Below, in pieces: positions 1 through 64,000 of a stretch of DNA of 64,000 bases. The number at the start of each line of letters is the position of its first letter. Positions within the stretch are counted from its first letter, which is position 1. This stretch comes from Octopus vulgaris. Its lineage: Eukaryota. The position numbers and the translations under genes are program-made. The stretch spans positions 1,116,001 through 1,180,000 of the forward strand of contig OX597830.1 of the NCBI GenBank assembly GCA_951406725.2. Direction: 5' to 3'. The notes beneath the pieces are model-generated. The model saw only the letters and a list, made by a program, of their open reading frames with translations, made no database searches and was not told the origin of the DNA.

Positions 1-824
1 ATCCTGCATTATCAGTTGAAGAATTGGCAATAAAGCTTAGTTCAAACCATACAACTGTTCATCGTCATCTTCAACAACTTGGAAAATGGGTGCCTCATGA
101 ATTGTCCGTAAACAACCGAGTTGCCATCTGGTGTGTACTCCATTCTCGCTAACTCATTTCACCCTTTTTGGGATAGCCTTGTCACTGGTGATGAGAAACG
201 GATCTTCTATCGATATGTTAAACGTCGTAAAGAGTGGCTTGGTAAAAGAGAAAAAGCTCAACCACAACCGAGAGGGAAACTTCACGGGAAAAAGGTTCAT
301 CTCTCTATCTGGTGGGATTGCAAAGGAGTATTTCACGTTGAATTGTTACCACCTAATGCAACAATCAATGCTCAAGTCTACTGTCAGCAATTAGAGCGTT
401 TGCACCAAGCTCTGAAGAGAAAAAGACCCGCTTTATTGAATCGAAAAGGAGTGATGTTCCATCAGGACAATGCGCGACCCCACACTGCAAAGATCACATA
501 ACAGAAGATCGAAGTGCTTGCTTGGGAAAAATTTCCTCATCCACCTTATTCTGCCGACCTTTTTCGTTCTGTCTCATAGTTTACAGAAACACTAGGGGGA
601 GATAATTTTCGCAAGCCAGGAGGGGGTCGAAACTGACATTTCAGAACTCTTCGATCTGAAACCAAAAGAGTTTTACATTGATGAGATTAAAAAGCTTGTG
701 AATAGATGGAAGTCCTAGATAATCAGGGAAAATACATTGATGATTAAATTTCAATTAAATATAACATTTGATCACTTGTTTTCTTTATTCAAAATTCGGA
801 CAGATTTTATGGGATGATCTGATA
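1..824 (+). mobile_element. Mariner (DD34D-type) DNA transposon remnant, 3' part with right TIR; transposase pseudogene
   Basis: Hallmark motifs GKWVPHEL (~80-103), VTGDEKRIFY, FHQDNARPHT and HPPYSADL (538-561). C-terminus DNQGKYIDD*. Stops, frameshifts and a deletion are present. TIR-like end ...ttatgggatgatctgaTA at ~824. Confidence 0.92.
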
Positions 825-2899
825 CATATGTGTGTGTGTATTAGTCATTGGCGACGGAAGCAGTATTAGTAGCGATCAGCAATCTCTGTATCCTACTAAG
901 CATGGATGTAATACAAAAGGTCTTAATCATGTGATATTCGTCTGGACAAAGCAGCTAGTAGAGACGCATCGTGCTAAAAAGCTGTTTCTATGTGTGTCTA
1001 TGTGGGGTGGGGTAATTATTTATTACCGACAGAAGTAGGAGTATCGTATGCTTTTGATCAATATATCGAATTCGGAGATGTTATTCTGTCATGTTTATAT
1101 TATGTGAAAGTGTTTATATACAAAATTTAGTAAATAATCTTCAAATCTCCAAGTGACATCGAGTCGTCATCCGAGCTTAACTCAGGCTGTTTAATGTCGA
1201 GTGCAAATCTCGTTCAGGAAAATGCTCTCGTATATCACACGATATTGTGATTCACATTATAGATTTCAAAGTAACCTACAGAATATTAATTGAAATATTT
1301 ATCGATATTTTGAAATACTTCAGAGAAGACTTTTATGTAAAACAAAAAAGAAAATCGATAAACATGAGTTAAGGTATTTAGTTATTGCATCTGTAAATCC
1401 GGTAACAGATGGTTGTTTAGTGGGCAAAATACAGTAGCCTTTAGGCTTTGAAAGTGAAGATAATATGAGAGGAAATCTGAGAAACTGGGAGAGAGTTTCA
1501 AAATCTACTAAACTAGAATCACTTCACGATGATTCGCTTTCGAGTCTGTGCCTCGAAAAGCAGCATCTCCTCTCTTATTCCTTCCTTGCTCATAATGTTC
1601 ATTTATGTCGCCGCCGAATTGGTTGACTGCCACGTAGAATATCTACGGAGGATCTCCTAATAATGGAATAGCCTCCAATACCCTTAGAAGCATTGTGCAT
1701 ATACTTTGGGACTAAAACAGTTAGGAATTAAATGCAGAATATTTTCAGTTGTAATAGATGAATGTGTCGCACATTAATTGCTTGGAATATAAGGAAATAT
1801 GACCTCTGGGCGAGAGAAATTGGATACTAAGCGAATGAGCATTTAATAATTGGATATTGTAATGCACGTTAAGAGAATTTGGCAACCAGATCTTAGTTCC
1901 ACTTTCTTAATGCAAGCTTCAAGTAATATAAATAATTCCTAAAGAGGCTACTATCCAACAGCAGAAAATTTCTCCATGAAACTTTTTGTCTATACTCAAA
2001 CATTCAACTGAAAAATAACAGATTAAGATATTTTGCTCATATATATAAAAATATATCATCTACATTTGATTTGAACTCACGATATGCGACTGATTTGCCT
2101 AGGTTTTATACACGGGACTATCTCGTCTTTAACTAGTGATACCTGCAGAGTATATGAAACGTGTGCTGTGAGATAACGTGTGAAGCTAATTAGTGGCTGA
2201 CTGGGAAAAGAAATTTGTCTTATGAAAGTGGGAAGAACCCAATTAGAGAAGAATTAAATCCAAAATGCGACTAGCAAAGGAAAGAAACAACTGCAGCAGT
2301 TAAATAGGATGAACTCCTGTAACTATGTAATGCTGAAGAAGCCTCTCTATGTGTCTATGGTGTGTTTGATGAAAGAAGGGATAGAAATGGCGAAAATACT
2401 GACGGTATTTAAATTCGTGTAGCATTACTTGAAAATCAGCTTTCTCATTAGAAGAACGCTAAGGAAAAGGAGTAATATTCCAACAGCAGATCTGCATGAA
2501 AATAAGAAAATAGTTATTTCTGTTCTCACATTCTTATCATGTAACTGTCGTGTAAGAACCTGATCGAAGTAGGTTAGCAATATACCTTATGATGCTCATG
2601 GCAGAGACGAAACCATTGATTTATCATCTACAGTTCGCTGCATGGATACATGATTGCTATTATGGAGGGAATCAAGTGGACAGTAACATATTACTCTTAA
2701 CATTCAACAAAACGTAAATATTTCCCATCAAATCTCCACTTTATTTGCATTGAAACAGAGGCACATATTTATACTTGCCCGTGTTGCTTTCGCTCAAGTA
2801 GGTCTCAGAACTATACACACACACACACATATATATATATATACATATGAACATCAGCACACGCAGACACATTTATGCATTCATAGATGCATACTCGCA

Positions 2900-2954
<55 letters not shown>

Positions 2955-3142
2955 TATATAAAAGGGCTTAGTAAAATAAATTACTTTGCCGCATACTGAA
3001 CTCATTAGAAATAGCAGCTAAAAAAACTTTTTTAAAACTATTTCCAATACTTAAAGAAAATCTCTCTCATATAGTGCTTGTTCAATTCAACTCACGAAAG
3101 TATGAGGGTAGAAACATTAAAAAATCAAATGCAAAGGTTATT

Positions 3143-3195
3143 TGAGAACGTACGTTTCAAGATTAGTCAAACTCGACACTTCTATCATCAGCTCA
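3143..3195 (-). ncRNA. Type I hammerhead ribozyme motif (element A, copy 1)
   Basis: Minus strand reads UGAG-CUGAUGA-[UAGA..GUCGAGUUUGAC..UCUU]-GAAAC-GUAC-GUU/CUCA. Core is canonical, helix I is UGAG/CUCA and helix III is the palindrome ACGUACGU. Confidence 0.8.
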
Positions 3196-3676
3196 GAACT
3201 CCCTGGTTTGGATTTGAAAACACTGAAAGCAGGAGCATACCTATTCGGCTTCCCATCGCCTCCGAAGATCTACTCGCAACTAACAGTGCCAGCAAATTCA
3301 AATATGCAAGCGAAGAATTTCTGCTCTCCCCCTTCCAACAGCGTGGGTTAAAATCAACAAACAACATGCTTTTTTTCGGTAAAATCCGAGGCATTAAATA
3401 GAGAAAGATGAATTATAATTTCAACAATTGAGGGTAAAATTAATTAATTAATCAATTTCACCAAGTATTCAGTATGCAAAGGGACCATTTAAGGCGAATT
3501 CAAATTATTACATTATATAAAAGGGCTTAGTAAAATAAATTACTTTGCCGCATACTGAACTCATTAGAAATAGCAAATAAAAAAACTTTTTTAAAACTAT
3601 TTCCAATACTTAAAGAAAATCTCTCTCATATAGTGCTTGTTCAATTCAGTGTTTTCAAATCCAAACCAGGGAGTTC

Positions 3677-3729
3677 TGAGCTGATGATAGAAGTGTCGAG
3701 TTTGACTAATCTTGAAACGTACGTTCTCA
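3677..3729 (+). ncRNA. Type I hammerhead ribozyme motif (element A, copy 2)
   Basis: tgag CTGATGA tagaagtgtcgagtttgactaatctt GAAAC gtac GTT ctca; the same sequence as copy 1 on the opposite strand. Confidence 0.8.
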
Positions 3730-4009
3730 AATAACCTTTGCATTTGATTTTTTAATGTTTCTACCCTCATACTTTCGTGAGTTGAATTGAACAAGCACTA
3801 TATGAGAGAGATTTTCTTTAAGTATTGGAAATAGTTTTAAAAAAGTTTTTTTAGCTGCTATTTCTAATGAGTTCAGTATGCGGCAAAGTAATTTATTTTA
3901 CTAAGCCCTTTTATATAATGTAATAATTTGAATTCGCCTTAAATGGTCCCTTTGCATACTGAATACTTGGTGAAATTGATTAATTAATTAATTTTACCCT
4001 CAATTGTTG

Positions 4010-4051
<42 letters not shown>

Positions 4052-4069
4052 TATATATAAATATATATA

Positions 4070-4340
4070 TCAGAAATATTCAATTCTCTATTTCTAAAGA
4101 TATGTACGGAGGTGGGGCGATATAATGGTTGTATACTGTCAACTTAACGTGACAGTAGGGGATTATATCACCGCTGTTTAGCCCTAGGAAGCGTCGACGC
4201 ATCCTGTTGGCTTCGACACACTTACTGCCTCCTTATATATTTACGAAGGGGAGACAAATACCCCCAACAGCTAGGCCAGCATCTAGAGACACGCATGTTT
4301 CAGGGTCCTTGCCCTTCATCGGTCTAGAGTAGCATTAGTG
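4070..4340 (-). mobile_element. Non-coding hammerhead-bearing element B (~270 bp) in (TA)n
   Basis: Unique-sequence island between TA tracts, with an HHR near its 5' end on the minus strand. Confidence 0.7.
4282..4328 (-). ncRNA. Type I hammerhead ribozyme motif (element B), U4C core variant
   Basis: Minus strand reads UCUAGA-CCGAUGA-AGGG caagga CCCU-GAAAC AUGCGU GUC/UCUAGA. It has a 6-bp helix I, a 4-bp helix II, a self-complementary helix III (ACAUGCGUGU) and a GUC cleavage triplet. Confidence 0.85.
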
Positions 4341-4490
4341 TATATATATATCTATATATGTATATATATATCTCTCTATATATGTATATATGAATATATC
4401 TATCTATATATATGTATATATATCTTTCTCTATACATTTATATATGAATATATCTATCTATATATATGTATATATGAATATATCTATCTA

Positions 4491-4540
<50 letters not shown>

Positions 4541-4541
<1 letters not shown>

Positions 4542-4753
4542 CGCCATGTTGATTCGTTAGTTACTGCACGCATTTTTTTTCTCTCCTTCTTTCTGTGTTT
4601 TTTTTCTCTCTGTGTATCTTTCTGTTGAAGAGCGTAGGCTCGAAACGTTAAAGACTTGTTTTATTTATATTTCCTGAGCGCCATACTATTACAATTGTTT
4701 GTTTGTTTTCCACCTGCCTTCGTCTTTTGTCTATTTTCATAAAGCTTCCCGTT
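4541..4753 (+). mobile_element. Non-coding element C (~210 bp) with minimal hammerhead-like motif, in (TA)n; related to 61205-61412
   Basis: Motif at 4617-4654: UCUUU-CUGUUGA-A-GAGC guag GCUC-GAA-ACGU-U/AAAGA. The downstream ttcctgagcg motif is shared with the 61.3-kb insert. Confidence 0.6.
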
Positions 4754-4812
4754 ATATATATATCTCTCTCTATATATGTATATGTCTATATCTATATATG
4801 TATATGTATATA

Positions 4813-4853
<41 letters not shown>

Positions 4854-5339
4854 ATATATATATGTATATCTATATCTATATATGTATATGTATATATCTA
4901 TATATGTATATGTATATATGTATATGTATATATCTATATCTATATATGTATATGTATATATCTATATATGTATATATCTATATATGTATATATCTATATA
5001 TGTATATGTATATATCTATATATGTATATATCTATATCTATATATATAAATATATCTATATCTATATATGTATATATCTATATCTATATATATATATATA
5101 TCTATATCTATATATGTATATATCTATATCTATATATGTATATATCTATATCTATATATGTATATGTATATATCTATATATATATCTATATATATATATA
5201 TCTATATCTATATATGTATATATCTATATCTATATATGTATATATCTATATCTCTATATATATCTATCTATATCTATATATGTATATATCTATATCTATA
5301 TATGTATATATCTATATCTATATATGTATTATATCTATA

Positions 5340-5388
<49 letters not shown>

Positions 5389-5548
5389 ATATCTATATAT
5401 CTATATCTATATATGTATATATCTATATCTATATATGTATATGTATATATCTATATATATCTATATATATCTATATATATATATATATATCTATATATAT
5501 ATATCTATATATATATCTATATATATATCTCTATATATATATATCTAT
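4754..5548. repeat. (TA)n/(TATC)n/(TATG)n compound microsatellite
   Basis: Direct inspection. Similar tracts at 6648-7165, 10391-11525, 12391-12686, 14696-14960, 18203-19439, 20930-21300, 21900-22135 and 60400-61460. Confidence 0.98.
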
Positions 5549-6647
5549 AAGGAGTCAAATCCAGCCCAGCCAAAGTCAGCAGTGTTGTCCCACAAGGCAC
5601 TGTGTTGGGCCTACTTCTCTTCATCATCTACATAAATGATATTACTGATACCATCAAACACAGTAACATCAGAACCTTCGCTGATGATTCCAAGCTCCAG
5701 AAGGTCATCAATGGCGTGGATGACCGAATAAACCTTCAGTCAGACCTACTGGCTGTTGTCCAATGGGCGGAAAAGAATAACATGTTGCTAAATGAAGACA
5801 AATTCGAACTGATCCACTTTGGAAGGGAGGACGCTCTGAAACACCCATACTCTCTTCCTTCTGGAGAAATTCTCATGGCATACAACAACATCAGAGACCT
5901 GGGAGTAACAGTGGACAACAACATAAGCTGGGCTACACATATAAGCAGCAAAGTTGACATGGCCCGCAGAATGTGTTCCTGGATTCTCAGAACCTTCCAG
6001 TCGAGAGATTCCCACGCTATTATCCTTCTCTTCTCCACTTTTGCCCGACCCCACCTTGAATACTGCTGTCCACTGTGGTCTCCCTACACAAAACAAAATA
6101 TTATGAGAATTGAAGCTCCCCAAAGGTCAATCACAAAAAAGATAGATGGCATGTCAGACCTTGACTACTGGGGTAGACTAGAGAAGCTGAAATTGTATTC
6201 ACTCCAACGAAGCCGTGAACGCTACATTATCTGTATGATGTATATTCCATCAGCACTGTCCGAATGATGTTGGCATCACCTTCAAAATGCATCCAAGGCT
6301 TGGACCACGTGCCATCCGTCCACAACAAAAATCTAAATCGCATCACATAACGACAATACGGCACAAGTACTTCACCTCAATTGGACCCGCTCTCTTCAAC
6401 ATTACACCAGGACACGTCAAAAAAGAAACTGACCACACAAAATTCAAGAAGTCTTTGGACAAATTCCTTCAAACAGTATCGGACAAACCACCCACACCCG
6501 GATATGTCTCCGCAAACAATAACTCTCTGCTCGAACGGGCCTTGGTGCCCAAATCCTGAACTGAAAGACTTCGCCAGGTGGTGCTATTAAGTTAGACATG
6601 GCCTGGGCCAATACTGGCCAAAAACCTTTCTAAGTTATTCTAAGTTA
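5549..6647 (+). mobile_element. 5'-truncated CR1/L2-group LINE (RT C-terminal half + 3' UTR) in (TA)n
   Basis: [36 protein letters not shown] and LKLYSLQR..ERY motifs. 3' tail ggtggtgctattaagttagacatggcc.. ends in (ttctaagtta)x2. Confidence 0.93.
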
Positions 6648-6651
6648 TATA

Positions 6652-6714
<63 letters not shown>

Positions 6715-6808
6715 ATCTATATATATATCTATATATCTATATATCTATATATATCTATATATCTATATATATATATCTATATAAATATATATCTATATAT
6801 ATATATTA

Positions 6809-6879
<71 letters not shown>

Positions 6880-6888
6880 CTATATATA

Positions 6889-7055
<167 letters not shown>

Positions 7056-7064
7056 ATCTATCTA

Positions 7065-7103
<39 letters not shown>

Positions 7104-7118
7104 ATATATCTATCTATA

Positions 7119-7165
<47 letters not shown>

Positions 7166-8370
7166 ACGACGGTGAACAGGTGTGGTCGCCGTTTGTGAGG
7201 CACGCTTTCCCGCAGCTCGTCTCCATGACCGAACTGCAGTCGTGGATCAAAAAGAGGCCGAGGAAGGGCGAATGGCACCGCGAGTGTCGCGTTGCTCTCA
7301 AGCAACTCTGCCGTCCTGGGTCGACCTTAAGTGACTTCAACACAACCAAAGCATTCTATAGGGGTTTAGTGGAGGGGAGGTACGACGACGAGCTCGGGGC
7401 GAACCTGGACGTCGACGAGGAGTACCTGACCCGCCTGTTCAGGACGACTTTCGGGCCAGGGCCCATGGACAACTTCCAGAGATCCCTGGCATGGCAGTGC
7501 TACCGAGAAGCGCTACCCGTTCGGGATAAGCTCTACAGACACGGCTCGAGAAACACGGGGCCGACCTGCCCGAGATGCGGTCAGAGCGACGAAACCGTTC
7601 TGCACGCACTCGTTCAGTGTCCAACAATTTCCGACCTGTGGGCTTATGTCGAACAACTGCTGTCACGTGTGGGACGAGTCGGTTTATCAGCTGAGTCTAT
7701 CGTCAATATTGTCACGCCTCCTTCCTTCAAACGGGAAGGAAGAGCTATTTTCATCATCCTTGTGGCTATGGCGAAAGAATGTATCTGGTGGACGCGTCTG
7801 AAAGGATTGGAGACAAACACTTTCCTCTCTGGTCAATCTCTCATCAACTTCTTCAAGTACCACTTGAAAAGGAAAGTGAGAGTAGAGAGGCAAGTTTTGT
7901 CTAGCGAATGTTTTAAAAAAAGATGGGTGAATGTAGCAAGAATGGCACGTATGAATGACGAAGCCACCTTGAGCATAGTCCTATGAACCCAGAAATCGAA
8001 AACAGAGAGTTGCTTATTTGCAAAAAAAAAAAAAGAAATATAAAATGTGACTTCATTGACCGAGGTTACCGTGGTCTTTTCCGTAGGCTTTTCTTTCCAC
8101 GGGTAAACCTCACCTGTCCTCCCCTTTACACTTCATATTGACATTTCTGTGATAACGATCCCTATTGATCAATTTTTTTTTTTTTTTTTTTTTTCCTCTC
8201 CCCCTTTTTTTTAACACCCCTTTTTTTGTCCTCTTTCTCTCCTTTTACGATCCCTTTTGATCGAAACTCCCCCTTCCTTTTTTTTTTTTTTTTTTAAACC
8301 TTCAAAAGAAAAGCTCTACCTTGTAATTTGTTCTATCTGTGTGCAGCCCTGTGTGGCTAATAAAGAAACA
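7166..8370 (+). mobile_element. 5'-truncated Tx1/L1-clade LINE 3' end (zf-RVT/CCHC region + 3' UTR)
   Basis: ORF 7180-7986 has [16 protein letters not shown] and [18 protein letters not shown], the C-terminal Cys/His motif of L1/Tx1 ORF2. T-rich 3' UTR ends in aataaagaaaca. Flanked by (TATC)n/(TA)n. Confidence 0.88.
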
Positions 8371-8401
8371 TATCTATCTATATATATATATATATATATA
8401 T

Positions 8402-10390
8402 ACTTTGATACTTTGATACTTTGATAGGTTTCGGCCATTATTGGCCCAGGCCATGTCTAACTTAATAGCACCACCTGGTGAAGGATTTCAAGTCAGAATT
8501 TGGGCACTATGGCCCACTCAAGTAGAGAGTTATTGTTTACAGAAACATATCCGGGTGTAGGGGGTTTATCCGGGATTTCTTGAAGGAATCTGTCCAAAGA
8601 CTTCTTGAACCCTATAGGGTCAGTTTCTGTTTTAATGTGTTTTGGTGTAATGTTAAAGAGAGCGGGGCCAATTGAGGTGAAATAATTGTGCCGTATTGTT
8701 GTTGTGAGATGAGAGTGCGATTTTTGTTTTTGGCAGATGGCACGGGGCCCAAGCCTTGGGTGTACCTTAAAGGTGATGCCAACATCATTTGGGCAATGCT
8801 GATGGAATATTTTCCACATCATGCAGATGATGTAGCGCTCACGATGACGTTGGAGAGAATAAAGTTTTAGCTTTTCTAGTCGACCCCAGTAGTCGAGGCC
8901 TGTCATGCCATCTATCTTTTTTGTGATTGCCCTTTGAGGTGCTTCAACTTTTATGATATCATGTGGGGAGACCACAGTGGACAACAGTATTCAAGGTGGG
9001 GTCTGGCAAAAGTGGAGAAGAGAAGGATAATGGTGTGGATATCTCTCGACTGGAAAGTTCTGAGAATCCAGGAACACATTCTGCGGGCCATGTCAACTTT
9101 GGTGTTTATATGAGTGGCCCAGCTTATGTTGTCCACAATTACTCCCAAGTCTCTGATGTTGTTGGACGCCGCGAGAGTTTCACCTGAAGGAAGGGAGTAT
9201 GGGAGTTTCAGGGCATCCTCTTTTCCAAAGTGGATTAACTCAAATTTATCCTCGTTCAGCAGCATATTGTTTTTTTCTGCCCATTGGATAACAGCCAGTA
9301 GATCTGACTGAAGGCATGTCCGGTCACTCGCCTCATTTATGACCTTCTGTAGCTTGGAATCATCTGCAAAGATTTTATGTTGCTGTGCTTGATGATGTCA
9401 TTAATGTCATTAATGTAAATGATGAAAAGAAGTGGGCCCAGCACAGTGCCTTGCGGAACGCCACTACTGACTTTGGCTGGGCTTGATTTTACCCCTTCAA
9501 CTACAACATGTTGAGATCTGTCTGTCAGGAAACACCTGATCCATTTCAGTAACTTTCCAGAGACACCAATGTTGGATAGTTTTTTCAATAGGATCTTGTG
9601 ATCGACCCTGTCGAAGGCCTTACTGAAATCAAGGTAGATGACATCGGTGTTGGAGCCCTCTCCCAAAGCTCTCAAAATGTCCTCAAAGTGATGCAGGAGC
9701 TGCGTTAGGCAGTCCCTTCCATTACGGAACCCATGTTGGTTGGAGATCAGCCGTCTGTTGCTTTCCAGAAATTGGGTTATTCGAGATCTCACCACCCTCT
9801 CAAATACCTTGATGATATGAGAGGTGAGTGAGATCGGACGGTAGTTCACTACAAGGGACTTGTTTCCCTTTTTGAAAACTGGGACAACAGACTGGGACAG
9901 AAGGTTTTTTGGAATATAGCCAGCATCCAGTGAGTTTCTCCACAGATAAGCAAGGGGAGATGCAAGTTGGTGTCGACACACCTTCAGGACACAAGCAGGG
10001 AACCTATCGGTGCCTACTGTTGAATTGTGTTTTATTTCGTTTATCGCCGCTAAGACATCAGGGGCACTAAACGTTATGTCCGATATAGTGTGTTGGGGGT
10101 TGACATCACTGATACAGCCCAGATCGGCCATATCAGGATTGCTGAAAACAAAGCAGTATTGTTTCTGCAGAAAACAGAGCAGTATTGTTTCTGCAGAAAA
10201 CAGAGCAGTATTGTTTCTGCAAGCAGTGTTGTTTCTGCAAGCAGTATTGTTTCTGCAAGCAGTATTGTTTCTGCAGCAGTATTGTTTCTGCAAGCAGTGT
10301 TGTTTCTGCAAGCAGTATTGTTTCTGCAAGCAGTATTGTTTCTGCAAGCAGTGTTGTTTCTGCAAGCAGTATTGTTTCTGCAAGCAGTAT
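8402..10390 (-). mobile_element. 5'-truncated CR1/L2-group LINE (RT domain, frameshifted) in (TA)n
   Basis: [47 protein letters not shown], and C-terminal SLLEW. Tail (atcaaagt)x3. Same family as 5549-6647. Confidence 0.95.
10148..10390. repeat. 18-22 bp tandem minisatellite (agcagtattgtttctgca) at the LINE 5' junction
   Basis: About 12-13 units. The unit equals the LINE's own LQKQYC coding sequence. Confidence 0.9.
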
Positions 10391-10568
10391 TCTATATATA
10401 TATCTATCTATATATATATCTATATATCTATATGTATATATATATATCTATATATCTATATCTATATCTCTATATATATATATACATATATCAATATATA
10501 TCTATATATCTATATCTATCTATATCAATATATATCTATATATCTATATCTATCTATCTATCTATCTA

Positions 10569-10603
<35 letters not shown>

Positions 10604-10924
10604 ATATATATATATATATATATACCTATATCAATATATATCTATATATCTATATCTATATCTATATATATCAATATATCTATATCTATATCTATATATA
10701 TATATCTATATATCTATATATCTATATATATCTATATATCTATATCTGTATATATCTATATATCTATATATCTATATCTATATATATCTATATATCTATA
10801 TCTATATATATATATATATCTATATATCTATATCTCTATATATATATATATATATATCTATATATATATATATATATATATATCTATATCTCTCTCTATA
10901 TATATATATTTATATATCTATATA

Positions 10925-11029
<105 letters not shown>

Positions 11030-11072
11030 ATATATCTATATATATCTATATATCTATATATATATCTATATA

Positions 11073-11126
<54 letters not shown>

Positions 11127-11178
11127 TATCTATATATCTATATATATATCTATATATCTATATAAATATATCTATATA

Positions 11179-11223
<45 letters not shown>

Positions 11224-11328
11224 ATCTATATATCTATATATATATATCTATATATCTATATATATATATCTATATATCTATATATCTATATCTATATATC
11301 TATATATCTATATCTATATATCTATATA

Positions 11329-11489
<161 letters not shown>

Positions 11490-11525
11490 ATATCTATATA
11501 TATATATCTATATATATATATATAT

Positions 11526-12390
11526 CTCCTCACTAAAACAACCATACTCTCTTCCTTCAGGGGAACCGCTCACAGCCTCTAACAATATCAGAGACCTGGG
11601 TGTAATTGTTGATGACGATCTTAGTTGGAGTGCACACATCAACAAGAAGGTCGATACAGCTCGTAGGATGAGTTCCTGGATCTTAAGAACTTTCCGGTCC
11701 AGAGAACAAGGTGTCATCATACCACTTTTTTCATCCTTTGTACGGCCACTTTGAATACTGCTGCCCACTGTGGTCTCCTCACACAAGACAAAACATCTCC
11801 AGAATTGAGTCACCCCAGAGGGCTCTCACTAAACAAATTGAAGGCATGGCTGCTCTCGACTATTGGGATCGCCTTAAAGCCTTGAAACTTTACTCCCTCC
11901 AGCGTCGCCGTGAGCGGTACATCATTTGTACGATGTGGAAAATATACCGCCAACTTTGCCCAAACGACCTAAACATTAGCTTCAAGGTTCATCCGAGACT
12001 TGGACCACGGGCTATACGTCCCCTGCCAAATTCAAGATCACAACATACATGTACACTGCAACATAATTTCTTTTCCTCAACAGGCCCTGCCCTATTTAAC
12101 ATTGTCCCGAGGGAGATCAAAGAGGAAAAGGATCCCATCAACTTCAAACAGAGTCTGGATAGATTCCTTCAAAGAATACCAGACAAGCCACTCATAATTG
12201 GATACAACTCACCCAACAAGAAGTCACTACTTGAACAAAACTGGATACAACTCACCCAACAAGAACTCACTACTTGAACAAAACTTGACTTAAACAGGAT
12301 TCGAATAATCCTATCAGGTGGTGCTATTAAGTTAGACATGGCCTGGACCAATCTCTGGTCGAAACATATCTAAGTTTTATCTAAGTTTTA
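11526..12390 (+). mobile_element. 5'-truncated CR1/L2-group LINE 3' end in (TA)n (sister subfamily)
   Basis: [23 protein letters not shown] and LKLYSLQRRRERY motifs. Same 3' UTR core, tail (atctaagtttt)x2. Confidence 0.92.
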
Positions 12391-12414
12391 TATATATCTA
12401 TATATATATATATA

Positions 12415-12483
<69 letters not shown>

Positions 12484-12536
12484 ATATATATATCTATATA
12501 TCTATATATATATATACATATCTATATATCTATATA

Positions 12537-12615
<79 letters not shown>

Positions 12616-12620
12616 ATATA

Positions 12621-12681
<61 letters not shown>

Positions 12682-12686
12682 ATATA

Positions 12687-14691
12687 TCGATGCTCCTACT
12701 GAACATCAGAGGACTGCAAACACTCAGTAACAGGACAAAGATCCCGTTCCTGAGAGACTTTGTTGCATGCAATCAAGCCTTATGCATAGCACCTACAGAA
12801 ACGCACCTGAAACCGGACATAGCAGATGCGGAGTTACACATACCACAGTATGCTGTACTACGGACCGACAGGAAAGAAAGGAGTCATGGAGGTGTTGCTA
12901 TGTACATCCGTGAGGACCTCACACCCCAGGTCCTCTTGTCATACTCAAACTCGGTGTGTGACACACTAATTGTACATATTAGGCAACTTGATGTAGTTGT
13001 GTGTGCTACATATCGCCCTCCAGATGCCCCAAGCCATGTGGGCAAGTTTGAAGACTGCCTTATAAAAATAGAAGAAATTCTAACCACATTAGAACAACAC
13101 ATAGGTGTGCTTCTTATGGGAGACTTCAATCTGCCCAATGTCAGATGACCCGAGGGCCTTTCTCTCCCAGGAATGACAAGATGTGAACGAGGACAGGCGA
13201 GGTCCCTCCTGAACCTCATCAACATCCTGTACATGGAGCAGGTAATACTCCAACCAAACAGGGCAGGTAACACACTGGATCTCTGCTTCACAAATGACAT
13301 GGATCTCATCCATAATGTGAAAGTGACACCGACACTACTCTCGGATCACAACATGATAGAGCTGACCATGTACGGGCCAAAAGAGAGCACGGACATGCAG
13401 CCTACAAGAAACCCTCAAAATCTTTCCAGCTTGAACTACCATAAGGCAAACTGGAAACAAATTGAGAAAGAGATCCTCAAACAAAACTGGCCTAAATGTC
13501 TCTCCTTACCAGACATCGACGTGAAACTTCAACAATTCATGTCTGTAATGCAAGCCATATGCTACAAATGTGTCCCAGAGAGAAAGGCCACTGTACACAA
13601 GAACAAAATCCCCAGAGAGAGGAAAATTTTAATGAGACGGCGTACGAAATTTTCAAATCGCCTAAATAAACAGATTGAAAGCAGTGAAAATAAAAAGCCT
13701 AAAAATAAAACTGTTGGAAATCGAAAAATGTCTGCAACTCTCCCATGAAAAAGAAAGAGCAGACAAAGAAGCCTGGCTATAGAAAACATAAAATCTAACC
13801 CCAGAGCTTTCTACAGGTATGCCAAAGAAACAGCTACAGTGCACTGTAGAATAGGGCCACTCCTCGAAAAGGATGGCACACTTACAGGAAAACCAATGAG
13901 GGTAAGTGAAATACTGAATGAGCAATTCAAGAGTGTTTTCACTCCACCCCTTGGGCATCTCCAAATCACCAATCCAACTGACTTTTTTACCACTGCAGAT
14001 ATAAAATCAGAGGCGGCGACGATAGATTACATCGATATAAAGGAAGACGATGTAACCAAGGCTATAGATGAAATGAAAACAGACTCAGCTACTGGCCCCG
14101 ATGGATTCCCGGCAATCCTCCTAAAAGCATGTAAGAGAGTCCTAGCAAGACCACTACAGTTACTCTTTCAGAGCTTCCTTGCAGCTGGCAAACTTCCAGG
14201 AAAACTGAAGGAAGGTAAAATATGCCCCATTCATAAAGGAGGTAGCAGAGCGGAAGCCAAGAACTATAGACCTATCTCTCTGACCTCACACATCAGCAAG
14301 GTCATGGAACGAATAGTCAGAAGGAAGCTGATCACCTTCCTTGAAGAGAATGACTTGCTGCCCGACACCCAACATGGTTTCCGACCAGGGAGAAGCTGTT
14401 TAACTCAGCTCCTACAACACTATGACTGGGTGCTGAAACGGCTGCTCAACCACTCAAATGTGGAAGTGATATATCTCGACTTTGCAAAGGCCTTTGATAA
14501 AGTCGATCATGGAATGATATGTCACAAACTGCGTGATCTCAACATAGTTGGAAAACTGGGAGAATGGCTTCATGACTTTCTAAAAGATAGAAATCAGGTG
14601 GTAGTGAAACCAAGTAGCAACACCAAATGGCGGTGCCCCAGCAAGGCCACAGCTCATAAGCTGAAACTAGAATCAATCAATCAATCAATCA

Positions 14692-14695
<4 letters not shown>
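12687..14695 (+). mobile_element. CR1/L2-group LINE ORF2 fragment (APE endonuclease + RT N-half) fused to a short 3' tail
   Basis: [36 protein letters not shown] and SDH (APE). NYRPISLTSH and YLDFAKAFDKVDH (RT). Breaks at ~14605 into tail ggcggtgccccagcaaggccacagctc..gctgaaac(aatc)n. Confidence 0.93.
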
Positions 14696-14744
<49 letters not shown>

Positions 14745-14876
14745 TTATATATACATATATATAGATAGATTTATATATATATATATATATAGATTTATAT
14801 ATATATATATAGATATATATATATATTATATATATAGATATATATATATATTTATATATCTATATATACGTATATA

Positions 14877-14939
<63 letters not shown>

Positions 14940-15945
14940 ATATATATATATATATATATAGATTTGTAGCATATGGCTTGCATTACAGACATGAATTGTT
15001 GAAGTTTCACGTCGATGTCTGGCGAGGAGAGACATTTAGGCCAGTTTTGTTTGAGGATCTCTTTCTCAATTTGTTTCCAGTTTGCCTTATGGTAGTTCAA
15101 GCTGGAAAGATTCTGGGGGTTTCTTGTAGGCTGCATGTCCGTGCTCTCTTTTGGCCCGTACATGGTCAGCTCTATCATGTTGTGATCCGAGTGTAGTGTC
15201 GGTGTCACTTTCACATTATGGATGAGATCCATGTCATTTGTGAAGCAGAGATCCAGTGTGTTACCTGGTTGGTTGGAGTATTACCTGCTCCATGTAAAGG
15301 GTGTTGATGAGGTTCAGGAGGGACCTCGCCTGTCCTCGTTCACATCTTGTCATTCCTGGGAGAGAAAGGCCCTCGGGCAATCTGACATCGGGCAGGTTGA
15401 AGTCTCCCATAAGAAGTACACTTATGTGTTGTTCTAATGTGGTTAGAACTTCTATTTTTATAAGGCAGTCTTCAAACTTGCCCACATGGCTTGGGGCATC
15501 TGGAGGGCGATATGTAGCACACACAACTACATCAAGTTGCCTAATATGTAAAATTAGTGTGTCACACACCGAGTTTGAGTATGACAAGAGGACCTGGGGT
15601 GTGAGGTCCTCACGGATGTACATAGCAACTCCTCCATGACTCCTTTCTTTCCTGTCGGTCCGTAGTACAGCATACTGTGGTATGTGTAAATCCGCATCTG
15701 CTATGTCCGGTTTCAGGTGCGTTTCCGTTAGTGCTATGCATAAGGCTTGATTGCATGCAACAAAATCTCTCAGGAACGGGATTTTTGTCCTGTTACTGAG
15801 TGTTTGCAGTCCTCTGATGTTCAGTAGGAGCATCGAGGTGAGGTGTACGTTGTTGCCGGTGGTGTCCATCCTGGGTCTGTTTGCTGTGGTGGTCTGGTAT
15901 ATAGTGGGTAGTCTCACCTTCGGGCTTGGGTTTGATGAAGCCAGG

Positions 15946-16725
15946 TCAGCTGCTGTACAATCTTTTGTGCCATGCACAAAAAGATTGTTGCTCAGCAGCT
16001 GCCCTTTCGACAACATCATGTTGGTGGTTTGTGGCACGCACAACATCTGCGTACCTCCGCTTTGGGGCAAGTGGTGCGTGGTCCATCCCTTTTCCTTGTG
16101 TTGATGGCTTATCCATCTGCCTCGTGTCTCTGTGGCAGGGTCCCCGATGTGCAAAGCGGCAGCCTGCGCCTTTCTTTCCATGCCAGCAGGAACCTCTCAG
16201 GTAGAACCTACACACCCGTGTGCGCTGTTTGTTTCCTTCTTTTGCGGTTCCACTTCTATTCCTGATTCTTTCACCCTTTGGTCCTGCTTGAGCTTTTCCT
16301 TTAGCTCTACCAGCCCTTCTTTTAGTTCTTCCTCCTCCCTCTACCTCTTCACCGGGTTCTCCGTCTCCATGGCCTTTGCTGCCGGTTGGAGAACTTGCAC
16401 CTGGGTTCACTTCCCGGGCAGGTTTCTCATTCAAAACCTCCTCCCGGGCATCCACAAGGTGGGGGTGACTTCTTTCATCGTCTCCATTCTTGCCATCTTT
16501 GCCCCGCTCGTTCTCAAAGATGGCATCAATTGCGCCAATGTGCGACCGTATAAGCGCATATGAGCGCACGAATTCCCGTCTCTTTCGCTCCATCTGAGCC
16601 GCTGTCCTCTTGTAGCCTTTGCTCTTCAGCGCAGCCGCAATCACTTCGCTAGGGCTATCTCCGTCGGCGCACGTCCATGCTCGTACGAATAAATCTAGTT
16701 CGTCAGGTCTCCATGCTCTGGACAT
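15946..16725 (-). CDS. LINE ORF1 protein, 259 aa: N-terminal Myb/SANT-like (trihelix) domain, charged linker, CCCH zinc finger
   Basis: W-x3-E..F..AW....IA..L...GYKRTAAQMERK...F...Y pattern; CRFYLRGSCWHGKKGAGCRFAH; YADVV motif. Lies directly upstream of the APE ORF. Confidence 0.72.
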   Translation of the reverse strand: MSRAWRPDELDLFVRAWTCADGDSPSEVIAAALKSKGYKRTAAQMERKRREFVRSYALIRSHIGAIDAIFENERGKDGKNGDDERSHPHLVDAREEVLNEKPAREVNPGASSPTGSKGHGDGEPGEEVEGGGRTKRRAGRAKGKAQAGPKGERIRNRSGTAKEGNKQRTRVCRFYLRGSCWHGKKGAGCRFAHRGPCHRDTRQMDKPSTQGKGMDHAPLAPKRRYADVVRATNHQHDVVERAAAEQQSFCAWHKRLYSS

Positions 16726-16784
16726 GCTGGATGATCTGTCTATTTGTTTATCTATCTAACTATGTTCGAGAGAAGACAAGAAGA

Positions 16785-17470
16785 TATTAAGGCTAATTAG
16801 AAGATAGAGTATTTGCAAAAAAAAAAAAAAAAATATTAACAAATATTAAAGTTTGTGGGTAAAAACGTTATTTAATCTTAAGGCTAATTAGGAGATAGAG
16901 TATCTGAAAATATATTAGCAATATTAATATTATATTAGAGTGTGGGTAAAAACGTTATTTAATCTTAAGGCTAGTTAGATGATAGAGTATTATTAATATT
17001 AACAGTATTAATGTTTGTGGGTAAAAACGTTATTTAATATTAGGCTAATTAGGAGATAGAGTATCTGAAAATATGTTAACAATATTACAATTATATTAAG
17101 TGTGGGTAAAAATCGCTATTTAATCTTAAGGCTAATTAGAAGATAGAGTATTCAAAAATATATTAAAGTGTGGGTGAAAAAGTTAAAGTGTGGGTAAAAA
17201 CGTTATTTAATCTTAAGGCTAATTAGAGGATAGAGTATCTGAAAATATATTAACAAATATTTAAAAATGTGGGTAAAATGGCTAATTAGAAAGATATTAG
17301 AATGTGGGTAAAGAATTAGATGTTAAAGTGTGGGTAAAAACGTTGTTTATTCTTAAGGCTAATTAGAAGATAGAGTATCTGAAAAATTATTAACAATGTT
17401 AAACAATATTAAACAGTATTAAACGTTATTTAATCTTAAGGCTAATTAGAAGATGGAGTATCTGAAAGAG
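16785..17470. repeat. Degenerate ~60-95 bp tandem repeat (about 8 units) in the LINE 5' UTR
   Basis: Recurring taaggctaattag(a/g)agatagagtat ... gtgggtaaaaacgttatttaatct. Confidence 0.85.
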
Positions 17471-18203
17471 GAGAGATGGGAGGGTAAGAAAGAGGGGAAA
17501 GATTAATTATCTATCTAAAGTTCGTGAAAGTTCACGTCCATGCATATATACGCACACATATATACATACACGCACACACACATACATACACGTGCACACA
17601 CATACACATATACACAGACGGGGAGAGAAGGAAGGTGGAAAAAAAGAAAGAAAATGAGTGAAAATATATTAAAATATATATATATTTTAAAATGTGAAGA
17701 AAGGGTTATTTAATTCTGAAGCCAATTTCCGCCTTCGAGACAGTTATTTAAATGTAAACAAAACAAAAAATGATGACGATCGTAAAATTTAACGGAGATG
17801 TGGGCTTAAGTTAAATGGAATAAAATAGGATAATAAACAGAATATGAAATAGAAGATGAAAGTGATACTTAATCCAACAATGTGGTCTGGATTTTTCGTG
17901 GTTTACGGGGTTATTTTCCAGGAGATGTTTCTTTTTCCTTCTTCTAGGAGATAAGTTACTTCAGTGGATTTTTTTCCACCATGTGCGTTTTCGGTGAAAA
18001 GAAAAAATTATTACTGTATTTGGCTTCAGGCAAAATATATTACGTTCTTGATTAATATATTTGTAGCCGAAGTGTTGTAGTGGGCTTTATGAGTTGAATT
18101 GGTGACTTTCAGTAGATTATTTCACCGATTTATGCACACTTTCTGCCTTTTTTAAACAGAAAAAAGGCGATACACGACTCTCCCTGTCGGAACCGGAAAT
18201 ACG

Positions 18204-18235
<32 letters not shown>

Positions 18236-18359
18236 TATATATATATATAAATCTATATATATATATACATAAATCTACCTATATATATGTATATATATAT
18301 ATCTACATAAATCTATCTATATATATGTATATATATATATATATAAATCTATCTATCTA

Positions 18360-18412
<53 letters not shown>

Positions 18413-18577
18413 ATATATATATATATCTATCTATATATATATATATATATATATATCTATACATATATATATATATCTATACATATATATCTATACATAT
18501 ATCTGTACATATATATATATATCTATACATATATATATATATCTATACATATATATCTATATCTATATATATATCTA

Positions 18578-18806
<229 letters not shown>

Positions 18807-18886
18807 ATATATATCTATATATCTATATATATCTATATATATATATATATATATATATCTATATATCTATATATCTATATATCTAT

Positions 18887-18971
<85 letters not shown>

Positions 18972-19248
18972 CATATATATCTATATATATATATCTATAT
19001 ATATCTATATATACATATCTATATATATATCTATATATATATCTATATATATCTATCTATATATATATATACACATATATAACTATATATATATATCTAT
19101 ATATATATATCTATATATCTATATATATATATATATATATATATATTCATCTCTCTCTATATATATATCTATATATATATCTATCTATATATCTATCTAT
19201 CTATCTATCTATCTATATATATATATATATATATATATCTATACTATA

Positions 19249-19660
<412 letters not shown>

Positions 19661-19662
<2 letters not shown>

Positions 19663-19991
19663 TTTCATTCACACTTTGAATTTGGTGGTACTGGTCATGC
19701 TTTGGCTCGCTCTGTCACTGAGTTGAGATAATGCCTTCTAGTATCTCAAAATTTAATATACAATTATTCATAATTGTAGTATCCTGCGCCGATGAGAAAA
19801 GAAGTTTGGGTAAGGTAGAATTTTCTAATTCTTATGCTTTCCTAAAACTTGATTTCGAAACGTACGTCCGTAGGTAACTTAAAATTGTATTGATAGATTG
19901 CCGTCATTTCATTATTTCTTTCTTACCTGTCTGTGTTTGCCTTTCAAGTGCTGTGTTTTTACTGAGATCCCCCTTTTAGTAGAAGGAATAG

Positions 19992-19993
<2 letters not shown>
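19661..19993 (+). mobile_element. Non-coding hammerhead-bearing element E (~330 bp) in (TA)n
   Basis: Unique island between TA tracts containing the HHR at 19783-19874. Confidence 0.72.
19783..19874 (+). ncRNA. Type I hammerhead ribozyme motif with ~60-nt extended helix II (element E), U4C core variant
   Basis: CCUGCG-CCGAUGA-GAAA[..aaguuu..agaauu uucu aauucu..aaacuu..]UUUC-GAAAC-GUAC-GUC/CGUAGG. It has a 6-bp helix I and a palindromic helix III (ACGUACGU). Confidence 0.85.
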
Positions 19994-20027
<34 letters not shown>

Positions 20028-20030
<3 letters not shown>

Positions 20031-20929
20031 GACAACAACATGCAGTTTAATGCAGGTAAGTTCCAGGCCCTGCGCTACTGGCACACAAAGGTAAATGACG
20101 TGAAGACTGGATACACTGGTCCAGGAAGAATTGCAATCCCTGAGTCAAAATCAGTGCGTGACCTGGGCATTGACATGAGCAATGATGCATCTTTCCAAAT
20201 GCATATTGCTAATCTGGTGATAAAATGCAGACGGCTAGCTGGATGGATTCTCCGAACTTTCAGAACAAGAGAGAAGGAGACACTGATGGTCCTATGGAAA
20301 ACATTTGTCCTCAGCCGCTTGGACTACTGCTCACAACTTTGGTCACCACACAATATAAAACAAACAGCAGAACTCGAAGCAACTCAGAGAAGCTACACAA
20401 AGAAAATCGTCTCAATGCAAAATGTCAGCTACTGGGAAAGACTGAAGGTATTAAACCTCTTCTCCCTGGAGCGGAGGCGGGAGAGATATGCAGTGATATA
20501 CATCTGGAAAATCCTGGAGGGTCTTGTCCCAAACTTTGGCATTCAAAGTAACTCCAACCGCAGAACGGGCGCCGCTGCGTGGTGCCAAGGATTCCAACAT
20601 CACCATCAAAATACAGGTCCAGATACTGCAACAGCTTGGGTTTCAGAGGACCACAGCTCTTTAACATCCTCCCTAAATGCCTGAGAGACTTACATGGTGT
20701 GGATGTGGGTTTCTTTAAAACTAAACTGGATCTCTTCTTGTTGGGAGTCCCAGATGAACCTACCTCACGACAGGAGACACGGATGCGGGCAGCAGCATCG
20801 AACTCCCTTGTTGATCAAGTGCCACGTATCAGAGGTGGATTCACAAACTAGTGTAGCTCATTCAGCGGTGGTGCCCCAGCATGGCCGCGGCCTTCGGGCT
20901 AAAACATTTTTAAGGATTTAAGGATTTAT
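20028..20929 (+). mobile_element. 5'-truncated CR1/L2-group LINE 3' end in (TA)n (third subfamily)
   Basis: MQFNAGKF, VRDLGI, SRLDYCSQLWSP and FSLERRRERYAVIYIWKILEG motifs. Tail ggtggtgccccagcatggccgc.. (tttaagga)x2. Confidence 0.92.
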
Positions 20930-20958
20930 ATCTATATATATATATCTATATATATACA

Positions 20959-21023
<65 letters not shown>

Positions 21024-21064
21024 ATATCTATATATATATCTATATCTATATATATATCTATATA

Positions 21065-21199
<135 letters not shown>

Positions 21200-21464
21200 A
21201 TATATATATATATCTATATATATCTATATCTATATATATATATATATCTATATCTATCTATATATATATCTATATCTATATCTATATATCTATATATATA
21301 TAGTGACGTATTTTTGCCATTTCAATATGGCTAACCCTAAGGGTGGATGCTACAGTAGTTTTAGCCCCAGGAGGACACACTCCTCCAGCTGGCCATAGAC
21401 ACACTATCTGTGTCCTGTCAGTATTTGCAAGGGAAGTCATCCTTCCCGTCTTCAACTTATGATA

Positions 21465-21509
21465 CACACGGACTCGAGTTTCGAGGTATTGACCTCTCGT
21501 CAGCGTGTG
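21465..21509 (-). ncRNA. Type I hammerhead ribozyme (element F, left arm)
   Basis: Reverse complement of 21645-21689. Confidence 0.9.
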
Positions 21510-21644
21510 ACAATCATAGTTGTCGCCGAGAATTAGATTTCCTTCACAAATACTTATACTTTTTCCAGCGTCCACTGTCGCTGATATTGAAAAAGTATAA
21601 GTATTTGTGAAGGAAATCTAATTCTCGGCGACAACTATGATTGT

Positions 21645-21689
21645 CACACGCTGACGAGAGGTCAATACCTCGAAACTCGAGTCCGTGTG
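21645..21689 (+). ncRNA. Type I hammerhead ribozyme (element F, right arm), fully canonical core
   Basis: CACACG-CUGACGA-GAGG ucaaua CCUC-GAAAC-UCGA-GUC/CGUGUG. Helix I extends through an internal loop (aacuaugau-ugu / u-aucauaaguu; 21633-21700). Confidence 0.92.
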
Positions 21690-21909
21690 TATCATAAGTT
21701 GAAGACGGGAAGGATGACTTCCCTTTGCAAATACTGACAGGACACAGATAGTGTGTCTATGGCCAGCTGGAGGAGTGTGTCCTCCTGGGGCTAAAAACTA
21801 CTGTAGCATCCACCCTTAGGTGTTAGCCATATTGAAATGGCAAAAATACGTCACGATGTGTTACCGCTACTGTATATAACTCACTTTGATATTTATCATT
21901 ATATATATA

Positions 21910-21950
<41 letters not shown>

Positions 21951-21975
21951 CTATATATATATATCTATATATATA

Positions 21976-22014
<39 letters not shown>

Positions 22015-22081
22015 ATATGTATCTATCTATATATATATATATATAAACACACACACAAACACACATATAAATAAGTATATG

Positions 22082-22135
<54 letters not shown>

Positions 22136-22137
<2 letters not shown>

Positions 22138-22999
22138 GGGTGCGGTGAACCAATTGTCACCTAAATTACGCAGAATTGGATTAACACTGACATCTCGTGT
22201 TAGCAGATATGTTTACCAAAGTTAAATAAAGATATTTTGAAATACGAAATATAAAATGTTTTTGTTTTAAAAATCGCCATTGGCATGAACTGCAGACATC
22301 AGACGAATTCGGGATCTCCTACAACTCTTCTGGCTGGTCTTCTTGTTTATGTTGTTGAATGCTACCATAATCCTTGCCTTCTGTTCATCTTCGGTGTTAC
22401 AGGGAATTTTGAAGATGTCTCGCTCTACTGTGTTTAAAATATAATAATCAAGGATGCTGCAGTCTGGGAAGTTAGGTAGCCAGATGCTAGGGGTGATGTG
22501 GTTACAGAAATTGTCTGACAGCCATGACTGGGTTCTCCTGCTGGCGTGGTATGGTGCAGACATGGGGGACATCCAGTCGCCACCCTCTTCACCTAGGGTA
22601 GCACTACATTCTCCAGGCAGTTGATGTAGGCCTCTGTGTTGAGTCCGAGGCTATGTAGGAAGATGGAGGCATAATGCCACCATCAATAGTGATCACTTCA
22701 AACACCATGATGTTGACAGGATGTTTGATTTTTATCACTTTCGGTGCATCTCCTTAGATTGTACTGTCCTCAGATTGGCCCCAAGCACTATGAAATATTC
22801 GTATTGGAGCTTCCAGCATAAATGCCAAGCAGTACAGCATGCTGTTTCCAAGTTTCTGGCTGAGTGAATTGAGTCATGTTGCTTTTTTTGCTCTCAGAAG
22901 GTGCCCAGCTGATCCTACAACACCGTGTAGTCGACAAAATCAAAAACAAACAAAAATTAAAAACATGGAATGGTGACGATTTATCCATCGCATCCTCTA
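22136..22999 (-). mobile_element. Internally deleted Tc1/mariner element, probably DD37D (maT)-type
   Basis: SAPYHASRRTQSWL...WLPNFPDCSILDYY resembles WPPNSPDLNPLDY, with 37 residues between the inferred second and third acidic positions. Degenerate TIRs taagggtgcggtgaaccaattgtcacc / ggtgacgatttatccatcgcatcctcta. Confidence 0.78.
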
Positions 23000-23689
23000 C
23001 AGAGAGAGAGAGAGAGGGGGGAGAGATGGAGAGATAAGGGTGACCTCCATACTACAAGTAAGTGTCCAGTAAAATATATTTCATTTTCAAAATTTAGTAG
23101 ACTCTACAAAATGTTCTGGACCATTCTTGTCACTGCCAATAAATGAAACCACGGAATTTGCAAATAACAGAACCATTTCGTTCGGTATTTGTGTGCGTTC
23201 TTGTTCAATATCTGCCTCAATTCGCTGACTGTTGCGAGTTATCTAGCGTAAATTTTGACTTTTTAAATATTCCTATGAAAAACCATTTTGTGGTGTGACG
23301 TTTTATAAACATGAAGGTATTCTAATGAGCTTCTTTCGCCCAAGCCATCTGTCTGGCAAAATCTGGTCGAGGTAAGCAGTTACACTACCTTCAAAACAGA
23401 ATGTCTATGTTAGTTCCTTAGCCGTTAAGTCGTACCATTCTGCAACTTCTTGTAAACATGCTGTTCCATGATTGTCAGATGCCATTTACTTTCAATGTAG
23501 CCGCATCACAGCAAACAGTCTTTGTTGGAAAATGGGCATATTCTACACATCTTGCCAAGTAAACTTCCGCTTATTCGTTCTGGTTCATTTTCAATGATTG
23601 CATACGTATTCTGAGAAAACAACTTTTCTAACGACATCGCTCCAAAATGTGATGGTCGACTGATTTTCAGATTCCCTTCTCACGACTCG

Positions 23690-24150
23690 CTTGCCGTACA
23701 CATTTGATACAGTGGATCACAAAATCCTGCCGAAGAAGCTGTCCAACATTGGAATCTGTGGAAAGCTGCAGTGGATAAAGTGTTTCCTCACGAACAGAAC
23801 CCAACATGTGCTTGAGGGAATACAATCCAGTTCAGCCGAAGTCAGTATTAGGGACCCGCAAGGTACTGTGTTGGGCCCACTCCTCTTCATTATTTACATC
23901 AAAGACATAGTAAATGCCATCAAACATGCTACATTGAAAATCTTTGTGGATGATTCCAAACACCAGAAATCCATAAACGGAATGCTTCCTGTCAGATCTG
24001 TTTGCTTATTGTCCAATGGGCGGAAAAAAGCCCATTTTAAATGAAGATAAGTTTGATTTGATCCACTTTTGGAAAGATGAAACTCTGAAATTACCATATG
24101 CTCTTCCCTCGGACGACTCCCTAGTGTCATCCAACAACATCAGAGCCCTT
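23690..24150 (+). mobile_element. Old degenerate CR1/L2-group LINE RT fragment
   Basis: FDTVDHKIL, PQGTVLGPLLFIIYI and FVDDSK motifs. Confidence 0.85.
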
Positions 24151-24537
24151 GTGTAATATCCACTTTATTTGCATGTATATACTTGCCCGGGTTACTTTTC
24201 TCATGTATATCCTGGCCCGTGTTAGTTTTGCTCTTACAGCGCTCAGAACTACAAACGCATATAAACTCTGTATATACGTATATGAACATGCTCAAACATT
24301 CTACAAGACTCTGCACCCCTACTGACATTACAACTTTCTGCTATAAATTTATCTTGAAATCGGTACACGCAAACACACATGCACACATACAGGTGCAAAC
24401 GAAGAAAGATACTCACACAAGCACAGTTATTTATATTTTTACAGATACGCCGAACTCAGCTCAGAACGTGCGTAAGAGACGTTCAAACATACACACTCTG
24501 GCTCACAAATACGCACATGTATATCGATCCACACAGA

Positions 24538-24953
24538 CTTATTTCTTTATTGCCCAGAAGGGGTTAAACATAGAGAGGACAAACAAAGAGAGACAAACGG
24601 ATTAAGTCAATTACATTGACCCCAGTGCGTAACTGGTACTTAATTTATCAACCCCGAAAGGATAAAAGACAAAGTCGACCTCGGCGGAATTTTAACTCAG
24701 AACATAAAGACAGACGAAATGCCTATTTCTTTACTACACCCACAAGGGGCTAAACAGAGAGAGGACAAACAAGGACAGACAAACGGATTAAGTCGATTAT
24801 ATTGATCCCAGTGCGTAAATGGTACTTCTTTAATCGACCCAGAAAGGATGAAAGGCAAAGTCGACTTCGGCGGAATTTGAACTCAGAACGTAACGGCAGA
24901 CGAAATACGTCTACGCATTTCGCCCGGCGTGCTAACGTTTCTGCCAGCTCGCC
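24538..24953 (-). mobile_element. tRNA-derived SINE, tandem pair (full copy + partial copy)
   Basis: Minus strand has ggcgagctggcagaaacgttagc (A-box-like) and gagttcaaattcc (B-box), core gtcgactttgcctttcatcc..ggtcga and tail ...gccccttgtggg..aaagaaata. Other copies are in the window. Confidence 0.85.
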
Positions 24954-24966
24954 ACATACTAACAGA

Positions 24967-24998
<32 letters not shown>

Positions 24999-25639
24999 GA
25001 TATCTCCACACATATTTGTCACACGAGAAATATAAGTACAACGACATGGATGTTCAAACAAATACACGCTGACAGCTACGTACACAGACGCACGCAATCA
25101 GGCGATTGAGAGTTGTAGGAAAGAGGAAGCAGAGTGGCAGATGCGAACACACAGACACAGAAACGCAAAGATACAAAACACACAGACGAACAGAGACACA
25201 GACACGCATATATAAGTGGACGTTTCCACACGCAAAATGGTTCTATCGGTAAGTTAAAACACACACACACACACTGACAGACAGATAGAAAGACAAACAG
25301 ACATACTCATGAACATATAAGAACGCAGAGAGTAAGAGACACAGACACATAATGCATACACACACTAGATCTATGGCTTGTAAACATTATGAAAAATGAG
25401 AAAATTTTCTTAATAATAATAATTCTGAATTATATTAAGTAAAGTAATATAGCTCTTAACTCTACTAAGGAAAGTGGCAGAGTCCTATTGCGTACGATAT
25501 GGGCGCACGAGTTCGCCAGTCGGCCTCAGCCAGAACATATTTCTGCATAGAACTGTACACTGTTTCTTTCATACACACAACATTTGATTGTACGTGCGTG
25601 CATGTGGGTGTGTATGTGTTTGTATTTGTTTTTCATCTT

Positions 25640-25995
25640 CTACTTGTTTCAATCATTTGACTGCGGCCATGTTGGGGCACCGCCATGAAGGCTTTTTCGT
25701 CGAGCAAATCGACCCATATTTCTAAGTCGAACCGCTAGCTTTTGTGCGAGATGGAAACACACACACACATAGATACACACACACAGACACACATACATAA
25801 ATAATACATCCATAATGCACACACATACACACCCATATATATATACACACACACATATGACGGTTTCTTTCATTCTCAGTCTACCAAATCCACTCACAAG
25901 ACCTTGACTGGCCTGTGGCTATAGTAGAAGATATTTGTCCAGGTGCCACGCAGTGGGACTGAACCCAGAACTATATGGTGTGAAAGAGGTAAAAG
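25640..25995 (-). mobile_element. tRNA-derived SINE (second family; same as 60502-60907)
   Basis: gggttcagtcccactgcgtggcacc, cttgtgagtggatttggtagac, internal (TG/TA)n and tail ggcggtgccccaacatggccgcagtc..gaaacaag. Confidence 0.85.
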
Positions 25996-26795
25996 CACGT
26001 ATATAGGTGGACAAACACAGACACATGGAATTGCACTTGCGCGCACTTGTGTGCGCGAATATACATACACTCGCACATGTATGTATGTATATGTATTTCC
26101 TTGTATATGACAATGTGATAATATATGACTGTGTTTGCGAAAGATACTGACAGAGAATGACACTTACATACATCCACACGCAACCACAAACTCCGACACC
26201 CACGCATACATACACACGTACACACGTGCGCGCAACCTTACTTATGTTCCTATTTCAAAATACGTAAGTCTGTATTCCGTTTCAACCGTTAATAGCATCA
26301 TTTGAAGTGAACTTCTAAATTCGTTCATCAGCTTTAATCTGCGATATTTGTTGCCGCTGCTGCTACTAGATCACAGGCTGTCTAAATTCGCCACTTTCTT
26401 ACAAGTGAATTTCCGGTCCCTTCCAATGTAACTTTCACCAAACACCCATTCCATCATTGTGAACGTGGCAAAAGTTTCCATTCAACATTACCTGATAATA
26501 TTGGAAGATGCCAGAAGCGGGTAGCAGCGATCAGTAATGTAAGTTGAATAGATTAAATACTTGATTAATTAATCAAAGAGGATCCTTGCTCTCTATTTGC
26601 GAGTTTGTCAAGCAAATTACAGAGAGTGCACAAAATTGAAGGTAGATTTACAGAGTTAATTATCAAAGAGGATCATAATTAATAATGTCATTCTGAAGAA
26701 GCTCGTTATTCTCATTAATCTCAGTTTTATCGTTATTCTTGTTAACAAATTCAATAACTTCCATGAAGATGCCTGTGACAGAGACGATGATGACG

Positions 26796-26852
26796 TTAAT
26801 AATAATAAAAATAATAATGACAACAACAACAACAACAACAATAATAATAACA

Positions 26853-26901
<49 letters not shown>

Positions 26902-26902
26902 T
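26796..26902. repeat. (AAT)n/(AAC)n microsatellite
   Basis: Direct inspection. Similar trinucleotide tracts at 32140-32250, 40080-40305, 41101-41183, 42471-42622 and 51661-51865. Confidence 0.97.
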
Positions 26903-28098
26903 ATTATACGTGATAGTGTTGGTAAGAATTCCGATGATCCCATTTAAAAAGAAGAAATTAACAAAGATTAAGATAAATGAAAGGGATCTACTGTACATGA
27001 GTAAATATGAAAGCGATTGCTTATGATAATCTTAATGGGTGCCATCGGGTCTTCTGGATCGGAAGGTTGCAATTATGGCTTCCTCTAAATCATTGAAGCT
27101 AAAATACACTGTTACTCAAATAGCTGGGGTGTGTCATTAGAGGCTTAGTGTTTTAGATAGTAACTAGTAAAAACGCGGCAAGTTTTGGCTGTTGTTGCAG
27201 TTACAAACGCTCTGATTTCAAATCCTCGTCTGGGAAATTTGAATTCTTACTTTTCGATAGTGTCCAGTGAAATAAAACTTTTAGAGCCTGAGATGAGATG
27301 CATTGCAATAGGCACAGATGTTTGTCTCCAGGCTACAACTCTGCAATATCGGTGGCTTTTTGCTCTTACTGGAGCAAGAAGAATAGTATTTGTTCATGCC
27401 ACACGCATGGGTAAATACTAGTTTTGCTTTAGCTAGCATTGCACATTCAAGAAGAACATTCCAACGTCAAGAGCAATACGTGATTTACCATAAGAGAAAC
27501 TCATAACGTTTTTGCTCCAGTTTGCTTTCTAGAGGCCACGTTTCTACACTAGAGAGAGAAAATGCATCAAACTTGAAAAACGATTTTTTCAGTATCCATA
27601 AACTACAGAACGCACTAAATCGACGAAAAGCATAAAAATATAAATATTTTTCATCATTTTAAATTTGCTTTTAATACTTTATTATTTCTTTTTCTTTTCA
27701 TTGATGCAAAAGCCTTTCATTGAAAAAACCTATGAATAAAGAGTTTCCATACAAGAGTATCTCGTATCAGGGAGATCTGGTGTGTTTCTCTTTAATTTAG
27801 AAGGCAGACAGCGAGTCGAGGGCGATTGTCTCTTGCTTTTGTACGTCAGGTTGCATTTTGAAGGCTTCGTCATTGTCTCAATTTTAGGTTAGATGTCACG
27901 ATTGGTGAAAAGAGATTCAAGTTTTGATGTATTATGTATTATTATTTTTTTTTGTCATAGATACTTGTTAGAAATATCCCTACTTCTAACTTTCTATCAT
28001 AAATGGGAATAGAGAATTGAAATGTTGTGAATAAAATATAATTTATAATAATGATTTATTGTCAAGATACCGACTGTAGTGAAAGTTCATATTGTGAA

Positions 28099-28270
28099 GG
28101 CAGCGAGTTGGCTGAATCGTTATTACCCCGGATAAAATGCTTAGCAGCATTTCGTTCGTCTTTACGTCCTGAGTTCAAATTCTGCTGAACACTGGTGTCA
28201 ATGATTTGACTTACACCTCTCCCAGCAATGCTGGTCTTGTACCACCATTTCTCAGAAATTTGAAACTAAC
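28099..28270 (+). mobile_element. SINE copy (first family), internally deleted
   Basis: ggcagcgagttggctgaatcgtta...ctgagttcaaattctgc. Confidence 0.7.
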
Positions 28271-29904
28271 ACTATGCACCTTAGCTCAAGTCGGTTAAAT
28301 TAGAAATGTTTTATACACTTGCATATGACTGCACGCCATGAGGAAATAAAATTCTTGAAAAGAACAAGAGGAAGATTTTAAAGACGATTTTATCCATGTA
28401 TAACATACCATGACATGGTCGGGTCCTAATTAAGGAATAGAGTTTTTATCAATAAATACATTCACAGATAACAGCTGTTGAATGCAAATACTGATTTGGG
28501 CTTTCTCACTCAGAATGAAGACCGGCACCGCAAACTCTTTATAGTTCCTCCAAAACTGATACGACGAAGAAGTGGAAAACGCTTTACACTGATATGATTG
28601 AGGGTAACGAGTAGATTCAACTAAAATCAGGCATCGAAGGACATAAGAAATAAATTGATATATTTCTCTATTTTCAGCTGAACTATTTTTATTCACAAGG
28701 ATTTGGGCAACTTGAGAGATGCCATATGATTAAGCTACAGAGCAGAGTATGATCGGACCAAAAAGCATGTAGATACCAGTAAAACATTTTACCAAATAGC
28801 CATAATTTGGGGGCCACACATTAAGAACCACCGAGAGAGTTACTATACAAAAAAGCGAAATATACAATTAAATATTTTCTTCTGTGTTCCAAAAATATAT
28901 CTTTTGACTCTACTCCAAGTGTATGAAACGACTGTGATTGAAGAAAACTTAGACTTAATCTGCTCCAAGAATATAATGAAGTCGAGCTATGTCTCAAGAA
29001 TATAATTTCTGACTGTGCTCCAAGAACTCGATGTATCTAACTGTGCTCAAAGAATACAGTCTGATTGTTTACTAAGAATAAACAGACCAACTGTGCTTCA
29101 GGAATCTGATATTGGAAACCATACCAAGAATGTACGTTTATAGTATAATAATCAGTGGACTTGGTCTGGTTGTATTGGTTGAAGCAATTATATTTTTCGA
29201 GATTTCGTTGTTTGGGGAAATGCAACCATCTTCCTCGGCAACGCAAAATATTTTTCTCTAAAATGTGATAACTGTACAATCGACTGAGTAAATTATAAAT
29301 TAGTACTTCCAGACATACATTGTACACACACAGACACACACATGCATGAACATATATAATTATATATGCACACACATATGTGTGTGTGTGTGTGTGGGGG
29401 GGTAAATGTTAATATTTTTAGACAGACAAGATTTTCAACGGCTTTGCGATAATGTGTCTTTCTTGTCACTTTATTTTTATTATTTATGTATGTATAATGC
29501 TGAAAGAATGATAGATTATTTATTATTAACCCCCGAAAAGAAAAACGAGCTGGTTAACTAGTTTTTGTATTAAATATTAAATCAAGAGGAAAAGAAAATA
29601 CTGTAGGAAATAAACCATTTTAAGAATTTAATAATGAGAGTAGAACGTTGGGTTTAGACTTTTATATAAATTATTATAATTGAGCATATTAGGTTAAAAA
29701 TTCAAATGCCTAAAATGCCTAGTAAACTGTTGAAATGAAACAGTTTAATAAAATGATAAAAGAAAAAATGTACAAACACTTTATCAAATCTACTTAGAAA
29801 CATCGTGTCTATCGGTTTAATTGGCAAACATACTTTTAAGTGTTTCCCAATGTGGTAAACTACCCAGTAGAAATAGAACCTTACCATTTTAAAATATTGC
29901 ATTC

Positions 29905-30112
29905 AAATTTTGGCACGTGACCAGCAATTTCAATGGAGGGATAAATCGATTACATCGCCCCCAGTGTTCAACTGTTACTTATTTTATCGACCCCGAAATG
30001 ATAGAAGACAAATTCGACCTCGGCGTAATTTGAACTCAGAGCGTAAAGACGGACGAAATGACGCTAAACATTTTGTCCAGCGTGCTAAAGATTCTTTCAG
30101 TTGGTTGCCTTA
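29905..30112 (-). mobile_element. SINE copy (first family)
   Basis: tttatcgaccccgaaa..tcgacctcggcgtaatttgaactcaga matches 24800-24950. Confidence 0.8.
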
Positions 30113-33100
30113 CCTTCTTTAGATATTAAACACATATTGCATACTTTATTTTTACAAATGTTGTGTTTGAAAATAAGATGTGAATGTCACAAATGGAACG
30201 TCTGCTTCACTGTATTTTTTATGAAAACGATCTGGGACAAAACAGCAACAGCAATCACTAACTTCTCAGAAATGACCAGTGTCTAAGATTATTATGCTTT
30301 TCTTGGACTGCTGCTCTAAAATCAGGACTATAAATGGCACGTAGAAGAATAGAATCTCACGAATAGGTTCTCCAAGTCTGACGAGACTGTTTTTTCTAGC
30401 GTTAAATAGAAAATAGTCATAGAGATATGGATATGGCTATACCCTCCATAGAATAATTCCCAGAGGAAGCAGAATATTTCAATGATCCTGGTGATGAGGA
30501 TAAAAAGTTCTGCCTTCCTGTCATCATTCTGAGAAGAACAATTAATGGCATCGGTATTTCTTATGTTACATACAGAGAAATACTCAGACACACAAAAACG
30601 CACACACAGACACATACATACCACGCATGCACACACACACACCACGCACATAATCATATATGTATGTATATATGTTATGGATATATGCATGCATGTATGT
30701 ATTTGTGTATGCATGTGTGTACTAGGTGCTGGAGCTATATTATTTACTTGTGCAAAATATATTCAATTATTGGCCACAAAGTGAGGGAAATACTTTCACA
30801 GACACGTACACACACACACACACACGCACAGTGTCACGAGTATTCCATCCAGCCATACTGCTGCTTCTTTGAATTTGTAAAGGAAAACAGATTCAATTAC
30901 TAAGGTATGTATAAAAACATTTCCTTTTACTTTCATTAGATATGTTTTTTTTTTATTAACACAGGGTCAGATATTTCTTCTAACTGTTTAACAAATTTCC
31001 AATAAAGGTGTCCACATCAAGCATCGTTCCACACATTGTTGTAGTAACCAATATTATTATTTATGGAGTTACTTAAAAGGAATAAAAACACTTTTTAGAA
31101 TCACGTAAAAAGTTGTTAAATGAAGCAAAAATATCTGCATGAAGGCGTTGCTCGATACTAAAATACAAAAGGAGAATTTCTAAATGAATGAGAGTAGGTA
31201 AGAAAATCCGTCAAGTGTATTGACTGATTTCGTTGCCTTCCTACGAATACATAATGAATGACGGAAGCATCCATGGACAGTTTCCGCTGAACAGTTTCCG
31301 CTAAACTGATTACTGGTTTTTGAAATTTTCAATGACACAAGCCGCATGTTTTAAATAAGAATATTCACAGAATATGCTTAGCTTCGAAACACAAATACCC
31401 GAATATGACGATAATTTACCCGGATTATTGTCTGGTGGGTTCTACATAAAATACGTTGACATCATAAGTGAAAACACAGGTGCCACGATTCTTTCTCGAC
31501 TGTCTGTAGATATTTCTACAGAATACTAGAAAATTGCCCATGTCTTGTTGCATCATTAAGGAACTTTTATGGCAGCTTTCATGTGGTTGCTTTCTGTGAT
31601 ATTATTAGAAAAGCAGCAAGACAGTGAGACTGGTCAATGAAAACGAAGATAACTCAAAATAACAGGGTCAACCAATTAAACTGAAGAATTTCTTCAATTT
31701 CATCACTGGACCAAATCATCAGCAATTTGAGATTTTCTAGCGATTGCAGATCCGAATTTACTCGGCTGCATTATTAGGCATATTTACTGACGTGTAACTA
31801 TCTCAGAATAATTTCTTTCTGAATTCTCTATTTTTTAGCAGGAAAAAAAAACGGGAAAAATTATCTGCACAAATTATCGTTACTGGAAAAGGCAACCAAT
31901 AGAAGCAGCTGAGTGGTTCCTGAAATATTCTTTACTTCTATCATCATTAGCCATAAGAAATGATTGATAAAATTACTCAAATACCATATCAATTTTTGCG
32001 AAATTGATGTTGTAACATTTTTTAACCTAACATAGGAAATGGCTGCAGAGTAAATCTAACCGCAAAATTAAGAAAAAAGGAATGTAAATATAGACATGAT
32101 GATATAATTCAGCGCTTTTTTGCACCACACGTAATCGAATAATAATATGAATAATTATAATAAGAATATTATTAGGACTACTAGCACTCATAATAATGAT
32201 GATGATGATAATAGCAATAATAATGGTAATAATAGTAATAATAATGATAGTTGGGAAATACGCATTATTCATTGTTTTGGAATATTCAGTTTCAGGAAAT
32301 ATCTTCCTTTCTAATTCAGGAGGAATTAGATAAATAAGTAAAAATCAACAAAGAAATAAAACGCAGGAATGTTTCTGGTATTAAGTATGTGAGTAAAAGA
32401 GTGAAATATATTAAATGAATAAAGAAATGTAAAAGAGAATCTGCGCAACGAAAATCTGAGTAGAATGTATCAGTGAGGAGATGTGAATATTATTTTCAGC
32501 TAAGAATTTGAGAGAATCAATCAACACTTATTTCTTTAAATCATAGGTGGCCGTGTGGCGGCACAGCTTGGCAGTGTGTGCAGAGGTAGACGAACATGCT
32601 GAACCAAATTTTTGTTAGCCTCCAATACTGGGCTTATGTTTCATAAATCAAGTGTGCGAAGAAAGGCCTCGATCATCTTGGAGTAAATTATGTTGGTGTG
32701 TTAGGGGTATGAGCCCAAAACCAAGCCTATTAGTAACGCCATCGACATTTACGTACAAACCGAGACAAAGTGTCATTTGACATACAAGAAATAACGATTA
32801 ATTTCCAGAGACGTTAAAGTGTACAATATAAAACTTAGTGCTAATTACTTCGATTCGCTTTACCGTAAGTTCAAATCATGGCAGGTTATGCTTGATTGTT
32901 ATTACTTCCCATAGATTGGAAAGTGAGAGAGCACCGTACTAGATTCATTACGTTATCCAAGATAAACTTCCGTCCATAGTTAATCACTTGTACTTGTTAC
33001 AACCCCGCCCTCGTCCATAACCCACCAAGGTGGAGAAAAAAGGTAACCCCATGCTATACTTCTTCAAATTGTAGAATAGTAATTCCTTGAAAGAAATGGG

Positions 33101-33499
33101 ACCCCTTTATATATTCAGAGGAAAAACGATAATGTAGTCCTGTATTTAGTCAAAATTGGTCGCAGATATTGTAACATTAATGTGGAAGTTGTATGTCAAA
33201 TATGTATATTTACGCTTTTAAAACAGTAATGTGATCTGCAACATAATTTGGCTGCAATTTCTAGCAGGTCAATCAAAACCGTTGAGACTCCTGTTTCCAG
33301 CTGCTTTACAGTTCCTAGCCGAAATCTTCTATAACAAATACAAACAAGTCATTCTTTCAAATATTCCCAATTTCCTCTTCATATGGAACCATATTCCATT
33401 AAATGACAAATTATTATCACTTTCCACAATACGAACTCTTTGCATTTTTGCTTTATATAATATTCATTCATTCATAATTCATTCTGTTCTCACTGTGCC

Positions 33500-34800
33500 T
33501 TGTGGTGCATGAGGCGGCAGCAAGATCATTCCAATGCATTAAATTGCTCTGCGATCAATTTATGGCAACTACTGAATTTTTTATCCAAAATCCCTGTTCA
33601 CCATCAAGTCCTACTGCCTTCCAATTGCTTATGTTTTTACTCATATTTCTGATACTGTCTACTGTGAAGTGGATAACATCTTGCTGGGGATAAGAAGCTG
33701 TTTGCATCAGGATGTACAGCCATTCACTTGTAGTATTTTGTTGTTCTTGCTTACTCCATACCTTACCCCAGGAAAAGTCGACTTTCATCAGTATCGGGGA
33801 CTAATCTTTCACGTTTTTTATCGTCATTAATCTCTTAGTAAAATCTTTTTTGGTCGGTTCTAAACAATTTGTTTTGCTGGTATTGCTTAATCCTTTGTTC
33901 AAACCTAGTTAGCTTTGCTTGCATGCATGCATGCGATGCTTCAGTTCTTCAATTACAACATTCAGACCTTTTGCATCTACGCCATACTTCTTCTTAACTT
34001 TTTCGAATTTCCCTTCATTCGTCAGTTCTCCATTTCTTCTCCTGACAAGTATGGACACTACACTGTTCAAGGCGTTTATATCTTCAGAAATCCTCTTTTT
34101 CCACCACGGTCGTTTATTTCCTCTTTTATCCTCAGTTGTTCTCAATCCAACCCTTTCCGCCATAATCCTATTAGCAGTCTTAGTAAGATTATTTATTTGT
34201 GTGATGTTCTTTGTTTCAATGTGTCTCACTACATTATTACCTTTATTCGTTTTTCGATTCAGTCTCCATTGCCTAGCCTTCTCAAAGTCGCACATAAATT
34301 CTCTCCCTTCTCTATTTATTTGATCCAAAATTCTGTCCATTATCTATAGTCATTGTTTCAGTAGTTACTGATCTCAATTCTTTCACAATTCACAGTATTA
34401 TATTCTTGCGAAACATTGTCCATCTCTTCCACTATACCACTTTCGTTTATCGCATGCCCAGCATCATTCTGTATCCTGCTTTTAATAGCCTCCAGTTCCA
34501 GTTCTGTAAACCATCCATTCCTTTGTATTGCGCTTGTTTGGTGAAATAATCTCTGTTCAGTAATTTCGAGAAGTGTCATTTTCTTCCATTCACTGTGCAT
34601 TCGTTTACTGCACCATAACCGTCATGTTTACTTGTTTACTCCACTTATGTTTTGTAGCATGGATAGCAGTTGCTGGATTACGACCGTGCCCACCCTGCTG
34701 CACAGTGGGGCACCTGCCGAGTGCGGCACCTTCACCATTGATTCCAGTCCCGTTCACACCGTTATAGTCATCTATTTTGCTTGGCATTTTCACTCACAAA
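33500..34800 (-). mobile_element. R4/Dong-like RLE retrotransposon, degenerate N-terminal part
   Basis: KHKWSKQVNMTVM, ITEQRL..Q..AI.RNGWFTELELE, PWWKKRI and NWKAVGLDG..GFWIK (R4-type pre-RT region). Confidence 0.75.
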
Positions 34801-34819
34801 TGAGGTATGTTTTAAGTTA

Positions 34820-37800
34820 CTACCAACCTTTATTATCATCGAGTAGCGGGCTTACTAGCTGCAGGCTACGGTACCATGCTATTCCATTTTTTCAGCTATC
34901 TAATGCTTTCCTGATTATTCTCACCGTGCCAAGGAGGTAAATCTTTTGTAACAGTTCTACTGGGCACTCTATACCGATTTCCTTCATATTCCTGTTGCTG
35001 CCTTCTGATACCGTTCCCAAGGACCCAATAATAAACTCCAACTTCTTCATTTTCCAAAGCCGGGCTATTTCGTACGTAAGAGTGTTGTACCAATCTATCT
35101 TTTCATTCTATCTAGACTATTCGTGGGTCAAAAGGGCATGCAACGTCTACAATATAGCACATGTAGTGCACCTTGTCCACCACCATTAGGTCCGGTCTCT
35201 TATGCTCTAGCACTTGATCTGTTTGTATTGGGAAATCCCTGAGGATTTTGCTAATCTCCGACACTGCCACCCTCTGCGTTTAGCCACGAGCCTCGTAGCA
35301 ACTGATGGGCGTGCTTCTGGTCTACATCAGCGTGTTTGCTAGGAGCTACACATTTCCCATGCAGTGGTTTGTTTCCCACTTATCAGCGAATCGTTCAAAC
35401 GCATTTTGCTTTGCTATTGATTTCACCTTCTTTGCAACTACGGTTGCTGCACTTCCATCATGCTGTTCAACCTGGGCATCATGCATAAACTCCCTTGAAA
35501 ATTTTTAGCTCTCCTTCATAAGCTTTTTACGTCTTTCATGGTTTTCAGCGAGCTTTAGCATCCAGTCGTTAGGTGTTTCAAGATATTTTGCCAGTCTAAT
35601 TGTAGTGATTTAGTAGGAGATTTCAAATTGGATCAAGCCTCGATCTCCTTGAGCACTGAGTAGGCAGAAACAATCTGCGTCTGCCTTTGGGTGGTGCATC
35701 ATATTGCAAGTCAGCAGCTTACAGATTTCCCGGTCAAGTTTCCTTATTTCGTTCATATATTCCAGTTCACCACATTGAAACTGTAAATAACCGAAACTAC
35801 TAAGGAATTGTTTTATTCCTACCCACAAGGGGCAACATAGATGGGACAATACAATCGGGAAAAATAAAAATAATGAATTATGAAGCTTGTACAATGTGGT
35901 GTAATGCCCACTCGATCCCCGAAATCGAGCGGTTACATTTCGTCATTTTTTTATTCCTCAAAAATACATTTCACAATATTTTCCAAATAAAAAACCATTT
36001 TACACATTTTCAACATACATTTCAAAATTTTTTTCAAAGCTCAACATTTTTTTTCCAGAATTTAAAGTTCTTTTTACCATTTCCAAATTAAAGTTTTCAC
36101 AATACCTTTTCTTTTAGATATACTCCATTATCTCTACCAAATCTTGGGTAATTTTCCATTATTCGTTGCCACCTTGTAAGTCGGCATTTCATATGTTTTG
36201 ACACGTTCTTGCCAGCTGCCTCGATGAACGCCTCGGCGTTGGCCTCGTGGACGAGTGCACCCGTTTCTTTCCATTCGGTGCCCATCCTGACCCATGTAAA
36301 TCCATCTGTTTCGCTTATTAAATCCTCCATCTCCTCACAATGCCTGTGATGAATCAATGTTCCATAGTATTTGAATCTTCTATTCGCACCTGCATTCTCT
36401 CTAGTTTTTCTTTTAGGACTTATTTCCTCTTTTTTCTTCTCTCTCGGTTTCTCTCTTTCTCTCGTTTTGCTTTCTCTTCTTTCTTTTTCCTTCTCTTGTC
36501 TTTTCATCTCTTTGTCTGTTGTCTCTCTACCCTGTGCCTTATGTTCCTTTCCTGTTGTTTCTTTTCCTTTTTGTATACCATCTTTTCCTTTCTCTTGGTT
36601 CTGTTCCTACTCTTGTTATTTTCCTGTTTTTTTCTCTTTCCTTTAGTTTACTTTCCCTTTCTCTCTCTTGATTCTGTTTTGGTTCTTTCTCTATTCTCTA
36701 CCCTGTGAATTTTGTTCCTTTTCTATTATTTTCTTCCCTTTGTTTTCATTTTCCTTCAGTGTGTTGTTATTTCCTTTCTCTTGTTATTTCTCCGTTATTA
36801 TCTTTTCCTTGCTTTCGCTGTTCTTTCCTTCGTGTTCTATTTCCTTCGCTTTTTTATTTTCTTCCGTTGTCTCTCCACTTTGTGTCTTTTTTTGCTCCAT
36901 TTCCCTCTCCGCTGTGAATTCATATAGCGGACATTCCTTTCTTATGTGCGCTCTTGACCCGCACAAGTAGCAATTCGGTTTTCTCCCCTCCACAATTACA
37001 GCAATTGTTTTCTCGTTTTCTACTTCTATTTGGAAGGGAAACCGTTCTAGGTCTTCCATTGTGGCCATCAGCCACAACTCCACTCCGAATCCCTTCCAGT
37101 TCACAACGTTGGTCTCCTTGATTGACCCTATTTCTACTTCCTCCTTTGCTGACCCTTTGGGACTCTTACCCGTACCCTTCTTCTTCTTTTGTAAGTCAGT
37201 CACATAGTGAAATGTCGGCTTTCAGTACAGTGGAAGCTAACGAGGCCGCCACTTCCTTTGTTGCGCATCTCACCTCCACCGTACCATATTTCTTTTCTCT
37301 GTCCACAAAAGTTGCTTTTTTCACAATGTCCCCCAGACATCTCTCTAGTTCTTCAATCGTCACTCTCACCAGTTTTCTTGTATTCCTATCTTGCGTTCTA
37401 TACGTTATCATCCTGTTATTTCTCTCCTCTATTGTTTCAACAGGCGGGATTAGCTTCACGCTGTCACCCTCCCTTTTGACGAACTTCTCGTATTCCTTCA
37501 GTTGTTCTTTTCTACAGAACACTTCCCTTATTATAAGAGACTCATCACTTTTTGTTGTGGCGACCCCCGCGTAAGTCTCCATGACTTCAGGGTCGACGCA
37601 CCTTCTATAAAAGGTTCTAACACGCAGCGGCAAGCGCCTCGCGCGATTCAATTTTTGACAATTTTTTTAAACAGTTTTTTCCAAATTTTTCACATACAAA
37701 ATAACTAACCAACACAAGGAATCTATAGCTAAGGAATCTATAGCTAACACCTTGTTACGTACATTTATCTCCTGTAACACTCCTTCCTGATCTCTTTCAT

Positions 37801-40080
37801 ACTTGCATGCTGAATGCCAGAGCCTTTATTTATTCCGAGGTATTTGTAAGTTTATTCCTGCTTGAGATCTCTTATGACTGTCTCAAAACCCAACACAACT
37901 GAATGTGAGGTCTTCAATTTCCCTTTCTAGAAGGTGGTTTGGCACATTTATCAAGACCAAATACCATCCCAATGTCATCACTGAATGTTTTCACAGTAGG
38001 TAGTCGTCCTTCAAGCTCATTATCGCTTTTGCCATAGAGTTTTAAGTCATCCATCTAAAATAGATGATATTTTCGTGACGCCAATTTTATATCCATATGC
38101 TGTTCTGTTACATTCACTTGTAAGGCGTATTAGAGCTATGTAGAAACTTAAAGGTGAACGTGAGTCACCTTGGAAAATTTCGCAGGTGATATTAATATTT
38201 TTTGTGGTCAGTACTCCATTGGAGTGGTATAGTTGGAGATTCGTATTCCACATGTTGTGAATCAGGAAGTTTGAAATCACAGGAGAAATTTTGAAGACAG
38301 CCAGCGATTTCAGGATCCATGAATGCGATCTGCTGTCGAAGGCCTTTATAATCAAATTATGCAGAACTGAGATTTCTGCGTTTGTTAAGACGGTTCTCAA
38401 GGATAATGCGATTGATAACGAGTTGATCTTTGCATCCATAAGAGCCTCGTCGGTATCCTTTTTGTTCAGTGAGGAAAATATCGTTCTGTTCCATAAATTT
38501 GTATGTTTTCTTCTCAAGGTAGATAGACATGTTTATGGGCCGATAATTTTGGGGAAATTTGATTTCAGTATTCTTCGGGAGTAAGTATGTAATAAATCTT
38601 GTTAACGAATCAGGAGTTTCCGTAGGATCTCTCATAATTTCATTAAAGAAACTGGACTAACTTTTCATGAGCGCACGGGAGCGAGACGAGCTAGAAATTT
38701 GGCATCCTATCATTACCAAGTGATTTCCGCTTATGAGCCTTCGTGGGGATCATCCTTAGATTTGCTATTGTGATGTCTTCGCATGCTTGCTCTGTTAAAT
38801 TTTGGTAGGATTTTTCTGTGTCTAATCCAGTCTGCATTTTCATAGTAAGTCTTTTCATCACTCCAAATATTTTTCCGGAAGTTTCAGCCTCTTCCATCGC
38901 AATGGGGGTGGGGGTCTTCAACGGTTATTTTCTCCTCCTCTATTTCTCTGTACAATTTTTTTCGCATTGGATGTGAACAGTTTGTTTGTAGAATTTGTTT
39001 CTCTTCTCAAATCTTCGTATTCTCTGCGTTTTTGCTAGGACTTTTTTTATTGCAGTTTCTTTTGCTGAAAATAGTTCTTCCCTTGGTGCGAATCTCTGTT
39101 TTCTCGTCATATTTCTGCCTTTTCTGGTTTTTACATCGTTTCCACAGATTAGTTCATTCAATATTGATATTTCACCTCTCATTATTTCAATCTCTTTTTT
39201 TTTTACTTTGCAGTTCTCAGATTTGTGTTTCTTTGCTTGTTCAGAGGCATACAACTGGTTTCAATTGTCTTAGCAGCTGCGTAAATAATTTCATTTAATT
39301 GAGTAAGACCTTCAATAATTTTCTTTGTTACATAGTTTCAAATTTTAATTTGTTTTCTATTTTGGATTGTATTTGAGAGCTTATGAAGTGGTTCTCTATC
39401 ATGCATATTGGCGTGTATTACAACTTCAAAGCTTATTCAGGATTTTCTGCTTCAGTTCTAACATAAATTTAAATATTGTTTCTTTGCCACTTTCTTCGCT
39501 ATCTTCATCAGGTTCTTTACAATTTAGATCTACAGACGTTTATGTGTTGTGGTCAGATGGCAGTCTTTCAATTGAAACTCGTGAAGAGTTGCTCTCTTCG
39601 TCTGGTTCTTCATTTCCTTGTTGTCTTATATTTAGGTCATTTTCAGCTGCGTGCTTGATCGCAGTTATTTCACTATCTGTGAGTCTTTTATTTCCGAAGA
39701 TATCCCTCCTAACATTTGGTAACTTGTTTTCGTCCAAATACATTCTGCTGTCTTGATTTCGTGTTCTCCATATTTGATAAGAGTGTGCAGTGTGTTTCTC
39801 TTCAGATGGTCCGCCTAATGCATAATAATAGGCATATATTACTTCTGTATACTCTTCTCGGGTCCATTTGAACCTCTTACATTTTTCTTTCAGTGGTGGG
39901 TGTGGTAGTGGACTTGGAGGGCTGATTTCAGGCAGTTCCCGTCCAAGTGATCATTCAGGTTCGTATTCAAAGAAGAGTTTGTGTCAGTGGATGATTGTTC
40001 GATCCCAGGGTAGTTCTCTCCTCAGTGACGCACTTCCAGATTAACCATAAGACAAGCGATTTGGTGTACTGTTGTAGCTT
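34820..40080 (-). mobile_element. Degenerate near-full-length R4/Dong-like RLE retrotransposon, interrupted by a 1.9-kb insertion (35809-37716)
   Basis: FKWTREEY (N-terminus), NYRPI, EQKGYRRGSYGCKDQL, KAFDS, IFQGDS.SPL, HHPKAD, KPLHG, then RLE RPDL..IVDVACPFD and LQKIYLLGTVRIIRK. Starts beside (TGA/TAA)n. Confidence 0.82.
35809..37716 (-). mobile_element. ORF1-only (gag-like zinc knuckle) non-autonomous retroelement with Tx1-like 3' tail, inserted in the R4 element
   Basis: Broken ORF 37651-36097 with CYLCGSRAHIRKEC and a K/E-rich tract; no RT. 3' end ...gccccttgtgggtaggaataaaaca. aaggaat is duplicated at both junctions and the host R4 frame resumes (NKVLAI|NSLVVSVIYSF). Confidence 0.75.
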
Positions 40081-40309
40081 ATTATCATCATCATCATCAT
40101 CATCATATACACACAGCAGATTAGACTGATGGAAAAGATTATTATTATCATTGTTATTCTGAAAGTCTCTCGAATTGTTCGTAATTACCGGTTTAACTTT
40201 CCTTGAAATCAGGGCATAACAAATCACCAACGCTTTCAATTAGAGCCTTCTCCCGTGACTCCTATTATCATTATTATCATTATTATTATTATTATTATTA
40301 TTATAATGT

Positions 40310-41095
40310 GATGAAAACTTACAGCTTATCCTGCCGGGTATGATGGAAAGTGTCTGCTGTCCACAGCCAGCAGACTAAGGTGACACTTGTTTAATGTTCA
40401 TGCGTCAAGAACCCTGCAACAACGTCTTGCAGTTCCACCCTTGCACCAATCCTTTTTTAGCCTTGTTAGATGTTGAGTGCTGATACTTCCAAGGGCACCA
40501 ATTACTATTGCTATCTCGTCTACTCTCCTCATTGACCACAACCTTCGTATTTCTCACTTCAAGTCATCATAGTTGTTTATTTTTTCTTCTTCTTTCACAT
40601 TGATCCTGTTGTCACCGGGGCATGCTATGTCGATTATTAAACATGTTCTTTCTTTTTTATTCACCACAACAATGTCCGGTTTCTGCTCTCTGTTCAGAGG
40701 ATCACACTGGATCATTGCATCTCACAGGATTTTGCAATTCTCATTACCGGTGAATCCTTCCGGGGTTTCGTCATACCAAGTATTTGCTGCTCGTTACACA
40801 GAGCTCCCAAAAGATCATTTTGCCACATTGTCATGGCGTCTTGTCTAATTGCGTTATGCCAGTTTCAGGCCAGTTTCGCTAACGATATGCCATACCGTCT
40901 CACCACATATTCTCCACTTGTCGATGTTGGTAGTGTCGTCAATTCTGCACTTAACTTAGTTGATTCTTGACGCTTGTCCTTGAGCTGCGCATGTGACTGC
41001 TTTTGTTTATCTTCAGGTTGCTCCTCCTTATCCGTCATGGTGTTCAAATTTCTTCCAAACTGATCGAACATTTTAAGAATTTTGTTGGGGTAAGA
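40310..41095 (-). mobile_element. R4/Dong-like 3' fragment (RLE domain) between (ATT)n tracts
   Basis: RRHDNVAK, KPDIVVVNKKERTCLIIDIACPGD and IVIGALG motifs. Confidence 0.82.
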
Positions 41096-41108
41096 TATGA
41101 ATTATTAA

Positions 41109-41184
<76 letters not shown>

Positions 41185-41185
<1 letters not shown>

Positions 41186-42470
41186 TATGTTTGACTTTTG
41201 CTTTACATTTGTACAAGCTGGCTCCAAGTCTCACCCAGAGACCTCAAGGGACAACAAGTTGGAAGTTCATGTTGATGTTATGCCTATGTTGCCATATATT
41301 TGGTTTTGTACTTAGTGTTGTACTAGTGAGTGCCTAAAAAAAACATACGAAAATTATGTTTGTTTTAACACTTGAGATTACAAAGAAAGTATTTTGCGTA
41401 GGATATGAGCAGTTCCCATGAGCACTATCTTTTGAATTTCTGCCATTTTGAGGTTTCCTGGTATCTTAGTTAGGTAGCAATCAGCCCCTTTCGCTATCAT
41501 TCCCATGGCACCTATGACAACGGGTATTGTCTTAGTCTTCAGGTTCCACATTTTGCTAATTTCTATTTCCAGATCTTTATATTTGCTCAGTTTCTGGTAG
41601 GTCTTGACAGATACGTTTATATCGATTGGGACAGTCATATCAATGAGGAGGCATGTTCTTTGTCTGAAGTCTTTCAATATGATGTCTGGCCTATTCTCGT
41701 CTATCTTTCTGTCAGTTTGAATGGTGAAGTTCCAGAGGAGTGAGATGTGGTCATTTTCAAGCACTGGAGGTGGTTTGTGTTCCCACCAGTTTTTATCATG
41801 GGGCAAATCCAGGTTTCTGAAAATTACCCAGTGAATATATTGTGCAGCTCTATCATGCCTGTTGAGATACTCTGTAGGCGCTAGAAGACTGCATTTGGTG
41901 ACAACATGATCAATGGTTTCATTTTGTTGTTGACATACACTCATGTTGGGCTACTGCCGTTCTATGTTGGCCTGGTAGTTCCTTGTAGGTAGGCATTGAT
42001 CTTGAGCTGCTATGATAAACCCTTCTGTTTCAGATTTTAAGCCAGGGGCCATTAGCCTTTGATGGGTCAGGGCTTTGTCAACATCTGCATTATTCACTCT
42101 CTTTGGGTATTTGCCATTGAGAGGTTTTTCTTGCCATTTATCATTTGGAATATCTAAGGCAGCAGTTTTAGCACGGGTTTTCATGCGCTTAGCTTTTTCT
42201 GTGCTTGTTCCTTGTGTGTCCGGAATTCACTTAGATATTCCTTTGCCTGTTTTGTTACTGAGTATGATGCTTTCTTGTTTCCATGTTTTGAGACAAGTTT
42301 TAACATCCAGTCCTCAGAGTTTTTCAGGTAGGTGTCTAGGCCAATTGTTGCAACCTTCATTGTTATTGCCAGTTGCAAAAGCCCACGGCCACCCTCTTTT
42401 CTTGGTAGATAAAGTCGTTCTATATCTGCTTTAGGGTGGTGCATTCTATGCATTGTCAACAGTTTTCGTA
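41185..42470 (-). mobile_element. 5'-truncated R4/Dong retrotransposon (CCHC + restriction-like endonuclease + 3' UTR) inserted in (TAA)n
   Basis: HHPKADIERLYLPRKEGGRGL, LKSETEGFIIAAQDQ, ETIDHVVTKC, RHD, RPDI..IDMTVP..KLSKYKDL. Pure (ATT)n on both flanks. Confidence 0.93.
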
Positions 42471-42526
42471 TTTTATTATTATTATTATTATTATTATCAT
42501 TATTATTATTATTATCATTATCATCA

Positions 42527-42564
<38 letters not shown>

Positions 42565-42592
42565 GTTGTTGTTGTTGTCGTCATTATTATTA

Positions 42593-42622
<30 letters not shown>

Positions 42623-42625
<3 letters not shown>

Positions 42626-42780
42626 GTTTGGCTTTTGCTTTGTATAAGTTGACTCCAAATCTCACCCAAAGTCCTCAAGAGACACCATGTTAGAGGTTCA
42701 AATCGGTATTATGACTAAGGTACGATATTTGTTTTTGGTTTTTGCACAGAGTTTTATTCTAGCGAGTGTCTGTTTAAACG
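42623..42780 (-). mobile_element. Very short 3'-UTR-only copy of a related Dong-like element
   Basis: Aligns by eye to 41186-41340 (tatgtttg.cttttgcttt..ctccaa.tctcaccca) and abuts (ATT)n. Confidence 0.7.
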
Positions 42781-44086
42781 TAAAATAAACATTTCTCTTA
42801 AAAGTAATTTCATGATAATTTGATAGTGAGATCTTAAGACGATAATAAAAAGTGTTTGTTGTTATGTTCATTTAAAATGTACTTTCGATAATGTGTGTTC
42901 ACAAAGTAAAATAATTTTGGAATTACGCAGCTATTTATTATTGTAATTGTTCAACATTTGGTAGTTCTGGGCAAATTTCTCCTGCATTTCCTGCAACACC
43001 TTCGTGCTGCTGTTGTGTGTGCAGCATAGTCTGTTCCTCTTCCGTTGTTAGGGGTTTGCAAAATCTTCTCGGCATTGTATATAACATTGACAGAAATATG
43101 GAAGTGTTTTGATGAGTTTGTAATTCGCATGGCTAAGCTATATACATGAGAACGTTTTTATGGCAGTATATTTATCTGAATTCTTCTACAACCCCATTTT
43201 AATAAGAGGACAGAGGGCATGTTTTGCTAATTAAAAACTTTTGTGTTGTTGAAATTATATAATATGACAACAAATATTTCTGCAACTGTGCTATGAATTA
43301 GCAGAGATGTAAAAACTTCAGATGGAATTTCTCGCTGTATTTGTTCTGTCACTTCGATTTAAAATCTCATTAGGTTCACATTTCCTCATGTAATCGTTTA
43401 TAAAGTGTTACCATCCGAGGGCAATGGTTTAGTACTGTTTGAGCTTCGAGCGAAATTGCTTGCAGTGACTTTTCATTTTCATAGCGTTTTCAGTGCAAAT
43501 TTCTCCTAAAATGGTCACATCAATCTGTTATATGGAATAGGTCTCCGAATGAAACGGTATATTACTGGTATGGAATCTGAGTCTTCGAAAACCAAATGAG
43601 TTTGGGATGTGATCAAAACAGCAATATTCTATCCACGGCTGGGTAAACCGACAATCCGTTGGCCACATTGTGTAAGAAAAATACAACGCGAAAACAGTGT
43701 TGTCTATTATAAGCAGAGAAAGCTATTAGTAAAGACTAGAATCTGTGTCAGCTAATGAGGCTATTCTATGACTAGATGATAGTCTGAGGGTATGATCTGT
43801 TTCGGTACCGAGGTAAAAGAAAATCAACTAAAACAAAAATATGTGTACCTTATTCAGTATCATAAAACCAATAGCTATAAGATATACTATAGAACTTTTC
43901 ATTGTCTTTATTCATTTCAATTTATACTTGTTCATTTTTTTTTGTGTACCTATTCCTGTTTTGTAGCTTTATGCATGTACAAAGACCATTCCTCATTTTG
44001 TCCACGTATGATAGATTCATCTCCTTACATAGAAATAATATCAATTCGTCAAGCTAACTTGTATGTTGTCAATCCGTCTAACCATC

Positions 44087-44134
<48 letters not shown>

Positions 44135-44376
44135 TCGTCCATTTTCCTATCTACATGATTATTCATATACTTTAAACAACTATCTGTTCATCTATGTCAA
44201 TTGTCCTGATACCATCATCTCTTTCTCTTTCTCACACTGTCTGCTTTTCTCCCCCCCTCTCTCTCTAGTTCTATATTGTTCATGCTGTTCCTTTTCAATA
44301 TTATGTTTCCTTTCAATCTTCATCAATTCCTATTTCTAACTATTCCTCAGTGTATCTGCTGCGTACACCAATGGAT

Positions 44377-44419
<43 letters not shown>

Positions 44420-45954
44420 TTCTCTCACGCACACTCACACAGGCATACACTCCCTCACACACACACACACACTTCTGCCCCACTACATGTATAGCCCAAA
44501 GCTCCTATTACCTAATCAATCACTCAGGCGAGCAGCCAGCCAAAAGCATATCTTTCTTTCGTTTTTATTGGTTATTCTCAATTGTTATTGTTATTTCCTA
44601 TTGGCTTTCTCTAAATATTAATGTTTTTGTTTTGGCTTATCTTACGGTCAGTAGACTTTCATATATAACCAATTCTCTGACCCCATACATCAACATTCGT
44701 CTTATTGGCAGCTGCTTCTCATGCACTGAGTTGTCCCCCAGGCAAATCAATCAGCATTCCCCTTAACCTTCGCATTTCGCTTTTCATATGAAACTATTTA
44801 TTTACGCTCTTTAAAAACAAAACAAAACAACTTTATCCTCTATTTTATGAACTATCTTCCCTATGTACTCATAACACTGAAATATGTTGTGGAATAGTTT
44901 TAGGATATTTTATATTTGCCTTTTGAGAAATTCTTTTTGTTTTCCTTTTTCGATGAAGAAAAAACAAAAGCATTTGTATGCTAATGTCAAAGAAAATCAT
45001 ACATATTTTGACGTCGCCTCTGGCATTCTAGCATTTGTCTACAGATAGAAAAAAATCTATATATATGCAGGGTAAATTTCTATAATTCATTAAAAAAATA
45101 TGTTATGTAAAAACCCACAACAAAATGATATAAAAACTGCACGGTACATTATTTTCAGAAAAACTTAAAAATTATTTATTATTAACATGGATCAGTAACA
45201 CGCTGAGAGAACTAGGAATGGAAATAGCTACGAGAGCATTATACAGGGAATGCTGTCATTCTAGAGCTGAGATAAACAAACTGGCTGGGTATCTCACAGT
45301 GGTTGCAGATAAATTTCCTGTTATTGGTGATTTTGAATGAAAGAATTATCTAGTTGCTAACAGGTGGGAGTAGGCTCAGCGGTATACTCTCATGCTTCGT
45401 ACTGGTGAAGTCTCGTAATTTCGTGCTCTAAATCTAGAAAAGAACTTATTTAAAATCGAGTCGGTAAATAAACCATTATCAATTATATAATAATACTGTG
45501 TTTTTATATCAGTGAGTTGTATCAATATTTGCTGTAAGGTTATATCTAAATACAGAGAATTATCAGAGATTTAAGTGTGTTAGCCATGAATATTCACAGT
45601 AGTGATATGTAATGCCACCCTTTAACCGTTCACATGGTGAGCCGACATTTTATTGACTTTGTCTACCGTCTGCAGTGAACGTGTTGTGGACTAATTAGTA
45701 ATAATATTTTTAGATGGCTGATTTCAAAGAAATAATTCTCAGATAGATTCTCAGTATAGGTACTGGTCATCAGTGGTTTGGAGTGCTGAATTTATAAAAG
45801 CATTCCTATTCCAAGAATACCTTGCGATCAAAATTTAAATGGAATCAGCTGGAAAGCTGTGTATCAGCGTAGCTGCTTGTTTCTGAATAAGACAAGCAAA
45901 ATATGAAACTAAGTAAAACTGGATCACTTATTAGGTTTTCCATTAAATACAATC

Positions 45955-48900
45955 ACACACACACACATACACAGATTGGAAAGTTCTGAGGATAGATGTG
46001 CACATTCTGCGGGCAACATTGACTTTCTTGTTGATGTGCACACTCCATCTAAGGTTGCTGTCGACAGTTACACCTAAGTTTCTGATATTATTCGACGGTT
46101 CAAATAGGTCTCCCGACGGTGGTGTATACGGTTCTTTGAGTGTGACCTCTTTTCTAAAGTGGATGAGCTCAAATTGGTCTTCGTTCGACTGCATATTTTT
46201 TGTGCCCACGCGGTTACTGCGCATAGATTCGATTGAAGAACCTGGAGCTTAGAGTCATCTGCAAATATTTTAATGGTACTATGTCCAATGGAATTTGCAA
46301 TATCACTGATATAGACAATAAAAGGAAGTGAACCCAGCAGAGTACCCTGCGGGACTCCACTGATGACTTTTGCTGGACTTGAGTGTATGCCATCAACCAC
46401 AACATGCTGGGTCCTGTTTGTTAGGAACTAACTAATCCATTGAAGTAGCTCTCCACCGATTCCTGCGTTGGATAGTTTCCTTGACAGTATATTGTGGTTG
46501 ATTCTATCAAAGGCCTTGCTGAAATCAAGGTATATGACATCGGCGTTGGAGCCCTCACTCAGTACATTTAAGATGTCATCAAAGTGTTGGAGGAGCTGTG
46601 TTAGACAGTCCCTCCCACCATGAAAGCCATGCTAGTTGCAATTTAGGAGATGAGTTTGTTCTAGAAAGGCTGTTATTCTTGATCTCAACACTGATGATAT
46701 GAGAGTTGAGTGAAATTGGACGGTAGTTTACAGGGAGCGATTTATACCCCTTTTTAATGATAGGAGCGACTGACTGGGAGAGAAGGTTTTGAAGAATAAA
46801 ACCGGCATCCAGTGATTTTCTCCAGAGATGTGCAAGAAGAACTTCAAGTTGCTGTCTGTATCCCTTCATCACTTTAGCAGGGAACCTGTCCGGACCCACT
46901 GCTGAATCAGACTTGATTTCTTTTATTGCTGCTAGGATATCAGTGGCGTCAAAGGTTTTGTCGGAAAGCACATGTTGAGGATTAAAAGAAGCAAAGCTGC
47001 TTGAGTCAACTGAATTAGGTCACTGTAAACAGAGCGGCATTGACTTTGTAGGACCTCAGCCAAATCTTTGGCATCTCTGCGAAAGATGCTGTTTCCGTTA
47101 ACCAGTGGGCCGATAGGGGGAACTGTAGCCCTATGTGTTTTTGCAAAGGAGTAAAATACCTTAGGATCATTCTTGATGTTTTTAATAGCCCAGGCTTCCT
47201 CTGCAGCTCTTTGGTCGTTTATGATGATTGCCATACATCCCTGAAGTTGTTGCTTCCCTGATTCTAAGATTGTTAATACTCGCGATTGGGGGTGATGCGG
47301 GTGGTGGTATTTTAGTGTATTGATTTTTCGGTTTATTCTTTTTATTCCCCTGGCGAGCTCTTTTCTCTGCTTTGGAATCATGTTAGTTATGAGGATGTTT
47401 TAAGCATATGTGGGTGAATGCGTTCTCAAATAGTTGCCATGCGTTTGTGTTTGTTGTGGTATTGGAGGAAGCAAGGGTGAAGGACCAGCCCACTTGCGAT
47501 AAGTCTTGAGTGATCACACGCCAGTTTCACCTGTGTAAATTCATATTATCAAATGGGTGGAGTTAGTGATTTATGCCGAAACTTTGGATGCTGAAGACTG
47601 AGGCTACAGGGTACTATGTCATGGTCGGAGAGGGGTTTCTTTCAACTGTGATGTTATAAATAGTGTTAGCATGGTTGGTTAGCATTAGGTCCAAGACACA
47701 TTAGTTGTTTCTGATTGGTTCATGGACGAGTTGTGACACGACAAAATTGTCCATACATTTGAAAAGTAACTCGCTTGGTGCTTCGTATGAGCTTGAGGTG
47801 AAGGTCTTGGTCTAACGATATTAGTGAACCAATCTACATAAGGTAGATTGAAGTTACTCATCATCAGATTATTTCCTGGGTTACATTGCAGGAGGAAAGA
47901 TTTGATCTTCTCGAGGCACTCTCGAAAAGAGTGTAAGAGTGCTTGTATGGGTCTGTAGAGCCGAATCACGGACAGGACTTTACCCTTATTCTGTACAGAG
48001 ACTGATTCGCAGCAGTCGTTGGAGAAAATGACCTTGGAATCTGCGCTGAAAGAATCATGGACGAAAACAGCAACTGCACCCTTTTTTCGGCCGATCAGCA
48101 GTGAAGTCTTTGATTTTCAGTTCAGCCTGTAAATGACAGTCATTTAAGTGGGTAACAATTACATTGAAGAAAGGGATCGGATGTGAGTGTGCAGCAATCT
48201 ATACCCATATTTGAGCTTTGATGGCTGGGTTGATATTTTGGGCTTCAAGGAGGAATGTCGTTGTTAAGACAGCAGCTTCGTTGCGTTTCCTCAGGGTCCG
48301 CACATCATGTTTGTTGTGATTATTGTTGTTGTTGCTACTCAGTGTCACCAGCAAGGATGTTTTTCGCCTTGGGTTAATAGCGGAGATTGAATAATTTTCT
48401 GGATTTCTATCGCCAAATTCAACCTGGCTAAAAAAGAAGTTTGGTCTCTCGAGTCACTGCAGTTATTGTTGCACTGCTGGATGCGGCCGCAAATCATTTT
48501 ATTATTACATTATTTTTTCGGCTGGGTTTTCTGTCCCCTGGTCTATGTGGAGGAAAGGAACTATTTTTTACCAAACCAGGTTTGGCGTGGTTGCATCTGT
48601 TAGGGGAGAGCACTCACAATATTACCACTTTTCTTAGGCCATTCTATTTACTAATGAAGCGTCTAGTTTCCGGTAGGTGGGTAAAAGAGCAGCTCTGTTG
48701 TAATATTGGGATTCCGTTTTGTTGATGTAAGAGGAGTGTGTTGTTGTATGTTTATGGACGTTTCATAGTTGATGTGTCTAGTTCCAAGGTGGCAAATGAA
48801 AAAACAGTCTTGCCGCAAACACATCCTCTCACAGAGGGAATAACTGCAGATTTTTGGGTTACGTCTGTAATTAAATCTTTGTCGTTCATTTGATTAATTT
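45955..48900 (-). mobile_element. Old degenerate CR1/L2-group LINE (ORF1 remnant, APE, RT)
   Basis: PKIC..S...R.C....C CCCH-like remnant (~48780-48860), YRP, NFNLPYVDW, SDH, NYRPISLNSH, YLDFSKAFD, SGVPQG and FADD motifs, with many stops. Confidence 0.88.
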
Positions 48901-50207
48901 CTTAATGGCTCCTTGTGGAGAATAATGTAATAGTTATAGGTTCTCTTTATAAACAACATGGTAATTCATTACACAACATCGCATCAACACGTGGCCAAAT
49001 GGGCCACTTAGGCTTCCACGTTAGGCTTTTTATAGCAGAACATAGAAAGTCGGGTGATTGCAGCACAGTCCTTTGATGAGTGCTGATGGAGGTGGACATT
49101 TTTTGTCTCACGTTTAGCCACAATGTTTGGGTGGTTGTAATATTCCACAAAGTAGACTGGACCAAACCAAAATGAAATGCCTTACTCAGAGGTACTTCGT
49201 GCTACAGGGTCGGGGAATCGAATCTGTGATTTCACCACAGTAATCACAGTGCTTTAAATTGTATGCCGCGTGGTTTCGCGTGCATTCCCCATAACAACAC
49301 TGGCAATGTGTTAATTAATTAATAAGGAGGTCACAGAAACAATTAGAAATCCAGTGATAGATATGAAGTTGAATTTCCATCAGTGAACTTCATGCTTTCC
49401 AGGCCAACGTTGTTGAAAAGAAAAATAATAAAACATTGAAAATATAACAGCGTTCAGTAAAAACTATGAAAATTAGAGTTATTTGGTGTCTCTACGAAAT
49501 GATTTTAATAATTTTTGATGATTCCTAAATTAAACACACAAAGAAATTCCTAAATAGAGTTAACCAGTCTGCAAAGATTCTACAATCATTGCACATTCAC
49601 AGAAAACCGATTCCATATTCGTGTGTCCTTTTCTTTTGGAGATTTTACGTTAGACAGAACCCAACGCGGGATCGAGTATGTCCACCATCTCCATGAATTC
49701 TCGTCCCCGATTCTCCAGGAAATTTCAAAGAGTTTTATTTTCATCATCTTTCAAAGTTTAATTTAATAAAACATAAAATAAATAATTACAATGTCATATA
49801 TCTTCAGTATCATACCTATTTATCTCAACAAAAGCCGGGGAAGAGAAAAAAAAAACCGTAGTGCTAGATATGAATCTAGTTGACTGATGTGGATCATTTA
49901 CAAGACAAATGGATATAAATCACAGAACGATTAGCGAGTTCTTTGAATATATCGATCTTGAATGACAGCTGAATATTCACCACAAGAGTATTTCAATATC
50001 TTGGGACAGAGATATTACCATATTTTCCACTCAACAAAAATATTCATTGAAAAGTTACTGATTCCGAAATTTATTCGTTTGCTATGTATGTGTGTGCGTG
50101 TGTAAGTGTGTGTGTGAGAGAGAGAGTATACATAGACACATATATATATATGTATATATAATACATGTATATGTGTAGGAATATGTAGGTATCCATACAC
50201 ACGCACG

Positions 50208-50245
<38 letters not shown>

Positions 50246-50719
50246 GACAGACAGACAGACAGATAGATAGATAGATCTACAGAAATATATTAAATATATA
50301 ATTTATCTCGTTGTTATTGATATTATAAACTCACACTAAGCGTGTATAATTCCAATATTTATAGCTACCTTATGATTAGAATGGTCAATATCTGGTTCTC
50401 ATCATATTCCCAGATATAGATTAAAAGTAGGTTCATAAATAAGAATCAAAACTGTATTTATTATTAATATTAATAATAAGCGCGCGCACACACACATACA
50501 CGTATATACACTAAAATATACACTAAAATATATATAGACATTTATGCATTTATTATGTATGAACATTATGACTAAATTGTAAGATATTGCATTCAAATTT
50601 TGGCTCAGCTGTTATTTATTTTATCAATCTCGACAGGACGAAAGGCAATGTCATCTAAGGCAGAATTTGAAATCAGAATAAAATGACAGCCGAAACGTGG
50701 GTAAGCGTTTTGAGATCAC

Positions 50720-51380
50720 TAATACGTAGAGTGGATGGATAGTGGGGATGGCTGTATCAATGAAGAGAGAAGGTGGGTAGGTGTAAAGAGAGGAAGTAAG
50801 AGGCAGATGAAGAAAGGCGAGGAAGGTAGTTGAGCTCTTGTGATGCAAAGGAACAAAGAGAAGATTAATTCTTGTTCACGGTGAAGGCGAGAGTCTGGAT
50901 GGCCCCTGTACAAAGATAATCCGAACACAGACAAGTCGTGAATGACCAGTAGAGCGGAAATGGCGTGAGATCGAGGTGTCATTACCGTGTCTGATATTTT
51001 GTAGGTGCTCCGTGAACCGGTCAGCTATATACTGAGAACCGATGTGTTGAGAACCGATGTACAAAGAAAGGCAGAAAGAACAGGAGATATAGTAACTTAC
51101 TTTGCTAAAAGTGCAGGTAAAGGAGTCGGTGATATGTGAGGATGAAGGTTTTGGAGAAGTAGGGTCACGTGCGGTAGCGTAGGCGGGTGCAGGGGAACGA
51201 ATCAGGTTAGGAGGTGGAGTTAGGGAAGAAACTATGGACCAGGAGGTCATGCAATTGTGGGTTTGTTTGAAGGAGGGAAGGTTTAGGCTTGGGAAGATGT
51301 GCGAGGTCGGACTAGAGTCGCAGGTAGGCTCGGAGAAGGATACGTTAGAGGGGCAAATTGGAGGGTAGGTAGGTGAAGGT
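50720..51380 (-). mobile_element. Penelope-like element remnant, GIY-YIG endonuclease region
   Basis: ITDSFTC..SKVSYYISCSFCLSLYIG ... DRFTEHLQNIR...SISRHF...GHS ... RLHREQELIFSL, the PLE-type GIY-YIG pattern. Frameshifted. Confidence 0.85.
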
Positions 51381-51814
51381 ATTTGAACTAAAACTCCGGC
51401 AGGATTTCATCAATTCAGCTGTAATTCTTGTGAAATGTGTCTGTGCAATCAGATTTGGTCAAGAATGCCCAACTGTAAAATCCTTTCCATTACTGGGTCC
51501 GGAGTGATTTACTTTGAAGTTTGTTTTTACAAAAATTGGAGTGAAAAGCCGAAACCTGACGAAGTAATCTCTTGTTTCAGGCTAAAATATGAACCACTGC
51601 GCAAAGCGTAGTTCATTGCTACTTTCGGGTATTTATTGATTTCCTCTATAAATCTGCAGCTATTATTATTATTATTATTATTATAATTATTAATATTATT
51701 ATTATTATCATTATCATTATTATTATCATTATCATTATTATTATTATCATTATTATTATTATTATCATTATTATTATTATTATTATTATTATCATTATTA
51801 TTATTATCATTATC

Positions 51815-51852
<38 letters not shown>

Positions 51853-53199
51853 CATTATTATTATAAACACTCTGAATCCGCTGAATGCAACTTAAGGTTT
51901 CGTAGGGGTCTTACAGAAAACTAAGCCCACCAAACTTTAGGTTGTAAGCGGCCGAATCAAAGTGTTTCAAATAATATATTCTACCCAAATTAAATATGTT
52001 GAGTGCGTCTTTCTTTTTCTTTGTACACCCACCCACCCTACTCATACATACATGCACGCATACACACACAAATATATTAACCGACCCTTTTCGTCTGATC
52101 TACACGTCCGCTTTCTAGATATGTGCGAGATTTCGCTGTCTTGTATGCTTTGAGTGCATATGACTCTGCATGCGTGCAAATGCGTGTGGGTACATGTGGA
52201 TGAGTGGGCGTGTGTATATGCGAGTATCTGTTAGTGTGTTTATGGCTGTGTGTGAGTGGAATCAATTTATTTCGAATAAGGTTTATCATCTTCACAATTG
52301 CTCTTACCACACAAAACACTTCATGTGATCTGTCTCGTTACCAGCCAACTGCTACGTTGTGAGAACACAGATTTATTTCAGAAGCTGTTTATCTTTGCCC
52401 AAACGTGGGACATTACGAACCTCGAGTACATTAATGCCTTATAAAACCACTGATATCTATCACGTGATTAATATACATATTGAAAAGAAACTAAATCAAA
52501 TGAAACAATTGTTCCTGAACAGAATACTACTTGAAATAAATCAATCAATCAAAGTGTAATAATTGTAAAGTATAATTTGTTATCGAAATCAGATATATAG
52601 GAATTCTAGAGAATTTCCTATTCCCTTTGGTTTAATATTTAATTTAAGTAAAGGCCATATAATATTTGTTCATTCAGCATGGGCTCCTGCTTATGCTTGT
52701 TTAATTATTCATAAAAATGTCATTGCCATTCGGTTTAAGTAGCAGAAATTGATATTCAAGCAGAGCATAATGAAAATGGTTATTAACAGCTGGATGGAAA
52801 AAATAAAAATATAATAATCAAAAATTGGTTACGTTTATGAGATTTCAATCAGCAGTTATCATATAAGGTCGTTATTGATATACTTCAGACGTAATCAAGC
52901 ACAAACAATATTACTATTGATCTGTTTTACTCGACTCCTTCTGAAGCTTAAAGGCTGAATGGTTAAGATGTTGAACAAAATTTAACGGCATTAAACATGC
53001 AGGAAGCACACAATTCCACATACAAAGCTACGTTTAATACGTGGAAACACACATGCATACATACGCACGTATATATGTAAGTATGTATGCATGTATATGT
53101 ATGCATACATTAGAAAATAATACCCGTTACATTTATACAGCAGTTACGTTGTTAAGTATCCTTCCCATTCATAACCTTAAGCATTACATTGAGAGTCGC

Positions 53200-53560
53200 G
53201 TAACTTAATGGTTAAGGTGTTGCACCCAGAGATCGTAACTTTGTGGTTTCAATTCTTGCATCGGGCGATGCGTTGTGTTCTTCATTTCGCCTGGTTCGAT
53301 TCCACTCAGCTGGCCAAAATGAGTAACGCTGGCACGGAGCAGTGTGTTAGCCAGAGGATGACAGAAATATGTCATAAAATGTTGGGAAAGTAACTCTGTG
53401 AGTCTATGACTTGGAAAGACGTTTGTGGTTTCGAAACACTTCATCTGCATTGTAAACTGAGTGTTTATATTATGGTTTGGCGAGAAGATGTAGGATGGGA
53501 TTCGGAAGAAAATTGCTGGGCTTCCGAGACTAGTGGAATAATAGAGATAATAAAACACGT
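53200..53560 (+). mobile_element. Degenerate tRNA-derived SINE (third type)
   Basis: aatggttaaggtgttg..gtggtttcaattc (A/B-box-like head) and ccactcagctggc.aaaatgagta core. Confidence 0.55.
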
Positions 53561-54934
53561 ATTGCAGATGTTTTTTTTATTCGAGGTCAGGCTGAAAATT
53601 ATGAAGTATTCAAATCGTAACAATAGCATTTGTTCCTTATATACTACAGATCGCTTCATTTAATGTATCGGTTTGTAAGATGATAAAATATCGAGTATGA
53701 ATCATTTACTATTTCCAGTAGGTCAAATGATCAGGTAGACGCTATCTGGTTGGCTCGACCTGTAATGTGTTGCTGCAGTGATTAAATATATTGAATCATT
53801 TCAGACCAAATAATAGATCCGAATGATTATTAAAGAAATCACTAAAGACACGCAGTTGTCAGATGTTAAACGAGATTGATTAGGTCTGCGTCCTTGGGGA
53901 GAGATGCTGTCTATGGCTGCCACTGCGAAGGAACATGTCAAGGAGAACGTGAAATATCTGAAAGCTAATACTGTATTTACCGACATCTCATAATATTGTC
54001 ACATTTAAATAATTTTACAGAACTTATAATTAAACCTATCACATACTCACCGGTACTCTTCAAGTCAATACTTTAGCGATTCACCTCTTACAAATAATCC
54101 TTTGATCAATTTCTCTACTAAACCGCTAACTTCAGGAACTTTTGCATCATTCAGTTTCCTACAGCTAAGAGATTTACTTATTGAAGCCCATCGCTCCCTA
54201 TGAATGATAAACTATTAACTTTTCTCAAATGTCCTCGAAACTGAGATGTTCCTTATATTCTGTTCTAGGTGGATCCCTGTCTTTTCAGCCCCGTGTCAGT
54301 ATCTCGATTGCGGATATTTTTAGGACATCCTCTATTCCGCTTCCAAAGTTAAGTCATATTTTTCTCGGGGAGAAGTTTTTTGTTCTCTCCCAGATCTTGT
54401 TTCCGTTGAATTGTCCTCGATGACTCTGTGACTCGCTATTTGACTTGATAGGGATTTGGTTCGACACAAACCTATTTTTATTTCTTGGAAGTAGTGCTCC
54501 ATATTGACTTGGACCCAATCCTATCTCCTGTTCAGCATGGGAGATCGAATCAGGAGGTTGGGCTCCGCTGCAATGACTCTCGGAGCCATAAAAAAAACAC
54601 ACATTCAACCACATTGCTCCAAGGATTTTGTAACTTCTGGTAGACTACTAACATAACACACAGTTAAAACCGGATATCAAATATACTAAAATCTCTCTAA
54701 GTTCTTCAACTTTTTCTGCTACATTCACTCTGGACACAGAAATTTCACTGGAAACTCCACACAACCCTGTTTACAATCAACTACTATCAATTCAGGGCTT
54801 AATGGCACAGAATTACTTCACTTAATTTCTTGGAATTGGAATGTCAGATGATTTTTATTAAATGGTTTTCACATTTATCAGAAAACATGCAAGAAATGTT
54901 ATTCCGTATATAAAAAATCCAAAAGAGACGAGCT

Positions 54935-55125
54935 GGAGGGCGGGCAAAATGCTGAGCGCCATTTCGTACGTCTTTACGTTGTGAGTTTAAATGCCACCAA
55001 AGTCGATTTATCTTTTATTCCTATCGGGGTCGATAGAATAGGTACCAGTTGAGAACTACGGTCAATGTATCGACTTACCCACTCCTCCGAAATTGCAGGC
55101 CTTGTGCCAAAATTTGAAACCGATG
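54935..55125 (+). mobile_element. SINE copy (first family)
   Basis: aaaatgctgagcgccatttcgt..gagtttaaatgcc..gtcga..tcctatcggggtcgata..gtaccagtt. Confidence 0.75.
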
Positions 55126-58100
55126 TTTTATTGAAATCAATATTAGAATTCATTCTAATTTTTCTTTTTGAAGTTTTACCATTAATACAAAAACCATGAA
55201 TTATGTTTTAACTAATTAACTGTTTATTGTAATCCAACATCTTAACTTTGAAGTTAATTGATGCATTACGCATTATTAAGTGTTTATTTCAAATTCTCTT
55301 CAGCAGCAGCAAATCATCTTTGGAGGAATGATTTTGGTAGTCTTGGGAGTGATGGAAACGTCATTCCACAACCTCCACCGTGGCTACCACTACTCAGACA
55401 AACAGGATTACAACTCCAAACTATTTCTGTCCTTTATTTTCATTCTTCTGCAGCAAAATGGTGTTGCTGTAAAAGTGCTAGATTTACTCCTGGGTATCCA
55501 TTCTGGCTATTATCGATGCCGATAAATACCGGTTCTATACTTAGATCGATTCATCGATTTCTCTTTTGCCATCTGTCTGAAAGAAATCAACTGGGATCAG
55601 AGTCTGTGTGCAATGTTCCCTATTGTGCCCATAAATGACCAAGCTCCATAAAATACGCCTCGATAATTCCAAGAGAATTTGAAGACTCATCATATGGCAT
55701 TTACCATTCTGAAAACAGTTTCTTGCTGCCAGCCATTTCTTTTTGCGCAACATTCACGATTATTTCATCTTCGACGAGGGAATACTCTTCATTTATTCCA
55801 TGTTCTTTACTAGTATGGCAATTAACTTGTAGCAGTTTTTCACATTTCAGAGTGAAATTTTAGCCCCAATATTTTGAATATTGAAATTGACGGAAAATGT
55901 GCACTTGTCCAGTCTTCCTTGAGTAAGAGATGACATTTACTTTCATTGAAATTCATGTCTGAAATCATCTAGAATTTGAAAATTGTAGGATTTTAGTTAA
56001 AAATCGAAAGAACTTCGTATTTTACCAATTATCATAACCACTATCACCAGCGCTATAATCCAACATCTCTAGGACCACCATCACCGTAATAAGCAACTAC
56101 ACCCCTGGGTTCATCACACGCATCCTCCCACACATTCACTCAGCATATCTAAATGTGTGTATCACATATTTTCTGAAACCACTTCCATTTAGAGTGATTA
56201 GTTACGGTCAGGCGTTTTGTGTAACTTATTCTAATCAGAAATTGTCGGTCTTATCGTTGAAGCCTAAACTCCTCAGCGGATTGTGAGATATTTCTTTGTT
56301 CAGCCTCAGAAAGAATCCCCATTTAAAGGCTTTTCTTGGCATCGTCCTTGTATGACAATAGTAGTTAAATTAAAGGCTGGATTATATTTATTATATATTT
56401 TATAATATTTATCAATTTGTTTCCTTTGCCAATTCCTCTCACGGTTCCTTTATCTTCAAAAATGTCTGTTATTTCAGTGAATGTTTGGTAATTTTTGTTT
56501 CCATGATAACAAAACCATTCTGTTGTTTTAACTGTACGTAGTTTTATATCATTCTGTATTGCATGTGGCTGTAGTTCCATCCTAGATAATTTGTGAATAT
56601 TTTCCAGTTGTAGAATTCTTCCGCTTCTATTTTCTGCTCAATGCAATCCTTCTCTTTCAAATTCTCAAGAGTCATTAGTTTTCTAAATGCAGTCATTATT
56701 TTTTCATTTTCCTGGCTTGTCTTCGTAATTGACTTAGCTTACAATCGAGAATATTATAACTGCAAATTAATACTGAGACAAAATATTAAAACCTAATAAT
56801 CTTTTCTTTAAAATAGATTTGGTTTAAGTTTGCAGCATCCCTTCTGTTTTTTACTTTTTAGTTTTCTGAAAATATCTTAATCCTGTTGTGATAGCTCCTA
56901 TACCATATTACTGTAGTTAAAATATTATTGCGGTTAAAATTTGTGTGCACAAAACTGGTAGGTTATGCGTCTGTAGATTTTCGGGTTTCTTTACTCATGA
57001 GCTTTCAGACGGTTTTAATAATCAATAAGGCTTTTAAATGTGTTTATGAGATTTTTTGCTTTGAAACATGCTTTTCCTGACTGTGTGACTGTTCGATATT
57101 TCAGTTACACGGCTAAGTATTTATCATATTCTGGTAGTCTTTCTTTTTAGCATCTGGCCTAGTTCCTGTAACGATAATATAACTGAAGGCTACTCATCTT
57201 AAAGTTTTCAAGCGTAAAGCATCCAAGTTCAGCTTTTAGCAAACCATTCACTATTCGCCTATCCGTTTCCGTTTCATGATGTTTCAGCTGTTCTCCTCTC
57301 TCTTTCAGTAAGTTATCAAATAATGCGGTCGGTGGAATGTGCAGTGAGTATTCTATACATGACTAATAACAATGGCCGTGGTGGGATCTATGAATAACTT
57401 ATAGACATTTCCGATCAGGAAATGCTGCCGGCTGTCAGACGGACCTGTCTGAGATGTACCCAGAGCTGGGAGACCTTCTGCATACATCCGTTAAAGTCCG
57501 AGTATTGTTGGCTTCAGGAATTTTGTGCCGCTACTCTTACAGAATATAGGATACTGTTTAATACGTAGTCTATTGTAAAGCTATTTTCCTTCTAGGTTGC
57601 TATGGTAAAAGCAATTCATCCATGAAGAGCAGATAACCTATTCTGAAATGGATTTTTCTTAAATGATACTGTTTTGTCGTAAAATTACATGTTAAAATAA
57701 TCATACACACGGCGTTCAATAGTTGCTCTTCTTGATATTAATTAGCACATCAAACCTAACTCGGTAGCGAAGCTTATATTGGAGTAGGCTGCGGTGAAAG
57801 TCCTGAAAGATAATTTCATGTAGACGACAAAGGCTAAAAGTAGCGAGATATCGTCAGCACCAGAGGATAGCACTACTCATTTTTCGGACGTTCATCACAT
57901 CCTACAGCGTAACACACGACACATCCAAGTTAGATTGGATGTTCTAATAGATATTCATTACATGGGTTGCTTATGTTGCTAAGAGCTAATCTGTTTGATA
58001 GTTTCCTCTCTTTATGTGAATATACTCTTGGTATATGTTATAAGTTTGTATTTACAGCTCTTTTCACGCAGCATCCGATGAGTCATTGCCAATTTCCATC

Positions 58101-59522
58101 GCTCGAAATACCCCCCTGCGTTGTGTCAACGTCTCAGGAAGAGAATTACTTTTAATCACATCCTACATTTTTCCTGGACATCATCTGTTTATGATTTTAC
58201 ACAATGAATTTTTTGCTCCATTTGCTAACATTTTAGAAAATTTTAAAATCTATTATTTCATTTATTTCAATTTCAAATGAACAGAGAAACATTTATTCCG
58301 TTGACATATTTTTTATTCTAATTACATTTCTTCAGTTTGTCGGAGTGCCTCTGTTAATCGCACTTCCGCCGATTATTATTAATATAATCAATATTTTAAA
58401 GGGAAAAATATAACAAGTGTTATCCTCTTGTTAGTATGGGTTAAAGAAATTAAATTTTTTCATATTTTATTTCCTAGGCTGCATGTGAGTACCATACATG
58501 TTTTTTTTTTATGTACACGGGGAAACCTTGTGTGTGACATTTTTATCTTCATGTCCTTTGTGTCACACCCTGTTTTCCACAATTCCAGTTTAACACTGCA
58601 TTTTATGAGTGACACAAGAGATGTGCTAATGGCAGAAGTATTGTGATTTAAAAAAAAAATCTTTAGAATATTCGTATAATTAGCAGCCAAATCTCTCTCG
58701 AGTGAAAGAGAAAACCACAGGAATAATATTGTCTTGGATACAATGCGTAATCGTTGAAATGATTATTTATAGATCTGCCGACACAGGGTTGGCCATGGGC
58801 TAAATAAATGAAGCCAATAAGAATAGTCATATTGTCACTAGGTCCACCTAGCCAAAATAACTTCAATTCACTCACTGCTGTTAAAAAAAAACGGATTTGG
58901 AAAATGTAATCAAATATAAAATTAGGGGGAATGTCTGACAAGTCTGATTATAAATTTGTTTAATGATTTTTACCTGGAGTTAAGCAACAAAACCAATAAT
59001 AGCAAACACATCGAAACTTATCCAACCAAGAAGTCCATGCAGAGTCGATTGACTGGCTAGAACTAGACACATTGAACCATGTTGTCTAAACATAGCCTAA
59101 AAATAATAGGGTTGCCACGGTTGGAATGAATCCTAAGTATTTTGGCTTGCAACGGTCCTGAAGTTAAATACCAACAATATAAGCAAACGAAAACAATGAT
59201 AACGATGATGTCAAAGGGAAGATGAAGCTATTACTTGGTCACGGAGATCAGTTAGTAATATTGTTTGTATATTATCTATAAAATAGTTTGTGTTGTGTGT
59301 TAGTGCTGTCATATAGTAAAACAAATAAAATTGATTAGAAAAGGGAAACAAAAGAACCAAATTGAATGACAGTGTGTTCCCACGTTGAGAAAAGGCTGAG
59401 AGATGGGTTTCCGTCTATCTTCACTTTTTCTTTGATGCTTTTTATTTCTGTGTGTTCTTAGTTGTTATTATGTATGTTTAGATGTGAGTTTTAGAAGTGT
59501 ACTAAGTATATTGGTATTTTAC

Positions 59523-59581
<59 letters not shown>

Positions 59582-60423
59582 ATGGCATTTACGTATATAT
59601 TTGACATACAGAAACTGGTAGAGAAGAAGGGAAAAAGGGAAGACAGTTCTATGGATAGTGTATGATGCCAGCTTGATGACAGAGAAGAATAATTAGATAA
59701 AAAATATTCACAGACACATACAGACATATACGCACACAGAAACACACACATGGCAGACCCATATATTATTTAGATAATGGGGATATTGACAGATAGACAG
59801 GCTGGAAGAGGAGATATAGAAACAAAGGATGATAGAGAGAAAGAGAGTCAATCGGATAAAGTGGGAAGGAAAGACTGAACAGTTGACATTAGTAAACAGC
59901 AAGAGAAGGAGCGGTGTGAGGGTTAGAGATGGAAATATAGTGAGATATGAGAGAGTGGAGTAAAAACTGATACAGACCGAACCAAAGTACGAGAATGTAG
60001 AAACATATGCACATAGACACTGATACGAACAGAAATAAAAAGTGTGATGAATCGTGATTAATGGACAAACATCTCGACTGATTTCTATGGAGGGAGTGAT
60101 GTGCGTATGTTAGTGTGTATCTATGAGCATAGGAGACAAGGGCCGAGGAGGAGAGAGAGGAAAAGAAAGAGATAGAGGGGGATATTTTAGCTTTTATTTA
60201 TCAAATCCTTCATCAAGAAATGCAATTCGAAACAAGTATAATTACAAACTGATGCCTACACATACGCACACACAATCATGCATCTAGGCCTACAATAGCC
60301 TTAAAATCATGCATACATGCACATATACTATCATAGCCACATAGCTATACGTATATTTACGTGGATATATCCATATATATTTACATGCACATATATACAT
60401 GCATATACATATCTATATATACA

Positions 60424-60501
<78 letters not shown>

Positions 60502-60502
<1 letters not shown>

Positions 60503-60907
60503 CTCAGGAGTGGCTGTGTGGTAAGTAGCTTGCTAACTAACCACATGGTTCCGGGTTCAGTCCCACTGCGTGGCATCTTGGCACTAAGCATCTGCTATAG
60601 CCTCGGGCCGACCAAAGCCTTGTGAGTGGATTTGGTAGTTGGAAACTGAAAGAAGCCTGTCGTATATATGTATATATATATTTATATATGTGTGTGTATA
60701 TTTATGTATGTGTGTGTATATGTTTGTGTATCTGTGTTTGTCTCTCTAGCATTGTGTTTACGTCCCCGTCACTTAGCGGTTCGGCAAAAAAGAGACCGAT
60801 AGAATAAGTACTGGGCTTACAAAGAATAAGTCCCGGCGTCGATTTGCTCGACTAAAGGCGGTGCTCCAGCATGGCCGCAGTCAGATGACTGAAACAAGTA
60901 AAAGAGT
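60502..60907 (+). mobile_element. tRNA-derived SINE (second family), near full length, in (TA)n
   Basis: A-box tggctgtgtggtaag and B-box gggttcagtccc. Tail ggcggtgctccagcatggccgcagtcagatgactgaaacaagt. Confidence 0.9.
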
Positions 60908-60991
60908 ATATATATATATTATACATATATATATATATTATAATAAGAGATACACACACACACATATATATATATATATTCATGCATATAA

Positions 60992-61028
<37 letters not shown>

Positions 61029-61161
61029 AAACATTACGTTATATAATTAGGGTTCAGTAAATATGTATATATATATATATGCACACACACACACTCATAT
61101 TTAAAGGATAATACGATCTGATGTTCATATCTCTCTCTCTCTCTCTCTGTATGTATGTATG

Positions 61162-61204
<43 letters not shown>

Positions 61205-61206
<2 letters not shown>

Positions 61207-61406
61207 CAAAATGTGACCTCGTGTGTACCGTTGGCGATTTTTTTCCTCTGTCTTCCCTTCTCTGGATCTTTCCTTCTCCTATGTTTCCGACGAAGAGCTC
61301 TGCTCGAAACGTTAAACCCTCCTTCTTTCCTGAGCGTCCAATAATACTATATTTGTTCCACGTCCTCGCGTTGTTGTGTTTTTTTTGTGCTTTCTTGTTT
61401 GGATTA

Positions 61407-61412
<6 letters not shown>
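61205..61412 (+). mobile_element. Non-coding element C' (~210 bp) with minimal hammerhead-like motif (61283-61317), in (TA)n
   Basis: GUUU-CCGACGA-A-GAGC ucu GCUC-GAA-ACGU-U/AAAC; same architecture as 4617-4654. Confidence 0.65.
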
Positions 61413-61457
<45 letters not shown>

Positions 61458-61869
61458 TATATAATATACAGATACAGAGAGAGGGAGGCGGAGAGAGGGA
61501 GACGTGCACAAGTGCATACAAGTCGGATCTCCCTATTGTTTTCGTCAACTAAAAACAATGTTGAATGTCCCGACAGCCCATTGGTTACTGAAGATGATCC
61601 TTGGCCAGAGAAATGAAGTACGGCATCGATTTCGATGGGATCAGACTCACCGAACGATGTTTAACGCATCGCCAAGCAGCCTTCTACTTGACCGTCCTGA
61701 CGTGGCCTGACGTTACTAATTGCAACCAGTTTTGCACATCCTTCAATAACGACCATCTTTTACAATTCTTGAATTGTTCGCCATTTAGAAAAGAAGGATA
61801 ACAACATTCTTTTGTGCTTGTGAACCACAGTGTAATGCAGATTTGTGTTACAAACCTATAATCCTTTCT

Positions 61870-62092
61870 AAGCTAGGCAAAAAGATTAAACTGATGGCGA
61901 AGGGGGCGTGAGAAGGAGACTAGTCGATTTCATCTCCCCTCCTCCACCAGTGATCGATTGTTCATTATTTGTCGTCCCCGAAAGGATGAAAGGCAAAGTT
62001 GATCTCGGTGGGATTTGAACTCAGAACGTAGCGATCGGTGTAATACCATTAAGCATTTCCCATGGCGTGCTAACAATTCTGCCAATTCGCCG
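61870..62092 (-). mobile_element. SINE copy (first family)
   Basis: ccccgaaaggatgaaaggcaaagttgatctcggtgggatttgaactcagaac. Confidence 0.8.
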
Positions 62093-64000
62093 CACTTCTT
62101 TAGAAACTCATCAGCAAAGTACTGTTGCCCTTGCAGCGTGTTCTCGATGTGTTTCTCTAATTTCAGGCTGATTTGGATTGATGTGTTTTATCTATTGCAG
62201 AAGAGAGAGAAAAAAGAAGCCGCTGCTGAGTCAATAGTTACCCATCTTCACCGAAAAACATGCAAATACTTCGAAGCATTCTTTTCAGGAATCGTCTTCT
62301 AAAGACCGTCGTTAGAAATGAACAAACGCTAGAATTGTTACTTTGTCAAGAAAGCCTTTACATCTCAAAATTACTTTTTAAAAAAATTCCTATCACAAAA
62401 GTGGCTTTTCGAATAAAAAGATGAGCATGGGTTCTTAACCAAACTCTATTAAGCTGATCAAGATGGTAGTTTCGACATCGCTCATACTTTTTCTTAAACA
62501 TGTAAATAATTATTTAAAATGTTCCGCGATCAAACACAGAAAAGTTTTATCTCACGACTTCAGCAATAGTTAAAAAAATCTACGAACACAACATAACAAA
62601 TACACATATACTGAAGCGAAAGAATAATACACGTTGTTTAAAGTAGAAGATCGCGTTGAAAACATTTCTATGCGCCATCTACTTGACACCTATGATCCAT
62701 TAAGGAAACATATTTTCCAGCTCTAAATGTACGCTGAACAAAGCCTTCTATGTCTGAAATTTGCATATGACGATGTAAAGGGAACTCTTGCACTGTCCAT
62801 GATACTGAGAAAAAAAGCAACTTCCAAATTCACTGAGTTTTATATAGATTTATATCTTGTCAAAAACCCTGAAATTAAGTAGCAACCCATTACGATTAGC
62901 ATACCTGACATCAAAATAGAAACCAGCAGACCTTGCTATTATAAAACACGACAACCGGTAATGAGTGGAAAAGAAAAGAATTAGCAACACAGCCTATTTA
63001 TTGGAAGTCTGTCGGGGCTCATGTTGCGGCAGAAGTTGGGTTATTTATCGTGGACATTCTCCAGTTTATGTTTTCCAGTTTCAGCTCTTGAGCTGTGGCC
63101 ATGCTGGTGCAGAAATACCAACACATACGTAGGTAAGTGAGTGACTTACCATATATGATAGCTATTTCATGTAATAGGAACGACGCAAGGGTTGAATTGA
63201 GAACTTCATACAAAATATAACCATTCGCCTAACTTCAGTAAACCTGATGGGCAATGGTGGATACAGCTTTACAGCTATTCCAACAGCTCCATAAATTATA
63301 ATTTAAATATAGTAGCCGAAATTAGTAGAGCCATCTCTAAAGTAACTCACAAAGCGATATCATTGACAGTGCTGGACTTCTTTGTAATATGGTATCAAAT
63401 AGCAATGTTTTGGTGGAGATGGCGGGGAGGACTTCCTCTCAACACTCATTCACAGATACTTGGGAAGAAACAGAAAAATTCCTTTAATATTTACTGGTGG
63501 CAACATATTTTTAATATAACCTGTAGCGCAATACATACTATATATGTGTATACATATATGCATACAGACTTACATACATACATTCATACTATGTCTTTTA
63601 GTGTCCACGTGATACTTTACATGTATCAGTTTCTGAAAAAATATATATTTTTTTGTTTTTACTCGCTGGAAATTTCATAACTTTATGAGTCAAGAAACAA
63701 TTCATAAACATTAAATAAAAGAACTTACTCTAAACAACAAATACAAAAACACCAAAATATAGCAATAACAAAAACAGTAAAACGACATCAACAACATGAA
63801 AAACCTGCGAGTAACATATTGAAATTTCTTGTATATTTAGGCTTGAAGTCAAAAATAAAAGTAATAAATTTGAGTAGTATCTACTGACTGGCGCAAACCT
63901 GGAGAGAAAACGTTTACAGAAAATGATGAAGGCTTTTTTAGGTGGATGATTGTATAACAAAGAATTTATAGCAAAAGAAAATCCATTATTTAATGGAAGC

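Follow-up and report, generated by a model that had tools for sequence, protein, structure and literature searches.

Relation to described elements

Animal retrozymes are described as circRNAs, with PLEs proposed as their mobilisers (PMC7229834). Those of vertebrates are tied to PLE pLTRs; unequal crossover is suggested as the route of array growth, cleavage in vitro failed for eight of nine Xenopus retrozyme dimers, and molluscs are unsampled in the available text of that study (10.64898/2026.07.22.740005). A squid genome paper reports 235 hammerhead matches, with no analysis of them in the part available. Craig et al. (2021) characterise PLEs by truncation at the 5' end, an upstream copy in inverted orientation and a tail on one side, and those of the Hydra clade by (TA)n targets and canonical hammerheads (PMC8557442). 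With the purified PLE protein PAc, RT begins at two internal sites, the interval between which forms the tail, and each target strand is both cut and extended; in vitro its hammerhead is dispensable, unprocessed RNA is the main substrate and the start sites are alike on both strands (PMC11167929). The earlier basis for the proposal of PLEs and circles was co-occurrence, shared ribozymes and pLTR homology. A literature search, with subscription journals mostly outside its range, found no published work on the 559-bp family described here or on junctions of the PLE type in retrozyme arrays.

The 559-bp family of Octopus vulgaris belongs to a known class, the animal retrozymes. Like the metazoan non-LTR retrozymes in the available text of PMC7229834 and 10.64898/2026.07.22.740005, it consists of noncoding tandem units with one type I hammerhead per monomer, a GC content of 34% and strong self-pairing, dispersed as monomers to multimers in a genome with active PLEs. 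The unit length of 559 bp is above the 150–450 given in PMC7229834 and within the 51–972 of 10.64898/2026.07.22.740005. Published metazoan retrozymes include circRNAs; for the 559-bp family, cleavage and circular RNA are predicted. Head-to-head inversion, tail and (TA)n junctions are seen here and are undescribed in the available text of both sources. Unlike the proposal in 10.64898/2026.07.22.740005, the present data argue against array growth after insertion. The plant LTR retrozyme, with a type III hammerhead in two LTRs and a 4-bp target duplication, is not matched; the hammerhead here is type I and the arrays are tandem.

EN+ PLEs, above all those of the Hydra clade, as presented in the accessible part of PMC8557442, share with the 559-bp family 5' truncation, partial tandems, an inverted upstream copy, a tail at one end only, (TA)n and a canonical hammerhead. 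Unlike PLEs, the unit is without an ORF, and its tail measures ~94 bp, against 30–40 bp in the literature available. Poseidon PAc of Anolis is alike in two internal RT starts delimiting the tail, cutting and extension of both strands, an AT-rich target and a predicted dimer (PMC11167929). It differs in using the same start sites on both strands in vitro, whereas 60 of the 61 inversions with two canonical ends here use one of each, and in starting inside a stem-loop that is AC-rich and unlike its target, where the start sites of the 559-bp family are TA-like.

Layout of the insertion

The insertion occupies positions 2953–4013 of the window (the whole 64-kb stretch of DNA that was analysed) and abuts (TA)n tracts at both ends. 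The left tract (2906–2952) is the insertion target; the right tract lies at 4014–4070, both being read from the sequence. The original prediction confined the feature to 2953–3648, which is too short, and called the unit terminally redundant, where there are merely 1.25 laps of a tandem unit. Its segment order A-B-C-D-A with a period of 559 is borne out, A (2950–3089) being repeated at 3509–3648 with 98% identity. The same holds for the inverted part: 3645–4018 is the reverse complement of D-A-B, with 369 matching columns against the doubled unit. Unit positions are numbered R1–R559 in the sense direction, R1 corresponding to 3413; the cut follows R267.

By repeat comparison, arm 1 (2953–3648, minus strand) covers 1.25 laps, is 5'-truncated at 3648 and has its 3' end at 2953, at the site designated E1. 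It contains an internal copy of the tail segment in the lap boundary region (3418–3511, minus strand). Arm 2 (3645–4013, plus strand) covers 0.66 lap, is likewise 5'-truncated and has its 3' end at 4013, at the site designated E2. The hammerheads are on opposite strands, so the left arm has its sense on the minus strand and the arms stand head to head. The inversion junction (3645–3648, locus L001) is a 4-bp overlap of the arms (gap -4).

Type I hammerheads lie at 3141–3197 on the minus strand in arm 1 (core start 3191, predicted cut 3147/3146) and at 3675–3731 on the plus strand in arm 2 (core start 3681, predicted cut 3725/3726). The single canonical hammerhead expected for each 559-bp unit is present, one per monomer and two in the insertion. 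The core is canonical, the cut triplet is GUU and helix III is a 3-bp palindrome; the base of helix II is a U-U mismatch, which fits the available description of axolotl HHR_Amex2. A hammerhead descriptor search gives 6 matches in the window; 20 shuffled windows together give 2. In an Rfam scan of the window the hammerhead stays under every gathering threshold, and isolated hammerhead pieces (69–91 nt) fold no better than shuffles (z +0.9 to +1.2).

In agreement with the original prediction, to which no protein similarity was apparent, the unit (GC 0.34) is noncoding by frame length, the longest stop-free stretches in six frames being ~100 codons, and by tblastn of four PLE proteins of the same genome, with 0 matches in the window.

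Family in the genome

The window is part of contig C17. Search of the 2.80-Gb genome with the unit gives 1351 candidates, 40 of which were scored. Exact matches to the hammerhead pattern number 1393 genome-wide; a control pattern has 0. The number of loci, at least ~700, is an extrapolated lower bound, the first 100 pattern matches occupying 50 loci. The 90 insertions analysed comprise 37 best matches of the unit search, a set biased toward full-length copies of young age, 47 collected in their order along C1, unbiased and with ~3 kb flanks, and 6 from a search with a short-helix pattern. Duplicate loci were excluded, as were four family loci of the short-helix search (L128, L136, L143 and L152), of which three run off the edge of the locus.

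Tandem arrays with a period near 559, for which the original prediction proposed to search the genomic copies, are found. They are head-to-tail, with a period of 556–563, arms of <0.1 to ~8 laps and a length of up to 4.5 kb, and are set in (TA)n. The median arm is 544 bp, about one lap. Upstream of each unit is another unit, and none of the 90 insertions runs into an ORF. The continuation of segment C into a PLE ORF, which had been named as evidence against a circular or multimeric RNA, is not seen, with 0 of 90 sampled insertions running into one, and the organisation of an autonomous PLE (an RT and GIY-YIG ORF between pLTRs) is not matched in any of them. It is accordingly extremely improbable that the unit is just the pLTR of an autonomous PLE and its copies 5'-truncated fragments. 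Such a reading agrees with the PLE-like architecture of the insertions, and an ancestral pLTR origin remains likely, but in each of the 90 insertions, 47 of which were sampled in genome order, the sequence upstream is another unit instead of an ORF; with ~700 loci estimated, a rare ORF-joined copy may exist elsewhere. PLE fragments near insertions have their own ends or the opposite orientation. At L014, a degenerate and interrupted PLE fragment stands head to head with the unit.

Two sister families have the same architecture. Family 2 has a unit of 562 bp, is ~75–80% identical and has 225 pattern matches (loci L178–L197). Family 3 has a unit of ~506 bp, a different hammerhead and 2760 candidates; its terminal homology to the 559-bp family reaches z 3.9, but the best of 2000 shuffles scored higher. 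Considered as a PLE partner, family 3 proved to be another retrozyme, the ORF being absent in nine of nine loci. At L043, a member of the 559-bp family is inserted in the TA tract that ends a family 3 insertion (628–1790). The flanks of loci L001–L197 hold at least 10 further hammerhead families, several with a U-U or A-A base of helix II and a palindromic helix III.

3' ends, tail and inversion

The 3' ends fall at two sites ~94 bp apart, E1 at ~R461 (2953 and 3919 in the window) and E2 at ~R555 (4013). By family comparison, the ~94-bp tail from E1 to E2 (3920–4013, plus strand) is at one insertion end only. Canonical 3' ends run into TA in 146 of 150 cases (filled sites). Head-to-head inversions make up 65 of the 90 insertions: 60 pair an E1 end with an E2 end, 1 has E2 at both ends and 4 have one non-canonical end. 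Within the unbiased C1 set, 35 of 38 inverted insertions have the one-E1-one-E2 arrangement. Copies that are not inverted terminate at E2 (15), at E1 (9) or elsewhere (1). Two fixed 3' ends are the tail signature of PLEs and point to PLE-type machinery as the mobiliser. The 559-bp unit is very probably a PLE-mobilised non-LTR retrozyme.

Colinear copies with fixed ends had been held to count against a circular or multimeric RNA. The 5' ends are not fixed; the 3' ends are, at two sites which the original prediction overlooked. Its reading, more than one lap around a circle or copying of a tandem transcript, is supported as an either/or and survives the refutation test which it set itself by way of fixed ends and a PLE ORF.

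At most junctions the two arms overlap by a few bases. Symmetry within 3 nt is seen at 5 of 54 simple junctions (0.7 expected), and within 10 nt at 8 of 54 (permutation p = 0.0008); one symmetric junction sits at a natural palindrome. The excess may reflect a fold-back origin for a minority of insertions.

One template per insertion

Divergence between laps was calculated after masking 172 of 559 columns (homopolymers, ends and hypervariable loops). It is 0.42% within an arm, 0.54% across the arms of a locus and 5.6% between loci. A foreign arm is closer than the locus's own second arm in only ~1% of comparisons (46 testable loci). Over 28 paired loci, divergence within arms is not different from that across arms (p = 0.21) and the two correlate (rho 0.54), so the laps are as old as the insertion. 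The same haplotype and the same age in all laps of both arms indicate that the arrays were multimeric at birth. Multi-lap arrays recur in separate subfamilies, each fixed for its own variants.

Among polarised derived variants of 37 multi-lap loci, 86 are in all laps (77 of these in both arms), 92 in one lap and 13 in a subset of laps (9 within one arm, 4 across arms). Transitions make up 54% of the one-lap changes, among which there may be assembly errors. At L033, position 110 is variant in the outer three of four laps of one arm and the outer two of four of the other; at C5, a variant at positions 124–125 occupies three adjacent laps of one arm. The 13 subset variants, notably L033 position 110, misfit a single perfect circle.

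These data bear on the order of events proposed for vertebrates (10.64898/2026.07.22.740005), in which solo pLTR-like monomers come first and arrays arise later by DNA-level unequal crossover. The nine one-arm subset variants, that at C5 among them, show some later exchange between DNA copies. Equal divergence of laps within and across arms, variants that are mostly one-lap or all-lap, and several loci with two multimeric arms tell against growth of this kind as the source of the arrays, which is very improbable.

The 5' ends (n = 150, called against nearest-subfamily references) fit a uniform spread round the unit, with densest-window p of 0.16–0.55. Clusters near unit positions 210 and 390 lost significance once re-called against these references. 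Only 2 of 150 ends lie at R263–273, within ~5 nt of the cut. Of 42 unascertained arms reaching the cut, 41 pass it; stops at the cut number 4 in 214 passages, against a background of 2.8%, and 219 of 220 passages are indel-free at the cut itself. Free-arm lengths fit an exponential marginally (KS p = 0.07). Uniform 5' ends and scarless passage of the cut indicate a template other than a pool of cleaved linear monomers, namely a circle or an uncleaved multimer.

A cleaved linear monomer could mimic a circle if the RT jumped from its 5' end to its own 3' end. Template jumping is known for other non-LTR RTs, and with end-to-end jumping, several laps of a single haplotype per insertion would need no ligase. 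The lack of both a stop excess and scars at the cut speaks against it, and jumps between different molecules would make subfamily mosaics, of which none is seen; such jumping is very unlikely.

The other candidate is the same element moved by the same PLE machinery from an uncleaved linear multimer, transcribed from a young, homogeneous source array, the ribozyme acting late or having another role. For PAc, RNA that has not been processed serves as the principal substrate and no reads end at its cut site, in the data available from PMC11167929. The L033 variant lies in the outer laps of both arms, as if one heterogeneous multimer had been copied, and scarless passage of the cut site is predicted by a linear multimer too. 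The PAc data and the non-cleaving Xenopus dimers keep this template alive, and the weak features of the hammerhead here also count against a ribozyme-made circle. It is nevertheless rather unlikely: 5' ends do not pile up at any transcription start, a median arm of about one lap would require a long homogeneous master array for each subfamily, laps would have to be regenerated after each all-lap fixation (86 all-lap variants), and there are merely four cross-arm subset variants.

Conservation at the RNA level

Hammerhead helices I–III are conserved and pair in 95% of cells (27 distinct sequences); N7 is variable. Helix II has a compensatory change from U:A to C:G in 6 sequences, all of one related family. 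Variation is 6.1% in segment C and 0.9% in the terminal module; the value of 0.08% for the core overstates its conservation, 53 of the 90 loci having been recovered by a core pattern. The terminal module (3823–4013, plus strand), delimited by pairing and low variation, is structured and conserved. It comprises a hairpin (3823–3869), an 11-bp stem (3871–3881 with 3954–3964) with E1 (3919) inside its loop, and a second hairpin (3969–3998), all on the plus strand. Paired positions of the module are retained in 99.8% of cells (28 sequences). In the stem enclosing E1, C:G is replaced by U:A in 10 of 28 sequences, a type of count inflated by relatedness. Conserved pairing of the hammerhead and the terminal module suggests, as far as sequence comparison goes, that selection acts on the RNA of the unit.

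In circular-mode folding the 559-bp unit has z -5.0 in the sense (40 shuffles, 63% paired) and -2.6 in the antisense orientation, and the two sister families have z -5.7 and -4.7; such scores do not tell a circle from a line.

PLEs of the same genome

Two families are of Hydra type, having the clade's defining motifs RW-K/R, DKT and CxCX5C. The first (P0001), very young, has one short and one long end in four of four inverted pairs, with a tail of ~64 bp; the second has two end types and a tail of ~75 bp. A Neptune-like family also has two end types, with a tail of ~40 bp. In the very young family, 150 of 150 scored matches are identical over the C-terminal 152 aa, among 21815 first-look candidates, and L091 (4265–6418, minus strand) contains an open ORF of 717 codons. 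The Neptune-like PLE (L098–L127) is abundant, with 21020 candidates and open frames of up to 869 codons; its hammerhead core looks degenerate in the copies inspected. Pfam gave no match for two PLE proteins; a protein-cluster atlas placed one PLE protein with HTH_animal and GIY-YIG clusters. The ribozyme lies ~195 nt upstream of E1 in the 559-bp family, against ~30 nt in both of these Hydra-type families.

Among the few PLE families compared, no autonomous PLE has a terminus significantly homologous to the unit; the best scores are z 2.3–2.9, for one Hydra-type family. The Neptune-like family, the P0001 family and six other PLE fragments show no terminal homology. Of 32 matches to the short-helix hammerhead pattern, 30 were examined; 12 belong to the 559-bp family and none is PLE-linked. 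The second Hydra-type PLE (L198) shares the tail at 85–89%, as a captured miniature inverted insertion and not as its own terminus. This PLE (1500–8400 of L198; C1, 68.81–68.82 Mb) is in tandem with a period of ~5.4 kb, its ORF lying in two frames, and the captured retrozyme lies in its long microsatellite-like 3' region and is co-amplified (331 pattern matches). The likeliest partner would be a Hydra-clade PLE.

Proposed mechanism

On the favoured reading, both target strands would be primed by a PLE enzyme from a single RNA, the likeliest template being a circle made by the ribozyme, at about even odds. Arrays would first be transcribed. The hammerhead would cut the transcript to 559-nt monomers, to be ligated to circles, as suggested by its conservation and by the retrozymes of coral, mussel and axolotl. 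A PLE RT/GIY-YIG protein would then bind the terminal module and nick both (TA)n strands, an action modelled on PAc biochemistry; the (TA)n target preference is the observed part of this step. Priming of the two target strands on a single RNA molecule would start at E1 for one strand and at E2 for the other, for which one-of-each ends and a shared haplotype are observed. Each cDNA would circle the template and drop off at random after 0.1 to 8 laps, the lengths and random 5' ends being those observed. Joining of the two cDNA ends would give the outcome seen, in which the insertion is head to head and one end has a tail. The whole chain, in which a retrozyme is moved in trans by a PLE from a circular template, is judged evenly poised.

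The circle is favoured over the linear multimer because no transcription-start pile-up is present, multi-lap arrays occur in many subfamilies and the ribozyme is conserved. Truncating linear copying could only shorten arrays and never regenerate laps. A more specific version is put forward tentatively: an asymmetric PLE dimer would carry out rolling-circle RT of one circular ribozyme RNA, with one fixed start (E1 or E2) per strand, and a clade of at least three retrozyme families of this genome would retain a module of roughly 160 nt as a portable PLE-recruiting signal. In the predicted structure, E1 would lie in a single-stranded loop closed by the conserved stem and E2 beyond a hairpin.

In contigs of sequencing runs, whose RNA status is only guessed, the unit occurs in 4 of 24 runs and the head-to-tail joint in 3 of these 4. 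The joint is the same for a circle and a tandem array, so its presence in contigs does not separate them; back-joined reads alone cannot decide, a circle and a tandem transcript yielding an identical junction.

To co-occurrence, shared ribozymes and pLTR homology the 559-bp family adds junction-level support, with hundreds of young insertions bearing the full PLE signature and multimeric at birth. The near-strict rule of one E1 and one E2 end on one haplotype is so far unexplained by in vitro PLE data. With a structured RNA of small size and active PLE proteins, one genome provides a test case for circular against linear templates.

Other repeats of the window

Other long repeats in the first 10 kb are only (TA)-type tracts and a LINE-like inverted pair. 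The pair consists of LINE-like RT fragments (5549–6623 and 8429–9497), 82–93% complementary, with a TA tract between them. A fragment at 4076–4345 (minus strand) has a hammerhead-like motif with its core at 4322 and one core base changed; it is probably the 3' piece of another PLE-type element, and no other copies of it are present among the sampled loci. The 3' end of a common repeat lies at 4541–4760 (plus strand), matches the terminus of the Neptune-like PLE fragment at L044 with 96% identity and ends in (TA)n. A small head-to-head inverted insertion of a different hammerhead family lies at 21300–21860, with cores at 21503 (minus strand) and 21651 (plus strand) and (TA)n at its left end.

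Follow-up and report, generated by a model that had tools for sequence, protein, structure and literature searches.

A C4 hammerhead core variant in a truncated Octopus vulgaris retrozyme copy, with a predicted double-hammerhead fold and a LINE that ends upstream of its relatives

On the minus strand of a 64,000-nt stretch of Octopus vulgaris DNA (contig OX597830.1, positions 1,116,001 to 1,180,000; the window), positions 4282–4328 carry a motif with the layout of a hammerhead ribozyme and with C at core position 4. The locus raises the question of what element this motif belongs to, whether C4 marks a lineage or a decayed copy, and whether the ribozyme would cut by itself or together with a second copy. 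The motif is built as follows.

4282–4328, minus strand: type I hammerhead motif, C4 variant (motif reading, window scan with shuffles, covariation)
4323–4328, minus strand: helix I 5′ strand, palindromic hexamer UCUAGA (motif reading)
4316–4322, minus strand: core C3–A9 (CCGAUGA), with C4 at 4321 (motif reading; letter frequencies in genomic copies)
4302–4315, minus strand: helix II, A10.1-U11.1 plus three G-C pairs, with a 6-nt loop 2 (motif reading, family comparison)
4289–4298, minus strand: helix III, ACAUGCGUGU, 3 bp plus a 4-nt loop in the monomer and a 10-bp duplex in the dimer (folding)
4292, minus strand: G in the helix III segment, predicted partner of C4 in the off-fold (folding)
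4287–4288, minus strand: predicted cleavage site, 3′ of C17 (GUC) (hammerhead consensus applied to the motif)
4282–4287, minus strand: helix I 3′ strand, hexamer UCUAGA again (motif reading)

Read on the minus strand from 4328 to 4282, the motif gives the core letters C3 C4 G5 A6 U7 G8 A9, GAA between helix II and helix III, and C17 at 4288, which bears out the CCGAUGA core and the UCUAGA hexamer on both helix I strands reported in the initial annotation. Three helices surround the core and the motif is open at helix I, which is the type I layout. C3, G5, A6, G8, A9, G12–A14, A15.1-U16.1 and H17 are all present; position 4 is C in place of U, and we file the motif as a core variant, C4 being a tolerated natural variant. 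The base of helix II is A-U in place of G10.1-C11.1, and the 6-nt loop 2 ends in A. In the main C4 subfamily, 43 of 48 copies sampled have U-U at the helix II base, a known natural variant (PMC3088659, PMC7229834; here and below, cited papers are drawn on for the sections that treat the point in question) that is also found in axolotl Amex2, a hammerhead that works better as a dimer (PMC7229834).

The window holds three strong hammerhead motifs, and none was found in any of 20 dinucleotide shuffles. A relaxed scan gave eight hits, seven of them credible and belonging to four families, with C4 in two (4282 and 61283). In 15 hand-picked, related rows, 7 of 13 pairs had changed on both sides, four of six in helix I and three of four in helix II, with helix III invariant. 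It is very improbable that the motif arose by chance or serves some other function, for instance as a DNA palindrome or as a C/D-box-like element that binds protein: such a reading can draw on the Rfam result, no hammerhead match at the gathering threshold over the whole window or at E ≤ 10 near the motif, and on one of two chance-level matches near the motif (E 7.6 and 9.3, the latter a C/D snoRNA model), and it is opposed by the shuffle control, by the covariation in helices I and II and by the fully canonical hammerheads of the homologous family C described below. Judged by its sequence, 4282–4328 is a genuine hammerhead core variant in a truncated retrozyme copy. A role for the helix I palindrome, which the initial annotation pointed out, found no support. 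In sister subfamilies compensatory changes preserve the helix and the palindrome is lost, family C lacks it, and in folding the double hammerhead does not require it; we rejected a functional palindrome, and it is probably incidental.

The motif lies within a 271-bp repeat flanked by microsatellites, with unit positions numbered from the cleavage site.

4069–4339, minus strand: solo 5′-truncated copy of the 355-nt retrozyme unit, unit positions 304–355 then 1–223 (genome search, unit reconstruction, arm survey)
4012–4070: (TA)n microsatellite at the element's 3′ end
4341–4541: TA-rich microsatellite at the element's 5′ end

This copy has neither a partner arm nor a tandem neighbor, carries no LINE, and is non-coding (no ORF of at least 120 aa across it). 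A genome search with the 271-bp repeat gave 60 matches from the 40 candidates scored of 1680, and a 27-mer from its 3′ part has 718 exact genome matches. Head-to-tail junctions set the unit length at 355 nt, with 41% GC, and this family (family A) falls within the size class of non-LTR retrozymes (170–400 nt, non-coding, GC below 50%). Folded as a 355-nt circle, the unit is predicted to be 61% paired, with a z-score of −5.3 against 100 shuffles. Tandem units, the mark of an active element, are present at the level of the family, as dimers (L283–L285) and as three units (L344), and are rare; the window copy is a solo, truncated derivative of that family. It is probably inert, and could act only in trans.

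We surveyed 138 arms in 100 loci picked by a 3′ anchor. The arms have a median length of 153 nt; 58 end at unit positions 160–169 and 76 at 215–229, giving two native 3′ ends, and TA repeats come next after 54. The whole motif is contained in 19 of the 138, eight are longer than one unit, and one holds two hammerheads. This survey showed no excess of 5′ ends at the cleavage site (stops per nt were 0.0146 there and 0.0135–0.0152 alongside). Inverted partner arms are common in the family, and the inverted 5′-truncated arms, the optional tail and the microsatellite target together are anatomy of the Penelope type. As its sequence reads, the window element is a solo truncated copy whose family, a non-LTR retrozyme family with a 355-nt unit, has insertion anatomy of this type.

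Family A shares with the metazoan non-LTR retrozymes of Cervera and de la Pena (2020, PMC7229834) the type I motif, the 6-bp helix I and 4-bp helix II, a non-coding unit (here 355 nt) with GC below 50%, a strongly self-paired predicted circle and the occurrence of tandem copies. It differs from them in its C4 core, in its mostly dispersed, truncated or inverted copies with few arrays, and in that its circle is known here from folding. Moreover, local blocking of the core is predicted for the family A monomer; in most metazoan circles described in that paper the motif is left free. With the hammerheads of Penelope-like elements (PLEs; Cervera and de la Pena 2014, PMC4209133; Lunse et al. via PMC6765202) it shares a palindromic helix III and the dimer model, as well as inverted 5′-truncated arms, two 3′ ends and microsatellite targets. 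Unlike those elements as described there, the family A unit contains no RT/GIY-YIG ORF and has helices of canonical size in place of the minimal motif.

A PLE partner is one that we infer, because the GIY-YIG loci share no sequence with the 355-nt unit. Among 30 short and 14 long GIY-YIG loci there was no autonomous Penelope partner with unit sequence, and the long family loci scanned contained no RT plus GIY-YIG ORF between pseudo-LTRs. The genome does have GIY-YIG frames of 781 aa; two of these loci (L268, L269; 9.9 kb) have intact RT frames and many near-identical copies, and a scan of both found no hammerhead. The two 3′ ends and the inversion resemble the Penelope "tail" and inversion signature as presented in PMC8557442 and PMC11167929, and the anatomy of the family agrees with a preprint (10.64898/2026.07.22.740005) whose relevant section derives retrozymes from PLEs. 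In the mechanism that we propose, tandem transcripts would be cut to monomers and ligated to circles, a Penelope-type RT would use the circles, or read-through RNA left uncleaved, as templates for new genomic copies, and the enzyme of a PLE likely inserted the solo truncated copy into the TA microsatellite. The two native 3′ ends and the inverted arms give direct genomic support for PLEs moving retrozymes, and the two ends indicate where the RT would start.

Other hammerhead elements in the window provide the comparison for the C4 core.

21303–21900: family C inverted pair, 353-nt unit, with canonical U4 hammerheads at 21465–21509 (minus strand) and 21645–21689 (plus strand) (scan, homology)
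61283–61317, plus strand: minimal (Penelope-type) hammerhead with C4, from a different family (scan, family listing)

Family C is homologous to family A (55% global identity, z 8.6 outside the motif). Its window pair is young, at 97–98% identity to tandem units, and the family has 980 exact motif matches genome-wide, with many multi-unit arrays including a 9-unit C4 array. The family of the minimal hammerhead at 61283 has at least 611 copies and no similarity to the unit of either retrozyme, A or C; one of its copies lies near a GIY-YIG remnant (L254/L274). At 3022–3850 there is an inverted Penelope-type pair with identical arms and canonical U4 hammerheads at 3143–3195 (minus strand) and 3677–3729 (plus strand). 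A minimal hammerhead with an A6U core change, at 4617–4654, sits in a short element between TA repeats and resembles the 61283 element at 75% across 83 bp. Broken LINE pieces with RT and APE domains, split by TA microsatellites, occupy 5551–6267, 9337–10407, 12336–14768 and 15261–16196.

We determined the frequency of C4 among genomic copies, as the initial annotation had proposed. C4 is present in 221 of 318 copies that match the exact core plus helix I pattern, and hence the window copy is no point mutant; of the others, 69 form a U4 subfamily whose helix II region is 13 nt long and 28 are of different kinds, and exact patterns of this sort miss divergent U4 sister subfamilies. A sample anchored at the 3′ end gave 20 motifs, nine with C4, nine with U4 and two others. 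Our first, narrower patterns (90 C4, 6 U4, 2 G5A) fixed helix II and overstated the C4 share, and were replaced. Within that narrow 14-nt type the stray U4 (6/98, next to G5A in 2/98) matches decay at other CpGs, where 3.7% of 379 cells read TG and 6.3% CA. Inside a C4 lineage, helix II shows a compensatory change from G-C to A-U. When 54 of the 106 copies are placed in a midpoint-rooted tree, the U4 13-nt group is nested among C4 rows, and the divergent sisters outside that tree are all U4. Divergent U4 sister subfamilies (L344, L347, L365) have a 6-nt, perfectly palindromic helix III, and L344 is the locus with three tandem units.

Beyond family A, C4 occurs in 297 of the 980 family C copies and, by hand count, in 64 of the first 100 listed of the 611 copies of the minimal-hammerhead family. 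The initial annotation had counted three unrelated U4C elements here and taken them as tolerated variation, not decay. The count does not stand: the relaxed scan and the arm survey found no third C4 element in the window besides 4282 and 61283, its family C copies are U4, and A and C are homologous. The view of tolerance is supported, with C4 the majority state in exact-pattern copies, recurrent in families and accompanied by a compensatory helix II change, and with U4 subfamilies existing as well. C4 recurs and can amplify in at least two kinds of element that are unrelated to each other, and in the copies sampled it appears to be the majority state of the subfamilies of the window copy. We dropped ADAR editing as a source of C4; it requires an antisense template, for which there is no evidence.

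U4C lowers activity in vitro yet supports a viroid in vivo (PMC3088659, citing Ambros and Flores 1998). That viroid hammerhead carries the same substitution; here the change has become fixed in several multi-copy genomic subfamilies, which belong to three families of animal elements. As far as our literature searches reach (Repbase, Lunse et al. and two supplements excepted), C4 fixed in hundreds of genomic copies is new; two supplements of PMC4209133 had no match to octopus or to a C4 core, one further file lying outside the search. Since searches with the canonical core miss C4 motifs, hammerhead censuses undercount, and here the motifs number hundreds in three families. The assembled contigs of four runs that we guess to be RNA cover the motif with both position 4 letters, the depth of U at that position being 0/104, 19/24, 5/40 and 15/15. 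Joints in these contigs that go back 355 nt were set aside, as they are explained by a duplicated part of the reference and are not informative on circles.

The claim that helix III, ACAUGCGUGU, pairs with a second copy of itself was confirmed, with 10 bp including two G-U and a self-duplex energy of −12.5 kcal/mol. Because helix III in the monomer is 3 bp with a 4-nt loop, only the self-complementarity of loop 3 is informative. Folded in isolation, the motif reaches −7.4 kcal/mol in the active monomer fold (P 0.0008) and its minimum of −10.5 kcal/mol in an off-fold, in which the core pairs with helix III and position 4 with the last base of loop 3; the energy model ignores loop 1–loop 2 contacts and the folded set had no monomer-active control, so that the off-fold may be a bias of the model. 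Two copies fold at −30.7 kcal/mol into a double hammerhead, which is the cofold minimum, and all three natural tandem dimers fold with an inter-copy helix III (P 0.78–1.0). A motif on its own is predicted to adopt an off-state, its core paired with the helix III of the same motif and C4 with the loop 3 G; two motifs in tandem would share a 10-bp helix III. On these models, the C4 motif is predicted to cleave slowly and for the most part in the double-hammerhead form. Dimer-gated cleavage, as suggested in the initial annotation, is plausible; it fits the folding and corresponds to the published dimer model.

Alternatively, the motif could be an ordinary monomer-active hammerhead of an invertebrate retrozyme, for which the 3-bp helix III and loop 1–loop 2 contacts suffice, C4 being mildly slowing and neutral and the palindromes by-products. 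Retrozymes from coral and mussel cleave efficiently in monomeric form (PMC7229834), published invertebrate retrozymes mostly do so (PMC7229834, PMC7761336), and so do most invertebrate type I motifs (PMC7761336). Moreover, a 3-bp helix III exceeds the 1–2 bp typical of dimer-dependent motifs (PMC4209133), and any hairpin stem is self-complementary in a dimer. However, helix III alone has +1.7 kcal/mol, the probability of the A15.1-U16.1 pair in the monomer is about zero, and a self-complementary helix III recurs across the other families seen. We consider a monomer-active motif unlikely.

Under the double-hammerhead reading, position 4 and the last loop 3 base would form a pair in the off-state. 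In a non-random sample of 106 copies these two bases were C/G in 66, U/A in 26, U/G in 8, C/A in 4 and others in 2, a covariation that amounts to one subfamily event in which both changes are CpG transitions. The pair is kept in all 11 rows with letters. Both natural circles that we folded keep it (P 0.77 and 0.89), the value in the linear window copy being 0.21; in family C, position 4 is weakly paired (P 0.05–0.46). The loop 3 A of the U4/A type also perfects the dimer helix. Covariation of position 4 with loop 3 in a predicted off-fold would be new among the literature searched. The metazoan retrozyme paper leaves open, in the part that treats circles, how these avoid cutting themselves (PMC7229834), and the predicted off-fold between core and helix III, with its natural C4/G and U4/A versions, would be one testable answer.

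In many copies of the family, a LINE of 5448 bp with a CCHC ORF1 and an APE-RT ORF2 terminates upstream of the core, at a distance of about 30 nt. The 3′ end of this LINE has 19 exact matches, of which seven are followed by family A (six of 18 insertions) and three by hammerhead-like motifs of other families, which places the LINE above the 20% one-target criterion; the 3′-end pattern held three junction letters known beforehand, a slight bias. We read 14 distinct family A loci fully: five have the upstream part of the retrozyme and a 17–21-nt duplication, and nine are without that part. One of the five (L100) is a 5′-truncated LINE in the U4 subfamily with a duplication, demonstrating independent insertions. 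At another locus (L092, 3148–7427), the LINE 3′ part and the retrozyme form an inverted arm pair with both native retrozyme ends and microsatellite flanks; RNA running through the cleavage site was therefore copied intact. Such read-through fits slow or gated cleavage, and copying of this kind inflates the count of LINE-retrozyme junctions. In an unconverged tree of LINE 3′ ends (40 rows, including truncated ones), the family A ends cluster, with 5 changes against 11.8 in shuffles, and read-through copying could be the cause.

These junctions bear on a further alternative, that the C4 ribozyme is effectively dead and the family a SINE-like passenger of a Penelope RT that needs no cleavage, with non-cleaving masters over-represented and RNA intact across the site. 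Two weakening changes occur together (C4 and the broken 10.1-11.1 pair). The whole motif remains in the 19 of 138 arms noted above, against 16 of 19 in a young canonical subfamily of family C (about a dozen sites), and absence of the upstream retrozyme part in 9 of 14 LINE-joined loci is as expected of uncleaved read-through; furthermore, Naiad PLEs thrive without hammerheads, as stated in the relevant section of PMC8557442. This is countered by the compensatory helix II change inside the C4 lineage, by the retention of the remaining core and the GUC site, and by the 9-unit C4 array of family C and the C4 dimers of family A. A dead ribozyme seems to us rather doubtful.

Outside family A, 24 further LINE places were read. 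Six of these (L104, L199, L201, L202, L213, L214) are found directly upstream of further hammerhead-like motifs, all with duplications; three of these target families are homologous to A or C, with homology unproven for one. Duplicated sites without a hammerhead also exist (L107, L204–L208), so the preference is not absolute, and the target sites have little in common beyond three letters. These junctions indicate that an L1/Tx1-type LINE inserts preferentially at one site, about 30 nt upstream of the core, both in family A and in related families. Tx1-clade LINEs that target other transposons are known (Tx1L into Tx1D, Tx1-Mar into Mariner-N4; PMC4494074), and the octopus LINE shares with that clade the CCHC ORF1, the APE-RT ORF2 and a preference, above the 20% criterion, for one site in another mobile element. 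It differs from the Tx1-clade LINEs treated in that paper in having a hammerhead retrozyme as target, and the likeness is one of domains and targeting, no match of the LINE being named Tx1. The literature searched (Repbase and Lunse et al. lying outside its reach) contained no LINE targeting retrozymes, and if true, retrozymes would constitute a new class of target for LINEs with a site preference.

Taken as a whole, the explanation that we consider probable is that the motif belongs to a 355-nt retrozyme, that a PLE inserted this solo copy, that the C4 ribozyme is slow and works as a double hammerhead, and that the family is targeted by the LINE. The anatomy, copy counts, unit length, two native 3′ ends, inverted arms and covariation that enter into it were observed. 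A more far-reaching version, which we regard as improbable, would have slowed C4 hammerheads repeatedly adopted, with helix III keeping the core of its own motif locked pending the arrival of a second copy, a switch that protects circles and leaves uncleaved templates; the LINE would have specialized on the upstream site across a retrozyme superfamily, using the ribozyme as a 3′-end cutter and the Penelope signals as a second route of spread, so that a LINE would parasitize a retrozyme that parasitizes a PLE.

Further arrangements were seen at individual LINE loci. Sequence like the LINE 5′ end directly follows the hammerhead cleavage triplet at L213 (G000:C16 near 20780170) and the 3′ end of another LINE at L217. 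At L059, L062 and L063, what follows the LINE 3′ end is a fragment of the end of the element's own ORF2, in antisense orientation. Finally, the related family at L214 has a U3-A8 core covariant just downstream of the LINE insertion.

Follow-up and report, generated by a model that had tools for sequence, protein, structure and literature searches.

A hammerhead ribozyme in the octopus genome belongs to a protein-less 353-nt retrozyme, probably placed in a (TA)n tract as a truncated, predicted dead end by a Penelope-like reverse transcriptase

What kind of element brings a well-preserved hammerhead ribozyme, twice and on opposite strands, into a microsatellite of Octopus vulgaris? The locus lies in a 64,000-nt stretch of contig OX597830.1 (positions 1,116,001 to 1,180,000), referred to here as the window, and an earlier note had described the motif from its letters. 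The hammerhead core spans 21645..21689 on the plus strand and satisfies the consensus CUGANGA / GAAA / UH, with three helices and an open helix I. Each element that had been described was recovered: all six pairs of helix I (21645-50 with 21684-89), the CUGACGA box at 21651-57, all four pairs of helix II with the hexaloop UCAAUA at 21662-67, a palindromic helix III of only 2 bp (ACUCGAGU, 21675-82), and a GUC that ends at C21683 and supports the predicted cut after that position. The GAA lies at 21672-74. Further helix I pairing was also recovered past the UGU/U internal loop (loop 1), with six plus four distal pairs; this extended hammerhead occupies 21632..21701 (plus strand) and shows compensatory changes among subfamilies. 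An identical hammerhead is found in the mirror arm at 21465..21509 on the minus strand, with predicted cleavage between 21471 and 21470.

Both copies match the Rfam model RF00163 over its full length with 32.2 bits (E 4.6e-6), narrowly missing the gathering score of 34 bits, and for this reason a scan of the window at the gathering score returned nothing. The consensus of RF00163 resembles the Schistosoma motif, and a search of the genome with this model gave six matches, belonging to unrelated families (73 candidates scored). Other weak Rfam matches at the locus were rejected as hairpin artefacts of the inverted repeat. The exact 33-nt core of the hammerhead occurs 446 times in the genome and the reversed control pattern 0 times, so the motif is not a chance occurrence, and on its sequence it is a genuine type I hammerhead. 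The earlier note had further proposed a Schistosoma-like tertiary-contact architecture. Residues equivalent to those that the consulted part of PMC2632901 names for the contact between loops 1 and 2 in S. mansoni are indeed present: U21690 at the 5' end of loop 1 and A21667 at the 3' end of loop 2, each invariant in 31/31 aligned copies, and the pyrimidine at the last position (U21644); judging by the aligned copies, these contact residues are retained. The plan is not specific to schistosomes, however, as the sections of PMC4209133 and PMC6155905 that were compared describe it as general for metazoan type I hammerheads. With the Sm-alpha hammerhead, as described in the portion of the literature compared here, the motif shares the type I fold, a 6-bp helix I with internal loop, a 4-bp helix II, a hexaloop ending in AUA, and all three contact positions named above. 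Unlike Sm-alpha, loop 2 starts with U and closes with a U-A rather than a C:A, the sequence of the internal loop differs, and the hammerhead scores below the RF00163 cut-off. The motif itself is ordinary: short tandem repeats with a canonical type I hammerhead occur widely in animals.

The note missed that the hammerhead is one motif of a mobile, non-coding tandem unit of 353 nt. The host genome measures 2.8 Gb and has many TA microsatellites, and the arm of the insertion in the window matches many places in it at 95-100%, often with a 353-nt period. Arrays of the young subfamily reach up to ~6 units. Two hammerheads 353 nt apart were present in 29 of the 78 young insertions sampled, and these could be sources of new copies. 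In older subfamilies, 75-92% alike, a variant flank motif matched 1610 times and a further 973 hammerhead cores were counted; one of their arrays holds nine hammerheads at 352-nt spacing. In a set of 25 distinct hammerheads, a helix II pair appears as AU (12), GC (10) or GU (2), one distal pair of helix I as UA (12) or CG (5), and another as AU (11), GU (7) or GC (6). The covariation score of 0.148 lies above all 500 shuffles (0.109 +/- 0.010) and above the values obtained when the structure was slid (<=0.117), all such scores being inflated by kinship among the copies. Two-sided change was seen in six pairs, a count equalled in 102/500 shuffles. The proximal part of helix I and helix III are almost invariant, and part of helix I is fixed by the search pattern. 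From this comparison of copies, the hammerhead helices are supported by covariation at one pair of helix II and two distal pairs of helix I. Divergence amounts to 23/6893 in the ribozyme and 219/48829 in the rest of the unit, a contrast left unused as evidence because the copies were chosen by their exact core.

The older subfamilies also depart from the young sequence within the ribozyme. In 15/25 distinct hammerheads, all of them from older subfamilies, the base pair of helix II is broken, and a G-C at this pair is confined to the youngest subfamily; the older subfamilies still reached at least 973 copies. Core position 4 is C in several older copies (L206-L235).

In its organization the unit resembles the non-LTR retrozymes of metazoans, for which the compared parts of PMC7229834, PMC7761336 and 10.64898/2026.07.22.740005 describe a short (150-450 nt) non-coding tandem unit with one hammerhead each. 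Shared features are the 353-nt non-coding tandem unit with a GC content under 50%, a single canonical type I hammerhead, a 2-bp helix III with palindromic tetraloop, a strongly self-paired monomer (as a circle, the unit folds far better than shuffles, z -6.2) and co-existing Penelope-like elements. There is no LTR, in that the insertion ends are not direct repeats, and the unit does not code for protein. We found no reverse transcriptase (RT) or nuclease match within the arrays, and no open frame joining RT and GIY-YIG in the unit or in the window insertion; such frames occur in separate families. We are therefore highly confident in assigning the repeat to a metazoan non-LTR retrozyme family. 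TATA-like and CRE-like words near the tail were spotted by eye and rejected as a promoter; none is claimed because the TATA-like word is altered in an older subfamily. In sequencing runs that are only presumed to be RNA, contigs covering the unit closed at 353 nt in 4/8 runs, a closure that tandem DNA and RNA produce alike and from which strand, ends and circles cannot be read. Words of the unit were found in 20 runs with seven organism labels, at shares of 0.61-0.89. The retrozyme family, to judge from these words, may be shared with close relatives of the host.

At the locus itself, the two hammerheads belong to a single 601-bp inverted repeat (21300-21900) within a (TA)n tract and are the arms of one inverted insertion. 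The left arm (21300..21596, minus strand, 297 nt) runs from unit position 228 to 174 and is 5'-truncated, with its 3' end, a short site that we call S, at unit 174 pointing outward into (TA)n. The right arm (21589..21900, plus strand, 312 nt) runs from unit position 259 to 217, is likewise 5'-truncated, and points outward into (TA)n with a 3' end at the long site, L (unit 217). Both arms have in common a microhomology of 8 nt at the inversion junction (21589..21596), and the 43-nt "tail" between S and L is found in the right arm only (21858..21900, plus strand), a hallmark of Penelope-like elements according to the parts of PMC11167929 and PMC8557442 compared. The target tract extends from 20927 to 21302 on the left and, with TC and CA stretches, from 21901 to 22134 on the right. 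The arms are identical over the ribozyme and differ elsewhere by three one-base indels and one terminal substitution over ~266 bases. The earlier note had taken the identity of the copies as a sign of recent insertion. The insertion is young, as family copies differ from the majority by only ~0.45% at non-polymorphic sites, but the identity of the arms reflects their shared origin in one insertion event.

This arrangement has consequences for what the locus can release. Whichever side a transcript enters from, the antisense arm is transcribed first, and in a read-through RNA the active fold is predicted to lie 81 kcal/mol above the ensemble because the arms pair, forming a hairpin of ~270 bp in which the hammerhead is buried. 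With one hammerhead per arm, and each arm shorter than the unit, excision of a 353-nt monomer is impossible. The locus also lacks the two tandem hammerheads by which the section of 10.64898/2026.07.22.740005 consulted defines an active element. On these predictions the locus at 21300-21900 is likely to be a dead end that releases no circle. We also considered whether the hammerhead in the window might be an active cleavage element that is useful to the host. Its core and contact residues are intact, and the right arm alone folds like the isolated motif, so that a transcript starting inside the insertion could cleave; it is, however, one of 446 identical young copies, sits in a microsatellite beside LINE fragments and is buried in any read-through hairpin, and we consider this reading very improbable. 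The LINE fragments (RT and APE-type endonuclease) are dense in 5551-20850 of the window, where (TA)n tracts interrupt them, and the fragment that borders the insertion on its left side corresponds to an almost complete LINE in L174.

To learn how the family inserts, we compiled 78 distinct young insertions, 30 as the best BLAST loci to the window arm and the others by the exact core (contigs C1-C4), merging duplicates by coordinate. Their 3' ends cluster at unit 174 (S) and at 216-221 (L), 43-46 nt apart. Inverted structures with both 3' ends outward make up 42 of the insertions and single arms 36, and none is convergent. Among the inverted insertions, 36 pair one S with one L end, none is SS or LL, and six have one off-site end (binomial p 3e-11 for 36/36 S+L). 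Single insertions end at S in 28/36 cases, and TA-type sequence borders at least one flank in 72/78. The pairing was also seen in young insertions found without the core pattern (n=10; inverted S+L 6/6) and in older insertions (n=45), where 15 inverted cases comprise ten S+L, five L plus another end, and no SS or LL. Over all sets, 52/52 inverted insertions with two canonical ends are S+L, and the insertion in the window obeys the same rule with S on the left and L on the right. The 5' ends are spread over the whole unit and do not pile up at the cut site: 3/128 fall at unit 1-3, one of them an artefact of query length, and 3/79 at unit 1-7. Two pairs of separate insertions, L008 with L025 and L032 with L037, have identical inner junction positions, which suggests recurrent microhomology joins or the duplication of a finished insertion.

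These end statistics rule out a MITE or fold-back DNA transposon that carries a hammerhead in its inverted repeats by chance, a reading to which we now give next to no credence. The locus does look like a 600-bp palindrome in TA repeats, as such a transposon would, but the two ends differ systematically (S vs L), the inner junctions vary, 36/78 insertions have no inverted arm at all, and the arms carry tandem units. The family shows a one-sided tail, an inverted copy with 5' truncation and a microsatellite target, and the same three features, with (TA)n as the target, are marks of Penelope-like elements in the part of PMC8557442 compared. In the sections of PMC11167929 used here, a purified Penelope-like protein cleaves AT-rich DNA on both strands and extends each of them, and the tail is traced to RT starting at two internal sites. 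Mobilisation of the retrozyme family by a Penelope-type mechanism is, in our view, very likely. The likeness extends to endonuclease-positive elements of the Neptune type, which, so far as their published descriptions were compared, likewise form partial tandems with an inverted copy truncated at its 5' end, target (TA)n, start RT at two internal sites, bear a tail at just one end and contain a hammerhead in their repeat. Unlike those elements, whose tail measures 30-40 nt, the unit has no protein, a tail of 43-46 nt and a canonical hammerhead. On the sequence evidence, the unit is not an autonomous Penelope-like element, yet it bears the insertion marks of one. One difference concerns strand choice: with the Anolis protein in vitro, the start sites showed no strand difference in the portion of PMC11167929 consulted, whereas genomic insertions here have one short and one long end. 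This sharpens the puzzle of the Penelope "tail", as start sites that are strand-independent in vitro are paired one per strand in the genome.

Given these marks, the copies might instead be the 5'-truncated ends (pseudo-LTRs) of an autonomous Penelope-like element rather than a separate retrozyme. The end structure matches such elements, and the search for a parent had a defined reach, with 40/2368 candidates scored in the DNA search and ~13,000 Penelope-type candidates examined in part. Against this stand the pure arrays of up to ~6 and 9 units of 352-353 nt, and 5' ends that are spread over the unit and run on into the previous unit. Among ~200 loci bearing the unit, Penelope coding sequence adjoins it only in L005/L246, L083, L191 and L231, of which the first is an inverted chimera and the other three are older diverged elements; in other loci such sequence is distant. 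Candidates with copies 3.2 and 4.9 kb apart were traced to a satellite duplication and a LINE insertion. The hammerhead is, moreover, canonical, whereas Penelope motifs of metazoans are mostly minimal according to the consulted part of PMC4209133. A pseudo-LTR origin of the copies therefore seems quite improbable to us. Of the possible autonomous parents, L061 was set aside as a duplication within a satellite and L166 as a copy interrupted by a LINE. The window itself contains a degenerate GIY-YIG end (50876-51406, minus strand) from an old Neptune-type family that has thousands of candidate copies, and this family was rejected as a parent in view of the absence of similarity to the unit.

If the retrozyme is moved by a Penelope-type enzyme, the source of that enzyme can be sought in the same genome. 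Coding sequence adjoining two of the retrozyme copies pointed to a pair of young Penelope-like families with many identical copies. Family A has an open frame of 811 codons with Pfam matches to RT (E 2.8e-7) and, weakly, to GIY-YIG (E 0.067), and family B an open frame of 784 codons that is 57% identical to it; the cysteine linker of both is presumably that of the Neptune type. Family A targets (TA)n, has a 42-nt tail and shows S+L in 16/18 inverted loci in which both ends were seen, the exceptions being one LL locus and one older SS-like locus. Family B targets (TA)n with a 34-nt tail and shows S+L in 15/16 inverted loci, with one truncated end. Many of the loci of both families were selected because paired hits hinted at inversion. 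A young retrozyme and two young families with open frames thus share a strict end rule and a target, as well as one mixed insertion. In that insertion (L246:4022-6599), a single TA tract holds a family B arm with an L end and a retrozyme arm, joined head to head. The flanks are two halves of one palindromic repeat, the short filler at the junction matches retrozyme sequence, the Penelope arm is 98% like the nearest sampled copy, and the retrozyme arm ends off-site at unit 274. This single chimera indicates that the two arms of an insertion can derive from different RNAs. Because the chimera stands alone and ends off-site on its retrozyme side, we treat family B as the leading candidate rather than as a proven helper, and would put its role as the helper of the retrozyme at a little short of an even chance.

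Sequence comparison did not link the unit to a parent. Against family A there was no blastn hit, and the local score was 89 versus 81 +/- 5 in shuffles; against family B the best hits had E 3.9, one of them mapping L site to L site (16/20). No parent pLTR of the unit was found, and the unit showed no significant similarity to three Penelope-type families. Published accounts of metazoan retrozymes, in the parts compared, infer the helper from co-occurrence and pLTR similarity, whereas here the ends were measured and a pLTR homologue was not found. The fixed ends, inverted arms and (TA)n targeting measured here are absent from those published accounts that we compared. Outside subscription journals, Repbase/Dfam and supplements, we found neither this family nor a paired-end rule for retrozymes described in the literature.

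Several further observations concern the Penelope-like families. The terminal repeats of both A and B contain a hammerhead-like motif with a palindromic helix III, in which U and A replace C3 and G8 in a compensatory swap. In family A (L253, downstream of the frame) it was noticed by eye, and in family B (the unit from L275) it came out of a motif scan. In L191:1455-3022, a retrozyme piece runs from unit 6 to 174, with a short-site end, and is followed on the same strand by a Penelope-like 5' part of an element that is 77-80% like family A, possibly because the template was switched close to the cleavage site. L083 probably represents the insertion of a retrozyme into an older copy of family A, given that the host copy is ~90% like young family A.

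The RNA that serves as template can be approached through variants shared among units. Across 77 insertions (L061 left out), mismatches at seven polymorphic sites were seen in 11/725 comparisons of tandem units and 4/509 of opposite arms, and in 27874/101444 comparisons between different insertions. Private variants were fixed in 5/5 and 6/6 units of two young arrays (L065, L073). Rare variants fixed in all covering units of an insertion numbered 21, and 137 were present in some units only; the latter could stem from later mutation, RT error or sequencing error, and they weaken the signal. Units and arms could also have become alike through gene conversion, or because a single source array dominated at a time. 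Arms often traverse the cleavage site for several units, and the absence of a pile-up of 5' ends at that site argues against a cleaved linear monomer as the template. The shared variants, the read-through of the cut site and the scattered 5' ends would be expected if a ligated monomer were copied round repeatedly. The pattern of variants fits the copying of one RNA circle, and we regard a circular template as the better-supported option with reasonable, though far from full, confidence.

As for cleavage, the note had judged the motif probably active. The canonical fold and the cut site that it described are supported, but fast cleavage of the monomer is uncertain. In the isolated RNA, the active fold is predicted to lie 7.6 kcal/mol above the ensemble, by a model that ignores tertiary contacts, and is not the predicted minimum, with pair probabilities of 0.30 for helix II and 0.0 for helix III. 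The 2-bp helix III and this energy gap are what make fast monomer cleavage uncertain and favour a dimer: helix III costs +2.9 kcal/mol as a monomer hairpin and yields -10.7 as a palindromic duplex, and the predicted cofold of two copies includes the extended helix. From these predictions, cleavage in a dimer context is likely. In the section of PMC7229834 consulted, a comparable axolotl motif cleaved to 22% as a monomer and better as a dimer, and among Xenopus dimers 1/9 cleaved (10.64898/2026.07.22.740005, as far as compared).

The retrozyme could alternatively be copied from long linear read-through RNAs and homogenised at the DNA level, so that the ribozyme would matter little for its spread. 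In keeping with this, insertion by the purified Anolis element was unaffected by hammerhead mutants (PMC11167929, in the part used), the missing 5' ends at the cut site also fit uncleaved multimers, and a weakened helix II or a U4C core did not keep older subfamilies from spreading. The private variants fixed in every unit of L065 and L073 are nevertheless hard to obtain without a monomer step, and the fold is retained with compensatory changes across subfamilies 75-100% alike; copying from linear RNA is, in our assessment, unlikely.

Taken together, we consider it probable that the locus represents a protein-less 353-nt retrozyme whose truncated insertion into (TA)n, predicted to be a dead end, was made by a Penelope-like RT priming twice on what is likely a circle. 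In such a life cycle, tandem arrays elsewhere in the genome, of the kind we observed, would be transcribed. Successive hammerheads would then cut after GUC, probably aided by the pairing of two palindromic helices III, and the released 353-nt monomers would be closed by a host ligase, as we infer from work on coral, mussel and axolotl. A putative Neptune-type protein with RT and GIY-YIG nuclease would cut both strands of (TA)n. One cDNA would start at unit 174 and, in about half of events, a second one on the opposite strand at 217-220. Rolling round the circle would yield arms of 50 to >2000 nt with uniform units, and two 5'-truncated arms would be joined head to head via microhomology. At the window locus, the outcome would be one hammerhead per strand on arms shorter than a unit, transcribed antisense first, from which no monomer would be released.

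A more specific version is offered only tentatively: a Penelope-type dimer with family B as helper may prime both cut (TA)n strands on one circle, short site first. As an equally tentative addition, the cDNAs may roll round the circle and write tandem arms, with the long site used second in a fixed order. The compared parts of PMC7229834 and other papers treat the helper of animal retrozymes as not established and likewise leave open whether the circle is the template. The variant sharing points to a monomer step, and the questions of helper and template become testable with sequences from one genome. If a family B dimer does work on a circle, the agents behind the spread of an animal retrozyme, both enzyme and template, would be named for the first time in the literature searched, and this would provide a two-part system for rebuilding in vitro.

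The window holds one further element of this kind. A second canonical-looking type I hammerhead (4282-4328, minus strand), with CCGAUGA and a 4-bp helix II with hexaloop, lies in an element at ~4080-4340. This element is a TA-flanked single copy of a distantly related repeat; it is 70% identical to the 353-nt unit across 82 nt, and its identity with copies in L073 is ~80%.
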